Position numbers and translations under genes: made by a program. A stretch of 58,693 nucleotides of DNA, taken from contig CAVPJU010000007.1 in NCBI GenBank assembly GCA_963705505.1, forward strand, positions 1-58,693, written 5' to 3'. Positions 1 to 58,693 of the stretch are shown here, one piece after another; position 1 is the first letter of the stretch, and each line of letters begins with the position of its first letter. Below the pieces are notes generated by a model, which was not told the origin of the DNA, did no database searches, and was given only the letters and a program-made list of their open reading frames with translations. Source of the stretch: an uncultured bacterium. Its GTDB lineage: Bacteria; Desulfobacterota_D; UBA1144; Nemesobacterales; UBA2774.

Positions 1-243
1 TGTGTCAAGACTCAGAAATGAAACAATATTTTGCATCGAAAACCTAATATTTTGTATAAGTTCAAAAATCGTTAAAACAAGTGACAAGATTATTTCCGCT
101 GAAATTTGCACGGCATACCTCCCGGAAAGACTAATTCCGCCGCGCCCCCGCATGCGGGGGCTTAGGTAGTCTATCACGCTCTCCGCTTGAGTTATACCCG
201 CGCCTACATTTCTCTCGATATTGTTTTGACACGAAGCTTAAAA

Positions 244-272
244 TTGACATGGGAAAATCGATTCGATAGTAT
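244..272 (+). promoter_or_regulatory. sigma70-type promoter of oxygenase copy 1
   Basis: TTGACA(244-249)-17 bp-TAGTAT(267-272); same hexamers and spacing upstream of the paralog at 57113-57141. Confidence 0.7.
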
Positions 273-315
273 TTGCCCGGATAATCGTTTATCAGTTTTT
301 TCCCGGGAACTCATA

Positions 316-918
316 ATGGAAACAGATTCTCATTCCTCGTTTGGATTATTTGCAAAAAAGAACTTCCTCGACGATGAGCTGTGTGAAAGAATACGGTCGG
401 AAATGTCTTCGTCAAAGGGGAGCCCGGCACGATTCGTAAAAACAAATGAACGTCTCCTCGATGAAAATGTTCGCAGGACCGTGGAGAAAGAGGTATCAAA
501 AGATACCCGCGACCTGCTGAGCGAAAAATTATCAGGGATCAAAGGCGAGCTCGAAGCCTATTTCAATATTACCCTCTCGCACCCGCAGGACCCTACGTTC
601 CTTTACTACAGGGAGGGCGATTTCTTTCAGCGTCACTTCGATAAAGGCACGAACCCTCAAAACCCGCAGGAAGCCAAAGACCGCATGGTTTCAACGATCA
701 TATTTCTTAACGATGAAACAGACGAGCCCGGAAACGACAGTTATACCGGAGGATCGTTCATTATATACGGGATACTGAGCGGCCCGCGGTTTGAATCTCA
801 CGGATTTAAAGTCCCGGGAACGACCGGAACGTTAATAGCTTTTCGTTCCGAGCTCTTCCATGAGGTCACGCCCGTAACCAGCGGGGTGAGATATACGGTG
901 GTCGACTGGTTTGTTTGA
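316..918 (+). CDS. 2OG-Fe(II) oxygenase (prolyl-4-hydroxylase-like), copy 1, 200 aa
   Basis: HxD (RHFD), distal His (FHEV) and 2OG-binding Arg (GVRY); ATG at 316 gives the same 603-nt length as the paralog at 57184-57786 (about 165/200 identical by hand). Confidence 0.88.
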   Translation: METDSHSSFGLFAKKNFLDDELCERIRSEMSSSKGSPARFVKTNERLLDENVRRTVEKEVSKDTRDLLSEKLSGIKGELEAYFNITLSHPQDPTFLYYREGDFFQRHFDKGTNPQNPQEAKDRMVSTIIFLNDETDEPGNDSYTGGSFIIYGILSGPRFESHGFKVPGTTGTLIAFRSELFHEVTPVTSGVRYTVVDWFV

Positions 919-1105
919 AGACGTGTCCGTTTAGGCATACGGTATTCACCGGCCGTACGACGCGCGTACGATCGCGCGGAGTCCCGATCCCGGTTAAGCC
1001 TTTTTTCATATCCCCCCTCCCCTCCTCATACCTTCGTTCCGGCAATTATTTATACCTTTGTCCGATTGTGACGATGGACTCGTCAGGTTAGTCTCAATCG
1101 TCAGC

Positions 1106-1142
1106 AAAAAAAATCCCCCGAGAGGGTGGTCTCTCGGAGGAC
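1106..1142 (-). terminator. rho-independent terminator
   Basis: GTCCTCCGAGAG-ACCACC-CTCTCGGGGGAT then T-tract on the minus strand. Confidence 0.75.
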
Positions 1143-1192
1143 TTGACGCCGATACATCTGGTCTGCACCGGCATTGAGCTATAGCTCAATGC
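1106..1192 (-). ncRNA. candidate small RNA (promoter, hairpins, intrinsic terminator, no ORF)
   Basis: Minus strand: TTGACA(1223-1218)-17 bp-TACTTT; 22-bp palindrome 1171-1192; 9-bp stem 1148-1172; GC hairpin 1113-1142 followed by U8. Confidence 0.45.
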
Positions 1193-1301
1193 TAAAAGTA
1201 ATAACATATCGGAAATGTGTCAATAACTGTTTTTGACCCCGATTTAACAGGCCAGGGCGTCCGGTCTTCCCCGCCTTTCGGATACGAGAAGGGGAAAGAG
1301 T

Positions 1302-1901
1302 ATGGGGATATTCGGGATCGGAAAAACGGGCATCGGACGCCCTGGAGCTATCCTGGTTTTGATCCTTACAATTTATACGCTCGGATGCGGAGGCGGCACC
1401 GGAAGTGAAGACAATACCGTTAGCGGTACGGACACTGAAACCGTTACCGCTGACGGTATTGTGTTCAGGCACAACGGCTATTATACCGATGAGGAGCTCG
1501 CCGAAGCCGTCGGTGTCGTGGACGAATACTACGGGGCGGTGGTCGACTGCGCCCTCTCCGTACACCCGGAGCTTACGGACGCGATAATGTCCCTTCCCGC
1601 AAGCGAGCTCACGGTCAACGTCATGGACCCCGACAAGTACAACGCAACGACCGGACGGGAAGGCTTTTCGTGCAAATTTTCAGAGAAAGGGTGCGCAGGG
1701 ACATTCCACCTCGAGAGCCTGAGGATAGACATAACGCCGTCTCTCGACGCGCTTGGTCATGAGATGGGTCACTGGATGAACTTCATGCTGTTCGGAGAAA
1801 CCCATGACGACGACCCGAACGACCTGTCGGACGTTTGCGACATCCCCTCGATCTGCCACCTCTATTCGAAATCGAGAAATCTTATAGCCTGCCGTGAATG
1901 A
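1302..1901 (+). CDS. lipoprotein with HExxH zinc-metallopeptidase motif
   Basis: Hydrophobic signal ending TLGC lipobox; ALGHEMGHW motif. Confidence 0.6.
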   Translation: MGIFGIGKTGIGRPGAILVLILTIYTLGCGGGTGSEDNTVSGTDTETVTADGIVFRHNGYYTDEELAEAVGVVDEYYGAVVDCALSVHPELTDAIMSLPASELTVNVMDPDKYNATTGREGFSCKFSEKGCAGTFHLESLRIDITPSLDALGHEMGHWMNFMLFGETHDDDPNDLSDVCDIPSICHLYSKSRNLIACRE

Positions 1902-1996
1902 CATTACTGATGAATAAGCTATAGCCGGGGCGCACGTCTGCACTCTCCTGATTAGTTCCCACCTCGCAACCGCGCCCCTGCTATTTTTTCCTCAGG

Positions 1997-3435
1997 CTAT
2001 TCGACCCGACTGGCGGTCGTCCGCCGTCCCGTCCCGCCGCCGTTTCCGGCCGCCGCCGAGAGTCCTATGAGGAATGCGAAATAGAGGGCGTTAGAAGGTA
2101 TCTGGAGATTGAAATCCGTAAGACTGTGCACCAGTATCGAGAATATCCCCGTAAGCGAGCCCAGCAGTACGAAGAACCTGAAATAATTCCCCGCCGCCGA
2201 GAGCCTCGTGAGGGCTTTAAGAGATGAATAGAAGAATATGAAAAGGGCGGACATGAGGGACGCGAACCCCAGGACCCCCGTCTCGGCGAGGACCTGGAGG
2301 TAATCGTTGTGCGCGTATAAATATATGAGAGGCTTCTGGACCGAGACTTTGTAAAGGGGATACGCGTATCCGAAAGTCCCGAGCCCGGTACCGAATAGAG
2401 GGAAGTCCTTTATCATGACGGCGACGTCCTTCCAGAGCTCCGTCCTCGAGGGGAGGTTCTCCTCGACGAGGAGGTATCTTTCCAGGACCGGATAAAGCCC
2501 TATGAATAAGCCGAAGAACAGAGTCACCGCAAGGACCGTGTATATCATCCTCCCGATCCCAGCCCCGCTCCTTATAAATCTCGAGCTTATGAACGTAAAG
2601 AAGACGAGCGAAACGAGGACGCTGAAAATTCCCATTCTCGACCGCGAGAACAGTACCGCGAGAAAAACCACCCCCAGGAGAAAGAGGAAAAGGAGCTGCT
2701 TCTGAAAATTTTCGGACGAGACGAGACGTCTCACGAGCGGCCTCCTGTGAGCACCGCTCCAGTCGCCGAGCGACAGCACGCAGCCGAGCGCGAGCGGGAA
2801 GCTCATCTCGAGGAACCCCGCATAGTGGTTCCGGTTGAAGAACGTCCCCGTGGCGTCCTCCGAGCCTCCGCTCCCCAGGTACTGGTATATGCCCACTGCC
2901 GCTTCTATGAAAAGCATCGCGAAAACGGGAGCGAGCGCGAGCCTGATCCATCCGGACGTCCTGAAGCTCCCCGATACCGTTATTCCGAATACGACGTACG
3001 ACAGCAGGAGGAGCGTCTTTTTAAGCGTCGCGTCAGGATAGACGCTGATAGTATGGAAACCGCTCCCGACATCCGCGCCTACGGACGAGAGCACGCTGCC
3101 CGTCTTCTCCCAGACCTCGAGGCTCTTCCGGGAGAGGACACCCAGCAAGGAGTCCGGGAGCGGGACAATCTGGAATAGGCAGATGAGTACGAATATCGTC
3201 AGGGGCAGGTATGGCCTCACGCGGAGTCAAGGGCGCCTTCTCCCCGGACATCGATCCGACAAGCCACACGATAAAGACCGAGAAAGAGAGCGACTTCTAT
3301 GACGAGCGTAGGACCCGGCTTTACGCTCCCGAGAGGGAGCGGCGAAAATACCAGAAGCGCCAGTGTAAGGAGGTATATGAGGATTTGAGCCGCTCTCTCG
3401 AATCTGATATCCGTCTCCTTTTTCCGGTAATTCAA
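1997..3435 (-). CDS. O-antigen ligase/Wzy_C family membrane protein (frameshift near 3220-3260)
   Basis: GTFFNRNHYAG, SRSRMG, GTGLGTF and AHNDYLQ motifs; N-terminus in ORF 3217-3435, body in 1997-3220. Confidence 0.8.
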
Positions 3436-3769
3436 ACCGCCCGGGCTGGAGCGACTTAGAACCGGTCTTCCCCCGGAGGTCTGTCAGTACCAATTATAAT
3501 GCCGGCTCCGGTTTTTTAAAAATCGCCCGCAATTTGAGCCCCGCTTGTCACATGCAATCAATTAACCCGGCTCAGGGCCGGCCTTTTAAATACGCCTTTA
3601 AACATTTATCAGGCATTACGGCTACCTATCGAACGGACTTAATAATTTACATTAGTACCGCCGGTATTGACAATTACCGGGAGCTCCTCTGAATCCCTGC
3701 GGGACCACGCACGCATGGACTAATATTTATGTATTTAGCTATTTTAAAGCACGCTGATTAAAAAAACAC

Positions 3770-3798
3770 TTGACATTAAAATAAAATTTACCTAAGAT
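3770..3798 (+). promoter_or_regulatory. sigma70 promoter of the polysaccharide operon
   Basis: TTGACA-17 bp-TAAGAT immediately upstream of the riboswitch. Confidence 0.7.
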
Positions 3799-3813
3799 TA
3801 GTTTTAGACTAGA

Positions 3814-3911
3814 CCTAAGACGAAAGGGCAAAGCATTCGAAAGGGTGCGGCGCAAAGCTTGAGACCTAAAAGCCCGGAAGGGCTCACGGTGGCTCGGTTG
3901 CCGAAGTTAGG
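3814..3911 (+). promoter_or_regulatory. cyclic di-GMP-I (GEMM-I) riboswitch
   Basis: GGGCAAAGCATTCGAAAGGGTGCGGCGCAAAGC...ACCTAA-stem-...GGTTGCCGAA follows the Vc2-type pattern (GGGCAAA, GAAA tetraloop, CGCAAAG, CCUAA receptor); CCTAA/TTAGG closes P1. Confidence 0.88.
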
Positions 3912-3997
3912 AATAGAATTTTAAACCTTTCCTACCTTCCATCCTTACAAGGTTCCCCCTTTCATTCAAGTTTTAGGCTAGAAAGGGAGGTGCTTTC

Positions 3998-4742
3998 ATG
4001 AAAAGTTCAGCATGGAAAATATCGATAGATTTTTGCATTGCTGTGGCTTTACTTTTCATTAGTCTTGAAATCGCTTCGGCGGAAACCCTGCTCGGCAAGG
4101 TCACTTTGTTAGGAGCGGACGGCAGGACGGATGTCTATCCCGTAGTGTCCGGCAAAAAAATCGCATACGGTGAGAAAGCTCTTATCAGGCTCGCCGGCGC
4201 GACCTTCGTCGCCGAAGAAGGCTCGGCTCTCGAGGTGATCGATCAGGGCGAGCAGCTCGGCATCGACATAGAGAAGGGAGTCGTTCATTTCAGGATCCAG
4301 CCCCACAGGACGGTCATATCCTTCGTAACCAAGGACGGAAGCTTCGATACCCCGAGGGTAGTGACAGCGGATACCTCCGTTATAGAAGGAACGATCACCG
4401 TCAATGAAAAAGGTACTACGGTCGAGCTCGCCGACGGATCTGTCGCCGCGCTTACTACCGACGGATTAAGAACCGTAAACGCGGGCGAAAGAATTCAGCT
4501 CGCGCAGTCGCAAGTAGACGGGGAATCGACTGTAGAGACCGAGAACGTGGTCGTGGATACTCCTGCGGAAGAGCCCGAGGCCGGCAATTCTACGACGGAA
4601 CCGGGCGGCAATTCGGGTCTCGCCGGAGCGGCCAGTGATACGGCGGAATTGGAGCAGTAGCGATTACGGGCGTTATTATAGGCGTGACAGCTGGTAGCGT
4701 AGCAACGGAGGTGGCGACTCGGTAGCGAGTCCGATCGAATAA
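3998..4742 (+). CDS. secreted FecR-like beta-rich protein with C-terminal hydrophobic helix (frameshifted tail)
   Basis: Signal peptide; ORF 3998-4660; shifted frames continue GGIGAVAITGVIIGVTAGS then SNGGGDSVASPIE* (stop 4740-4742). Confidence 0.55.
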
Positions 4743-4755
4743 TTAAATAAGAAAA

Positions 4756-4786
4756 GAAGCCGGGATTTCGATCCGGGGCTTTTAAA
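4756..4786 (+). terminator. possible intrinsic terminator after the first operon gene
   Basis: AAGCCGGGAT-TTCG-ATCCGGGGCTT then T-tract. Confidence 0.5.
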
Positions 4787-4859
4787 AGTAATCAGGCAGC
4801 ATCGAGTATGGGGATATCGGGAATAGTACTGGCGCTATTTCAATCGGGAGGGACATACT

Positions 4860-5894
4860 ATGAAGATGTATGCTGCTATAATAGTTTTAGCCTTCCTTAC
4901 CGCAGCATGCGTGGGGAGGAGCACTCCGACTGCCGGCTCTTACAATCAGAGCGGCAGAAGCTATTCTAATAACAATGCCAACCAGGGAGCGTTTGAGAAC
5001 GAAGAGGTAAACGATCTCAACAGCAAGCTCCTCCATGAGACAACCGAGACAGGCGTCAGCCCGGACACCTACACCATAGGTCCTTCCGACCTTCTCAAAG
5101 TTAAAGCGATAGAATCCGAAAAATTCACTACAACCGAACGCGTGGACATGGACGGGAATATCAACCTCCCCTTCCTCGACGACGTGAATGTTTCCAACCT
5201 CACGCCCGTCCAGGCCGAGCAAAAGATAGAGGACCTCCTCAAAGAAGAAGGGTTCATCAAAGACCCGCACGTCAACGTTTTCGTAGCCGAGCACAAGAGT
5301 AAGACGGTATCCGTCCTCGGGTACGTCAACGAGCCGGGGAACTACGAGATGTTCGGCGAGATGACGCTGCTCGACGCGCTTGCGATGGCCAAGGGGCTCA
5401 ACGAGAAAGCGGGGACGATCGCTTACATAACCAGGACACAGAACGGCAAACAGGACAAGATGATGGTCGATCTCGACGACCTCCTTAAAAAGGACCAGAA
5501 ACCGGGACAGGTAAATATCGAGATGAGACCGGGCGATAAGGTTTATGTGCCCGAGGCCGCGAACGTCTTTGTGGACGGCGCCGTCAGGACCCCCGGCAGC
5601 TATCCGATCAACGAGGGAGAGACTACGCTCAGCCAGGCAATAGTCATGGCGGGCGGAGTCGCGAGCTACGCAGACGAGGGCGACGTAAGCCTAGTGCGCT
5701 ACGCGGGCAGCGGAAAGAGAGAGATCGTCAACGTGGACCTCAAGAGTATCGAAGAAGGAGCGTCTGAAGACCCCCTGCTCAACGAAAAGGACGCTATAGT
5801 CGTAGGTGCGAGCGGGTTTAAGAGCTTCTTCTACGGATTGAACATAAACGTATTCGGATTGGGCGGGGTCGGTTATAACCCTCCGGCCAGATAA
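4860..5894 (+). CDS. wza: polysaccharide export lipoprotein (Wza/SLBB)
   Basis: Lipobox TAAC; YTIGPSDLL...DGNINLPFL poly_export motif; two SLBB repeats. Confidence 0.88.
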   Translation: MKMYAAIIVLAFLTAACVGRSTPTAGSYNQSGRSYSNNNANQGAFENEEVNDLNSKLLHETTETGVSPDTYTIGPSDLLKVKAIESEKFTTTERVDMDGNINLPFLDDVNVSNLTPVQAEQKIEDLLKEEGFIKDPHVNVFVAEHKSKTVSVLGYVNEPGNYEMFGEMTLLDALAMAKGLNEKAGTIAYITRTQNGKQDKMMVDLDDLLKKDQKPGQVNIEMRPGDKVYVPEAANVFVDGAVRTPGSYPINEGETTLSQAIVMAGGVASYADEGDVSLVRYAGSGKREIVNVDLKSIEEGASEDPLLNEKDAIVVGASGFKSFFYGLNINVFGLGGVGYNPPAR

Positions 5895-5918
5895 CGGACA
5901 GGGAGCGAGAGGTGCAGA

Positions 5919-8210
5919 TTGGATAACGAGAAAGGCAGGGAAGTTACCGAATATAAAGGCGGGAGCCTGAAGGAGCGTCATGACGGGCTTCCCTCCACAG
6001 GACTGAGGGATGAGATCGAAATCCGCTCCTACGAAGAAGAGCTCAGCCTGAGCGATTTCCTCGAGATTATCCGCAAGAGGAAATGGACGATCATTACGGT
6101 GCTCGTTCTTTCCGTCGTGACCGTCCTCATAGCGTCACTCATGATGACCCCCGAGTACAAGGCGGAGATAACTCTCGAGATATCCCCTGACAACCCGAAG
6201 ATCACTACTTTCCAGGAAGTCGTGGAGCTGGATGCCCCGCAGGCGGAATTCTACGAGACCCAGTACAAGCTCATAAAGAGCAGGTCGCTTGCGGACGAGG
6301 TGGCTAAAGACCTCGACCTCGCGAAGAATCCGGAGTTCGACCCCGATATTAAAGGGGAAGGGTTCTCCCTCATCGGCTCGTTCAGAGAAGCTCTTCTCGC
6401 CGGACAAGCCCGCTGACCCGAAAAAAGCCGCGGCCGAGAGCCTGAAGCACGATAAGAAAATAACGGACGAATTCCTTAAAAGGATAGAGATCGATCCCGA
6501 CAGGAAGTCGAGGCTCGTCAAGGTGAGCTTTCTCAGCAGCGACCCCGATTTCTCGGCAACCGCAGTAAACACGCTCGGCGACAAATATATCGAGTGGCTC
6601 CTCGAAAGGAGGCTCGACGCGACAAAATCAGCCAGGAAGTTCCTCGAGAAACAGCTCTCCCAGGTAAAGGGGAACCTCGAAAGGGCCGAGGAAGAGCTCA
6701 ATAAATTCTCAAAGGCGGCGGACATAATATCCCTCGATTCGAATTTGAACCTCACCTACAAGCAGCTGGCGGAGCTGAACGAAGCCCTCTCGCAGTCAGA
6801 GAACGAGAGGCTCGCGAAAGAGGCCTATTACCAGGAGTTAAAGAAGGGAAATTACGAGTATCTGCCTCAGGTAGTCAACGACGAGTCGATCCAGGACCTC
6901 AACGAGGAGTACGTAAAGGTCAAGGCGAACTACGACAACATGAACGTCATTTACGGTCCCAACTACCCCGACTTAAAGCAGCTCGGCGCCAAGCTCGCGA
7001 GCATCAAGAGTGACATGGACAAACGGGTTAACAGCATAGCCGAGGGCATTAACAGGGACTACGAGGCTTCTTTAAGAAAAGAAGACATCATGAAGAAAAG
7101 GACGGAGGAGCAAAGACAAAGGGCATCCGTGCTCAACGACAAGGCCATCCAGTACAAGATACTGGACAGGGAAGTCGAGACGAACAAGTCCATATACCAG
7201 AACCTTCTCCAGAGGGTGAAGGAGACCGAAGTCAATTCAGGCATCAAAGCGACCAACATCCAGATCGTGGACTACGCCACCGCCCCGCTCATACCCTACC
7301 GCCGAATATACTCCTCAACCTCCTTATAGGCGTATTCACGGGCCTCGCTGCGGGAGTGTTCCTCGCCTTCGTCATGGAGCATTTCGACAAGACCATCAAG
7401 GACGAGGAGGATCTCAAGAAAAGGTTCTCGATCCCGTTCCTGGGCGGCGTGCCCCTTGTTTCAAGTCTGGAGCTCGACAACATAGAGAAGATAGCCCACA
7501 CGAACCCCATGTCGGTAGTCTCGGAGTCATTCAGGGTCATAAGGACTTCCGTCCTATTCGCGACCCCTGATAACAGGCCGAAGTCGATGCTCGTTACGAG
7601 CAGCCAGCCGCTGGAGGGGAAAACGACATGCACGTCGAACCTCGCGATCTCTTTTACACAGTCCGGGTACAGGGTCGTGCTTATAGACGCCGATATGAGA
7701 CGGCCGCGGCTGAGCAAGATCTACAAGAACGGCCAGAACAGCAACGGGACCGGGCTCAGCACATATTTGATAGGCAAATACTCGCTTGAAGATACGCTCA
7801 AAGAAACCGAAATAGATAACCTACACATTATGATGTCGGGCCCCATACCGCCCAACCCCGCGGAGCTCCTGGGCTCGGAGAGGATGAAGGAGCTCATACG
7901 CACTTTACAGGACCGGTACGATATCGTCCTCCTCGACGGCCCGCCGGTACTGGGCTTTGCCGACTCCCAGCTCCTTGCAAGGGCGGTCGACGGTGTCCTT
8001 ATCGTCACGAGCACCGGCATCACTCAGAGAAAAACTCTCCAGCTCAGCATCGAGGAGCTGCGCAAGGTGCAGGGAAGAATAATGGGAGCCATAGTCAACA
8101 GGCTCGAATCGAGGTCGAGCAGGTACAGATACAACCACTACTACTACGGCGAGAAAGATGGAAAAACACTCAAGATACAAAAGCCGGCAGCTGATGCTGA
8201 TAACGTTTAG
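5919..8210 (+). CDS. wzc: polysaccharide co-polymerase/BY-kinase Wzc, split by two frameshifts
   Basis: Three overlapping ORFs (5919-6416, 6289-7329, 7356-8210) give Wzz N-terminus, coiled coil, Walker A SSQPLEGKT, DADMRRP and Tyr cluster YRYNHYYY. Confidence 0.88.
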
Positions 8211-9393
8211 CCTTCTGGCAATAGTCCTTGCAGTCAGGCTAGGGATGTCGTCCGTGCTGTCGCTGGAGGAGGATACCGCTTCCCTCGAGCGGAGCGTCAG
8301 GCTCGACGGTGGTAACGCAGAGGCGAGCTACAGGCTCGCAAGGCTCTATCAGCTTAACATGACCGGGGACGAAAAAACCGCTGAAGACCTTTATGCGAAA
8401 TCCATAAGCCGGAGCCCGCTCCTTGCCCCTTCATGGCTCGGGCTCACAGAGCTTTTCATAGAATCGGGAGAAGGCGCAAAGGCAAAAACAACGCTCGCGA
8501 GGGCAGACGATATCATTCCCTCCTCGGTCGGGCTCCTCTGGGAGTCCTCTATGCTCTCGTTCTCGCTCGGTGAGACAAGGCAGGCGTTCGGAAAGCTGAG
8601 GAAGGTCGCAGACGCCGACCCTGCCCGGAGGCAGAGGGTGTTCGATATATGCATGGGACCTCGGAAACGCTCCAGGTTCGATCCTCGATAACGTCGTCTC
8701 GGACGAGGTGCTCCCCGACTACCTCCGTTACCTCATCGGCAAAGACATGCTGGCGGAAACATATCCCGTCTGGGAGCGTATGGCAGGGAGCGGAAGCGCT
8801 TCCGGAGCGCCCGCGCTCGGATATGTCGATTACCTGATAAGCAAAGGCGACGTCGTCAAGGCAAAAACCATCTGGGACCTCTACATCCCGATGCCGGCGC
8901 ACGCGCCACGGTTTGGAACAGCGGCTTTGAGGAGGATACCGAGGGGCGGGGATTCGACTGGAGGATAGTAAAGACCGAAGGCGTCGAAGATAGGTTACGA
9001 CTATAAAAACAAGACGGAAGGTCAAAGGTCCTTGAGGATTGAGTTTCGGGCGACAAGAACGTCGATTTCTACCACGTATACCAGATTGTCCCCGTCGTAG
9101 CCGGCTCGCACTACCTGCTGACGTCGGATATTTCGACAGACGGTATAACGACGAGGAACGGCGTAGCGTGGGAAGTTTACTGTCACCGTCCTGGACACAT
9201 CGTCCGAAGTCTATACGGGCACCGTCGATTGGACCACTGCGCGAGGTTGCTTTCGACATCCCTCCCGGATGCAATTACGTCGGCATCAGGGCTGAGGAGG
9301 CACAAAAGCGACAAACTCGACAACCTTATCTCGGGCGAGGTGTGGATAGACAACGTGAGCCTCATAAACCTAGGACCGGCGACGGACGTATGA
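8158..9393 (+). CDS. TPR-like protein with C-terminal carbohydrate-binding (CBM4/9-like) domain, multiply frameshifted
   Basis: TM plus helical repeats in 8158-8691; shifted frames read VWNSGFE...GFDWR...YQIVPV...GEVWIDNVSL, stop 9391-9393. Confidence 0.6.
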
Positions 9394-9458
9394 AAACGAA
9401 AATCAACGCATCGGCTTCCGATGCGTTTAGAGATGAATTTATTTTGGGGAGGACGGAA

Positions 9459-9975
9459 ATAGAGTAACGGTATTTCGGATGCGGATACGCAGAGCTGGTT
9501 CGCCGTGTATACGAAGTCGAGGCACGAAAAAAAGGCGAACTGGGCTCTTCTCGAAAAGAGCGTGGAGACGTTCCTCCCGCTCCGGGAAGTACTCGTCCGC
9601 TGGAAGGACAGGAACAAAAGAGTGCTCGTCCCTCTGTTCCCCGGATACCTCTTCGTCCGTATCGACCCGAAAGAGAGACTCAACGTCCTCAATACCAGAG
9701 GCGTCGTATGCATGCTCGGCAATAACGGCTCCCCCGTCCCCGTGCCTGCGTGGGAGATCGAGTCCGCAAGAAAGCTGTTGAGGTCGGGACTCAGGTTTAG
9801 CCCCTTCCCATACGAGATGGAGGGGAAGGAAGTTTCGATAGTAAGGGGTCCCCTCGAGGGAGTAAGAGGCAAGGTTCTCTACGCCAGAGGGGGCTGTAAT
9901 TTGATTCTGTCTGTAAATCTGATCCGGCGTTCGGTATCTGTCGAAGTTGACATGAACGACGTGGAATTCGTCTGA
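9459..9975 (+). CDS. UpxY/RfaH-type NusG-family transcription antiterminator
   Basis: SWFAVYTKSRHEKK...PLFPGYLFV NGN domain plus KOW (GPLEGVRG); the start is probably the ATAG near 9459 after GGGAGG (one extra base), ORF track starts at 9505. Confidence 0.88.
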
Positions 9976-10246
9976 CCTTTGGGGGGTCGGAGAGAAACCG
10001 GATCCGAGGGTATTTTTTTTGGTCTGTAATGTGACTGAGGAAGCGAAGCTTTATCGCACACGACCGAACGGGCGGGCTCACGTTGAGGTATCATCCCCGC
10101 CCCCTGTTTTGAAAACCTGACCCGTTAACATTGATGATAAGAAGCCTTTTAATGCGGACGCGGAAGCTGATGACTCATCCGTCCGCAGCAGTACAAATCT
10201 CATCGCCAATCCACAAATAAATTATCAAAGAAAGGAGGGAGCACGT

Positions 10247-11465
10247 ATGCGTGTATTAATAGCAGGAGTGGACGGTTATCTGGGATGGCCGCTCGCCATG
10301 TACCTCACGAAAAGAGGACACACGGTCGCGGGCGCGGATAACTATTACAGGAGGGACTGGGTGCAGGAGATGGGCTCCCAGTCGGCGACACCTATACGGA
10401 GGATGACGGAGAGGCTCGAGGCGTTCCGTGAGAATTTCGACGAGAACCTGAGGTTCTTCAAGGGAGACCTCACGAGCTACAATTTCGTCGAGAATATGTT
10501 CAGGAGCTTCAAGCCCGAAGCCGTCGTGCACCTGGCCGAGATGCCCTCGGCTCCCTACAGCATGATAGACGTCGAGCACACCACGTGGACGCAGGTGAAC
10601 AACATAGTGGGCACGCTCAACATGCTTTACGCAATGAGGGACATATGCCCCAGACGCCCATCTCGTGAAGCTAGGGACGATGGGGGAATACGGTACGCCC
10701 AACATGGACATACCCGAGGGGTTCTTCGAGATAGAGTACAGGGGCAGGAAGGACAGGCTCCCCTTCCCGAGACAGGCCGGGAGCTGGTACCACCAGTCGA
10801 AGGTGCACGATTCCAATAACGTCATGTTCGCATGCAGGGTATGGGGCCTCCGCTCGACCGATATAATGCAGGGGGTGGTCTTCGGGACGCGCATTGACGA
10901 AATGGGAGACGACGAGCGCCTGTTCACGCGCTTTGACTTCGATCAGAGCTTCGGGACCGCCATAAACAGGTTCTGCTGCCAGGCAGTAGTCGGCGAGCCC
11001 ATATCCCCTTTCGGCAAAGGGCACCAGAAGAGGGGATTCCTGCCGCTCAGGGACTCGATGCAGTGCCTGACGTTAGCGCTCGAGAACCCGCCCGCGGAAG
11101 GCGAATACAGGGTGTTCAACCAGTTCCAGGAGGTCTACGACATAACGGAGCTTGCGGAGATGGTCCACAGGGTCGCGGGCGCTCTCGGCATAAAAGCCGA
11201 GATACGCAATATCGAGAACCCCCGGAAGGAGATGGAAGACCACTACTACAACCCCGACCACAGACACTTGCTCGACCTCGGGTACGAGCCGACAACGGAC
11301 ATAGAGTCCGAGATCGCGCTCATGCTCGGCGACCTTATCAAATACCGCGACAGGATAGAGGCCCGGCGCGAGGTCCTTATGCCCGACGTGAGGTGGGACG
11401 GCAGGAGGGAGAAATGCTCCTATATAGAGACCGCGGCGGCAATGAAAAAAATACGAGCAGTATGA
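10247..11465 (+). CDS. sqdB: UDP-sulfoquinovose synthase (one frameshift near 10650)
   Basis: GVDGYLGWP, SAPYSM, KLGTMGEYGTPN, YHQSKVHDS and TDIMQGVVFG are SqdB/SQD1/Agl3 motifs. Confidence 0.88.
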
Positions 11466-11473
11466 GGTATTGA

Positions 11474-12466
11474 ATGAAGATACTTATTACAGGCGGATGC
11501 GGGTTCATCGGCACAAACTTAATCGATCTCCTTCTCGGCTCCGGCAGATACGAAATCTCCATACTCGACAACCTCTCCGCCGGCAATATCAGGTACTTGA
11601 ACGACGTCCTCGGCTCCCGCAGGCTGGGATTATCGTACGTCGACTTCACGAAGGGCGATATCAGGAACATGTCCACGGTAATGCAGGCGTGTAAAGGCGT
11701 CCATGCGGTGGTACATCTGGCGGCGCATGCGGGCGTCGTCCCTTCGGTGGAAGACCCTTTCTACGATGCGGAGGTGAACGTGTCCGGCACGCTCAATCTG
11801 CTCGAAGCGTCCCGCAAGGCGGGCGTGGAGAAATTCGTCTTCGCCTCCTCAAACGCCCCTCTCGGAATACAGTCCCCCCCCATGAACGAAGAGAAGGCGC
11901 CACGGCCGCTCTCGCCCTACGGCGCGAGCAAGCTCGCGGGTGAGGGTTACTGCTCGGCGTTCTGGGGATCATACGGGCTTCCGACCGTTACGCTCCGCTT
12001 CTCCAACGCATACGGGCCCTGGAGCCTCCACAAGGCGAGCGTCGTCTCGAAGTTCATCAAGGACGGGATGTCGAAAGGCAGCTTCACGATTTACGGCGAC
12101 GGCTCACAGACGAGGGATTTCATATACGCGGAGGACATTTCGAGGGCGATAGCGCAGGTCCTGGAATCGCACTCGAAAGATATCTACGGAGAGACGTTTC
12201 ATCTGGGCACAGGGAGGGAGACGAAAATCAACGACCTCGCGGAAACCGTAAAGCGCCTCTTCGGCGGCAGCGTCGAGACGGCATACGAGCCCGAGAGGGC
12301 GGGAGAGATAAAGAGGAACTATTCGGACATAGGGAAGGCCGTCAAAATTCTCGGCTTCAGACCCTCGGTCGGTCTCGAGGACGGCGTGAAAAAGGTGTTC
12401 GACTGGTTCATATATCAGGGGACGGAAGCCGTAAAGAAAGCGGTCGCGGTTTCGGGGAGCGATTGA
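11474..12466 (+). CDS. NAD-dependent nucleotide-sugar epimerase/dehydratase
   Basis: TGGCGFIG, SPYGASK, GDGSQTRDF. Confidence 0.9.
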   Translation: MKILITGGCGFIGTNLIDLLLGSGRYEISILDNLSAGNIRYLNDVLGSRRLGLSYVDFTKGDIRNMSTVMQACKGVHAVVHLAAHAGVVPSVEDPFYDAEVNVSGTLNLLEASRKAGVEKFVFASSNAPLGIQSPPMNEEKAPRPLSPYGASKLAGEGYCSAFWGSYGLPTVTLRFSNAYGPWSLHKASVVSKFIKDGMSKGSFTIYGDGSQTRDFIYAEDISRAIAQVLESHSKDIYGETFHLGTGRETKINDLAETVKRLFGGSVETAYEPERAGEIKRNYSDIGKAVKILGFRPSVGLEDGVKKVFDWFIYQGTEAVKKAVAVSGSD

Positions 12467-12481
12467 GGGGGATATGCGGAA

Positions 12482-13549
12482 ATGAAGCTCCTATCTCTGA
12501 CACTGCCTTACCTGCTTCTCGTGACGTTTTATTCCGGGAACCTGTCGAATTTCAGTCCCGAAATGTTAACCGCGATCAACGGCTCGCCCTATAAGGGCGT
12601 TGCAGTCCCGCTCATAGGCGCTTACGACACGGGAAAGTACACGATGGGGGATTTCACCCCTTCGGTAAAAAGGTTAAGAGCGGGCGATGCGAAAGACGTA
12701 TGGCCCTGGGTCTTCTTCAACCGGTTCATAGGACATAAAAAGGGTAGCAGGTCCCTTTCCGAAAAGGCCGATAATATTTATTTCAATTCGATAGATGCAA
12801 TTGACATTTATAATCGGGCGGGAGCCCTCGACGACTTTTACGGTATATGGAAAATGTCGCTCGAGATCGCAAAGCAGCTGGACTCCCCGGGGATAGTCGT
12901 CGACTCCGAGGCCTATAATAATTACGATATATATGAAATTTCATACATCGCAAGAGAGGTGGGGAAACCGGAGGATGAAGTAAAGAAAAGGCTTCTTGAA
13001 ATAGGAAAGGATCTCGCGCGAGTCGCTGATGAAACATACCCCGGTGCGACCATATGGTTCCTCTTCACCGGATTAGGGAGCCCGATGAGATCGCTCAACC
13101 CTTTTTCTGAGAAAGAATACATGTCGGTCACATACATAATTAAAGGGATGCTAGAGTACGCAAAGGAAAGCGGCTCGAAGCTCAAATTCGTAAGCGGCGG
13201 AATGCTTTCTCTTGGCTATTGTTACGAATCACTTAATGGCTTAGAGAATAAAATCCGATCCAGAAATGCTGACTTCGAAGACCCTTTAAACATGTACCCT
13301 AATCTCCTTCTCGGCGGATCAATAGCCCTTTGGGCGGATGCAAAACTAAAAAAAGAAGGTTATTTTACAAAAGGCATATGCGGAAAAAGCAAACTAAAAG
13401 ATCTCAGGGATTTTAAACCTCTTATAAAATACCTTTTTGAATCATACCGATACGTCTGGATATATACAGACGGTACGCTCGGATATAATCCCTACGACCC
13501 GAAAAGCGCCTCCGATTACAATATGACAATAGGCGGAATAATCAAATGA
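12482..13549 (+). CDS. exported hypothetical protein, possible TIM-barrel glycoside hydrolase
   Basis: N-terminal hydrophobic segment; GIVVDSEAY acidic motif. Confidence 0.55.
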   Translation: MKLLSLTLPYLLLVTFYSGNLSNFSPEMLTAINGSPYKGVAVPLIGAYDTGKYTMGDFTPSVKRLRAGDAKDVWPWVFFNRFIGHKKGSRSLSEKADNIYFNSIDAIDIYNRAGALDDFYGIWKMSLEIAKQLDSPGIVVDSEAYNNYDIYEISYIAREVGKPEDEVKKRLLEIGKDLARVADETYPGATIWFLFTGLGSPMRSLNPFSEKEYMSVTYIIKGMLEYAKESGSKLKFVSGGMLSLGYCYESLNGLENKIRSRNADFEDPLNMYPNLLLGGSIALWADAKLKKEGYFTKGICGKSKLKDLRDFKPLIKYLFESYRYVWIYTDGTLGYNPYDPKSASDYNMTIGGIIK

Positions 13550-14832
13550 CGATTCTCAATTTGACCTCAGTCACTAAGAGCTTATATACGAACATCACTG
13601 TGCAACGAATCTTCTCCAATATCAGCTGGGGCATTATAAGCCAGGTCGGCGGCAAAGGTATTTTTTTTCTTGTAACAGTTTATTTAGCCCGAGTACTGGG
13701 CACAGAGGAATACGGACTCTTCACCTACGCCCAGTCAATCGTTCTCTATTTTTGGATTGCCGTCGACCTTGGAATAGATATGTACGGCTCAAGAGAAATA
13801 GCAAGCGACAAGTCAAACGCCTCAAACATCATTAATCCTCTTGTAACACTTAGAATAATAGGCGGTTTGGTCGCATTTGCCGCCTTTATACCGATCTTGA
13901 TTTTTATCAAGCATTCTACGAGTCAAAGGCTTTTATTTATGGGATGCGCTCTTTATCTGATAACACGTGCAATAAGCGTTGAATGGGTTATGAGAGGATT
14001 TGAAAAATTCAAGTATATAACCATAGCAAATTTCGCTACCTTCATAACCATGCTGTTAGCGATGATCATTTTTGTCAGGGGAAAGGACAACCTGGTGAGT
14101 GCATCCTTTCTGTGGTCTTTATGCTATCTATTTGGAGGAATTGTTCTGCTCATCTTTCTGTATGAGAAGCTGGGAATAAGAATTGAGCCCGTATTTGATA
14201 TCGGAAATTGGCTTCTGCACCTGAGGAAATCTATACATTTCACGATATCGGGAGGGTTGTTAGCCCTTAGTCAATATCTACCGATAATATTCTTAGGCCT
14301 CCTTGCGAGCGCAAACGAAGTCGGACTTTTCTCTGCACCCTACGGTCTGGTCTTAGGATTAGTTTTTGTCATATCCTTATTTCCTTATTCCTTGTATCCT
14401 ATTTTTTCCGAATTGTATATCAGTGAGAAGAAGAAATTCGACAGACTGCACAATACGTATATGTGGTCTTCGACAATATTGGGCTTATGCATGGCTCTTA
14501 TCGGATTTATTTATGCAGGAGATATAATTCTGCTAATATACGGAAAAAGTTACTCCGGCAGCATCCCGCTATTCAAAATACTTGTATGGTTCGTGTTCCT
14601 CTATTCCATAAGATCGGTTTACGGCATAGTAATCGCCGCTTCGGGGCTACAGAAATTTTATACCCTTGCCTCGACATTCGCGGTGATATTTTTCACTACA
14701 GTTTTTTTCTTGCTTAAATTTCTTTTTCATGTTTCCTACCCCGTTTCCGCATGTATTTCCATATTGGGTAGAGAGATAGGAACCATCCTTATTCTAAGAT
14801 TCGTATGGGAGTTAAAGAGTGAAAAATATTGA
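13546..14832 (+). CDS. wzx: Wzx flippase
   Basis: LARVLGTEEYGLF, DLGI...REIA, many TM segments. Confidence 0.88.
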   Translation: MTILNLTSVTKSLYTNITVQRIFSNISWGIISQVGGKGIFFLVTVYLARVLGTEEYGLFTYAQSIVLYFWIAVDLGIDMYGSREIASDKSNASNIINPLVTLRIIGGLVAFAAFIPILIFIKHSTSQRLLFMGCALYLITRAISVEWVMRGFEKFKYITIANFATFITMLLAMIIFVRGKDNLVSASFLWSLCYLFGGIVLLIFLYEKLGIRIEPVFDIGNWLLHLRKSIHFTISGGLLALSQYLPIIFLGLLASANEVGLFSAPYGLVLGLVFVISLFPYSLYPIFSELYISEKKKFDRLHNTYMWSSTILGLCMALIGFIYAGDIILLIYGKSYSGSIPLFKILVWFVFLYSIRSVYGIVIAASGLQKFYTLASTFAVIFFTTVFFLLKFLFHVSYPVSACISILGREIGTILILRFVWELKSEKY

Positions 14833-15490
14833 TAAAGTAGCAACCTTCTGGCATAGACAGCTGAGCAACGAATTCTCCCTGTTTTCAGGGGAAGAGTTGT
14901 ATTTCAGAAGTCTTCTGAGCATTGCGAGAAACAGCAACAAGATACTCGAAGTGGGTGTAGGTAAAGGCAGAATGGTCAGTATATTGAGAGATAACGGCAT
15001 TGAGGCAGAGTTTCACGGCGTGGACATCACTGAAAATGCGATACAGTCCGGGACTATCGCGGTAATAGGTGACGCCAGAAAGCTGCCTTACGATGATGAT
15101 ACTTTCGACCTAGTCTATTCCCTGGGCGTCATCGAACACTTTCCTGAAACATATAAAGCTGTAGAGGAACACATGAGGGTAGTAAAAAAAGGTGGCCATG
15201 TATTGATTACTACTCCTCATCTCTCTGTCTTTACACCATTGAGATATATGCTTTATCTAATTACTGACAGAAAGTTCGGCTCCTTCGAGGAGATAAGAGG
15301 AAGAAATATTAAACTGGATGTAATGAAGCAATATTTCTCAGATTCCAAATTGCATATCATGGAATATGGTGTTTACGGAATGTTTGGGATCACGCGCCTA
15401 TTAAGAACACTTAAGTTACAGATCGTTCAGAAAAAGCTCCAAGAAAAGTCGCCAATTGGCGCGTACCTTTATGTAATAGGTACTAAATAG
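14819..15490 (+). CDS. class I SAM methyltransferase (tandem paralog 1)
   Basis: LEVGVGKG, GDARKLPY..FDLVYSLGVIEHF. Confidence 0.88.
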   Translation: MKNIDKVATFWHRQLSNEFSLFSGEELYFRSLLSIARNSNKILEVGVGKGRMVSILRDNGIEAEFHGVDITENAIQSGTIAVIGDARKLPYDDDTFDLVYSLGVIEHFPETYKAVEEHMRVVKKGGHVLITTPHLSVFTPLRYMLYLITDRKFGSFEEIRGRNIKLDVMKQYFSDSKLHIMEYGVYGMFGITRLLRTLKLQIVQKKLQEKSPIGAYLYVIGTK

Positions 15491-15578
15491 CGTTCCCTGC
15501 GCAGTCTCACAATCGCCTCTCATCTTGCGGCGAATATCATTATTGTACAAATCTTAAATTTTATCCGAGACACCAAAA

Positions 15579-16256
15579 ATGAAGAATCTTATAAAAGTAG
15601 CTAGTTATTGGAAGGTACGTCTGGATGACAACTACTGTCTGTCTCCCGGCGAGGAAGTGTATTTCCCCGGCTTACTAAGTATTGCAACGAAAAGTAAAAA
15701 AATACTCGAAGTAGGGGTAGGAAAAGGCAGAATGGTAAATATACTTCGTGATAATGGCGTAGATGCGGAATTCTATGGCGTAGATATAACAGATAACGCT
15801 AAACGGTCTGGCTCGATTGCGGTAATGGGCGATGCGAGGAAACTCCCTTTTCGTGACAACACGTTTGACCTGGTTTATTCCCTCGGAGTTATCGAACATT
15901 TTCCTGAAACCCCCCGCGCAGTTGAGGAACATGCGCGTGTGGCGAAAAAGGGAGGGCACGTATTAATTACTACTCCGCATCTTTCAGTCTTTACGCCATT
16001 ACGATACGTGGGTTATCAAATTTTTCACAGGAAGTACGGTTCATTCGAGGAGATAGAAGGAAGGAATATTAGACTGCCGGTAATGAAACGATATTTTACG
16101 GATTCTAACTTGGATATAAGAAATTTCGGCGTTTATGGAACATATGTAATCTGGAGACTCTTACGGAGGATCAAGCTTGACGTTCTCCAGAGAAAGATAC
16201 AGGAAATGACCCCTATTGGTGCGTTTCTTTATGTCACAGGCATGAAAAAGGATTAA
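15579..16256 (+). CDS. class I SAM methyltransferase (tandem paralog 2)
   Basis: Same motifs; colinear with and highly similar to 14819-15490. Confidence 0.88.
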   Translation: MKNLIKVASYWKVRLDDNYCLSPGEEVYFPGLLSIATKSKKILEVGVGKGRMVNILRDNGVDAEFYGVDITDNAKRSGSIAVMGDARKLPFRDNTFDLVYSLGVIEHFPETPRAVEEHARVAKKGGHVLITTPHLSVFTPLRYVGYQIFHRKYGSFEEIEGRNIRLPVMKRYFTDSNLDIRNFGVYGTYVIWRLLRRIKLDVLQRKIQEMTPIGAFLYVTGMKKD

Positions 16257-16386
16257 AACAAGCCGCGTAGCATGAAAGACTCTTCCAAGCAAAACTCATG
16301 GGGAAATAATTCTGAATGCGATACAAAAGTACTTTCGCGATTATTTATAGTGCGGTGTGTCGTGGGAAAATTAAATCAGAAAATCG

Positions 16387-17742
16387 GTGAACCTGGGTAA
16401 GCCTAAATACTCCCTGCAATCGATTAATTCAATGAGAATTTCAGAGAACATTTCACAAAAGGATTTCTACAGCAACTCAACTGTGTCCGACAAACCTAAA
16501 TCGATAGGCATAACTGAATTATTATTCTTAACATATATTTTAATTCTACCGATCGAATCCAGCGATTATCTGGAGTTCTCTATTGAATTTATTCATATAT
16601 CTGTAGTCGATCTTTTATTGTTGGCCGTCCTCTACCTTGTCTTAATAAAGAGGATTGGTTCCAATTCTCGTCTATCTTTTCTTCCTTTAAAATTCGTCTT
16701 GTTGTTTCTATTGGCGATTCTTTCATCGATGATAAGCTTATTTTATCTTCCATGGGATGAAGATATATCATATGACCTGAAAGTGACTCTTAATCTTTTT
16801 GAATACCTGGCAATATTCTACATAACTACATCCCTGGTACGAGATATAGCCATGTTAAACAAAATCCTATTTACTCTCTGCATCAGCTTACTCGGATTTG
16901 CGTTCTTGACGATTCTCAAAAGTATCGGCATAGACTTACCCGGTTATCAAAGGGGGGATGAGATACAGGTCGGCCCTTTCTATGTTGGGGCGGTTGCTTT
17001 GTTCAACAGCATTCTGCCTGTTTCTCTCTTGACCCTGGGGGCTTTCCCCATTGTTATAAGCGGTATTGTGAGTAAAAGGCTGTGGATTATCATGCCTTTG
17101 GTAGCGATTATTCTCTTGTCCTCAATTCTGACATACTCGCGTAGTCTGTGGATAGCATTGACTCTTCAGGCTTTTCTCTCTCTATATTTTACGTTTTACT
17201 CAAAGAGAAATTTAATGAAAAAAATTCTATTCGTTGCTTTTATCTCGGCTCTTCTTTTGATTTTATATGAGTACTTTAACAAGACGTATCTTTTTATAGA
17301 AGGTATTCGCCCCTCTACAGTTCAGATGAGATTGAGCGGATACCAGATTGCGATCGATATGGTTTTATCAAAAATACATTTCTTATTCTTCGGAGCGGGG
17401 GAAGGATCGTATATTCAGACCTATGCCTGGTTTACCGGAGAGGAAATAGTTGTACATAATTTCGTTTTAAACATCCTGGTCAGCAAGGGCTTAGTAACAT
17501 TGTCGCTTATTCTATCCGTAATATCTATGATCATCTACAACCTGTTTAAAATCAGAAAAACCAATTCCAATAAAATAAATTCGTATTCTATCTTATTCCT
17601 TCTTTCGATCTTCGGTATGATTGTCGAGGGAATGATGGCGCCAATTACCAACTCACTCATATTCTGGACTTACCTGGCACTTGCATACTCTTTTATTTTG
17701 ATCGTGAAAAGGAGAATACCATTCTCAAAATCCTATATATAA
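16387..17742 (+). CDS. wzy: Wzy polymerase/O-antigen ligase family
   Basis: Multi-TM; LTYSRSLW, FFGAGEG, VHNFVL. Confidence 0.75.
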   Translation: MNLGKPKYSLQSINSMRISENISQKDFYSNSTVSDKPKSIGITELLFLTYILILPIESSDYLEFSIEFIHISVVDLLLLAVLYLVLIKRIGSNSRLSFLPLKFVLLFLLAILSSMISLFYLPWDEDISYDLKVTLNLFEYLAIFYITTSLVRDIAMLNKILFTLCISLLGFAFLTILKSIGIDLPGYQRGDEIQVGPFYVGAVALFNSILPVSLLTLGAFPIVISGIVSKRLWIIMPLVAIILLSSILTYSRSLWIALTLQAFLSLYFTFYSKRNLMKKILFVAFISALLLILYEYFNKTYLFIEGIRPSTVQMRLSGYQIAIDMVLSKIHFLFFGAGEGSYIQTYAWFTGEEIVVHNFVLNILVSKGLVTLSLILSVISMIIYNLFKIRKTNSNKINSYSILFLLSIFGMIVEGMMAPITNSLIFWTYLALAYSFILIVKRRIPFSKSYI

Positions 17743-17768
17743 GCGGTGTTCGGGGAAAAGAATTATCG

Positions 17769-18812
17769 TTGCTCTCCGATCTGGAAAGGAATAAGAGGTT
17801 AACTTTCAAAGAGGTTAATCTGCATCTGCGCTCAAGAGGAATGTATACGTCCATTAAGAGTATATTGCAAGTTTTTGAGATGGTGAATAAATTCAAACCC
17901 GATCTGATATTATTGGAGTGGCCCGGTTTTTTATCCGCAGTTTCCTTAATAATTAAGAGAATACGCAAGGTACCGCTGATCGTCAGAGTAAAAGGGGATC
18001 TCTGGCAAACGTATGCCGAAATAGACCATAACCTGCCTCTATATGAAAAGCTTGCTAAATATTTGAATTTTAAAGCAGGCAATTTGATCTTGAAGCACTC
18101 TGACGCAATCTTGCCGATTTCTAATCGAATAGGAAAGGTCACAAGTAAAAATCTCCAAATGAGCAAACCGATGTATACGGTTTATATACCGTTTATTGAG
18201 ACCCCGGATAAGGATACTATTAATTTAGAGAGATCAGCTGCTTTCATTAACAACACGCATGAAGAGTATGTTTTAACAGTTACCAATTTCAATTTCTGGG
18301 CCAAAGTTGAGCCATTGCAGCACGCAATAAACAATATATCTCCCATCATAAAAGATCTGGGGGTTAAATGGCTGATACTAGGTGACGGATTTTTTTTTGA
18401 AAGGTTCAAACAATCGATAAAAGAATCGATCGATTCGGGAAGCGTCAGGCTCATGGGATGGCAAAACCCGAACTCATTTTACAAGAATGCCAAAGCGCTT
18501 ATTTATATTAGCGGGATGGATGGACTACCCAATGTTTTGCTGGAGGCATCGCATTTCAGGTTGCCCATAGTAATAAACAAAGAATGTGACTCGGTTGAGT
18601 TTATCGTTAATGGTTATAACGGAATTATAGCGGATTTTGATGATTGTAATACGATAAGAGAGGTACTAGATAGAATCGTCAACGATGATGAATATCGAAA
18701 CACAATGAGCAACAATTCATACTCATATTTACAGAAGCACTTTTCCATAAAACAAGTCAGCTCACAATTAGAAAAAGCGATAAATAACAGTCTTGGGAAC
18801 TCCGGAAACTAA
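17769..18812 (+). CDS. GT4 glycosyltransferase
   Basis: DGLPNVLLEA motif, GT-B layout. Confidence 0.85.
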   Translation: MLSDLERNKRLTFKEVNLHLRSRGMYTSIKSILQVFEMVNKFKPDLILLEWPGFLSAVSLIIKRIRKVPLIVRVKGDLWQTYAEIDHNLPLYEKLAKYLNFKAGNLILKHSDAILPISNRIGKVTSKNLQMSKPMYTVYIPFIETPDKDTINLERSAAFINNTHEEYVLTVTNFNFWAKVEPLQHAINNISPIIKDLGVKWLILGDGFFFERFKQSIKESIDSGSVRLMGWQNPNSFYKNAKALIYISGMDGLPNVLLEASHFRLPIVINKECDSVEFIVNGYNGIIADFDDCNTIREVLDRIVNDDEYRNTMSNNSYSYLQKHFSIKQVSSQLEKAINNSLGNSGN

Positions 18813-19992
18813 GAAATTGCACAATCCAACTCTCTCAAACAAGAAGATAATTCATATAAGCGCATGGGGTAGGACCTTCACGCAGTTCAGCTTGCCAATT
18901 ATCAAAAAACTTGATGAGATATCTGAAACACAAATTATATGTTGCCCCTATGAGCAAGAACACGTCGAAAAGCTCCGTCAAGAAGGATTCAAAGTTATAA
19001 ACCGCAGAATAAGCCAGCGTTTCGAGTCAGGCATTTTTCATCAGATTATTAAGTTGTACAAATTTCTAAAACGAAACGAGTTTGATGTTTGTGTGACACA
19101 CGAACCTCTTGGCGCACTGATCGGATTGCCGGCAGCCTATCTTGCACGCATCCCGGTAAAAATATACCAGACCGGAGGTTTGAAATATTCACCCGACGTC
19201 AGAGGTTATAAGAATATTCTGTATAAGTATGGAGAGCTTTCTATAATGCAAATGGCTGATGCCGTATTAACCGTGAACATGGAAGATTATAACTACTTGC
19301 ACAATATCAAATCTTTAACTCCCAAAGCATATTATGTGGGTCCCAGAGATGGGTGCGGTGTGGATACGAATAAATTTAGTCCTAGTACAAGAAAAGCGTA
19401 TCGAGACGAGGCAAGAAAAGAGCTGGGGATATATGATGACACGACTGTAATTGGCTATATCGGCAGGGTCGTTTGGGAAAAGGGTTTCAAAGAAATTATA
19501 GAATCGGCAAAATTATTACAGAAAATGAGATTAAAGTACGCGTTTTTAATATTGGGAGACGGTCTTGATCTCGAAGATGTTCGTAGGCGGATATACAGCG
19601 AATCCTTAAACGATTATTTTATATTTCCCGGGTATAAATTCAGACTAAATTACTACGTGTCTGCTTTCGACATCTTTATCTTGCCTTCATATAGAGAAGG
19701 ACTCCCTATATCGTTACTCGAGGCCATGGCTATGGGAATTCCATCCATAGCTACCAATATAAGAGGGTGTAGACAATTAATAGCTAATAAAATAACGGGG
19801 ATATTAATACCAGCAAGAGATTCCGAAGCTCTTACTAATGCAATATGCTGTTATGCTAAATTCCATGATTTTGCAAAGATTGTGTCAAGCAAAGCTGCAC
19901 ATGAAATTGCAACTATGTATTCCGAAGAAGTAATGGTAGATAAAACATTGCAGACATATCTAGACATAGTCAACAAAAAATTCAAACATTGA
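18793..19992 (+). CDS. GT4 glycosyltransferase
   Basis: GRVVWEKG; SYREGLPISLLEAMA. Confidence 0.9.
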   Translation: MGTPETKKLHNPTLSNKKIIHISAWGRTFTQFSLPIIKKLDEISETQIICCPYEQEHVEKLRQEGFKVINRRISQRFESGIFHQIIKLYKFLKRNEFDVCVTHEPLGALIGLPAAYLARIPVKIYQTGGLKYSPDVRGYKNILYKYGELSIMQMADAVLTVNMEDYNYLHNIKSLTPKAYYVGPRDGCGVDTNKFSPSTRKAYRDEARKELGIYDDTTVIGYIGRVVWEKGFKEIIESAKLLQKMRLKYAFLILGDGLDLEDVRRRIYSESLNDYFIFPGYKFRLNYYVSAFDIFILPSYREGLPISLLEAMAMGIPSIATNIRGCRQLIANKITGILIPARDSEALTNAICCYAKFHDFAKIVSSKAAHEIATMYSEEVMVDKTLQTYLDIVNKKFKH

Positions 19993-20104
19993 TGGGTAGT
20001 AGTCTTTCTAGTTTAAATAAATATCGCAAAAAGATTATGAGATGGTTCAGAAAGTAAATAATTGCAGTCGAAACGCCAGTCACATATAAAACAGGGGATA
20101 GATC

Positions 20105-20790
20105 ATGGATGAGATAGTCCGTATAAAAGAAGCGTACGCCCGAAGATGTGATTTAGATAAAAGCTGGCTTTACTCCCATCTTAATCCTTCAGCCCTTTTC
20201 ATATACCAGGAGAGAGAACGGGCGATCGTGGACGTGCTAGCCGCAAATGGCTACGACGACCTCTCAGACAAGCGTGTAATCGACGTCGGATGCGGCACGG
20301 GCGTCACGCTTAGAGATTTCGTCAAATATGGAGCCTCGCCTCAAAACTTGAGCGGCATCGACCTGCTCCCGGACAGGATGAGCAGGCACGAGCACTCTCC
20401 CCCGGCATGGAATTCACCTGCGGGAACGCAGAAACTCTTCCCTACGCGGACGGCTCGTTCGATATCGTTTTATGCTTCATGGTATTCACGTCCGTGCTCG
20501 ACGACAATATGAAGCGGAAGATTGCAAGCGAGATGACGAGGGTGCTCAAGCCCTCCGGCATCATAATATGGTACGACTTCCACATGAATAACCCTTACAA
20601 CCCCGACGTGAGGGGCGTCAAGTATAACGAGATACTGAGTCTCTTCCCCGGCTGCGCCGTCAGACTCAGACGAATCATTCTCGCCCCTCCCCTTCTCAGG
20701 ATAATCACTCCGTACTCTTTAACACTCTGCCACCTGCTCCAGGGCTTAGGGATATTCAACACCCATTATCTGGGTGTCATCAGGAAATAA
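20105..20790 (+). CDS. class I SAM methyltransferase (frameshift near 20380)
   Basis: IDVGCGTG in 20105-20512; LPYADGSFDIV...RVLKPSG in 20407-20790. Confidence 0.82.
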
Positions 20791-20917
20791 GATTAATCGT
20801 ATTCTTTAGAATCCCCAACGAAAAATCAGAGCCACGTCAATGGAAGATACGCAGAATAACAAATACCTCCAACGCCCTTTAAGATTTATAATCTATAAAT
20901 TGCGAGCAGAATGAGTC

Positions 20918-21697
20918 ATGAAAGTTATATTGTTTGTAAATGATAGCTATTTCTCATTTCTATTAGCTAAACCGCTGATAGATAATTACCATGAGAAAAT
21001 ATCTTTAATAGTTTTGTCAACCCGAGTTCAGAGCTCTTTATCTCAGATTATTAAAATTTTCAAGAAAACTAGCATAGAATACTTTTGTTACCGCTCTACT
21101 GTACAGGCATTCTCAATATTGAATGGCATTTTGAAAAGAAAGACCGTAGAATCTTTAGCGATGCAGTATAGCATCAATGTTATCAAATCGTCCAGCATCA
21201 AGAAAAATAAAGAAATAATATCAAAATATGGACCTTTTGATATCGGCTTCGCTTTTAATTTCGATCAAATAATCGGACGAGAAATATTAGATTTTTGTAA
21301 AATCGGCATCATCAACACCCATGCTTCTAAGCTTCCGAACGATAAAGGAATATCGCCTGTCCTATGGGCTTTTGCCAGAGGTGATAAAGAAATCTGGTCG
21401 AGTATATATAAGATGGATGAAGGAATTGATACAGGTCCTATCGTCGAACAATTAAAAATCCCCGTAGACAATAATTCAACTGCCTTTTCTTTATACAGAA
21501 AAGTATGTATAGAAAGCGGAAAACGACTCATTGACGTTTTTGGGAGATTAGAGAAAGGAGAATGTATTTATCGCCCCCAAGTTAGCGCGGGTGACGAAGC
21601 CTATTGGAGTTGGCCTGATAATTACCATTCGGAGCTTCTCAAGCAAAATAAGCGCCGTTTCATCAGCTTCTCTGATGCATTATCTATATTAAAATAA
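20918..21697 (+). CDS. formyltransferase family (sugar N-formyltransferase-like)
   Basis: INTHASKLPNDKGISP and MDEGIDTGPI motifs. Confidence 0.85.
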   Translation: MKVILFVNDSYFSFLLAKPLIDNYHEKISLIVLSTRVQSSLSQIIKIFKKTSIEYFCYRSTVQAFSILNGILKRKTVESLAMQYSINVIKSSSIKKNKEIISKYGPFDIGFAFNFDQIIGREILDFCKIGIINTHASKLPNDKGISPVLWAFARGDKEIWSSIYKMDEGIDTGPIVEQLKIPVDNNSTAFSLYRKVCIESGKRLIDVFGRLEKGECIYRPQVSAGDEAYWSWPDNYHSELLKQNKRRFISFSDALSILK

Positions 21698-21807
21698 AGA
21701 CGATTCACTCACTCATTTTTAATCTTTTCACCTGATTAATTCATTCCATAAAACTTACAGAAAAAACATTCTATATAGCTCGACAAGCTGAGGTAAACGT
21801 ATACCAT

Positions 21808-22020
21808 ATGGATAATCCATATAACTCGAATGTCAGGGGAGTAAAGAAAAAAGAGATTTATGAGCTTTTCCCGGATTGTAATATTAAGCTTGACCGCATC
21901 ATCCTTGCTCCTCCGATCGTCAGGGTATTGGCTCCCTATTCATTTTTGCTCTGCTATTTCCTTGAAAAAGTCGGGATATTAAACACGCACTATCTCGGCG
22001 TAATCAGGAAAAAAGACTAA
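21808..22020 (+). pseudogene. C-terminal remnant of a methyltransferase paralogous to 20105-20790
   Basis: NPYNSNVRGVK...IILAPP...NTHYLGVIRK matches the upstream gene's C-terminus; no SAM-binding motif. Confidence 0.7.
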
Positions 22021-22080
22021 TCGCAGTTTTGAAAATTCCCTGAATAACATTCATATCCGCATTCAACATACGAGGTAATC

Positions 22081-23232
22081 ATGGAAATACCGTTCCACAA
22101 ACCTTATATAACGGATGACGAGGTCGAGCAGGTCCTCGACACGGTGAGGTCAGGCTGGCTCACCATGGGCCCCAAGACCTTCCTCTTCGAGAGGGAGTTC
22201 TCCCGCTATACGGGCGCCCCGCACTCGGTCGCGGTGAGCTCGGGCACTGCCGCCCTCCACCTCGCTTTGAGGGCAATCGGCCTCGGCCCCGGGGACGAGG
22301 TGATAGTCCCCACCATGACGTTCACGGCGACAGCAGAGGTAGTCTGTTATTTCGACGCCCTGCCCGTACTCGCCGATATTGAGCGCGATACCGGCAATAT
22401 AGACGTATCCGCAATCGAGCGGGCGATCACACCGCGCACGCGCGCGGTCATACCGGTCCATTACGGCGGTCAGCCCTGCGACATGGACGGCATAATGGAT
22501 ATCGCAAGACGCCATAACATATACGTCATCGAGGACGCCGCACACTGCCCCCCCGCATGGTACAAGGGAAAGTCCGTGGGGACTATAGGCGACATGACGT
22601 GCTTCAGCTTCTACGCGACTAAGCCGCTCGCCGCGGGAGAGGGCGGGATGGTCACGACGGGAAACGCGGAGTGGGCTGAAAAAATAAAGATACTGAGGCT
22701 CCACGGCATATCCAAAGACGCGTGGAAAAGGTACTCGACCGGAGGCTCCTGGTATTACGAGGTCACCGAGGCGGGCTACAAATATAACATGACCGACATA
22801 CAGGCGGCCCTCGGCATCTCGCAGCTGAGAAAGCTCGACAAGATGTGGGAGAGGCGCAGGCGGATAGCGGAGCGTTACACGGAAGGCTTCTCCGGAAGCG
22901 AGGCGTTTGCGCCCCTGTCCATGCGCTCCGACAGGGTCTCCTCATACCACCTCTATGTATTAAGGGTAAACCCCGAGGTCCACGATACGGACAGGGCGGG
23001 CTTCATCGAAGAGCTCGGCAAGCGCGGCATAGGCACGAGCGTCCACTTCATCCCGCTCCACAGGCACCCGTTCTACAGGGACAACTTCGGATGCGAATCG
23101 AAGGACTTCCCCGAGGCCGAGCGGCTCTACGAGCGCATAATTTCGCTGCCCATATATCCGGGCATGAGCGACGCGGAAATAGACTACGTGATAGAGAACG
23201 TAAAAGATGTCTCCTCAAAACACAGTAATTAG
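22081..23232 (+). CDS. DegT/DnrJ/EryC1/StrS PLP sugar aminotransferase
   Basis: SSGTAALHL, IEDAAH, FSFYATK, GEGG. Confidence 0.93.
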   Translation: MEIPFHKPYITDDEVEQVLDTVRSGWLTMGPKTFLFEREFSRYTGAPHSVAVSSGTAALHLALRAIGLGPGDEVIVPTMTFTATAEVVCYFDALPVLADIERDTGNIDVSAIERAITPRTRAVIPVHYGGQPCDMDGIMDIARRHNIYVIEDAAHCPPAWYKGKSVGTIGDMTCFSFYATKPLAAGEGGMVTTGNAEWAEKIKILRLHGISKDAWKRYSTGGSWYYEVTEAGYKYNMTDIQAALGISQLRKLDKMWERRRRIAERYTEGFSGSEAFAPLSMRSDRVSSYHLYVLRVNPEVHDTDRAGFIEELGKRGIGTSVHFIPLHRHPFYRDNFGCESKDFPEAERLYERIISLPIYPGMSDAEIDYVIENVKDVSSKHSN

Positions 23233-23845
23233 TTCAGGGCAGTTCTACGCTGAGTACGGAAAGCGGGCGTTCGACCTCGTTCTTTCCGTCCCGGCGCTCA
23301 TACTCCTCTCGCCCGTGCTCTGCGCGATAGCGGTGCTGATAAAGCGCGGGAGCCCCGGACCCGTCTTCTTCACTCAGGAGAGGATGGGAAAGAAGGGAAG
23401 CACGTTCAGGCTCTATAAATTCAGGACCATGACCGTGAACGCGCATGAATCGGGCCCGCAGGTCACTACGCGGGACGACACGCGGATAACGGGGACAGGG
23501 AGGGTGCTCAGGAGATACAAGCTCGACGAGCTCCCCCAGCTGTTCAACGTGATAAAGGGGGACATGAGTCTCGTCGGCCCGAGGCCCGAGGTGAGGAAAT
23601 ACGCGGACGCGTTCAGGGACGAGTACTCCTCCATTTTACAGATTAGTCCCGGCATAACCGACTACGCCGCGCTCGAGTTCAGGAACGAAGAAGAGATCCT
23701 CGCCGGATACCCGGACGCAGAAGACGCCTACACGCGTGTGATCCTTCCCGAAAAAATAACGCTCTACAAGAAATACATAAGAGAGATGGGCTTTATGGCA
23801 GACCTTAAAATCCTTTTCCGAACCATGCTGGAGGTAATCAAATGA
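23207..23845 (+). CDS. priming phosphoglycosyl transferase (PglC-like)
   Basis: KRAFD, KFRTM, LDELPQL, MSLVGPRP. Confidence 0.92.
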   Translation: MSPQNTVISSGQFYAEYGKRAFDLVLSVPALILLSPVLCAIAVLIKRGSPGPVFFTQERMGKKGSTFRLYKFRTMTVNAHESGPQVTTRDDTRITGTGRVLRRYKLDELPQLFNVIKGDMSLVGPRPEVRKYADAFRDEYSSILQISPGITDYAALEFRNEEEILAGYPDAEDAYTRVILPEKITLYKKYIREMGFMADLKILFRTMLEVIK

Positions 23846-25761
23846 TAAGGCGGTCCATACTCCATTTCGTAGAGAGAAACTACAGGCATAAATTCATGAT
23901 TGCCGCGCTGGCCGAGGTATTCCTCTTCACGGGCATCCTGTATTTATCCTACTTGATAAGACTGGGCGGCATAGATGAAAAATATTTGCCCCAGATAATA
24001 TTCATCATCTCGTTCTACATCCCGATCAAGCTCTGCGTCTTCTGGGCTTTCAGGCTGTATAACGTCTCGTTCAGGTATTTCTCCCTTTACGACCTCATAG
24101 AAGTCCTCAAGGCGGCAATCGTCTCAGCGGCGTTCCTTTCGCTTATAGGAATGGTGTTCCGCGACTTCCCCGTCATGCAGAGCTATCCGAGGTCGGTCGT
24201 GTTCATAGATTTCCTCCTCACTATCTTCGTCTCCGCGGGCATCCGCTTCGGGTACAGGATGTTCTATTCAGCCAATTTCAAGTATTACGGCGGAATGAGG
24301 GTGCTCATCGCGGGCGCCGGTGACGCGGGCGTACGTCTGCTGAAGGAGATGAGGACGAACTCGCGGGAGGACTCTTCATACGTGCCCGTCGCATTCATAG
24401 ACGACGACCCCGCGAAACTCGGGAGTATCATCCGCGGGACGAAGGTCCTGGGGAACAGGACCGACATCCCGAGACTCGTGAAGGAGCTCAGGATCGAGGG
24501 CGTCATAATCTCTATACCTTCGGCGACCGCTTCGCAGATAAGCGGCATAGTCGAGCACTCGAGGAGCGCGGGCATAGAGCACATAAAGATAATGCCCGGC
24601 ATAACGGACGTTCTCGCCGGCAAGGTCACTTTAGGGGACTTCAAGGACCCATCCTCGGGGGAGTTCCTGGGGAGAGACACGGTGAGGGCCGAGATGGGGA
24701 GCATAGCGGCTTATATAAAGGGGAAGCGCGTAATGGTGACGGGGGCGGGCGGCTCGATCGGGTCCGAGCTCTGCAGGCAGGTATCGAGCTTCGAGCCCGG
24801 ACTACTGATAATGCTCGACGTCGGTGACACGGAGCTCTTTTATATCAACAAGGAGATTTGCGAGCAGCTCCACCGCGTTCCCGCCGTTTCCGTGATCGCG
24901 GACGTGAAGGACCCGGTGGCGATGAAGGACGTTTTCGATTCCCACTCCCCGGAGGTCGTATTCCATGCGGCCGCGTACAAGCACGTCCCGCTCCTCGAAA
25001 GCAGCCCGAGGGAAGCGGTGCTCAACAACATCGAGGGCACGAAGGTCACGGCGCTTCTATCGTCGGATTACGGGGTCGGGAAGTTCATATTCATCTCGAC
25101 GGATAAGGCCGTAAACCCGACGAGCGTAATGGGGGCCACGAAACGCATCTCCGAGAACATGCTCAGGGAAATACAGGGCGGCACCGAGTTCGTCTCCGTG
25201 CGCTTCGGGAACGTGCTCGACTCGAGGGGGAGCGTAATACCGATATTCAGGGACCAGGTGCGCAGAGGCGGGCCCGTGACGGTAACCCATCCGGACATGA
25301 CGAGGTATTTCATGAGCATACACGAGGCCGTCTACCTCGTCCTTCAGGCGGGCGCCATGGGCAGGGGCGGAGAGGTCTTCGTGCTCGACATGGGAGAGCC
25401 GGTGAAGATTCTCGACCTCGCCCATAACATCATACGCTTCTTCGGCCTCGAGCCCGACAAGGACGTGCCGATAGTCTTCACGGGGTTGAGACCCGGCGAG
25501 AAGCTCTTCGAGGAGATACTGACCGCGGAAGAAGGCACGACCGTAACCCTCAGCAAAAAGATATTCATAGCAAACGACAGGAACCATTTCGGAAGGGAAT
25601 ACATAGAGAGCGTGAAAAGCATTATCTGCGAGGCGAAGAAAGGCGCGCCGCGCGAGGCACTTATACACATGCTGAAAGAGCTCGTCCCCACGTACCAGGT
25701 CGAGCTTCCCGAGACAGGGCACAGACGATTCGGGAAAATTAAATCAACCGCGGCAAGGTAA
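23842..25761 (+). CDS. membrane UDP-GlcNAc 4,6-dehydratase (PglF/CapD/WbpM-like)
   Basis: N-terminal TMs, TGAGGSIGSEL, HAAAYKHVP, STDKAV, MGATK, RPGEKL. Confidence 0.93.
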   Translation: MIRRSILHFVERNYRHKFMIAALAEVFLFTGILYLSYLIRLGGIDEKYLPQIIFIISFYIPIKLCVFWAFRLYNVSFRYFSLYDLIEVLKAAIVSAAFLSLIGMVFRDFPVMQSYPRSVVFIDFLLTIFVSAGIRFGYRMFYSANFKYYGGMRVLIAGAGDAGVRLLKEMRTNSREDSSYVPVAFIDDDPAKLGSIIRGTKVLGNRTDIPRLVKELRIEGVIISIPSATASQISGIVEHSRSAGIEHIKIMPGITDVLAGKVTLGDFKDPSSGEFLGRDTVRAEMGSIAAYIKGKRVMVTGAGGSIGSELCRQVSSFEPGLLIMLDVGDTELFYINKEICEQLHRVPAVSVIADVKDPVAMKDVFDSHSPEVVFHAAAYKHVPLLESSPREAVLNNIEGTKVTALLSSDYGVGKFIFISTDKAVNPTSVMGATKRISENMLREIQGGTEFVSVRFGNVLDSRGSVIPIFRDQVRRGGPVTVTHPDMTRYFMSIHEAVYLVLQAGAMGRGGEVFVLDMGEPVKILDLAHNIIRFFGLEPDKDVPIVFTGLRPGEKLFEEILTAEEGTTVTLSKKIFIANDRNHFGREYIESVKSIICEAKKGAPREALIHMLKELVPTYQVELPETGHRRFGKIKSTAAR

Positions 25762-25942
25762 CATCAGCCGGAAGAAGCTATCGAAGAAACGGAAGCTGAC
25801 GCGTATTCTTTAAACCTGAAGAGGCCAGGGCGGTGGTACCTCAGACTACATGCCTTCGGCCTCTTCTTTATTAATCCGAAGAACTTCTTATTTAATTACC
25901 CTCCCCCCGAGGCGAGACCCGCCGTTCTTTTTTTTCCGCACC

Positions 25943-26389
25943 TCATCCCCTCTTCCCCGGCAGTCTCCTGAAGCCGATTGCGATCCTGTTCCAGAGGTTC
26001 ATATTCGCGATCACCCATGTAAGATCTACAAGCTCCTTTTCCGGAAACTGCTCTGCAACATATTCATAAACCGAGTCGGGGGCGTGAGTGTCTTCAATAC
26101 GCGTTACAGCCTCCGCCCATTCGAGCGCGGCGCGCTCCCTCTCGTCATAAAATGGCACTTCCCGCCACACGACGAGGCAGTCGATGCGCTGCTCGGTCTC
26201 GCCCAGGTCCCTGAGCTGTCGGGAGTGCAGATCGACACAGTAGGCGCAGCCGTTTATCTGCGAGACGCGCAGATCCACCAGACGCCTGAGCTTCGGCTCG
26301 ATAGACGAGGTATCCAGATAATTAGCCCCTGCAGAAAATGCTTTCACCGCTTCGGGCGCCGTTTTTATATAAGCTGCTCGTTTGATCAA
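25943..26389 (-). CDS. AhpD/carboxymuconolactone decarboxylase family
   Basis: RVSQINGCAYCVDLH; NLWNRIAI. Confidence 0.9.
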   Translation of the reverse strand: MIKRAAYIKTAPEAVKAFSAGANYLDTSSIEPKLRRLVDLRVSQINGCAYCVDLHSRQLRDLGETEQRIDCLVVWREVPFYDERERAALEWAEAVTRIEDTHAPDSVYEYVAEQFPEKELVDLTWVIANMNLWNRIAIGFRRLPGKRG

Positions 26390-26656
26390 GTTACACCTCT
26401 CAATTTATCGTTCACTGTAATTATTAATGGTAATGATACGGGTGCAATTCTCAAGGCGTATTCTGAGAAAGGTATGTATTGATTAACCGATTAAGGAAAA
26501 CCGCTTACTCCGACGCTCTAATGTTTCGGGGAGAAAACAACTGTCTTTCCCAATCGGCGGATGACAACCAAAAGTAAGCATTGACAATTAATGATGAAAT
26601 ATAATAAGATTGAACTGAGACATAATAAAATTCCCTTTGGGGGGAGGTATCGTACG

Positions 26657-26839
26657 ATGGGTGAAAGAAAAGTAATGGACTGCGGGAAGTATCCGAGCGA
26701 CAACAACTGTACTCTCAGGATAAGCGGGAAAGAGGAAGAGGTCATGCCTGTGGCGATTTACCATGCGGTCACTTCGCACGGCCACAAAGACACGCCCGAA
26801 TTCAGAAAGCAGCTGAAATCGATGCTCGAAGACGAGTAG
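26657..26839 (+). CDS. DUF1059-like small protein
   Basis: GGAGG RBS then MGERKVMDC...NCTLRISGKEEEV...HAVTSHG. Confidence 0.7.
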   Translation: MGERKVMDCGKYPSDNNCTLRISGKEEEVMPVAIYHAVTSHGHKDTPEFRKQLKSMLEDE

Positions 26840-26875
26840 ACATATCAGGGGCTAGCAAAATTTCGCCGCAAGGCA

Positions 26876-27255
26876 TCAGAAGCAGACGAACGGCTCCGAG
26901 GATGTATCTACATTTATTATCACCGTCCCCTCAACATTCCCCTCCTCGTTTATACTTAGGTCGGTGAATACCAGATTCCCTCCGTTGCAGACCAGCGTAC
27001 CGCACGTATCGGGAACAGTGCAATCTTCCGCATTCTCGGGAGGTATTGTAAATTCCATCGTCTCGGAACGCATTCGAGCGGCTCGCACAGGCCTGGCGGA
27101 AGAAAGATAGTTGCCGAGGGACAAATGGCCCCGGCCAGGTCTTCCCGCGTGACGCACGGCCTCGGTATCTCGCGCCTCCCGCCGCTATCGTCGCACGAAA
27201 GGGCAATAAAACATACCCCCGCCATCATTAATAACGCATAGAATTTTATTTTCAC
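26876..27255 (-). CDS. Cys-rich lipoprotein (frameshift near 27070)
   Basis: Lipobox IALSC in one frame; C-terminal DCTVPDTCGTLVC...FVCF in another. Confidence 0.55.
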
Positions 27256-27474
27256 TGGAATGATTTTACTTATATTATAATTATTTATCAAGCACCCGAA
27301 ACCTCTATCTCCCTGCATTTCCATGCTAATTCCAAGAAAAAAAATAAATCCCCGCCGCACAAAAGAGCTGTAAAATTAATGTAATTTAGAACGGCGGGGC
27401 GGAGAATTATAATTAAGCTTGAGTTCTATGCGATTGAAATCCAACGATTTTTCATTCGACGAAGGAGGGATGCG

Positions 27475-29029
27475 ATGAACAGTTTTACCAATCTCAGGGG
27501 TTTTCTACTAATTACAGGTCTATTAACTCTTTGTATAGCGGCTGGATGTGACGAAAGACGGAGGGGGCGATAACCCCTTCCCTCCCCCGAACTCTCTCGC
27601 AACACGCATAGCTCTGCGGGGTGAAACGACGCCCGACGGGCAGGCGACCTTTTTCGGATTTGATCGTCTCACGGGACCGAACGGACCCGGCGAGGTCGCT
27701 TTCAGGGCTATAGAGAAAGTAACTGAGGATACGTTCAGGGCCGTGCTCTATATAGGAAGCCCGGCTGGCCTTACCGAGCAGTCTCGGAACGGCGACCCCG
27801 CTCCGGGAGGCGGCACGTTCAGGAACTTCCCGCAGAACATAGGAGTGAATGACCAGGGACAACTCGCCTTCGTCGGAAGGACAGCGGAATCCCCGGACGA
27901 CGAATTCGGAGACACCGAAGGATATTATCTAAGCGGTGAAAGCGGGATAACAGTGCTCGTCCGCGAAGGGGACGGCGTGCCTGGCGGAGGGAAGATTTTC
28001 AAGCTCTGCATACCCGGAGCCCTCGACTGCTCGTACAGATACGGCGGGCCGGACGAGAGCGGGCAGATCACATTCGCAGCGGCTCTCGAAGACACACCCG
28101 GAGGCGATAGCGATAACAGGGCGTTATTCATAGCCGATTCCTCAGGTATCACACAGCTCGTCAGAAAAGGAGACCCGGTGCCGGGCGGTAACGGCGTCTT
28201 CGCGGACTTCTTCGACCCGGCCGGTCCGAACGATAGCGGACAGGTCGCTTTTATCGGCAGGATTTCGGGTTCCTCCGGAGGAGAGAACGATAATGAAGGT
28301 ATATACCTTGCGAACGAAAGCGGAGTCGTCGAGCTTGCACGGGAAGGCAACCCCGTGCCGGGCGGCAACGGCACTTTCGGTGACTTCGTATTCCTGACAG
28401 GACTCAACAACAGCGGGCAGGCGGCATTTAACGCCATACTCGACGGTACGTCAGGGGGTGAGAGTGACAACGAGGCGATATATCTCGCAAGCGAGGCGGG
28501 CATTACGGAGCTCGCTCGTAACGGAGAGCCCGTACCCGGAGGCGGAGGCGGGATGATAGACAGCTCGCTGTCTCCCACGAATCCCAACGAGGGCGGCGAG
28601 GTCGCGTTCTTCGCGTCCATAAGAAACGGCGACGAGGACGTTCCCATCGATACGGGCATATTCCTCGCGGGTCCTTCCGGTACTGTGAAATTGATACGCA
28701 CGGGCGATCCCGGCCCGGGGGGGATAGGAAAGTTTTCGGGGTTCACGCTCGGCAGGCTTAACGACTCGGGTCAGGTGATATTCAGGTCGAGGCTCTTTCA
28801 GGGTAACAAATCGGCCCAGGGGCTCTACCGCGTGGGTCCTGAGTCAAGCGTGACCGCGCTCGCGCAGGCGTTCCAGCCGGCCCCGCCCGACGGATCGCTG
28901 CTCTTCCGCACAATCGAGGACGGGTTCCAGGGCCCTAACGACAGCGGGCTCGCGTTTTTCAGGGCGACTCTCATGAACGCGGACCGAACGTCCACTCCGA
29001 ACAATATCGGGATATTCCTAGCGCAGTGA
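27475..29029 (+). CDS. lipoprotein with tandem NxxGxxAF repeats (beta-propeller-like); frameshift just after the lipobox
   Basis: GGAGG + ATG 27475 MNSF...CIAAGC; about 8 repeats of GDPxPGG.G.F...N.SGQVAF. Confidence 0.75.
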
Positions 29030-29110
29030 AGAATTCGGATCAATTGCGGGTCGGATCTATGCGAGTAACATCCGGATTCAACAATTTCACGGGTTGTAAA
29101 GTCAGGGGGA

Positions 29111-29350
29111 TTAAAACAGGTCCTGCTGGGCGTCTTCGAGAAGCACTCTCTTCAAGAGGCTCTTTGCGTGGATGACGGCCTTTTCCTTTATCTCCTCGAG
29201 GTCGCTCGATTCATTTGCGAGCGGGAACGATAGCGAGATGAAGACGGTGTCCGTATCCGACTCGAAATCCTCGAGCTCTATAGTCATGTCTATCAGGAAT
29301 GATTTCTCGTCGTCCGTGAGCATAATATTTTCAACCTTGTATTGAATCAT
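29111..29350 (-). CDS. small acidic hypothetical protein
   Basis: Isolated 79-aa ORF; no recognised motif. Confidence 0.55.
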   Translation of the reverse strand: MIQYKVENIMLTDDEKSFLIDMTIELEDFESDTDTVFISLSFPLANESSDLEEIKEKAVIHAKSLLKRVLLEDAQQDLF

Positions 29351-29706
29351 AGCAGGATCGCGTCCGGTTCTCTCTTAATTTCGGGTATCATCGTCATTGA
29401 AATCGTTTTTATACCGCACCTTTGGAATCAATAAGCCCAGATTAAGAGCTGGCATCAGCCGGAACTCACCTTGATTATAAAAGGCGCTTAACGAATTTTC
29501 AATCAATGCACAATAATATTTTTCACAATAACCTCAGCGGGAGACGCGGAAGAGACATAAGCTCCTCCTCCCCGGCATCCTAATATGCGGTTTTGCTCTA
29601 TATATCCGGTGGTGTATTATTCATAAACGGCCGGTAATACCTCGGCCCAGGCGCGACGTGAACCTTAAAATTCTTGACGGACTAATAACGGAGTTATCAT
29701 AGACCG

Positions 29707-32056
29707 ATGCGTGACCCCCGTTACATCAACCGTATAGTCCTTGCCCTCACACTATGCGGCATATCCATAGGGCTCGCGGCCCACTTCCTGCAAATACCGA
29801 ATGTCGCGGACATGGCCTGGGCAGGGGCCACGGTCGTCGCGCTCATACCGCTGACGTACCTGGTCACGCGTGCGCTCCTGTCGGGCAAAGTGGGCGTGGA
29901 CGTAATCGCGCTCATCGCGATGGCCGGGTCCATCTATCTCGGACAGTACCTTGCGGGCGCGGTCATTGCGGTCATGCTCTCGGGCGGCCAGGTGCTCGAG
30001 GAATTCGCCGAGTCGAGAGCAAGGAAGGAGCTTTCGGCGCTCATCGGACGCACGCCGCGCACGGTCAACAGGCTCGACGGCGACACCCTGACCACGGCCC
30101 CGATAGAAGAGGTAAAGCCGGGGGACTTCCTCATGGTCAAGCCGGGAGAGATCGTCCCCGTAGACGGGGTCGTAATCGGAGGCTCGGCGGTGCTCGACGA
30201 ATCCGCTCTCACGGGCGAGGCCGAAACCCGTCGAGCACAGGGACAGGGATAAGGTCCTGAGCGGGACGGTGAACGCTTCGAAAACGCCCTTTAAATTGAG
30301 GGCGATTGCGAGCGCGGAGGAGAGCACGTACGCCGGGATAGTAAGGCTCGTCGAGCAGGCACAGGCTTCCAAGGCCCCCCTCGTACGCATGGCCGACAGG
30401 TACGCGATTTACTTTCTTCCGATAACGCTGGCCGTCTCGGGGATCGCATGGATTATCTCGGGCGATCCGGTACGCGCCCTTGCCGTCCTCGTGGTCGCGA
30501 CGCCGTGCCCGCTGATACTCGCAGTCCCCGTGGCTATCGTTTCAGGTCTCTCGCGCAGCGCCCGCCGGGGGATAATAATAAAAGGGGGCGGAGCGCTCGA
30601 GACGCTCGCCCGCGGCAAAATCCTCGTTCTCGACAAAACCGGCACAATCACAAAGGGCAGCCCCGTGCTGAGCAGTATAGAGAGCCTGGGAGAATACGAC
30701 CCTGACGAGTTACTGAGGTTCGCGGCCTCGCTCGACCAGGTCTCCCCCCACGTTCTGGCTAGACCCATAGTCAACGCCGCGGTGAAAAAGGGGTTCGAGC
30801 TCAGCTTCCCGGAAGGGGTCTCGGAAGAGTTCGGCTCAGGGATCAGGGGCACGGTAAACGGCCGCAAGGTGAAGCTCGGCAGGATGAACTGGGTACTCCG
30901 CGGGGCCTCCCCCGAGTCCAAGGCGCACCGGCTCCACAGACGGTCTTTACTCGACGGCTCTTCCTGTGTATTCATCGCGATCGACGGAGTCCCGGCAGGC
31001 GCGCTCATACTCGACGACCCGGTCAGGCCTGACGCCCCGTTGACGATACGCGCGCTCAAGCGGGTCGGGTTCGAAAAGATAGTAATGCTGACGGGAGACC
31101 ACAAGGACGTGGCTGTCTCGGTCGGCGCAGCGATCGGAATCGATAAAGTCCTCGCCGAGAGGTCGCCTCAGGAGAAGGTGGACGCCGTGCTCACCGAATG
31201 CTCGGAAGGCATAACCGTCATGGTGGGGGACGGAATCAACGACGCCGCGGCGCTCGCAGCTGCCGATGTCGGCGTGGCAATGGGCGCAAGGGGGGCGACC
31301 GCCTCGTCGGAAGCGGCGGACGTCGTTCTCCTGGTAGACCGCCTCGACAGCCTTATAGAAGCGGTGCGCATAGCGCGCAGATCGAGGTCCATAGCATTTG
31401 AGAGCATCGCGGTCGGCATGGGCCTTTCCATACTGGCGATGCTCGCGGCGGCAGCCGGATTCCTTGTGCCGGTCGCGGGAGCTATCCTTCAGGAAGTGAT
31501 AGATACGGTAGTTATTCTGAACGCGCTCCGCGCGCTGCGCGACGGGGCGCAAAAGCATCTCATCGACAGAGAAGCTGCCAGGATAGGTCTCCGGTTCCGG
31601 GACGAGCATGAGAAGCTCATGCCCGAGGTCAGGCGCATACGGTACGTTACGGACAGGCTCGACACGATGCCCCCGGAGACCGCTCTCAAGGAGCTAAAGG
31701 AGATACATACGTTTCTCTCGGAGCGGCTCCTTCCACATGAGAAAGCCGAGGACGCGGTCGTGTATCCGCTGGTCGCGGATATCATCGGCGGAGAAGACCC
31801 CACGGCTACGATGAGCAGGGCGCACGTGGAAATCAGCCACCTGATAAAAGTATTCGGCCGTCTTCTGGAAGAGATGCCACGGGAAGGTCCGGGACCTGAG
31901 GACATGCGCGAGCTGAGGCGTGTACTCTACGGGCTGTACGCGATACTCACTCTCCATTTCGCACAGGAAGAAGAGTCCTACCTCGCCTTAATAGAAGAGC
32001 GGATGCGCTCCGATAGGGAGCAGGCGGGCGCGGGGAGAAGATCAGGCATTCAGTAG
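29707..32056 (+). CDS. P1B-type heavy-metal ATPase (PCP motif, P1B-5-like) with C-terminal hemerythrin domain; frameshift near 30230
   Basis: DESALTGE, ATPCPLIL, DKTGT, GDGIND; C-terminal EH...PHEKAED...AHVEI...LHFAQEE. Confidence 0.88.
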
Positions 32057-32057
32057 C

Positions 32058-32696
32058 TCAGGGAGCCGGCGAGGATTCAGTCGCCTTATTTTTCTCAGCC
32101 GCAGGGTTTACATACATCTCGAGGCTCTCGAATATTATCCCCAGATTGCATTTACCGCCTTCGCCGTCGAGGGTCTCCCTTATCACCGTCCTCCCGTCAG
32201 ACCACATAGTGGAATATCTGAGCTTGCCGCTGCAGACGGACTCGCCGTATTTCGCGGGGTCCGACGCTTCCTCACCCTCCTTCCAGACCATGTCGTCCTG
32301 CGCCGGGGAGCCGTAATCCTTTATTAGACGCCCCTTGATCGTATCGTAGTCGCTGATGTAATTCTTCGGGTCCTCGTAGGAGCTCTGCATCAGATACCCC
32401 CCTCTTACGAGCTTATCACTCTCGAACAAATATCCCACTATTGCCGGTATCCCCTCGAAATTGTCTCTATATGTAATGAGCTCAGGCCTGTCTCCTGTCG
32501 GCGTCGTGCTCTCGGACGCTTTTACTTCCTCGTGGTTCATCCCCCATATCGCTTTTCTGAAATCGAATTTCTGAGCCTCTTTCTGCTTACCGTCGTGCCC
32601 GTCCCCGCCTTTGCATGAGAAAGACGCGGCTACAAGGGCCGCGGCGAAAACGATCAGTAATATATTCTTCATTCTTCGAATCCTCTCTTCGGTCAT
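32058..32696 (-). CDS. lipoprotein, hypothetical
   Basis: Signal ending SFSC; FRKAIWGM motif. Confidence 0.65.
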   Translation of the reverse strand: MTEERIRRMKNILLIVFAAALVAASFSCKGGDGHDGKQKEAQKFDFRKAIWGMNHEEVKASESTTPTGDRPELITYRDNFEGIPAIVGYLFESDKLVRGGYLMQSSYEDPKNYISDYDTIKGRLIKDYGSPAQDDMVWKEGEEASDPAKYGESVCSGKLRYSTMWSDGRTVIRETLDGEGGKCNLGIIFESLEMYVNPAAEKNKATESSPAP

Positions 32697-32883
32697 TTGT
32701 GCGGAACGAATCCTATGCGCGACACACGATGAAATTACGATACAATCTTACACGATTTTATACGTGCGGGTACTCAGCACGTCAAGTCCTCGGAGCGGCT
32801 CCAGGGGAATGAATATCAGCCGGTGCGGCTCATTTCTTGCCCTTTCCCCCGATACTCCCCGGCTATACGGCCCTGCTCACAGA

Positions 32884-33138
32884 TCAGTAATCCGAATCCC
32901 CCCTTCCGAACTCCTGCAGCACCTCGTTTATCACGTCGTCGGACGTTGTCCTGAGAAGCTCATCGTAGCGCTCCAGAAGCTCCTGACGGCTTATAACACC
33001 CTTGTCCATCAGCAGCTTTTCGAGAGCGGTGATCTTCATCCTGTCCGTCACTATAGCCCTGACGAGGTCGAATATCAGCCTCCACTGAGTATCGCCCCCG
33101 AATATCTCGCTATGGGGCTTTGTATCTCCCTTGTCCAA
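32884..33138 (-). CDS. hypothetical protein
   Basis: GGAGAGG RBS; ALEKLLMDKGVISRQEL. Confidence 0.6.
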   Translation of the reverse strand: MDKGDTKPHSEIFGGDTQWRLIFDLVRAIVTDRMKITALEKLLMDKGVISRQELLERYDELLRTTSDDVINEVLQEFGRGDSDY

Positions 33139-33511
33139 ATCCTCTCCTCCCTTAACTCCGGTAACCTCGTGAACTCCCGGGCTTAATTTTAATGCCCGTT
33201 TTTCAATTGAGCAAATGTCCGGGGAATGATAAGAACTCCCTAAAATCTTGGCCCGAAAGAATTATATATACATTCTTACGCCGGGGGAAGTGGACGGAAT
33301 ATATATATTATACGTATGCTCAGGCGGAACAGGCATTGATATTGATATATAAACCGGATTCCTGTGCCGAGTAGTTCAGGGCATGTAACGGTGAAGACGG
33401 GAGGGTGAGATTCGCTCCGAAGAGTACGCTCTATGAAAACACCGCACGCGCTATGTTTCTACGGCTTGAAGGAGTCGGGGAATCCCGGGGATCAACCGGC
33501 CCCGGACGGCG

Positions 33512-33865
33512 TCAATACTTCCAGGCTGCGAGGCCCTGGCAGACGACTGTAAACCAGTTCTGGGGGTATTCCCTCTCGAGCGTCCAGGTCGTGTTGAGCA
33601 CGGAGTTGGCGCCTACGAGTATCGCCTGGTCCTTGAGGGCGTTCATGCACTGGCCCACATACATATCCTCGTTATACTTGAATTCCCACGCAAGCTGGAA
33701 ATGCCTCTGGCTCTTCCCCGTTACGTACTCGACCGAGTCGTACTTTTCAATCTCGTCGGGAGCGCCCTTCTCCTCCATGAATATATACTCGCGGAGATTC
33801 TCCCACGCGCCCGCCATCTGAGCGCCCGTTACGACTAAAAGCAGTGCTATAAAGACTGTCCTCAT
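33512..33865 (-). CDS. small secreted hypothetical protein
   Basis: AGGAGG RBS, signal peptide, two Cys. Confidence 0.6.
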   Translation of the reverse strand: MRTVFIALLLVVTGAQMAGAWENLREYIFMEEKGAPDEIEKYDSVEYVTGKSQRHFQLAWEFKYNEDMYVGQCMNALKDQAILVGANSVLNTTWTLEREYPQNWFTVVCQGLAAWKY

Positions 33866-33994
33866 ATCTTCATCCTCCTTCCGGTTATATACAATGGCCG
33901 ACCCATCGGCGGGAGACGTCGTCCCCCAATGTCATATTATATACCCGATATACCCGATTGAGAATACCGCCCGAAAAGGAATTATGAAACCGTA

Positions 33995-35464
33995 TCAAAC
34001 CGGCATCCCCGCCCTTCTGACCTGTCTGACGATATAAGCCCCGCATAATAACAAAACGGCGTAAACCGGGATAAGGGCCGTCTGCCCGGTAAAGCCCTGC
34101 CTAAGGGAAGCGGGCAAGACCATCCGGACGAGCATCGAGATTTGAAGCTTATCGCCCGCAATGAAACCGGGAATGAGATATTCCGTGAGGATGTTTTTAT
34201 TCCGGTCGTAGGGGTCCGTCATGGAGACCGAAACGCATACGAGGGATATCAGGAAGCTCACCGTGAATAGTGCGAGCAAGACCGCACGGAGCCTCTTTCC
34301 CGCCCCCGCCCACACGACCGCAAGAGGGAGGCAGAGGAAAGGCAGCATCGGGGTCAGGAAGCGGGGCCCGGTCGAACCCCCGCCCGTCCAGTACTCGTAG
34401 GACGAGTTCAGAAGCAGGTAATATACGGGCACTGCCGCAAGCGTGACGGCGGCGGCTTTGCCCCCCGGGACCTTCCACATCCTGTATAACGCGTACGGAG
34501 CCGCAAGCAGTACCGGAGAGAGCCAGAAAAGCCCGTGCCCTTCGGTAAAGAGGAGCTTCACCAATACATCGGGATGCGGATAAGTAAGCCCGTAATACCC
34601 TCTCATCATACCGGGGAAGTTGACCGTATATCTGTAAAGCGAGCCTGTGAGGCTCCCCGTTATAGAGTAGTTATATATCAGGAGCGGAGATATGAAGATG
34701 AGCGCGCCCGCCGATGCGGAGAGGAGCACGCGCACGAGCCTGCGCCGCTCCCACTTGAGCGCTGAGCAGATACCGTATAACGCGATAATAGCCGAGGCCG
34801 GAGCGGACGTAAGCTCTATCACCGCCGCCCAGGATAAGAGCGCCCCCGCCGCAAACCCGAGGAGCACATCCCTCCTTACGCTCCCGGGCGAAACCGTAAG
34901 AAAATACACCGCGGTCAATCCGATAAAGAGGCACCCGCCTGCGGGGTTGTGACCGAAGAACGCCGTAGCCCATCCCCATGCAGGCGTAGCAAGCCCGAAT
35001 GAGAGTGCGCCGAACACCGCCCCGCCGGGACCCGAGCCGAGTCTCAGCGCAAGGAAGTAAATCGAGAGGGCGGTAAGCGCAGTAATCAGCGCGGTCGTGA
35101 AATCGTTCGCCCAATCCTCGAGAAAAATAAAATAACTCGTAACACCGTCCCCGGGTTTCACCCACACGACGTCGCTGTAATTCGATTTCAGATAAAACCG
35201 CGCCGCCGCCGCCACAGGGAGGGCCATAAGGGTCATCCCCGGCGACTTGTCTGTGTAATACCTCCCGTTATAGTAGGCAATGTCGTGCGTCGAATCCCTG
35301 TACTTATCTATAGTCAGCGTCCCGTCCTCGATAATGGAAAGGGCAAGTGCAATGCGGGGGACCGAGTTCCAGTTCCCCGGGTTCTGGAGGAAATAGCAGT
35401 AGGAAAAAAAGAGCATTACGAAAAGGGCCGCCGCAATCCTGTTGATCGTCGTCTTTTCCGCCAT
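33995..35464 (-). CDS. multi-TM protein, GT-C (ArnT/PMT-like) fold candidate
   Basis: YYTDKSPG loop, GLFWLSP, WTGGGSTGPRFLTP. Confidence 0.6.
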   Translation of the reverse strand: MAEKTTINRIAAALFVMLFFSYCYFLQNPGNWNSVPRIALALSIIEDGTLTIDKYRDSTHDIAYYNGRYYTDKSPGMTLMALPVAAAARFYLKSNYSDVVWVKPGDGVTSYFIFLEDWANDFTTALITALTALSIYFLALRLGSGPGGAVFGALSFGLATPAWGWATAFFGHNPAGGCLFIGLTAVYFLTVSPGSVRRDVLLGFAAGALLSWAAVIELTSAPASAIIALYGICSALKWERRRLVRVLLSASAGALIFISPLLIYNYSITGSLTGSLYRYTVNFPGMMRGYYGLTYPHPDVLVKLLFTEGHGLFWLSPVLLAAPYALYRMWKVPGGKAAAVTLAAVPVYYLLLNSSYEYWTGGGSTGPRFLTPMLPFLCLPLAVVWAGAGKRLRAVLLALFTVSFLISLVCVSVSMTDPYDRNKNILTEYLIPGFIAGDKLQISMLVRMVLPASLRQGFTGQTALIPVYAVLLLCGAYIVRQVRRAGMPV

Positions 35465-35690
35465 TCGAATAACCGGGCTCCGTCAAGTATCAACGTCCTT
35501 ATATGGTGCATGACTATTGTAAGAGTATTTGCCGGTTTAAGTCAACAGACCTGAAATCTCGGCATCCATTTGCGCTCTCTTTCAATGTCCTTGTATAATT
35601 TAATCAATTTTCTGAATAGCGAATACGGTTCCATCTGCAGACTATCTAAAGAATACCGGGTCATATCCACGGAAAAGGTCGAGTGATTCC

Positions 35691-37811
35691 ATGACGGAAA
35701 AGGTTGAGCTCAACGAAGACTTCGGCGAGTTTGTTAACGACACGGGAATCCGGATAAGCCACCCGGGGAAGGAGAGGCTCGCTCTCAGGGACATTTATGT
35801 ATTCCCGGACCTTAGAGTACTGACCCCTCCTCGTCTAACGGGAGCGGGATCCCCGGGAGGGTTAACCGGAAGCGTGTTAATAAGCTCGAGCAGCCTTCCC
35901 GATGCGGCGAAGGCGGGAGGGGGGGTACTCATATGCGGCCCGGAGGATTCCGGAAAGACATCGCTTCTCAAGATACTGGCCTCGCAATTCCTCGATTCGG
36001 GCTTCTATCCGCTGTATGCGGACGAAAAGAGCCTCGGCATCCCGCCCGGCGAAGGAATAGAGGAATTCTTCCTCAGGAAATACGGAGAGCAGTACACTGA
36101 AGAGAGCTTCGGGCATATAAAGGAGGGACCGGAAGAAAAAAGGATACTCCTTCTCGACAACGCCGACAGGATACGGGGCAGGTCTGAAGAGCTCGGCGCA
36201 TTCCTGGGCAGGCTTACGGGATATTTCGGGACAGTTTTCCTCACGGCGGAAAGCCCGCCTGAATTCGCGGAGCTACCCGCGGGGTTTTCCGTATACGGCG
36301 CTCCGGAAGGGTTCGCGGTGTACGAGCTTATGGAGCTCGGACTCACGCTCCGGCAGGAGCTTATATCGAAATGGACGGCTTTAGGAGCCACCGTGACCGG
36401 CGATGAAGAAAAGACGGCCTCCCGGAAAGCCAGGCTAGGGGGCGCGGTGAGCGCAGTCCTGAGCAGGAACATCGTCCCTTCCTACCCCGTGTTCATACTG
36501 ACGATCCTCCAGATGGCGGACTCGGACGACCCTGTCGCTCCGAGCGCAAGCTCCTACGGCCACTACTACGAGTACCTGATATCGAAATCTCTCAGGGGCG
36601 CATCAGGCAGGGAAGAGTTCTCCTTTAATATCGCCCTGCTGTCCCGGCTCGCATACAGGATGTTCTGCCGGAGGAGCCGCTGGATATCCCGGGGGGACAT
36701 AGACACATTAATCGAAAACGTATCCGCTGATTTCGAGAGCGCTCCCGCGAGCCCCGGAGCCGCAATATCGGCCCTCATAAAATCGGATACGCTCGCGGAA
36801 AGAGAATCGGGATACGAATTCAGGTACGGCTATATCTACCACTACTTCTCGGCCCTTTACTTTTCCCGGCACCTCAATTCGGACAGGGTCAGGGACGAAG
36901 TGAGGAGGCTCTGCAACAATCTCGAAGACGAAGAGTACGCCAACATCGTGCTTTTCCTGACGCACCTTTCGAATGACCCTTTCGTGATGGAACAGATCTC
37001 GCGTAACGTCGAGTACGCGGCGTCTTCCGAAGAGCCGTATCATGCCGAAGAAGAGGAATCCTATCTCGACGAGCTGATCAGGGAGATTGAAAAGCTCATC
37101 GATAAAGACAGGAAGCTCAGGGAAACATGGGCGGATTTTTTACCGTCCCGCGAGGCGCCCGCGAAGGAGCCTATCGGCTTCCGCGTGCTCGGCACGGACA
37201 TACGGACCCGGCGGCGCAGTGAAAGCCGCAGGCCCGGCCTATCGCGGAAGCCTCTCTATATAAACGCGCTCCTCAGGATTTCCTCGGAGGCCCTCAAAGG
37301 GCAGCCGGCAGAAGGGTCGTACGATATACCGCGCGGCTTCGATGAGAATATCTACGACCTCTCCTCGTCGTCCCTGAGGAGGAGAAAGAGAGAGGCGGAC
37401 AGGGCAAGGGAAACCGCGGCGGGGAGGAAGGGGGAGATTTTCGAAAGCGGCCGGGAGAACGGGGAGCAGCTCTTTTTCCTCCTCGAGATCTACGGACTCT
37501 ACATGAGGATATACATAAACAGCATGAGGCAATTATCGCTCCTTACGGAAGCGGGTCCGCCAGAGTACACGAATACGATCCCCGACATGATGATGAGGAT
37601 CTGCGCGGGGCTCTTCCGTAAAGACCACGCGCCGGGCATAGACACGATCGGCAGGTTCCTGTTAGAGAACGAAAAGAGGAAATTCGCGAGGGAGCTCATC
37701 AGGGAAACCGCGGCGCTCAGGCTCTACATCTTTGGAGACGATACGGAGTATTCTCGGGAGCTGAGGAAGCTCCTGGATTTACCGAAGGAAGGAGAACATT
37801 ATATAAGCTGA
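35691..37811 (+). CDS. STAND/NACHT-like P-loop NTPase
   Basis: DIYVFPDL, Walker A GPEDSGKT, Walker B ILLLDNAD, YEFRYGYIYHYFSA. Confidence 0.75.
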   Translation: MTEKVELNEDFGEFVNDTGIRISHPGKERLALRDIYVFPDLRVLTPPRLTGAGSPGGLTGSVLISSSSLPDAAKAGGGVLICGPEDSGKTSLLKILASQFLDSGFYPLYADEKSLGIPPGEGIEEFFLRKYGEQYTEESFGHIKEGPEEKRILLLDNADRIRGRSEELGAFLGRLTGYFGTVFLTAESPPEFAELPAGFSVYGAPEGFAVYELMELGLTLRQELISKWTALGATVTGDEEKTASRKARLGGAVSAVLSRNIVPSYPVFILTILQMADSDDPVAPSASSYGHYYEYLISKSLRGASGREEFSFNIALLSRLAYRMFCRRSRWISRGDIDTLIENVSADFESAPASPGAAISALIKSDTLAERESGYEFRYGYIYHYFSALYFSRHLNSDRVRDEVRRLCNNLEDEEYANIVLFLTHLSNDPFVMEQISRNVEYAASSEEPYHAEEEESYLDELIREIEKLIDKDRKLRETWADFLPSREAPAKEPIGFRVLGTDIRTRRRSESRRPGLSRKPLYINALLRISSEALKGQPAEGSYDIPRGFDENIYDLSSSSLRRRKREADRARETAAGRKGEIFESGRENGEQLFFLLEIYGLYMRIYINSMRQLSLLTEAGPPEYTNTIPDMMMRICAGLFRKDHAPGIDTIGRFLLENEKRKFARELIRETAALRLYIFGDDTEYSRELRKLLDLPKEGEHYIS

Positions 37812-37833
37812 GGTAGTCCCGTATACGGAAGGC

Positions 37834-39141
37834 TCATCCGCCCGGGGTTACGAAGTTATATTCTATGTCGTGAGGTATCTCAGTGTCGGCGATCATCTTT
37901 CTTAACTCCTCCGGGCAGCCCCGCGGGAGGCCGTCCTTCGTCTCTACGGCGAGCCACCCCCAGCTGTTGACGAAACCCCTCGCCCTCGTCTCGTTCCCGT
38001 CCGCGAAAAGCCTGACGAGGTCCCACGCGAATTCATCCACTACAGCTTCGAGGGTCTTCACGTCCACGATGAATTTCCCCTCCCAGGGGTCGTGCCTGAT
38101 AGCGCCCCTGTCCCTGAAGTGCCTGTACGCGAGATAGGCCGAGCCCGTGTCGGGGTGCGTGTAGAACCCTCCCCTCTTCATATATCTCAGCATCTCGGCG
38201 ACCGTGAGCAGGTACGCCTTATGGAGGAGCCCGCCGCCTAAAATCCCGTCCGAGAGATGCTTCATGTTGTAAAGGGAAATCATATCGGATTTGAGCTCGT
38301 GGAGCACCATATAATCCCTGTCGAATTCCGACATCACCCTGCCGAGCCTGTCGGCCCCTATGAAATGCCCGACGTCGTGTCCCCTGAGCCATATCAGGAG
38401 AAGCCGCGCCGCCTCACTCGGCGTGAGCTCCGCGAGCGCCTCCGCGCCCGCGAGGTAACGGAGCGCTATCTTTTCCGTCATCGCCTTGAACCTCGCCGCG
38501 TAGAGGTTTATGAATACGGTCATCCGGGAAAGCGATGACACGTTTTCTTTCGTGCCGCCCGAGAAGAATACGCATATCGGTTTATGCCTGACGCTGAGCC
38601 CTCCGGCGAGCGAGAAAACGTCGAGGCATTTTATTCGGGGTACTTCCCCCTGGAGCACCTTCCCCCTGTATCCGCGCGAAGTCAGGAGCGCTTCCGTAAA
38701 GAGCCCGAGACAGCCGTCATACTCCGAGAGCAGAACGTCGTACCCGGGGTTCACGAGACCCGCGGCTCCGGAATAATAGCTCTCGCCGTCCCCTTCCGAG
38801 GAGAACACCTTGCCGATTACGAGCTCGATCTCCTTTCCAGTTTTGACGCTCCCGGCGGTCAGCGGAAAGAGGTCGAATATGCCCTTGCCGAGAGCGCTCA
38901 CGCCCGCATCGTATCTTTCCCGTGCCTCCCCCGACAGGCCGGACGAGCCCGCCTTCAGCTTTTCCGTGATCTCGTTCCAGAGGGTTTTTTCAAGGGACAG
39001 AGTCAGCTCCCTCGAGAGCTGTTTCTTATGCATGTCGTCTATGAGAAAGAGGGCGTCATGGAAAGCGTGCGCGGCTCCGCCCAATTCCTGAGGCGGCGCT
39101 GCGGTGATATCGGCGGTTACGGTGTTCCCGGTGCGGGCCAT
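37834..39141 (-). CDS. peptidase M49/DPP-III-like protein with variant metal motif
   Basis: GHDVGH...LHELKSD in place of the HExGH...EExKAD pattern. Confidence 0.55.
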   Translation of the reverse strand: MARTGNTVTADITAAPPQELGGAAHAFHDALFLIDDMHKKQLSRELTLSLEKTLWNEITEKLKAGSSGLSGEARERYDAGVSALGKGIFDLFPLTAGSVKTGKEIELVIGKVFSSEGDGESYYSGAAGLVNPGYDVLLSEYDGCLGLFTEALLTSRGYRGKVLQGEVPRIKCLDVFSLAGGLSVRHKPICVFFSGGTKENVSSLSRMTVFINLYAARFKAMTEKIALRYLAGAEALAELTPSEAARLLLIWLRGHDVGHFIGADRLGRVMSEFDRDYMVLHELKSDMISLYNMKHLSDGILGGGLLHKAYLLTVAEMLRYMKRGGFYTHPDTGSAYLAYRHFRDRGAIRHDPWEGKFIVDVKTLEAVVDEFAWDLVRLFADGNETRARGFVNSWGWLAVETKDGLPRGCPEELRKMIADTEIPHDIEYNFVTPGG

Positions 39142-39198
39142 AGTCCGGTATTTTAACCGGTAATAAAGAGGGATTTAAATAGAATTTCGGATAGGGCG

Positions 39199-39531
39199 TC
39201 AGTCCGGGGTTTCTCTCTCCTGCGGGACGACCTCGACGACGGACAGGTATTCGGCCAGCATCTCGAGCGCGTTCTCGATCTCCCCGGCATTCCCCTCTTT
39301 CGCTGCTTCCTCGATACTCTTTCCTATCCTGCTTATCTCGGGGAAACCGTACCCGCCGCCCGCGCCCTTCATCCCGTGCCCGAGCCTCTGCACTTCCTTC
39401 ATGTCGGAGTTCGCGATGCACTGCCTGATACCGCCGATCTCCTTGTGCCTGCTTTCAAGGAAGAAGGGTATGAGATCCAAGTAATCGGGGTCCACATAAA
39501 CGACCTCTCTCTGATACCATTTGCCCGTCAT
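39199..39531 (-). CDS. Hpt phosphotransfer protein
   Basis: LGHGMKGAGGGYGF. Confidence 0.9.
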   Translation of the reverse strand: MTGKWYQREVVYVDPDYLDLIPFFLESRHKEIGGIRQCIANSDMKEVQRLGHGMKGAGGGYGFPEISRIGKSIEEAAKEGNAGEIENALEMLAEYLSVVEVVPQERETPD

Positions 39532-39627
39532 ATACAGCGGCCCTCCAACGCGCGTTTCAGCGCGTGATTCACCGCTAATAATACACCCGATACGATCTTC
39601 GGGTATATGGAGCTGATGATAGTGGGA

Positions 39628-41241
39628 TTAAAGCTTGGGCTGGTGTTCGGGCCTCAGGAGATCGAATACGGTCTTTACCGGGTTGAACGTTATCAGCGGC
39701 ACTTCGACGAACACGGTGTTCCAGTATGCCATGGCTCCGTTCCAGAGCCCTGGAAGCTCGAGCGCCTTAAGCTCCCTGCCGTCTCTCGATTTCACGGATA
39801 TGAAGCCCGCGTCCCGGTCTATGAACTGGTGCAGGTCGTAAGGCTCCCGCCTGTGGTCCCTCAAGCCGCAGACTATGTCCACGGGGTTGAAATGGGTCGA
39901 GGACTCCCAGACGGCCTTCTGTCCCGACGCGCCCATATCCACCTGGGCCGATTCGACTATCTGCTTCGATACCCCGCCGTCCTTGCCCCTTACCCAGAAC
40001 GGCCCGCCTCCGGGCTCATTTTCGTTCCTGACGACCCCGCACACCCTGAGCGGCCTGCTGAGAGCGGAGACCAGATGAGAGGTCTTTTCCGCCCGTGGAG
40101 CATTTTCAAGACGACCGGGTATCGCTATCGCGAGCCCCAACCTCAGAAGCCATTCGAGATCCCCCGAGACGTCTTCGGGGGCAGCACCGCTCTCGAGCTT
40201 TCCGAGCGCTGAAAACACATAGCTCTCGAGCTTCATAAGATAGCCGCCGAGGGCCTTCTTCCAGAGGTACGTCTCCCCCTTGAGCCTGTCGGGTACCACG
40301 TTGTCTATGTTCTTTATAAAAACTATATCGCAGTCGAGCTCGTTCAGGTTCTCTATAAGCGCCCCGTGCCCCCCAGGCCTGAATACGGGCTTCCCGTCGT
40401 CTCCGAGAAACGGCCTGTTCTCCATATCGACTGCGATGGTGTCCGTCGAGGGCTTCTGCACGGAGTAGCCGATATCGAGGCTCTCCCCCTTCCCTTCGTA
40501 GAGCGCTTTCACTCCGTTTATATGCCCGCTCACTACCTCCACGTGTTCGGGCGAGAGGGTGAAATGGACCCTCCCGGTCCCCCTGCCGTCCCTTGCGTAA
40601 GTGAGCGCCTCGGCCAGATGCTCCTCGAAAGCCGTCCTGTTGTGGAGCGGGTATTTGTGGAACTTTATAATCCCTTTCGGCAGGTTCGAATAGTTGAGCC
40701 CCTTCGTGTCGAGCGTGTGCCCGATAATCTCCCGGTACTCGCCGCTCGCGAGGAGGTTCCTGAGGCTGAATCCGTTTTTTTCGAGGCAGGATTCGAGCTC
40801 GTCGTGAAAGGCGAACTTCCCCAGCTCCCCGATGAACCTGAGCACCGCTCTCGAGTCGTCGTCTCCGCTCATAGCCGCTTTTTCAAGACGCCCGCGCTCA
40901 AGCGCCTCGCCCTGACCCGCGGCAAGCAGCTCCCTGAACATCCTGCTCGCGGCTCCCGACGCCGGGACGAACTTTATAATCTTTTTCGAAGCCGATTCAG
41001 CTTCGTAATAGCGTGCATAGGATTCCGCCTCGTCCCTTACGGACACTATCCCGTCCCCCACCCTGCACGGCCTGACGAGCTCGGACGGGGGCAGTCCTCT
41101 CCCGAACATCTCTATCTGGGACATTACGGTCCCGGGGTCTATGCCTCTCGATTCGATTTCGCTGATTATATTCCGGTCAAGTTTCGGCTCACTCATGCTC
41201 TGCTTTACATACACCCGGGCTGCTTGAATCAAATCCGGCAT
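39628..41241 (-). CDS. DUF4301 family (nucleotidyltransferase-like)
   Basis: KFVPASGAASRMF, RPGGHGAL, FIKNIDNV, ELPGLWNG, TFNPVKTV. Confidence 0.88.
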   Translation of the reverse strand: MPDLIQAARVYVKQSMSEPKLDRNIISEIESRGIDPGTVMSQIEMFGRGLPPSELVRPCRVGDGIVSVRDEAESYARYYEAESASKKIIKFVPASGAASRMFRELLAAGQGEALERGRLEKAAMSGDDDSRAVLRFIGELGKFAFHDELESCLEKNGFSLRNLLASGEYREIIGHTLDTKGLNYSNLPKGIIKFHKYPLHNRTAFEEHLAEALTYARDGRGTGRVHFTLSPEHVEVVSGHINGVKALYEGKGESLDIGYSVQKPSTDTIAVDMENRPFLGDDGKPVFRPGGHGALIENLNELDCDIVFIKNIDNVVPDRLKGETYLWKKALGGYLMKLESYVFSALGKLESGAAPEDVSGDLEWLLRLGLAIAIPGRLENAPRAEKTSHLVSALSRPLRVCGVVRNENEPGGGPFWVRGKDGGVSKQIVESAQVDMGASGQKAVWESSTHFNPVDIVCGLRDHRREPYDLHQFIDRDAGFISVKSRDGRELKALELPGLWNGAMAYWNTVFVEVPLITFNPVKTVFDLLRPEHQPKL

Positions 41242-41314
41242 TATTCTATACGGAAAAATACGCTATCCCAAGAAAAAGTTCCGCAAGGCGCGGCGGTATA
41301 GCGTAATCAAAAAG

Positions 41315-44300
41315 TCATGCCCCCACATCCACGCCCGCGGGATCGCTCTTTTCCGCACCGGGCGCTTTCAGCCACTTTTTCACTATATCGAGCAGCAGTT
41401 TCTTCGTTAGGGGCTTCGTGATGTAATCGTCCATATCGTTATCGAGACACTTTTCCCTGTACCCGACGAGCGCGTGGGCCGTGACCGCTATGATCGGAGT
41501 CCTCTCAAGCGCATTCTCCTTCTCCCACTCCCTGATAGACCTCGTCGCCTCGAAGCCGTCCATCACGGGCATCTGCACGTCCATCAATATCATGTCGTAC
41601 CAGTTTTTGCGGGCGGCGTCCACTCCCTCCACCCCTCCTGAAGCGACATCGACTTCATACCCGCCGATCTCGAGTATCCTCTTCGCGAGGCTCTGGTTGT
41701 CGAGCGTGTCGTCCACGACGAGTACACGCGGCTTCCCGCTGACTCTCGAGCCTACGGACTCGAAAGGCGAGTCCGCTTTCAGGTCCGCGTCACCGTCTTT
41801 CCAATCCACGGCCTCTTTCATGAGCCTCGAGACCGCGTCGTAGAGCTTGGCGCTCTTGACCGGTTTTATGATCGTTTCGTCGATCCCCCTGTCCCTGATC
41901 TCGGAAAAGCTCATTCCGCCCCAGGATGTGAGGAGGAGTATTTTTATTTTTCTTCCTATGGAATTCCTGACATGCTCGGCGAACTCTATCCCGTCCATGC
42001 CGGGCATTTGCTTGTCCGCGATGATCAGCGGGGGCTTCCTGTCCATATTGTGAAGTAGTGACAGGGCTGCCCTTCCGCCGCTCGCTTCCATCACCTCGAA
42101 TCCCCAGAGCGAGAGCATCTTCCGGAGCACCGACCTGTTCGTGCCGTTGTCGTCGACGATGAGGACAGGCGTGCCGCGGAAATTGGGCTGCACCCTTGCG
42201 ACCCTGCCTTCCTTCTCCCAGTCGAGCTTGAGCGGGAGGCTGAAGTAGAAGGTCGATCCATTCCCGAGCTCGCTTTCGAACCATATTTTTCCGCCCATAA
42301 GCTGCACGAGCGACTTCGAGATGCTGAGTCCGAGACCCGCTCCTCCGAAGGTCCTCGTCGTAGAGCTGTCCACCTGCGAGAATTTGTCGAATATCTTCTC
42401 CCTGTGCTCTTCAGGTATGCCTATGCCGGTGTCCGCCACCTTGAACTGCAGCTCCACATCGTCCCCGTCGACAGGCCTTATATTCTCGAGGTTGATGAAC
42501 ACCTCGCCCGTATCGGTGAACTTTATAGCGTTTACCACAAGGTTTACCAGCACCTGTCTGATCCTCGACATATCACCGATCAGACGGTCGGGTACGTTGT
42601 GGTTGATGTAGCATACGAGCTCGAGCCCCTTCTCGAACGCCCTCACCGAGAGCGAATCGGCGACGCCTTCCACGAGCTCCTTCAGGCTGAAGGGCTCTTC
42701 CTCGATCTCCATCTGTCCGACCTCTATTCTTGAGAAATCCAGTATTTCATTTATGAGGCTGAGGAGCGCTTCGGAGGACGACTCTATTACCCTGAGCGTC
42801 TCCTGCTGCTCGCTCGATAACGAAGTATCGAGCATCAGCTCCGTCATTCCGACGATCGCGTTGAGCGGCGTCCTTATCTCGTGGCTCACGTTCGCGAGGA
42901 ACTCCGACTTCGCCTGGCTCCCGGCCTCCGCCGCCTCTTTCGCATCCTTGAGCTCGGCCTCCGCCTTTTTCATTTCGGAGATGTCCATTAAGCTCCCCAG
43001 CACGGCCTGCCTGCCCCTGTACTGGATAGACGTGCTCGTCTCCATGACCCATCTCGTCTCGCCCTGCCTGTTCACTACCCTGTACTCGTAGGGCAGGCTC
43101 CTCGCTCCCTCCATCATGAGCCTGCTCTTTTCCCTCACGTCGTCGCGGTCGAGCGGGTGTATGAGCTTCCAGGGGTTCGTGCCTATAAGCTCCTCCCGCT
43201 TGTAGCCCATGAACTCCTCGAACTTCGGATTGACGAATTCAAATTTGGAATCCTGTATGATGAATACCCCGATCGGGGTCCCGGTCGAAAGGGTCTCGAA
43301 CAGCTCCTCGGCCTGCTTGCGCTCGGATATGTCCATCAGCGTGCCGAGCACCGCCTGCTTCCCCATGTACTGGATCGACCTCACCACTTCCATCGACCAC
43401 ATGATGGTGCCGTCCCTCCTGACCACCCTGTATTCGTAGGGCGCGTTGATCTCGCCTTTTAGCATCCTGATAGCGTTCTGCCTGACGGGCGACCTGTCGT
43501 CCCCGTAAATGTACCAAATGGATTTGCTCCCCAGCAGCTCCTCTTCGGTGTACCCGGTGTACTTCTGGAGCTGAGGGTTAACGAATTTGAACTCGCCGTC
43601 CTGGACGATGTATATGCCGATCGGAGAGCTCGTGGAGAGCGTCCTCAGCATTATTTCCACTCTTCTCCGGTCGGTGATGTCGGCGACGCTCCCGAGCACC
43701 GCGCCCCTGTCCCTGAACCTGATCCTGGTGACCGTCTCCGAGAGCCACTTAATCTCCCCTTCCTTGCTCAGTATCCTGTATTCGTAAGGCTCGATGCTCC
43801 CGCTCTCTATCATCCGCCTCGAGCTCTCCTTCACGGATTCCCTGTCGAGGTAAAGGATTATCTTGTCGGCGTTCGTCCCGAGAAGCTCGTCTTCTCCGAA
43901 CCCCGTGTATTCGCAGTACTGCCTGTTCACATACTTTAACTCGCCGTCCTGGACGATGTATATGCCGAGCGGCGAGCTCGTTGAAAGCGTCCTCAGCATT
44001 TCCTCCGTGTGCTTGCCCGACGTGATGTCGGCGACGCTCCCGATTACGGACTCTTTCCCCTTATACGTTATTTTCGAAACGGTCTCGGATAACCACACTG
44101 TCTGTCTCTTCCTGTTGATGATCCTGTATTGAATGGACGCCGCACCCGTGCCCTCAAGCAGCTCCTGCGCCCGCTTCCTGCGCTCTTCCCTGTCGTCGGG
44201 CGCAACGAGAGCTTCCGGCTTCGAGTCGATCAGCTCGTCCCTCGCGTAGCCGGTAATTTTTTCGAACTGTGAATTTACGAAAACGATACGCCCCTCGTTT

Positions 44301-45364
44301 GTAATATACATCCCGTAAGGTGAGCTCGCGGAAACGGCTTCATTGAACTCTTCAGAGGATTTCAGCTCCTTTACCCTCTCCTCGAGCTTGTCTACGGCGG
44401 TGCGGCTTTGCGCCGCCAGGGTTTCGAGCCGCGACTCCGTATCCCTCGCTTTCTTCTCCGTGTACGTCTTCTCCCTGTAATTCCTCCCATACTCAAGAGT
44501 GAGCCCGAGGAACGGGATGAAACACGCGAGGGCTTTTAAAAAGTCCGCGTACAGGAAGTGCTCGCCGGGAAATAGCGACGAAACGATCGCGACGAATATC
44601 TCGGACGCGAACAGAGGAATAAGCATGATCTCGAGCACGTATGACAGAGAGGTCCTCTTACTTTTCAGGTAATATTCCGATGTCAGCGCCGCGGCTATTA
44701 TGGCGGCCATCGGCGAAAGTGCCCACATGCGCGCTGCGAGCGTGTGCGGATCGGGCGTGCCTTTCGCGGGGCCCGATTCCGCAAGCACGTAGATTATTCC
44801 GAAGGATATGCCCATTATGACGGAGCTTACGATGAGGTAGCGGCCCGTCCTCGTGTTGAACTCGTCGTCTGTTTTTTTCCTGAGCAGTACCAGTGCGCCC
44901 GCGAATATGAGTATTGCGGGGAAGAGGTCAACGGCGACCGAGGATGCCGATATGAAGAATTCCCTGTAAACACCATCACGGAAAAGGTATGAGGCGAAGA
45001 GCTGGAATCCGCTTATCACGGCAGTGCCGATGAGGGACACGCCGAGTATGAACGAGACCCTGCTCCTCTCGACAGAGTAATGCAAGAGGCAGAGCGTTCC
45101 CGTAAAAAGAGAGATGAGGATCGTGGCCGTGACGGTGATCTTGAAAGCCTCGGTCACCTCCAGGTAACGCATCCTGAAATCGGCTCCGAGGAGGGAAAGA
45201 ACGAACGGCAGGACGCTCAACGCGACGACGGTTATGAAGAGCCCCTTCGGGAACTGTAAATCATCCGTGATTACAATCCTTTTTTCTGATCCCATTACAT
45301 AGCCGTTGGGGGACGTATAACCCCTGCAAGTCCCCTGCTTGGAATCAGGCAATTCCCATGCCAT
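41315..45364 (-). CDS. membrane hybrid histidine kinase: multi-TM sensor, 4 PAS, HisKA/HATPase, 2 receiver domains
   Basis: SHEIRTPLN, NAIKFT, DTGIGI, GAGLGL, DKQMPGMDG, DVQMPVMDG. Confidence 0.93.
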   Translation of the reverse strand: MAWELPDSKQGTCRGYTSPNGYVMGSEKRIVITDDLQFPKGLFITVVALSVLPFVLSLLGADFRMRYLEVTEAFKITVTATILISLFTGTLCLLHYSVERSRVSFILGVSLIGTAVISGFQLFASYLFRDGVYREFFISASSVAVDLFPAILIFAGALVLLRKKTDDEFNTRTGRYLIVSSVIMGISFGIIYVLAESGPAKGTPDPHTLAARMWALSPMAAIIAAALTSEYYLKSKRTSLSYVLEIMLIPLFASEIFVAIVSSLFPGEHFLYADFLKALACFIPFLGLTLEYGRNYREKTYTEKKARDTESRLETLAAQSRTAVDKLEERVKELKSSEEFNEAVSASSPYGMYITNEGRIVFVNSQFEKITGYARDELIDSKPEALVAPDDREERRKRAQELLEGTGAASIQYRIINRKRQTVWLSETVSKITYKGKESVIGSVADITSGKHTEEMLRTLSTSSPLGIYIVQDGELKYVNRQYCEYTGFGEDELLGTNADKIILYLDRESVKESSRRMIESGSIEPYEYRILSKEGEIKWLSETVTRIRFRDRGAVLGSVADITDRRRVEIMLRTLSTSSPIGIYIVQDGEFKFVNPQLQKYTGYTEEELLGSKSIWYIYGDDRSPVRQNAIRMLKGEINAPYEYRVVRRDGTIMWSMEVVRSIQYMGKQAVLGTLMDISERKQAEELFETLSTGTPIGVFIIQDSKFEFVNPKFEEFMGYKREELIGTNPWKLIHPLDRDDVREKSRLMMEGARSLPYEYRVVNRQGETRWVMETSTSIQYRGRQAVLGSLMDISEMKKAEAELKDAKEAAEAGSQAKSEFLANVSHEIRTPLNAIVGMTELMLDTSLSSEQQETLRVIESSSEALLSLINEILDFSRIEVGQMEIEEEPFSLKELVEGVADSLSVRAFEKGLELVCYINHNVPDRLIGDMSRIRQVLVNLVVNAIKFTDTGEVFINLENIRPVDGDDVELQFKVADTGIGIPEEHREKIFDKFSQVDSSTTRTFGGAGLGLSISKSLVQLMGGKIWFESELGNGSTFYFSLPLKLDWEKEGRVARVQPNFRGTPVLIVDDNGTNRSVLRKMLSLWGFEVMEASGGRAALSLLHNMDRKPPLIIADKQMPGMDGIEFAEHVRNSIGRKIKILLLTSWGGMSFSEIRDRGIDETIIKPVKSAKLYDAVSRLMKEAVDWKDGDADLKADSPFESVGSRVSGKPRVLVVDDTLDNQSLAKRILEIGGYEVDVASGGVEGVDAARKNWYDMILMDVQMPVMDGFEATRSIREWEKENALERTPIIAVTAHALVGYREKCLDNDMDDYITKPLTKKLLLDIVKKWLKAPGAEKSDPAGVDVGA

Positions 45365-45856
45365 GTAGATTACGACCTTAACCTCCTTGGATTTACAGCA
45401 TAATCTAACGAATATTAGGACCGGATGCCCAAAGGAATGACAATTATCGTCATCCCCCGTCCAAATAGCGGAATATAGATAATTTACGATATTTGGAAGC
45501 GGATATCAGATTAGCAACCAAGATTCTGAGAATGTTAATATCATTTGAATAAGATTTTAACAAGTGGTAATAAAGCTTTATGCGCCCATTTTCGTATAAA
45601 GATTCAGGTTTTATTGTATGGGAATCACGAATTATTTGTTTTTCCATCCCGGATAATCTGAAATCTTTTATAGGATAAATATCTCCTTATTGAGAACGGG
45701 GTTTAAATCCATGTATGTAATATTCCGGATAACAAAGCTTTTTTTCTCATCGCGGCGATCACACCACCCTCCTTGCATTATTCCCCTCAATCGAGCTATT
45801 ATTAATTATTCGATTACTTAATCATTATCCTTTCCAAACTGTCCGTTAAGAGGGGG

Positions 45857-46375
45857 GTGGAGATGAAAAACGCAGGGGACGTATTAATTAACCGCTCAGC
45901 CGAGCTGATAATATTAATCTCCTCAGTAGTAATGATCGCGTTCATGATAACCGGAGGCTGCGGAGGCAACGGCAGCAATACCCCGCCGCCGACCACCGGA
46001 TTCCCCCCCGAATGCGGCTCCCCCAATATCGACCTCAGCTGCCCGGCAGGGAGCTTTCTCGATTTCGACTGCTACAGCTACGATTGCGATATTCTCGACA
46101 ACTCAACAGAGCCGCCCGGTGATGTGGACAGCTTCCAAATTATTTTCGTAAGGAGCTGCAGCGAAACGGACTGCTTCACGCTCGATTGTCATGATCTGAT
46201 GCAGGGTTCCCGCACAGTCGCGGAAGAAGCCGCAATCACAATCGGCGAAGTTAATGGAATGCCCGTCGGAGAAGATGTGGAGGGAGATACAGGATTCGTA
46301 TCCTCGATAAAAGGATCAATTGAAATCGACGGACAGGAGTTCGGCCTCGATTGCGCCTCCGGCCCCGTACCTTAA
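45857..46375 (+). CDS. Cys-rich acidic lipoprotein
   Basis: Signal ending TGGC; eight further Cys. Confidence 0.65.
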   Translation: MEMKNAGDVLINRSAELIILISSVVMIAFMITGGCGGNGSNTPPPTTGFPPECGSPNIDLSCPAGSFLDFDCYSYDCDILDNSTEPPGDVDSFQIIFVRSCSETDCFTLDCHDLMQGSRTVAEEAAITIGEVNGMPVGEDVEGDTGFVSSIKGSIEIDGQEFGLDCASGPVP

Positions 46376-46469
46376 CTCAAGGAAGCATCGATATAAGACT
46401 ATTCTCTCAGCAGGGATATATCTTTACAAGGCCCTTCGCGGCTGTATTATTTCATGAGGAGGGATTCAG

Positions 46470-46796
46470 ATGCGGAAAAACATTTCACGCTTCTACATAG
46501 CTATAACGATATGCCTGTTTGCATTGGCTGCTGCCTGCGCGGAGACCGGAGCCCAGCCCGGCAAGGTATACGACCCCGGTCAGGTATCGGCGACCTGCGC
46601 CCAGAACCTCGGGCTCAGCGGAGCGGCGATAATGTCGCTTGCGGCGGCTTTCAGAGACTCTAACGGGCACATAACCGACGAATTCAAAGAGAAAGCCAGC
46701 AAAGACATAGCGGAATCAGAGAACACGCAGCCGTCCCAAAACGATGCGGTCTTCCAGCAATACATTTCGTGTCTCGAAAGTTCCGTCACTCAATAA
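46470..46796 (+). CDS. small lipoprotein (tandem paralog 1)
   Basis: Lipobox AAAC; DPGQVSATCAQNLGL...YISC. Confidence 0.7.
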   Translation: MRKNISRFYIAITICLFALAAACAETGAQPGKVYDPGQVSATCAQNLGLSGAAIMSLAAAFRDSNGHITDEFKEKASKDIAESENTQPSQNDAVFQQYISCLESSVTQ

Positions 46797-46855
46797 TCCC
46801 TCGGGTTGTGATTATCCGACCTTTACAACCCCGAAGTTTTCTGTAGAATTGGATT

Positions 46856-47203
46856 ATGAAAATACTCACCCTGAACAAATCGGCCCTTTGCTCTTCAATA
46901 ATCCTGATCTGCCTTCTCGCGACCGCTACAGGCTGCTTCTGGAAAAGCGAGCAGATTAAAACCGCCAAGGTAAGCGATCCGGCTTCGGTATCCACGACAT
47001 GCGCGCAGAATGCGGGGCTCGACGAAAAGGATACGGCCGCACTGGTAACGGCTATAAAACATTACCACGGGGAAATGAGCGATGAATTCAAACTCCGCGC
47101 GATGACCATCATAACGGATTCACACAGCATAGATCCGGCAAAGAAGGATTCCGTCACCCAGGAGTACCTTTCGTGCGTAGCGAATTCCGCACAAAAAAAG
47201 TAG
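46856..47203 (+). CDS. small lipoprotein (tandem paralog 2)
   Basis: Lipobox ATGC; DPASVSTTCAQNAGL...YLSC. Confidence 0.7.
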   Translation: MKILTLNKSALCSSIILICLLATATGCFWKSEQIKTAKVSDPASVSTTCAQNAGLDEKDTAALVTAIKHYHGEMSDEFKLRAMTIITDSHSIDPAKKDSVTQEYLSCVANSAQKK

Positions 47204-47244
47204 TCAACCGGCAGTGAATTGAACTCCAATCAGCTGTAATTTTT

Positions 47245-48044
47245 TCACTTAGGCATGGGCGGGGAGACCTTCTCCATCACTATCGAGCCCGTAAGGCATA
47301 CGTACTGGAACTGCACCTGCCACGCGGGTGAGAGCCATGGGCCTTCCAGCCCCGTTGGGATAGTCGTTATTTCGGTGAACACCTGCCTCATCACCTTCGC
47401 CCCGGGCCCCCCGGGTCCGCTGTAATCGCCGGCAAAGAGCTGGTCGAGCTTCCTGAGCGCCTGGTTCGCCGCGTTATACGCGGATACCGCAATCCGTTTG
47501 TTCGCGAACACACCGCTCGCCATCGGCCCGAGCTTATCTATTGATCTTATCAGCGCCCTCGCGGAATCCCGGGCTTCCGTGGCGAACTTCTTGTCCTGCG
47601 CCTCGTCCCCTCCCGCCGACTGATAGATATTGAAGCTTATACCGTACACCTTTTCCCCGGACTGCCGAGCGCCGACCTGTAGAGCGAGCCCTTGCCGGTC
47701 CATGTCGCATCGACGTTGGGATTATCGGTAAAAGCGCGGTACGTCCCTGAATAAAATACGCCGAACACCTCGGCAAGCTTCGCGGCGTCGCCGGTAAGCC
47801 CATTCATCGGGAATTTATAGAGGTCCTCGAGCTTCTGGTCAGCCGCCACTTTGTCCCTCCACTTGCCGTTTGCGGCGTTTATACCCTGCGGCTGGTTCAT
47901 GTTCGATAGTTCATAGAGCCTGTAGAGCAGCACCTGGAACCTCAGATTTATGTCCTTGACTGACTTGCCCTCGTCCGCTGTCTGCGCGCCCGAGGCGGCC
48001 GCCCACTGGAGTATAAGTATTATTGCGATTGCGGCCTTTCTCAT
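47245..48044 (-). CDS. secreted hypothetical protein (frameshift near 47700)
   Basis: Signal MRKAAIAIILILQWAAASGA; continues in ORF 47245-47703. Confidence 0.55.
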
Positions 48045-48220
48045 CTTTCTATCCCCCCTCTCGGTGACTTGGGAATAATGCACATCCAACAAATTACATT
48101 AAAACAAATTAATCTTGTCTAGTCCAGAGGAATTATGCGTTCAATATATGCCTTAAAATTGCCCGGTATGGGTATAAATCAACGGGGAGTGATGGTTATC
48201 GGCTTAAAGTCCGGAATCCG

Positions 48221-48262
48221 GGCGGCGACGGGACTCGAACCCCCGACCCCGGCTCAGGGCGG
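48221..48262 (-). pseudogene. degenerate tRNA-Asp 3' fragment (att remnant 1)
   Basis: GGGTTCGAGTCCCGTCG T-arm; homologous to the two fragments below. Confidence 0.55.
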
Positions 48263-49402
48263 TTACTGAATCAGGTAAACAGTCTGTTCCGTGCTGCTCA
48301 TAAATACATAATATATGGAATACCATATCAATACATATAGCAGAGGGAACACGAACCTTGCCGTTACGTTCCCATAATTCCAGACCTTTTCTTTTTTGTG
48401 ATGTTTAAATAATTCAAAGCTTATGACAGAAATAATCGTGATGCCGCACATCAGATATCCGGATAATATTATTGCGTCGAGGATCGTTAAATAAGATACG
48501 TTCGGGAAAAAGCTCGACACGACGAAATTAAACGCCACGGCGGTCAAAGCGAAAGCGGCGACGATGCTGACGCGCCTGTCGAGCGACTCTCTCTGCATCC
48601 AGAATACGCACGTCGAGAGAAGAATAAAAAAGCAGAACGGAAAAAGTATTCTCCACAAATAATATGCGGTCCTTCTTACCGTAGGGACGTGAAAACTAAC
48701 GTATGACCAGTCGTCGGTTTCCGACTCCCACAACCTCCTGATACCGGCGGTCGACGACATCTCATGGAGAATCCATTCGTCGTTCTGGAAATTATGGTTG
48801 ACGCCCGTTCTCTCGCTCCAGACTTTATAATCCAGCTCGTCCTTGGGATATGAAAAAGATTCGAATTCGATCCTGAGTGTCTGACGGTCGAACGGAAATT
48901 TGCGGAATTCCAAAGTCGTAGCCGTATCCACGACGAACACCGCGGAATAGAATATATCTCCGTCCGGGTGAATGAGCAGTCTCTTATTTATGACCGTTAT
49001 ATCGCTGAGCTGATTAGTGATCTGCGGGTCGGGCCACCACATATATTTAATGCGTTCATCGACCTCGTCCCCTATGACTATGTCCGGTTTATTATCGACG
49101 CTCTCGAAAGCCGTCCTGGGGTCTTTCCAATGAAGGGACAAAGCGTACCGGGCGCGCAGTGTCTGCCGGGGCTGGTCCAGTTTGATAATATCAAGCAGAA
49201 AGAGTCCGATGTACACGGTCGTCGGCCTGTCCTTATCGGGCGGGGTATTGTACTCCTTATGCTGCTGGGAGGCGGAGCTTGTAACCGGAAGCAGGAAGAG
49301 ATATATGACGAAGAGTGCGCCGATAATATTAAACTTGTTCGCAGCCGCATTAGTACGGGTCATGGCGGGAAGCTCTGTATTTTCCGTTCGCAAGGTTACC
49401 AA
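48263..49402 (-). CDS. prokaryotic pentameric ligand-gated ion channel (GLIC/ELIC-like)
   Basis: WKDPR, WWPD, FRKFPFDRQ Pro-loop, four C-terminal TMs with PNVSYLT.LD. Confidence 0.88.
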   Translation of the reverse strand: MVTLRTENTELPAMTRTNAAANKFNIIGALFVIYLFLLPVTSSASQQHKEYNTPPDKDRPTTVYIGLFLLDIIKLDQPRQTLRARYALSLHWKDPRTAFESVDNKPDIVIGDEVDERIKYMWWPDPQITNQLSDITVINKRLLIHPDGDIFYSAVFVVDTATTLEFRKFPFDRQTLRIEFESFSYPKDELDYKVWSERTGVNHNFQNDEWILHEMSSTAGIRRLWESETDDWSYVSFHVPTVRRTAYYLWRILFPFCFFILLSTCVFWMQRESLDRRVSIVAAFALTAVAFNFVVSSFFPNVSYLTILDAIILSGYLMCGITIISVISFELFKHHKKEKVWNYGNVTARFVFPLLYVLIWYSIYYVFMSSTEQTVYLIQ

Positions 49403-49522
49403 AATCGGTCCGACGTGTCGTAATCCATGAGATATGTAAGTTTAAGCCGAAATTAATCAGAATGCCAAACCAACCTGGGAAGTTTAATTATTTCAAAATG
49501 ATGGGGAATCTTCGGAAAAACA

Positions 49523-49572
49523 GGCGGTGCCGACGGGACTTGAACCCCCGACCTCCGGCTCGACAGGCCGGC
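49523..49572 (-). pseudogene. tRNA-Asp 3' fragment (att remnant 2)
   Basis: GCCGGCCTGTCGAGCCGGAGGTCGGGGGTTCAAGTCCCGTCGGCACCGCC: GTC anticodon arm and T-arm, no D-arm. Confidence 0.72.
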
Positions 49573-49765
49573 TATTGAAGCTCTCTTAGTTTTAATAAGG
49601 AGCGTGGAATCAGGCAGTTACCTTTTTTCTACAAACAACAAAAAATCCAACTATTCCCAATAAAACCGCCATGGCTATGAATCCCCAATGGCATTGCGTC
49701 GGAATGTTTGAGCCGTACGAATCTTCTGTATGCACAAAAAAAGGGGATTAGATCAGCCCTGAAAC

Positions 49766-50723
49766 CTATTCCAGCTTCTTCCATGTTTTATCGGGATTGA
49801 ACTCTTTGATAGCTTTTGCGATCTTCTCCGTGTTTAAACCCAGGTCCTTCTGATAAATTGCCCCGTTCTGGTTAACGAGGAATGTCATGACACCGCTCGA
49901 ACCGTATTTTGCGGGATATGCTAAAAGAGCAAACCCTCCAATCATGTAGCCGTTGATGATGTAGTTGTATTTGCCCCCGGGTGCGTCAGGTCCCTGAGAA
50001 GTCAGGATGCGGTAGTAATAACCATGATAAGGTATGGGTTCAGGCTGAGCCTTGGAGATTTCGTAACCCTCGGCTGTTGCACTAGCCATCATAGGTCCTA
50101 TCGGGCTCTCTTCTTCATTCTTCGCCGCATCCCAATAAAGCCCATCTTGCTTGCCGGGTGTACTAACGAACTTTCGGGCGTATTCGAGCACTCCATTGCC
50201 GTTACGGTCTTTGCTTGCGTAATCACGCTCGGCGCTAACGAAGTTGGCACATACGGATATGGTATTCAGTTCGTTTTTTCCAATTCTTCTATCAAGCATC
50301 TCTTCCATTCCTGATGCGGTATCGAAGCGCCACTTATCACCATCCTTTATGATGGGAACGGGGAATGGCCAGTCGTCGTTTCCAATACTGAGTATTGCTT
50401 TTCCATCGCTCGAAATATCAACGTGGTTCATCTCTTCAGTTCTTTTGACAAATTTTTGCAGTGCAATTTCGTCAGCCTTTTCGTCTCCCGAAGAGATTAA
50501 TTTCTCACTACCGGGTCCAAATATCTCCAGGAGCTGTTGCTTTGTTCTCCGATTTTGCGGCAGCGATGAGAGCTTTCACCGCATCCTCAGGCGAGGAAAA
50601 AACCTTCTGCTGCACGTTTTCAGCATTGGAAGTACTAGAAACAGACCATAGTATTGCAAGAGTGAATATCAGCAATAAATATGGAAGGTATCTTGATAAA
50701 CTTCTTTTCGTCTTATTCGCCAT
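49766..50723 (-). CDS. DUF2950 family protein (frameshifted)
   Basis: FSSPEDAVKAL; WPFPVPI...RRIGKNEL...PYHGYYY...YGSSGVMTF; adjacent to DUF3300. Confidence 0.82.
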
Positions 50724-50767
50724 TATAATTTCCCCCTTGTTTAAATTCTTAGCGAAAAATGAAAACG

Positions 50768-52069
50768 CTATCTTCTTCTGCCGCTTGAGCTTCTGCCTCT
50801 GTTGGTGCTCTTTCCGCTCGTACTTCGTTGGTAGCTTTCACGGCTTGATCTCCCCCGCTGGCTATCGGCGCGGGTCTCGCTGCGGCTCCCGTAGCCGCTG
50901 AATGCATCGGAGTGATCTCTCGACACGGAACTTCTACTTTCACTAGTCCTCGCACGTTCCTTCGTTTTTGATGTAGAAGACTCTGATCTTTTTCTCTCTG
51001 CATTCCCTAAATCGCTTGAGCCGGGCTGACGGCTCTCGCGCCCAACTCTACTTTCTTGTTTAGTAGCTTGACCGCGATCATAACCACTAAAGGCTCCGTT
51101 ATCACTTCTTTCCCGCAGCCCTTTCTCGACTGAGGTTGTTGTCGGCCTTGTTTCTCCGTAACCCCTAAACTCGCGGTTAGACACACCCTGATTTCCTTTC
51201 TGGTATCGCTCGGCAACGGCATTATTCTTGTATTCGACCCCTCTTCTATGTTCGGGGTTGTGCTGCCAGCGGCGTTCTCCTGAATTGTTTCCGTTGATAT
51301 TAACCTTATTCCCGATATTAACATCTCCCCTGTTTATATTTACATTTGTATTCCCATGTCCGTATCCCCCTCCCCAGTAGCAGCAATTGTTATGACCCCA
51401 GTCGAAACTGGCGAAGGTGGCGCCAACCGCTACACCAAGGCCAAAAGAGAAGATATTCGATGCTACGTATCCCGGAGGATATACGGCATAGGGAGGATAA
51501 GCGGGATAATACCAAGTTCCATATACAACCGTCGGGTTATACGCGGGAACATAGACGACCTGCGGGTCGGCGGGTTGTATGATTATAGTTTCCTTTTCTT
51601 TAACTACGACCTGCTCCTTGGTTGTTTTCAGATTCCCAGCGGAGTCCGCTCTTTCCCTAAGCACCTGCACCGCGTCCATCACTTCCTGTTGCTGCGCAAG
51701 GAACGCGTCACCCAAGTTCGTCGTCCAATCAAGATTCTCATTCATCATTGAAACGACATCCGGAAATTCAACGAGGGATTTTACGCTATCGTCCCAGTCC
51801 TGTTTTTGAGCTTCTGCATACAGCTGCTCTCCCTTGAGATTTTTATTTTTTTCCAACCAGCGAGCAGCCTGCACGACCTCCAGAGGATATGTTGATGCCA
51901 TTAGAACCTGGGCAAGGAGCGTATCGGGATAAAGCGCTATCGGAGCCAGCAGTTGCTCAAGCTCCGCAGAGCTTAGTTTTGCGGATGAGTTTTCCTGAGC
52001 GAATAAAAATCCTGAACTGAAGGAACAAAATAAAAGAATGATAACAGCACAATACTTAATTGCCCGCAT
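50768..52069 (-). CDS. DUF3300 domain protein
   Basis: LLAPIALYPDTLLAQVLMASTYP, VVYVPAYNP, WQHNPEHRRGV. Confidence 0.88.
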   Translation of the reverse strand: MRAIKYCAVIILLFCSFSSGFLFAQENSSAKLSSAELEQLLAPIALYPDTLLAQVLMASTYPLEVVQAARWLEKNKNLKGEQLYAEAQKQDWDDSVKSLVEFPDVVSMMNENLDWTTNLGDAFLAQQQEVMDAVQVLRERADSAGNLKTTKEQVVVKEKETIIIQPADPQVVYVPAYNPTVVYGTWYYPAYPPYAVYPPGYVASNIFSFGLGVAVGATFASFDWGHNNCCYWGGGYGHGNTNVNINRGDVNIGNKVNINGNNSGERRWQHNPEHRRGVEYKNNAVAERYQKGNQGVSNREFRGYGETRPTTTSVEKGLRERSDNGAFSGYDRGQATKQESRVGRESRQPGSSDLGNAERKRSESSTSKTKERARTSESRSSVSRDHSDAFSGYGSRSETRADSQRGRSSRESYQRSTSGKSTNRGRSSSGRRR

Positions 52070-52798
52070 TATCCCACCTCTTGGAAAATGATTTATAAAT
52101 ACGTCAATAATTAAATCCCCTCGATATAGACTTGAGATAACTGTTCTTTATACGCTATTTATCCCTCGAAGGTCAAGTCGGACCACCGGCCCCATAGTCC
52201 GAGCATCATCTTTAAAACTCTTCGTTCCGCATCACTCATCATAATTAACGTATAGTACGCGATGATTAACATATAGTACACGGAAACCAATATAGGATGT
52301 TACCATAAACCAGAGCAATTCATCACATAATATGCAAACGATATTCCGAATTAATCCGAGCAAAAGCGAAACCTAACCCGCAACCGGCAAGATGTCTTCC
52401 TGAGCGAGTAAAAATCCTGAACTGAAGGAACAAAATAAAAGAATGACAACAGCACAATACTTAATTGCCCGCATTATCCCACCTCTTGGAAAATGATTTA
52501 TAAATACGTCAATAATTAAATCCCCTCGATATAGACTTGAGATAACCGTTCTTTATACGCTATTTATCCCTCGAAGGCCAAGTCCTGCCACCGGCCCCAT
52601 AGTCCGAGCATCATCTTTAAAACTATTCGTTCCGCATCACTCGTCATAATTAACGTATAGTACGCGATGATTAACATATAGTACACGGAAACCAATATAG
52701 GATGTTACCATAAACCAGAGCAATTCATCACATAATATGCAAACGATATTCCGAAATAATCCGAGCAAAAGCGAAACCTAACCCGCAACCGGCAAGAT
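51992..52798. repeat. tandem duplication with 405-bp period
   Basis: 51992-52393 repeated at 52397-52798 with a few substitutions; covers the DUF3300 upstream region and first ~26 codons. Confidence 0.92.
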
Positions 52799-53052
52799 CA
52801 CTTTAAGAAAGCGCTGACACTTTTGCTAAAGCTTTTTCAGGAATTTCTTATTTGCCCAGCTTAGAAACGGCATTCTTCAATGTTTCTGCGTCGGATGTGA
52901 ATAACGCATAGTTATCTATATAGAGGAATGTCCAAGGAGTTTTGAAACAAAGGTTCCCATACAGGTGCCATTTAAGCACTGTTGGCATAACTTTACACTA
53001 TAAGGACTAAGCCATTAACCGAGTACTCCGCCTGTATCGGCTTCGATGGGGA

Positions 53053-53364
53053 TTAACCATACTTCTTAACAGCTTTTTCGATGTCTTTCGTTGCTTTTTT
53101 CAGGTCATCCGGAATCATGACCGGACGAATCTCGACGCTAGCATTGAAAGAAAGGAACCAAGGCTCAGCCAACGCGGGTATTTGTGAAGCGTCCTGCATG
53201 TTGAGGAAAATCAAACCCGTCCTCTGACCATTGACCTCGGTAAAGTATGCTGCTTCGGGTTTCTGTTCGGCTAGAATTGATTCAATTGTTTTACCTAAGC
53301 TACCCTTCTTAGCAGCTTCGTTGCCAGCCTCTACAGGAATTGAAACCTTCATAAAAAACCGCAT
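53053..53364 (-). CDS. small ferredoxin-like-fold protein (DUF3303/GYD-like)
   Basis: KPEAAYF...GQRTG...IPALAEPWF...PVMIPDDL. Confidence 0.65.
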   Translation of the reverse strand: MRFFMKVSIPVEAGNEAAKKGSLGKTIESILAEQKPEAAYFTEVNGQRTGLIFLNMQDASQIPALAEPWFLSFNASVEIRPVMIPDDLKKATKDIEKAVKKYG

Positions 53365-53634
53365 AGGACACCCCGTTAAATTTTATTAATGATAATAGTA
53401 TTCCACTATGAGTATATAAATACAACGAAAATATTAGTCTGACGCGAAGTGCTAACACAATTGCTAACACTTTTTTCGTTTTTTATCACTGATCCAGTTT
53501 GTTTACTGCGAACACGAGAGCTTCCGGTGTCGGATGTGAATATCTCATAGTCATTTGAATTGTAGAGTGCCCTGGAAGTTAGGAGACGGTCGCTAAATCG
53601 ACTCCAGAAAGGACTAGCCTAGTTGCGTAAGAAC

Positions 53635-53682
53635 TGGCGGGGACGACGGGACTTGAACCCGCGACCTCTGGCTTGACAGGGC
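53635..53682 (-). pseudogene. tRNA-Asp(GTC) 3' half with CCA (att remnant 3)
   Basis: GCCCTGTCAAGCCAGAGGTCGCGGGTTCAAGTCCCGTCGTCCCCGCCA; 5' half absent. Confidence 0.8.
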
Positions 53683-53979
53683 ATTATCATGTTTGTATGG
53701 GCATGTACCCATTTGTATTAAAACTATACGGTAAGAGAAAGTTATGATAAGTTCCTCAAGTAATACCAACACATACTATATGGTATATATCAACACAATA
53801 TGGACACCTATTTGGACACCTACCAAAAATTTAACATATCAGATAACAAAACTATGGAATTTAAAGACGGATTTCTTTCAACTCACTTGAAAAATCATAT
53901 GAAAAATCTGACTTAAAACTTGGACCGGCTTCCGGAGGCTTGATATATGCAAGTATAAATCCCCGGACTCTATATGGAC

Positions 53980-55203
53980 TCAAACTTTATATCCATTGAG
54001 CTTGAGCATAAGTTGATTCAGGTATTCCGAGCCCGAATCTGCTATCCGATTCTTGATTTTTTTCCATTCATCGATTGGGATTTCTACAAATATATTGACC
54101 ACTCGGGGATCGAACTGGGAGCCTGAAGCTTCGGATATCCTCCGCACGGCATCCTCGAATGAAAGAGCCTGCCTGTAACTTCTTCTGGAAGTCATAGCAT
54201 CAAGGGCGTCCACTACAGAAAATATCCTCGCACCGAGCGGTATATCATCCTTCGACATCCCAGCCGGATACCCTTGTCCGTCGTATCTCTCATGATGAGT
54301 ATGAACTATCGTAGCCGACTCCTCCAGAAAATCTAAGTTCTTAAGAAGCCCGTAGCCGAATTCCGCATGCTTCCTCATCAGTTCCCATTCTTCATCGGTG
54401 AGCTTGTCCGGCTTGAGCAGGATATGGTCGGGGATGCCGATCTTCCCGATATCGTGCAGGAGAGCGCCTTTGGCTATCACCGACAACTCTTCATCGGTCA
54501 GCTTCGCATGTTTTCCGAGATTGACCGCGTACTCGGTGACCCTGTATGAGTGAAAACCCGTTTCATTCTCCCTCAAGTCAAGCGCGAGTATCATGGCTTC
54601 GAGTGTTCCGAAATACGCTCGTACAAGCTCATTCTGCTGCTCCCTTATTGCCTGAGTCGCCTCCTGAACCTTATCATTCAATGTCTCATTGAATTTTTTT
54701 GTCTGATTGATGAGCTCGAGATTGCTTCTGTGCGTGTCTTCGATATTCTGCAGCATTTCGTTAAAGGAACCTGCCAGTATCCAAATCTCGTCCGCTTCCC
54801 CCGCATTCTCGATCCTGAAGGAATAATCACCTTTCTTAACTGTCTTCGTCGCTGATATAAGGCGCTCTATTGGTTTTGTGATCTTGGAGGGAAAGAGAAT
54901 CGTTATTATTCCGCCGAAAACAAGCGACAAGCCTACTATGATAAGCATATACGTATAGTTGTATTTCAACTGTTCATCCACCAGCGTTACAGCACGATCA
55001 ACGATCTCTTTTCCGAAGCCGGGGTCTGATTGTATTTGACTATCGGGACTCGAGAACAATTTATACAACGTGGAATAGCGCCCTTCAAGATTCGAAGCTG
55101 CTTCGTTCAATTTGTACACGTTGAATATAAAAAGCCCCCCGATGATCAACATAAGAACCAGCATGAGGCCGAACCCGAGTCTGATCCGCTTACTGAGATT
55201 CAA
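53980..55203 (-). CDS. membrane-anchored HAMP + HD-GYP cyclic-dinucleotide phosphodiesterase
   Basis: 2 TMs, HAMP (ITKPIERL...DEI..LAGSFNEM), HSYRV, LLHDIGK, HHERYDGQGYP. Confidence 0.9.
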   Translation of the reverse strand: MNLSKRIRLGFGLMLVLMLIIGGLFIFNVYKLNEAASNLEGRYSTLYKLFSSPDSQIQSDPGFGKEIVDRAVTLVDEQLKYNYTYMLIIVGLSLVFGGIITILFPSKITKPIERLISATKTVKKGDYSFRIENAGEADEIWILAGSFNEMLQNIEDTHRSNLELINQTKKFNETLNDKVQEATQAIREQQNELVRAYFGTLEAMILALDLRENETGFHSYRVTEYAVNLGKHAKLTDEELSVIAKGALLHDIGKIGIPDHILLKPDKLTDEEWELMRKHAEFGYGLLKNLDFLEESATIVHTHHERYDGQGYPAGMSKDDIPLGARIFSVVDALDAMTSRRSYRQALSFEDAVRRISEASGSQFDPRVVNIFVEIPIDEWKKIKNRIADSGSEYLNQLMLKLNGYKV

Positions 55204-55456
55204 TTAACTTACCACCCAACCCCCATCGAATCATAAGTAAAGATAATTCTACCCGCTTTCATACTAAAAATTAAATCTTTTCAAAAGTGAAATTAACAAT
55301 CTCTGAATCTTCGAAAAAAGCCGACATCGTCCGGTTTCAAATCAGTCATAGGAACTTTCCCTTCAGGGGTGGAGATTAAGGTGTCGAAAGAGGTGGACCC
55401 CAAAATTCGGACAGGTAGTTAAGGTGTAAAATACCGAATTAAGGAGGTTCACAGGA

Positions 55457-55744
55457 ATGAGCAAGAACAAGCGGAAGAGGTATTCGGCGGAGTTCAAGGC
55501 AAAGGTATCCCTTGAGGCACTGAAGGGCGAGAGCACAGTTCAGGAACTGGCAAGCCGCTTTGGAATCCACCCCAATATGATAGCGCAGTGGAAGCGGCAG
55601 GCTATAGAGGGCATGGCGGAATCGTTCAGGAGCAAGTCCGAGCGTAGTGACGCTCTCAGCGAGGAGCAGGTAAAGGAACTCCACGCGAAGATAGGGCAAC
55701 TGACGGTGGAGCGTGATTTTTTAGCCAAGGCCTTCGGTCGTTGA
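55457..55744 (+). CDS. IS3 transposase OrfA (HTH)
   Basis: RKRYSAEFKAKV...LASRFGIHPN...WK. Confidence 0.9.
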   Translation: MSKNKRKRYSAEFKAKVSLEALKGESTVQELASRFGIHPNMIAQWKRQAIEGMAESFRSKSERSDALSEEQVKELHAKIGQLTVERDFLAKAFGR

Positions 55745-56607
55745 GCCACGTTCGAAGGAAAGGCATGGTTGAGACAAAGCATCCAAGGCTCAGCATTGCA
55801 CGTCAATGCGACCTGCTAAGCATAAGCCGCTCGTCTTACTATTACGAAGAGCGTGGAGAGAGTCTGTTCAACCAGGAGCTCATGCGGTTGGTAGATGAGC
55901 AATTTCTTGATACGCCCTATTATGGGGGAAGGCTGATGGCTAAGCATCTCAAGCGTACGGGCTATCGTGTTAACAGAAAGCGCATACGGAGGCTCATGCT
56001 CAGGATGGGGCTTGAAGCCATATACCAGAAGCCTAATACGAGCAAGCCTCATCCAGAGCATAAGGTGTATCCCTATCTGTTAGGGGGTGTGGATATTGTC
56101 AGGCCGAACCAGCTCTGGTGTGCCGACATAACGTACATACCCATGCGCAGGGGTTTTCTGTACCTGGTGGCGGTGATGGACTGGTACAGCCGCAAGGTCC
56201 TCTCATGGAGACTCAGTAACACGCTTGAGTCGGAGTTCTGTGTTTCGGCCCTGGAGGAGGCTCTGGGGAAGTATGGAACTCCCGAGATATTCAACACCGA
56301 CCAGGGAAGCCAGTTCACAAGCCTTGACTTTACCCGGACGCTGAATGAAGCTTCGGTGCGTATCTCAATGGACGGCAAGGGCAGATGGAAGGACAATATT
56401 ATGATAGAGAGGCTCTGGCGGACACTTAAGTACGAGTGCGTCTACATAAATGCCTTCGAGGGGGGAAGCGAGGCCAGAGAGGGCATCGGAAGGTGGGTTG
56501 AGCTTTACAACAGGAAGCGTCCACATTCAAGTCTGGACGACAGGACCCCATATGAGGCATACTTTGCATTACCAGGGGCTGGATACTCAGCTCCGGGGGC
56601 GGCATGA
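55741..56607 (+). CDS. IS3 transposase OrfB (DDE)
   Basis: WCADITY, NTDQGSQF, DNIMIERLWRTLKYE; TTGA overlap with OrfA. Confidence 0.92.
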   Translation: MSHVRRKGMVETKHPRLSIARQCDLLSISRSSYYYEERGESLFNQELMRLVDEQFLDTPYYGGRLMAKHLKRTGYRVNRKRIRRLMLRMGLEAIYQKPNTSKPHPEHKVYPYLLGGVDIVRPNQLWCADITYIPMRRGFLYLVAVMDWYSRKVLSWRLSNTLESEFCVSALEEALGKYGTPEIFNTDQGSQFTSLDFTRTLNEASVRISMDGKGRWKDNIMIERLWRTLKYECVYINAFEGGSEAREGIGRWVELYNRKRPHSSLDDRTPYEAYFALPGAGYSAPGAA

Positions 56608-56674
56608 TTATGAGGCGGCAAATCCACCTTAAATCAGCCCCAAAACTGTCCAACATTTGGGGTCCACCTCTGAA

Positions 56675-56845
56675 TTACATACAGATAATCACGTTGCTCT
56701 GGGCATTTGCGGTCGTGAGATTGAGTTTTTGATTAAGCATCATTACGGAAATAACGGTCGGAATTATGAATGCGCCTTTCGTAACCTTCTCCAAGAACTC
56801 GCGTCTTTCGGGGTTAACGTTATCCAGAAATTTTTTATCTGCCAT
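56675..56845 (-). CDS. 56-aa twin-arginine-like precursor peptide, copy 1
   Basis: GGAGG RBS; MADKKFLDNVNPERREFLEKVTKGAFIIPTVISVMMLNQKLNLTTANAQSNVIICM; paralog differs mostly at synonymous sites. Confidence 0.85.
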   Translation of the reverse strand: MADKKFLDNVNPERREFLEKVTKGAFIIPTVISVMMLNQKLNLTTANAQSNVIICM

Positions 56846-56885
56846 GGAACTATCCTCCGTCATATTCCGGAAATGTTTATTTCAC

Positions 56886-56914
56886 ATTATATCACGGGCG
56901 TTTTTACCCGTAAA
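56886..56914 (-). promoter_or_regulatory. extended -10 sigma70 promoter of peptide 1
   Basis: TTTACG-17 bp-TATAAT with TGn; conserved before peptide 2. Confidence 0.7.
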
Positions 56915-57112
56915 GCGGAAACCGCTCCCTGATTAAGTCTCTCAACAAATATCAGAGATTAAAGGTGACTTGGATTCTTCGTATTATTAAGGTTAAGCCG
57001 TAAAGTACATGTTTTGGGGTAGGAATAAGGGGGGGGGGTGAAATGAGTATGCCTCTCCAGTTATATTCGCGCTGACATTTCTTTCAATACCATTTTAACC
57101 AGAATCTCAAAA

Positions 57113-57141
57113 TTGACATGGTAAAATTGATTCGCTAGTAT
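57113..57141 (+). promoter_or_regulatory. sigma70 promoter of oxygenase copy 2
   Basis: TTGACA-17 bp-TAGTAT, as for copy 1. Confidence 0.7.
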
Positions 57142-57183
57142 TTGCTCAGATAATCTATAACCCTTTTCTTCCGGGAACTCTGA

Positions 57184-57786
57184 TTGGAAAAAGATTCTGA
57201 TACCGCGTTTGGACTATTTGCAAAAAAGAACTTCCTAGACGATGAGCTATGTAAAAAAATCCGGCTGGAAATGTCTTCGTCAAAGGGGAGCCCGGGAGGT
57301 TTCTTAAAAACAAATGAACGTCTGCTCGATGAAAATGTTCGCAGGACTGTGGAGAAAGAGGTATCAAAAGACACCCGCGTCCTACTGAGAGATAAATTAT
57401 CAGGCATCACAGAAGAGCTTGCAACCTATTTCGATATAACTCTCTCGCACCCGCAAGACCCCAAGTTCCTATACTACAGAGAGGGCGATTTCTTTCAGCG
57501 TCACATCGATAAAGGTACGAACCCTCAAAACCCGCAGGAAATAAAAGACCGTAAGGTATCGACAGTCATATTTCTAAACGATGAAATGGAAATTCCGGAA
57601 AATAATGCTTACACCGGAGGCTCTTTCATCATATACGGAATACTTAACATACCTCGTTTCGAATCTCACGGGTTTAAAGTGTCGGGCACTGCGGGCATGT
57701 TAATTGCTTTTCGCTCTGAACTCTTTCATGAGGTTACGCCCGTAACTAGCGGGGTGAGATATACGGTGGTCGACTGGTTTGCTTGA
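57184..57786 (+). CDS. 2OG-Fe(II) oxygenase, copy 2, 200 aa (TTG start)
   Basis: RHID...FHEV...GVRY; paralog of 316-918. Confidence 0.88.
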   Translation: MEKDSDTAFGLFAKKNFLDDELCKKIRLEMSSSKGSPGGFLKTNERLLDENVRRTVEKEVSKDTRVLLRDKLSGITEELATYFDITLSHPQDPKFLYYREGDFFQRHIDKGTNPQNPQEIKDRKVSTVIFLNDEMEIPENNAYTGGSFIIYGILNIPRFESHGFKVSGTAGMLIAFRSELFHEVTPVTSGVRYTVVDWFA

Positions 57787-58027
57787 CGACGAATCCGCTT
57801 AAGCACACTGACGTATGCCTGTCGCCGGGAGGGCCCCAGTTTTCTCACATCATTTAAATTGAGAGACATAATAAATGACTATCGGGTACTGAGACTTTCG
57901 ATACCATTTCAATCGGTATTATAACCTTATTCCCGTCCATATCTAAAGTAAATACAGACACCCCCGGTATCAAATCGGTTATAGAAACTTTCCCTTCAGA
58001 GGTAGAGATTAATGAGTCGAATGACAA

Positions 58028-58195
58028 TCACATCACGACAACATTGCTCTGAGCATTTGCGGTGGTAAGGTTGAGCTTCTGGTTAAGCATCATAACGGAT
58101 ATAACTGTCGGGATGATGAATGCGCCCTTGGTGACTTTCTCCAGGAATTCACGTCTTTCAGGATTAATGTTATCCAGAAATTTCTTGTCCTTCAT
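58028..58195 (-). CDS. 55-aa twin-arginine-like precursor peptide, copy 2
   Basis: GGAGGG RBS; MKDKKFLDNINPERREFLEKVTKGAFIIPTVISVMMLNQKLNLTTANAQSNVVVM. Confidence 0.85.
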   Translation of the reverse strand: MKDKKFLDNINPERREFLEKVTKGAFIIPTVISVMMLNQKLNLTTANAQSNVVVM

Positions 58196-58245
58196 GGCAC
58201 TACCCTCCGTTATATTCGGGCTAATTGTGGGAAAGCCCAATCCCC

Positions 58246-58274
58246 AGTATATCACGGGTACATTTTCCAGTAAA
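58246..58274 (-). promoter_or_regulatory. extended -10 sigma70 promoter of peptide 2
   Basis: TTTACT-17 bp-TATACT with TGn. Confidence 0.7.
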
Positions 58275-58279
58275 GCGGA

Positions 58280-58693
58280 TGTATAGGTTCAGGACATATG
58301 AGACAAATTTGAGGGGTAATTGGTATGGATAATGCCCTTGTCTTTGAGAAATTGCAATGGCGTCCTGTAGCCCAGTGCCTGATGAGGTCTGACGCAGTTG
58401 TAGATGTAGTTCCAATGACTAAGTTCTTTATTGAGTTCAGGCACAGTCCAAGGACAATCATTGACCTCATAGAACTCCTCCGTATGGGTTCTCTGTGCCC
58501 TCTCTACACACCCATTAAGCTTTGGACTCTTTGGAGGTAATACGAATAATTTTATTCCTGTTCTTTGGCACTCCTGCTCGAACTCTGAGTAAAACTCTAT
58601 CCTCCATCAACCTGTATAGCTTTTATCTTAAATGGCATACCTCTGTGAACTGTATCCAAAAACTCTTTTGCTGTCCTTGAGGTTGCTCGAGTT
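58280..58693 (-). mobile_element. IS481-like element, end with transposase C-terminus (runs off window; one frameshift)
   Basis: Minus strand reads KAIQVDGG.EF...PPKSPKLNGCVERAQRT...YNCVRPHQALGYRTP, stop 58289-58291; TGT terminus at 58280. Confidence 0.78.

Follow-up and report, generated by a model that had tools for sequence, protein, structure and literature searches.

Two short twin-arginine peptide genes of an uncultured bacterium are probably retained front ends of leader-core-Hint precursor genes

Two paralogous peptide genes in the window

We analyzed a 58,693-nt stretch of DNA (hereafter, the window) from an uncultured bacterium, in which two paralogous small ORFs of the minus strand lie on both sides of a 2OG-Fe(II) oxygenase gene of the plus strand. 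Our results suggest that these two ORFs, copies A and B, are probably genes of a leader-core-Hint type that have lost their Hint domain and are kept as precursors of a short form, with their machinery encoded in a modification cluster elsewhere in the genome.

Copy A (56675-56845, minus strand) encodes 56 aa, comprising a twin-Arg leader, an A-N-A site and the tail QSNVIICM, and copy B (58028-58195, minus strand) is a 55-aa ORF with the same type of leader and the tail QSNVVVM. Both are part of a direct repeat of 180 nt with 82% identity (56691-56870 and 58041-58220) and both present a GGAGG Shine-Dalgarno sequence 8 nt 5' of the ATG. Upstream of each copy, we observed a promoter-like site with a near-consensus extended -10 element (TG extension): TTTACG-17-TATAAT for copy A (56914-56886, minus strand) and TTTACT-17-TATACT for copy B (58274-58246, minus strand). 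Together with the homologs described below, the repeat, the ribosome-binding sites and the promoters confirm, far beyond chance, that the two copies are real. An earlier note on this DNA had described two small genes of 56 and 55 aa with these signals around the oxygenase; they are indeed present, but on the strand opposite to the oxygenase. The note had also counted 25 synonymous and 2 non-synonymous differences between the copies, and our recount over the first 52 codons was close to these values (26.0 and 3.0 nucleotide differences, respectively, with 2 amino-acid changes; pS = 0.79, saturated; pN = 0.024; Nei-Gojobori). The genome also encodes a third paralog, and none of its three peptides presented a match to Pfam or NCBIfam at E <= 0.1.

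A narrow family of short and long forms

Copies A and B belong to a family represented in public data by 214 members of 53-80 aa (short forms) and 126 members of ~205 aa (long forms). These numbers correspond to all 214 candidates of similar length and to 126 of the 132 longer candidates, matched at E <= 0.01. The family is confined to a single family-level clade of bacteria, whose named members are MAGs of Dadabacteria/Thermodesulfobacteriota. An exhaustive search of 1.84 billion representatives with the alignment profile of the short forms recovered only 20 at E <= 0.001, which indicates that the family is narrow, and the few distant relatives keep the same design.

A short form consists of the leader and a tail of 4-13 aa. 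A long form consists of a conserved twin-Arg leader of ~50 aa, a hypervariable core of 4-10 aa beginning with x-S-N, a Hint domain and a short C-terminal tail. The cores present a conserved Ser, frequent N-x-S/T and a composition rich in Pro and Thr; the tails contain 13.5% of Pro, and Cys was found in only 2 of 120 short tails. The constant leader followed by a variable tail, which had been proposed from the two copies, is real and extends to the entire family. Copies A and B are indistinguishable in design from the 214 natural short forms.

The Hint assignment of the long forms was supported by several approaches. A precomputed match to Hint_2 (PF13403) exists for 40 of the 120 long forms listed, and residues C57 (Cys1), L58 (Leu2), S124, H127 and P128, the last three forming an S-x-x-H-P block, are invariant (n = 108). 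When the profile of the long forms was searched against PDB sequences, an engineered intein was matched (E = 4.7e-09). The AF2 model of one long form (P0123) presents a pLDDT of 88-96 over residues ~61-180, which correspond to the Hint domain, and Foldseek yielded 63 PDB matches at E <= 0.001 (down to 1e-08), with those listed all being inteins, BIL or Hedgehog domains. The long forms carry a Hint fold with the Cys1 nucleophile and the Thr/Ser-x-x-His of block B.

A modification cluster accompanies the family

We identified a conserved cluster containing family genes on another contig of the same genome (C2) and in 10 relatives (11 loci in total). GT2-TPR genes are present in all 11 loci, PqqD, HprK-like, GT2 and NTP_transf_5 genes in 10 loci each, and DXD-GT/GT1 genes in nine, whereas the oxygenase is present in none of them. 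The GT2-TPR genes adjoin arrays of short precursors, and their products match the SunS model TIGR04195 in the catalytic half and in a portion of the helical region (E of ~3e-19 to 2e-20; 69-73 bits relative to a cut-off of 350). The kinase-like enzymes match HprK_rel_A below its cut-off (E = 2e-16; 60 bits relative to 200), the PqqD proteins (E = 1e-09) reach 28 bits relative to the cut-off of 35 of the HPr-rel-A PqqD model, and the nucleotidyltransferases match NTP_transf_5 (E = 2e-39). Lasso cyclase and leader peptidase families were not found among 31 proteins of four cluster loci (Pfam, E <= 0.001), and an ABC transporter-peptidase was not seen among the cluster proteins scanned.

The earlier note had anticipated a RiPP-type setting for these peptides, and this cluster, which encodes a PqqD-type recognition protein along with enzymes resembling peptide glycosyltransferases, provides one. 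The leader, the variable core, the PqqD genes (10/11) and the GT2-TPR genes (11/11) fit the layout predicted for RiPP precursors, and our best reading is that the family represents putative RiPP-like glycopeptide precursors. The PqqD or TPR domains would bind the leader in the cytoplasm, and the core would be phosphorylated and/or glycosylated. The leader would then guide export, and cleavage by signal peptidase after A-x-A would free the small peptide in its modified form. For the long forms, the Cys of the Hint domain would make a thioester at the C-terminus of the core, such that the core may be released or transferred. Copies A and B are located on a different contig from C2, and neither PqqD, GT2-TPR nor the other cluster genes were found near them in the final 13.7 kb of the window. 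That the C2 cluster serves as their machinery is an assumption of our interpretation.

More tentatively, the leader-core-Hint design could constitute a self-processing RiPP precursor, a sort of "minimal bacterial Hedgehog", in which a Tat-type signal doubles as the leader and in which the core, once modified by the cluster, is released or ligated through the thioester without a dedicated protease or transporter. The thioester core might be freed, or it might be ligated to a lipid, an amine or its own N-terminus. Short forms, including copies A and B, would recur through nonsense mutations at or next to Cys1 and their product would be unactivated. We view this extended scheme as possible, though clearly less likely than the retention of copies A and B as Hint-less precursors.

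Copies A and B have lost their Hint domains

We searched five long forms against the window's own genome with tblastn. Copy A aligned to residues 1-60 of P0123 (88% identity), and copy B aligned to residues 1-111 of the same 206-residue protein, with the alignment running across the stop codon (81% identity). An intact Hint gene was not found in the genome by this search. The last two codons of copy A (C and M) and its TAA occupy the positions of Hint codons 1-3 in the long forms, and the TGA of copy B (58028-58030) is positioned at the codon of Hint Cys1. Past this TGA, a Hint remnant extends over 56 in-frame codons before the frame is broken (57854-58027, minus strand) and is cut off near the 3' end of the oxygenase; its match to Pfam Hint_2 is sub-threshold (E = 0.03; 15 bits relative to a cut-off of 28.4). 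The remnant of copy A (55293-55388, minus strand) lies beyond an insertion sequence and contains ~20 codons matching the family, followed by divergence and a stop. It corresponds to residues 59-78 of P0123 (90% identity) and presents 85% repeat identity to 57964-58024. An intact Hint domain with Cys1 and block B is therefore absent in both copies.

The insertion sequence belongs to the IS3 family (55389-56671, plus strand) and is located directly behind the stop of copy A. It presents inverted repeats of 26 nt (55389-55414 and 56646-56671), orfA (55457-55744) and orfB (rve; 55741-56607), and it is flanked by a target duplication of 3 bp (GAA at 55386-55388 and 56672-56674). Contigs of related strains, from both DNA and RNA libraries, lack this element. 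A transposase fragment (integrase core, rve_3; E = 3.8e-07) is found at the contig end (58289-58444, minus strand). At nine other loci, long-form genes are preceded by a promoter motif matching that of both copies, and this motif is unlike that of the short forms found in arrays. The alignments identify copies A and B as former long forms, which would be the front ends left of leader-core-Hint genes of ~205 codons.

We also considered selenocysteine incorporation or read-through at the TGA of copy B and rejected both. ARAGORN detected no SeC among the 44 tRNAs of the genome (93.6% complete), the best match to RF01852 scored 45.3 bits, below the gathering score of 47, and SelA was not found; moreover, the Hint downstream of the TGA is truncated anyway.

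Probable continued expression of copies A and B

The nonsense codons at Hint positions 1 and 3, the IS3 element, the truncated Hint domains and the additional transposase fragment, in a genome where an intact Hint member was not found, could indicate that copies A and B are functionless pseudogene debris of leader-Hint genes at an IS-ridden contig end. However, the pattern of selection makes this unlikely. The leader and tail of copy B were compared to its ortholog in a relative (G008) and presented an omega of 0.035 (dN = 0.052; dS = 1.48, saturated). The TGA is common to both sequences, indicating that their divergence came after the truncation. In addition, the tail NVVVM and its stop are preserved in three distinct sequences (the window, G008 and P0003), the promoters and Shine-Dalgarno sequences are intact, and the design of the products is the one observed for the 214 short forms.

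The ORF of copy A is also covered by RNA-library contigs at 97% identity, without the IS, but this is no more than a weak indication, since carry-over of DNA may account for it. These matches to sequencing runs are contigs only, from which strand, RNA ends and RNA level are not readable and whose uncovered parts prove nothing. The Hint remnant behind the TGA of copy B presents an omega of ~0.30 rather than ~1 (Fisher test, P of ~0.001), which is not predicted by a simple picture of a dead remnant. Given their intact promoters and Shine-Dalgarno sequences and the strong purifying selection, the cell most likely continues to produce short-form precursors from copies A and B.

The oxygenase is probably not the partner of the peptides

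The oxygenase gene (57184-57786, plus strand) encodes a PKHD/prolyl-hydroxylase-like protein of 200 aa. Its assignment to the superfamily is supported by PF13640 (E = 5.9e-13; 50 bits relative to a cut-off of 27), and the translation shows the HxD (H-I-D) and the distal His (H-E-V). Among proteins of solved structure, PKHD-type hydroxylases are its best relatives (E = 5e-04). This short 200-aa form is restricted to one genus among the genomes searched, and screening of metagenomes with the oxygenase confirmed only three loci. The promoter-like site upstream of the gene (TTGACA-17-TAGTAT; 57113-57141, plus strand) is a consensus match only.

According to the earlier note, this protein may hydroxylate the precursor or its core. 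In such a scenario, the oxygenase would be a dedicated tailoring enzyme and would form one unit with the flanking peptides, with hydroxylation of the precursor or its tail, for example on Pro, Asn or Asp. Several observations are consistent with this scenario. Oxygenase and peptide genes arranged convergently, at distances of 75-250 nt, were observed in the window, in G008:C410 and in the metagenome locus L056 (oxygenases with 85% and 71% identity to the window's, respectively), and the peptide of L056 is a true short form with a different tail. The A-oxygenase(-B) arrangement is also preserved on DNA contigs from related strains, and an oxygenase paralog in G008:C54 (57% identity) is followed by a PqqD gene on the same strand (PqqD E = 2e-15). 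Finally, the enzyme resembles prolyl hydroxylases and the tails are rich in Pro.

In contrast, the two copies and the oxygenase are encoded on opposite strands with separate promoters. Besides being absent from the 11 cluster loci, the oxygenase adjoins only 3 of 81 family genes across 16 genomes, and a leader gene was found within the flanks of 3 of 15 oxygenase loci (two of those flanks end at contig ends). Next to more distant orthologs of the oxygenase (~60% identity) are instead genes for an amidohydrolase and a lipoprotein. The peptides are present in genera g4 (4/4 genomes) and g6 (2/3), and the oxygenase was not found in either genus at E <= 1e-5 (0/4 and 0/3, respectively). The three lineages with the convergent pair are close kin, so that their shared synteny does not represent independent evidence. 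Peptide homologs occur without the oxygenase and, elsewhere, they form the N-terminal part of longer proteins with a fused Hint domain, two outcomes that the earlier note had itself named as contrary to its proposal. With the putative modification machinery located elsewhere in the genome, the oxygenase is probably not the partner of copies A and B, and we consider it improbable that the three genes constitute a unit, although the recurrent adjacency and the paralog followed by PqqD mean that some link to peptides may exist.

The leader as a putative export signal

The twin-Arg motif and the A-N-A site recognized in copies A and B hold throughout the short forms: R14, R15, F17, A46, N47 and A48 are invariant and E16, L18 and K20 are near-invariant (n = 110). 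The leader is composed of RR-x-F-L, a short hydrophobic stretch (~14-17 residues) and A-x-A, the latter being retained in distant relatives with a variable middle residue. The leader presents the motif features of a predicted twin-arginine (Tat) signal, and the genome encodes TatC (E = 1.9e-70). The named Atlas clusters nearest to the peptides are Tat-signal N-termini, which at scores of 0.87-0.88 count as leads and no more. In AF2 models, the leader forms two helices (residues 12-23 and 29-48) with low confidence (pLDDT 38-53).

It is quite unlikely that the leader is a permanent anchor of small single-pass membrane proteins displaying a short, possibly glycosylated variable tail, with the Hint of the long forms coupling the anchor to another molecule: Tat and Sec HMMs yielded no match, all 50 aa, including the hydrophobic stretch and the residues beyond it, are far more conserved than ordinary signal peptides and two helices are modeled, but the hydrophobic stretch is particularly short, RR-x-F-L is invariant, A-x-A is preserved in distant relatives and the Atlas leads point to Tat signals.

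Comparison to known systems

The long forms share the Hint fold with Hedgehog/Hog proteins and BIL domains (C. thermocellum BIL, Tetrahymena BIL2 and Hedgehog 1at0 by Foldseek), as well as the invariant N-terminal Cys and the S/T-x-x-H block. Hedgehog proteins are composed of a signal-like N-terminus, a cargo and a Hint domain. This layout resembles the long forms, but the cargo of the latter is limited to 4-10 residues and their genes are found in a RiPP-like glycosyltransferase/kinase cluster. A terminal H-N splicing motif was not seen among the invariant or near-invariant columns of the long forms, and a variable tail of ~20 aa follows the Hint domain. Copies A and B further differ from Hedgehog and BIL proteins by the loss of the Hint domain.

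In Phr/RRNPP propeptides of Firmicutes, which are encoded by multicopy genes, the signal peptide precedes a short C-terminal peptide of variable sequence. The family shares this layout, the pheromone design that the earlier note had brought up, but it belongs to a different phylum and its genes are found inside a modification cluster. Relative to glycocins, the GT2-TPR proteins match the SunS model and adjoin arrays of short precursors; however, their scores are far under the cut-off, Cys is rare in the short tails, no Cys pairs were found in the cores and the scanned cluster proteins include no ABC transporter-peptidase, so that the family is not assigned to the glycocins. The oxygenase of the window shares PF13640 with PKHD-type/prolyl-4-hydroxylase-like proteins (YbiX and PiuC) and differs from these by its short, one-genus form.

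An HprK-like kinase, a PqqD-family protein, a nucleotidyltransferase and short precursors are likewise found with PsmK/PsmN of pseudomycoidin (we take PsmN to be PF14907) and with the paeninodin kinase. In contrast to lasso peptides, the cluster presents no match to a lasso cyclase or leader peptidase, the leader resembles an export signal and the HprK_rel_A match is below cut-off. For pseudomycoidin, a kinase and an uncharacterised nucleotidyltransferase are reported to lead to C-terminal phosphorylation and then hexosylation (PMC6993621). Bufferins are RiPPs whose precursors carry a Sec signal peptide as the N-terminus, which is cleaved by signal peptidase (PMC11626156). The family differs from bufferins, which involve MNIO/DUF2063 enzymes and a Cys-containing core of 60-70 aa, by its twin-Arg-like signal, its tiny core and its unrelated enzymes.

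The Hint-fused precursor design appears to be undescribed. No paper combining a Hint domain with RiPP precursors was found in the openly searchable full-text literature. Among the papers listed, titles and abstract openings on Dadabacteria biosynthetic clusters mention nothing on a leader-Hint family, and those on bacterial intein-like sequences, signal peptides and Hint domains mention nothing on such precursors. The combination of HPr kinase, PqqD, nucleotidyltransferase and glycosyltransferase was found in the searchable literature for rumen lasso peptides only.

Implications

The window illustrates that an apparent pair of precursor and tailoring enzyme can consist of eroded longer genes located next to an unrelated enzyme, and that such false pairing can result from rearrangement and IS activity. 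If our interpretation of copies A and B and of their family is true, the RiPP leader of an uncultivated lineage would be a general export signal, and in half of the genes the Hint domain would constitute a built-in device for C-terminal activation and release. The long-form genes would then provide a natural and genetically compact tool for peptide thioester chemistry, as well as a defined family of substrates for the widespread but uncharacterised HprK-like/PqqD/NTP_transf_5 gene set.

The two small ORFs belong to a narrow family with and without a Hint domain

The oxygenase gene of the window (57184-57786, plus strand; 2OG-Fe(II) type, 200 aa; PF13640, E 5.9e-13, above cut-off) is flanked by two paralogous small ORFs with a twin-Arg leader: copy A (56675-56845, minus strand; 56 aa counted from the ATG behind GGAGG), which is divergent from it, and copy B (58028-58195, minus strand; 55 aa), which is convergent. 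Both ORFs are spanned by a 180-nt direct repeat (82% identity between its copies), and a promoter-like site with a TG extension lies upstream of each (matches of 10/12 and 9/12). Over their first 52 codons, the copies show 26.0 synonymous and 3.0 non-synonymous nucleotide differences, the latter amounting to 2 amino-acid changes (pS 0.79; pN 0.024). These results confirm the layout described in the earlier note (two small ORFs with RBS and promoters around an oxygenase) and its similar hand count of differences; the sole correction is that the peptide ORFs and the oxygenase occupy opposite strands.

We identified two forms of relatives. All near-length candidates (214/214) were short forms, consisting of the leader and a variable tail (53-80 aa; leader identity 76-100%). 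Among longer proteins, 126 of 132 candidates were long forms of about 195-227 aa, in which the same leader is followed by a short variable linker and a Hint domain. The leader is also the N-terminus of longer Hint-fused proteins, a finding that the earlier note had named as counting against its reading. PF13403 was carried by 40 of 120 among the long forms listed, and some, from MAGs labelled Thermodesulfobacteriota or Candidatus Dadabacteria, bear the title 'Hint domain-containing protein'.

The proposed leader/core design is real: across 110 aligned short forms, R14, R15, F17, T22, G24, A25, F26, P29, M36, L37, L41, T45, A46, N47 and A48 are invariant and S50 nearly so, and the positions after S50 are hypervariable. 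Tails of short forms (4-13 aa, mode 8) and linkers of long forms (4-10 aa, mode 7) are alike in composition (S, N, Q, P, V, D, G, A, T), with N-x-S/T present in 45/120 tails and 31/111 linkers. The 108 long forms compared all have Cys1-Leu2 and an S-x-x-H-P block. The long-form profile matches an engineered intein (E 4.7e-09), and an AlphaFold2 model (pLDDT >90 in the Hint domain, 38-53 in the leader) yielded Foldseek matches to inteins, BIL domains and the Hedgehog autoprocessing domain.

The family is present in 16 of 41 genomes of the order (81 matches together), all within one family-level group (15/24 besides the window's own genome, versus 0/16 in other families). When 1.84 billion representatives were searched exhaustively with a profile, only 20 clusters matched at E <= 0.001; the few distant relatives among them retain RR-x-F and A-x-A as well as the hydrophobic stretch and a short tail. 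Some short forms of genus g4 carry long collagen-like G-P-T/G-x-y tails in place of the 4-13-aa tail (L038:10385-10675, L039:10724-10963). Antisense to every peptide gene runs a long open frame of 74-150 aa with recurring translation (in the window, 56657-56932 and 58062-58286, both plus strand; elsewhere, e.g., L034:7085-7477, plus strand); these frames are shadows cast by the conserved leader and may be mis-annotated by gene callers.

Copies A and B as truncated leader-Hint genes

The frame of copy B stays open for 56 codons past its TGA, and these codons look like the beginning of a Hint domain (sub-threshold match to Pfam Hint_2, E 0.03). We searched the whole own genome (assembly 93.6% complete) with five long forms using tblastn. 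Copy B aligned to long-form residues 1-111 of 206 across the stop (81% identity), copy A aligned to residues 1-60 and, past an insertion sequence, to residues 59-78, and no intact Hint member was found in this assembly. The insertion is an IS3-family element directly behind copy A's TAA, with two transposase ORFs, 26-nt inverted repeats (55389-55414 / 56646-56671) and a 3-bp target duplication; on its far side, 55331-55391 shares 85% identity with the stretch behind copy B. Contigs from the DNA of related strains and from one RNA library contain copy A without the IS, running into Hint-like sequence, which bears out this reconstruction and shows that the insertion is strain-specific. The gene that follows immediately downstream of this Hint remnant of copy A encodes a HAMP and HD-GYP-type (HD_5) signalling protein (53980-55203, minus strand; 407 aa).

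In the family register, the TGA of copy B occupies the invariant Cys1 codon; the TAA of copy A is the third Hint codon, so copy A ends in C-M-stop. Two database relatives, P0002 and P0056, end in C-L-stop. The promoter motif of both copies matches that upstream of long-form genes at nine other loci and differs from the sequences upstream of array short-form genes. By these sequence comparisons, both copies are thus former long-form genes. Frameshifts or internal stops were observed in many public family members (P0128, P0130, P0211; G006:C434, G007:C10:54260, G023:C21), so gene decay is common in the family.

The shortened ORFs are probably maintained. Copy B and its ortholog in the relative G008 share the TGA, so they diverged after read-through into the Hint domain was lost. 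Between them, leader and tail present dN 0.052 and dS 1.48 (omega 0.035), against dN 0.208 and dS 0.70 (omega 0.30) for the Hint remnant (57854-58027, minus strand; counterpart L045/L060, G008:C410). Non-synonymous change differs between the two parts (p about 0.002), and the omega of the remnant is significantly below 1 (p about 0.001). Behind the TGA, the frame is open for 56 codons in the window and 101 in G008, with a start codon immediately after it in both species (TTG and ATG, respectively). Selenocysteine decoding of this TGA was not supported. The low omega of leader and tail, the intact promoters and SD sites and a design identical to that of natural short forms argue that the short ORFs A and B are maintained; the RNA-library contigs that cover copy A offer a weak hint of use.

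The family resides in a conserved cluster without the oxygenase

In ten relatives, family genes lie within one conserved cluster: M64 peptidase, ECF sigma factor, PIMT-like methyltransferase, PqqD, HprK-like P-loop protein, one or two long-form genes, GT2-TPR, GT2, a DXD-GT/GT1 fusion, an array of 2-7 short forms with a second GT2-TPR inside, and an NTP_transf_5 protein. The own genome carries this cluster on its contig C2; long forms are absent there, and the only short form has the tail QSSNIP. Across these 11 loci, tblastn detected GT2-TPR in 11, PqqD, HprK-like, GT2 and NTP_transf_5 in 10 each and DXD-GT/GT1 in nine, the loci with missing genes being cut by contig ends; the oxygenase was found in none. 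Matches to HprK_rel_A (E 2e-16), the SunS-family peptide glycosyltransferase (E ~3e-19) and PqqD chaperones are clear, yet below curated equivalog cut-offs. Among 31 cluster proteins scanned, none matched lasso cyclase, leader peptidase or ABC transporter families. Intact long forms were also found elsewhere as orphans.

Several other genes were observed near the cluster. A collagen-triple-helix-repeat protein (L037:2664-3764; PF01391, E 1e-28) adjoins it in G014. G003 and G004 each have, at a distance of a few kb, a gene of the DUF2282 family (PF10048, E 1e-23; L033:17691-17984, L034:213-506), to which bufferin precursors belong; this placement is probably coincidental. The own genome (L043:8313-11062 on C2) and G012 (L041:1955-4692) have a pair of large membrane-protein genes (of about 560 and 355 aa) beside NTP_transf_5; the cluster flanks of other relatives lack them.

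The oxygenase has a different distribution. Homologs occur in 9/41 genomes, all of the window's genus (8/9 other members), and the peptide-carrying genera g4 and g6 yielded none among the 41 genomes. Orthologs of ~60% identity adjoin an Amidohydro_2 gene and a lipoprotein gene, with no peptides there. A second paralog (83% identity) lies at the opposite end of the contig (187-918, plus strand; match 316-912), where its neighbours are a lipoprotein-like gene at 1302-1901 and, at 1997-3220, a gene resembling Wzy_C O-antigen ligases. In the relative G007 (L007), an intact orphan leader-Hint gene sits beside the same lipoprotein/ligase pair, which suggests that the oxygenase and the orphan long-form gene once shared an old neighbourhood.

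The earlier note had treated peptides and oxygenase as one unit, possibly with the oxygenase acting on the peptide. A leader gene adjoins the oxygenase at three places: the window, G008:C410 (same convergent layout, NVVVM tail and TGA at Cys1) and the metagenome locus L056 (oxygenase 71% identical; a true short form 75 nt past its stop). Because the three lineages are closely related, their conserved synteny counts as weak evidence, and the adjacency concerns only 3/15 oxygenase loci and 3/81 family genes. At L059 (G008:C54), another oxygenase paralog (57% identical, 2767-3372) precedes a same-strand PqqD-family gene (3470-3742, E 2e-15); no precursor gene was identified nearby on this contig, which ends shortly after. 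Given this pair and the three leader-oxygenase neighbourhoods, we retain a small probability for a peptide-directed role. The proposed unit is not borne out by these distributions: the adjacent oxygenase is probably not the partner of the copies, and the family's machinery is probably that on the other contig.

Proposed mechanism and significance

The established basis for a mechanism consists of the architecture, the conservation pattern, the Hint fold and catalytic residues of the relatives, the cluster co-localisation and the presence of TatC, encoded in the own genome. The leader would double as a recognition element (for PqqD and TPR domains) and as an export signal; the named Atlas clusters nearest to it are Tat-signal N-termini (scores 0.87-0.88), which we consider as leads only. 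By analogy with pseudomycoidin and SunS-type enzymes, the core may be phosphorylated and/or glycosylated; in pseudomycoidin, a kinase and an uncharacterised nucleotidyltransferase lead to phospho-hexosylation (PMC6993621). Signal peptidase would then cleave after A-x-A, and bufferins are a precedent for RiPP precursors with signal peptides (PMC11626156). In long forms, the Hint thioester could free or transfer the core.

The window holds two leader-core-Hint genes that have eroded into mimics of the short form of their family. Strictly filed, they are truncated members of a narrow, undescribed family, which is a new variant of RiPP-like systems. Its Hint-fused precursors would, if confirmed, be of real interest.
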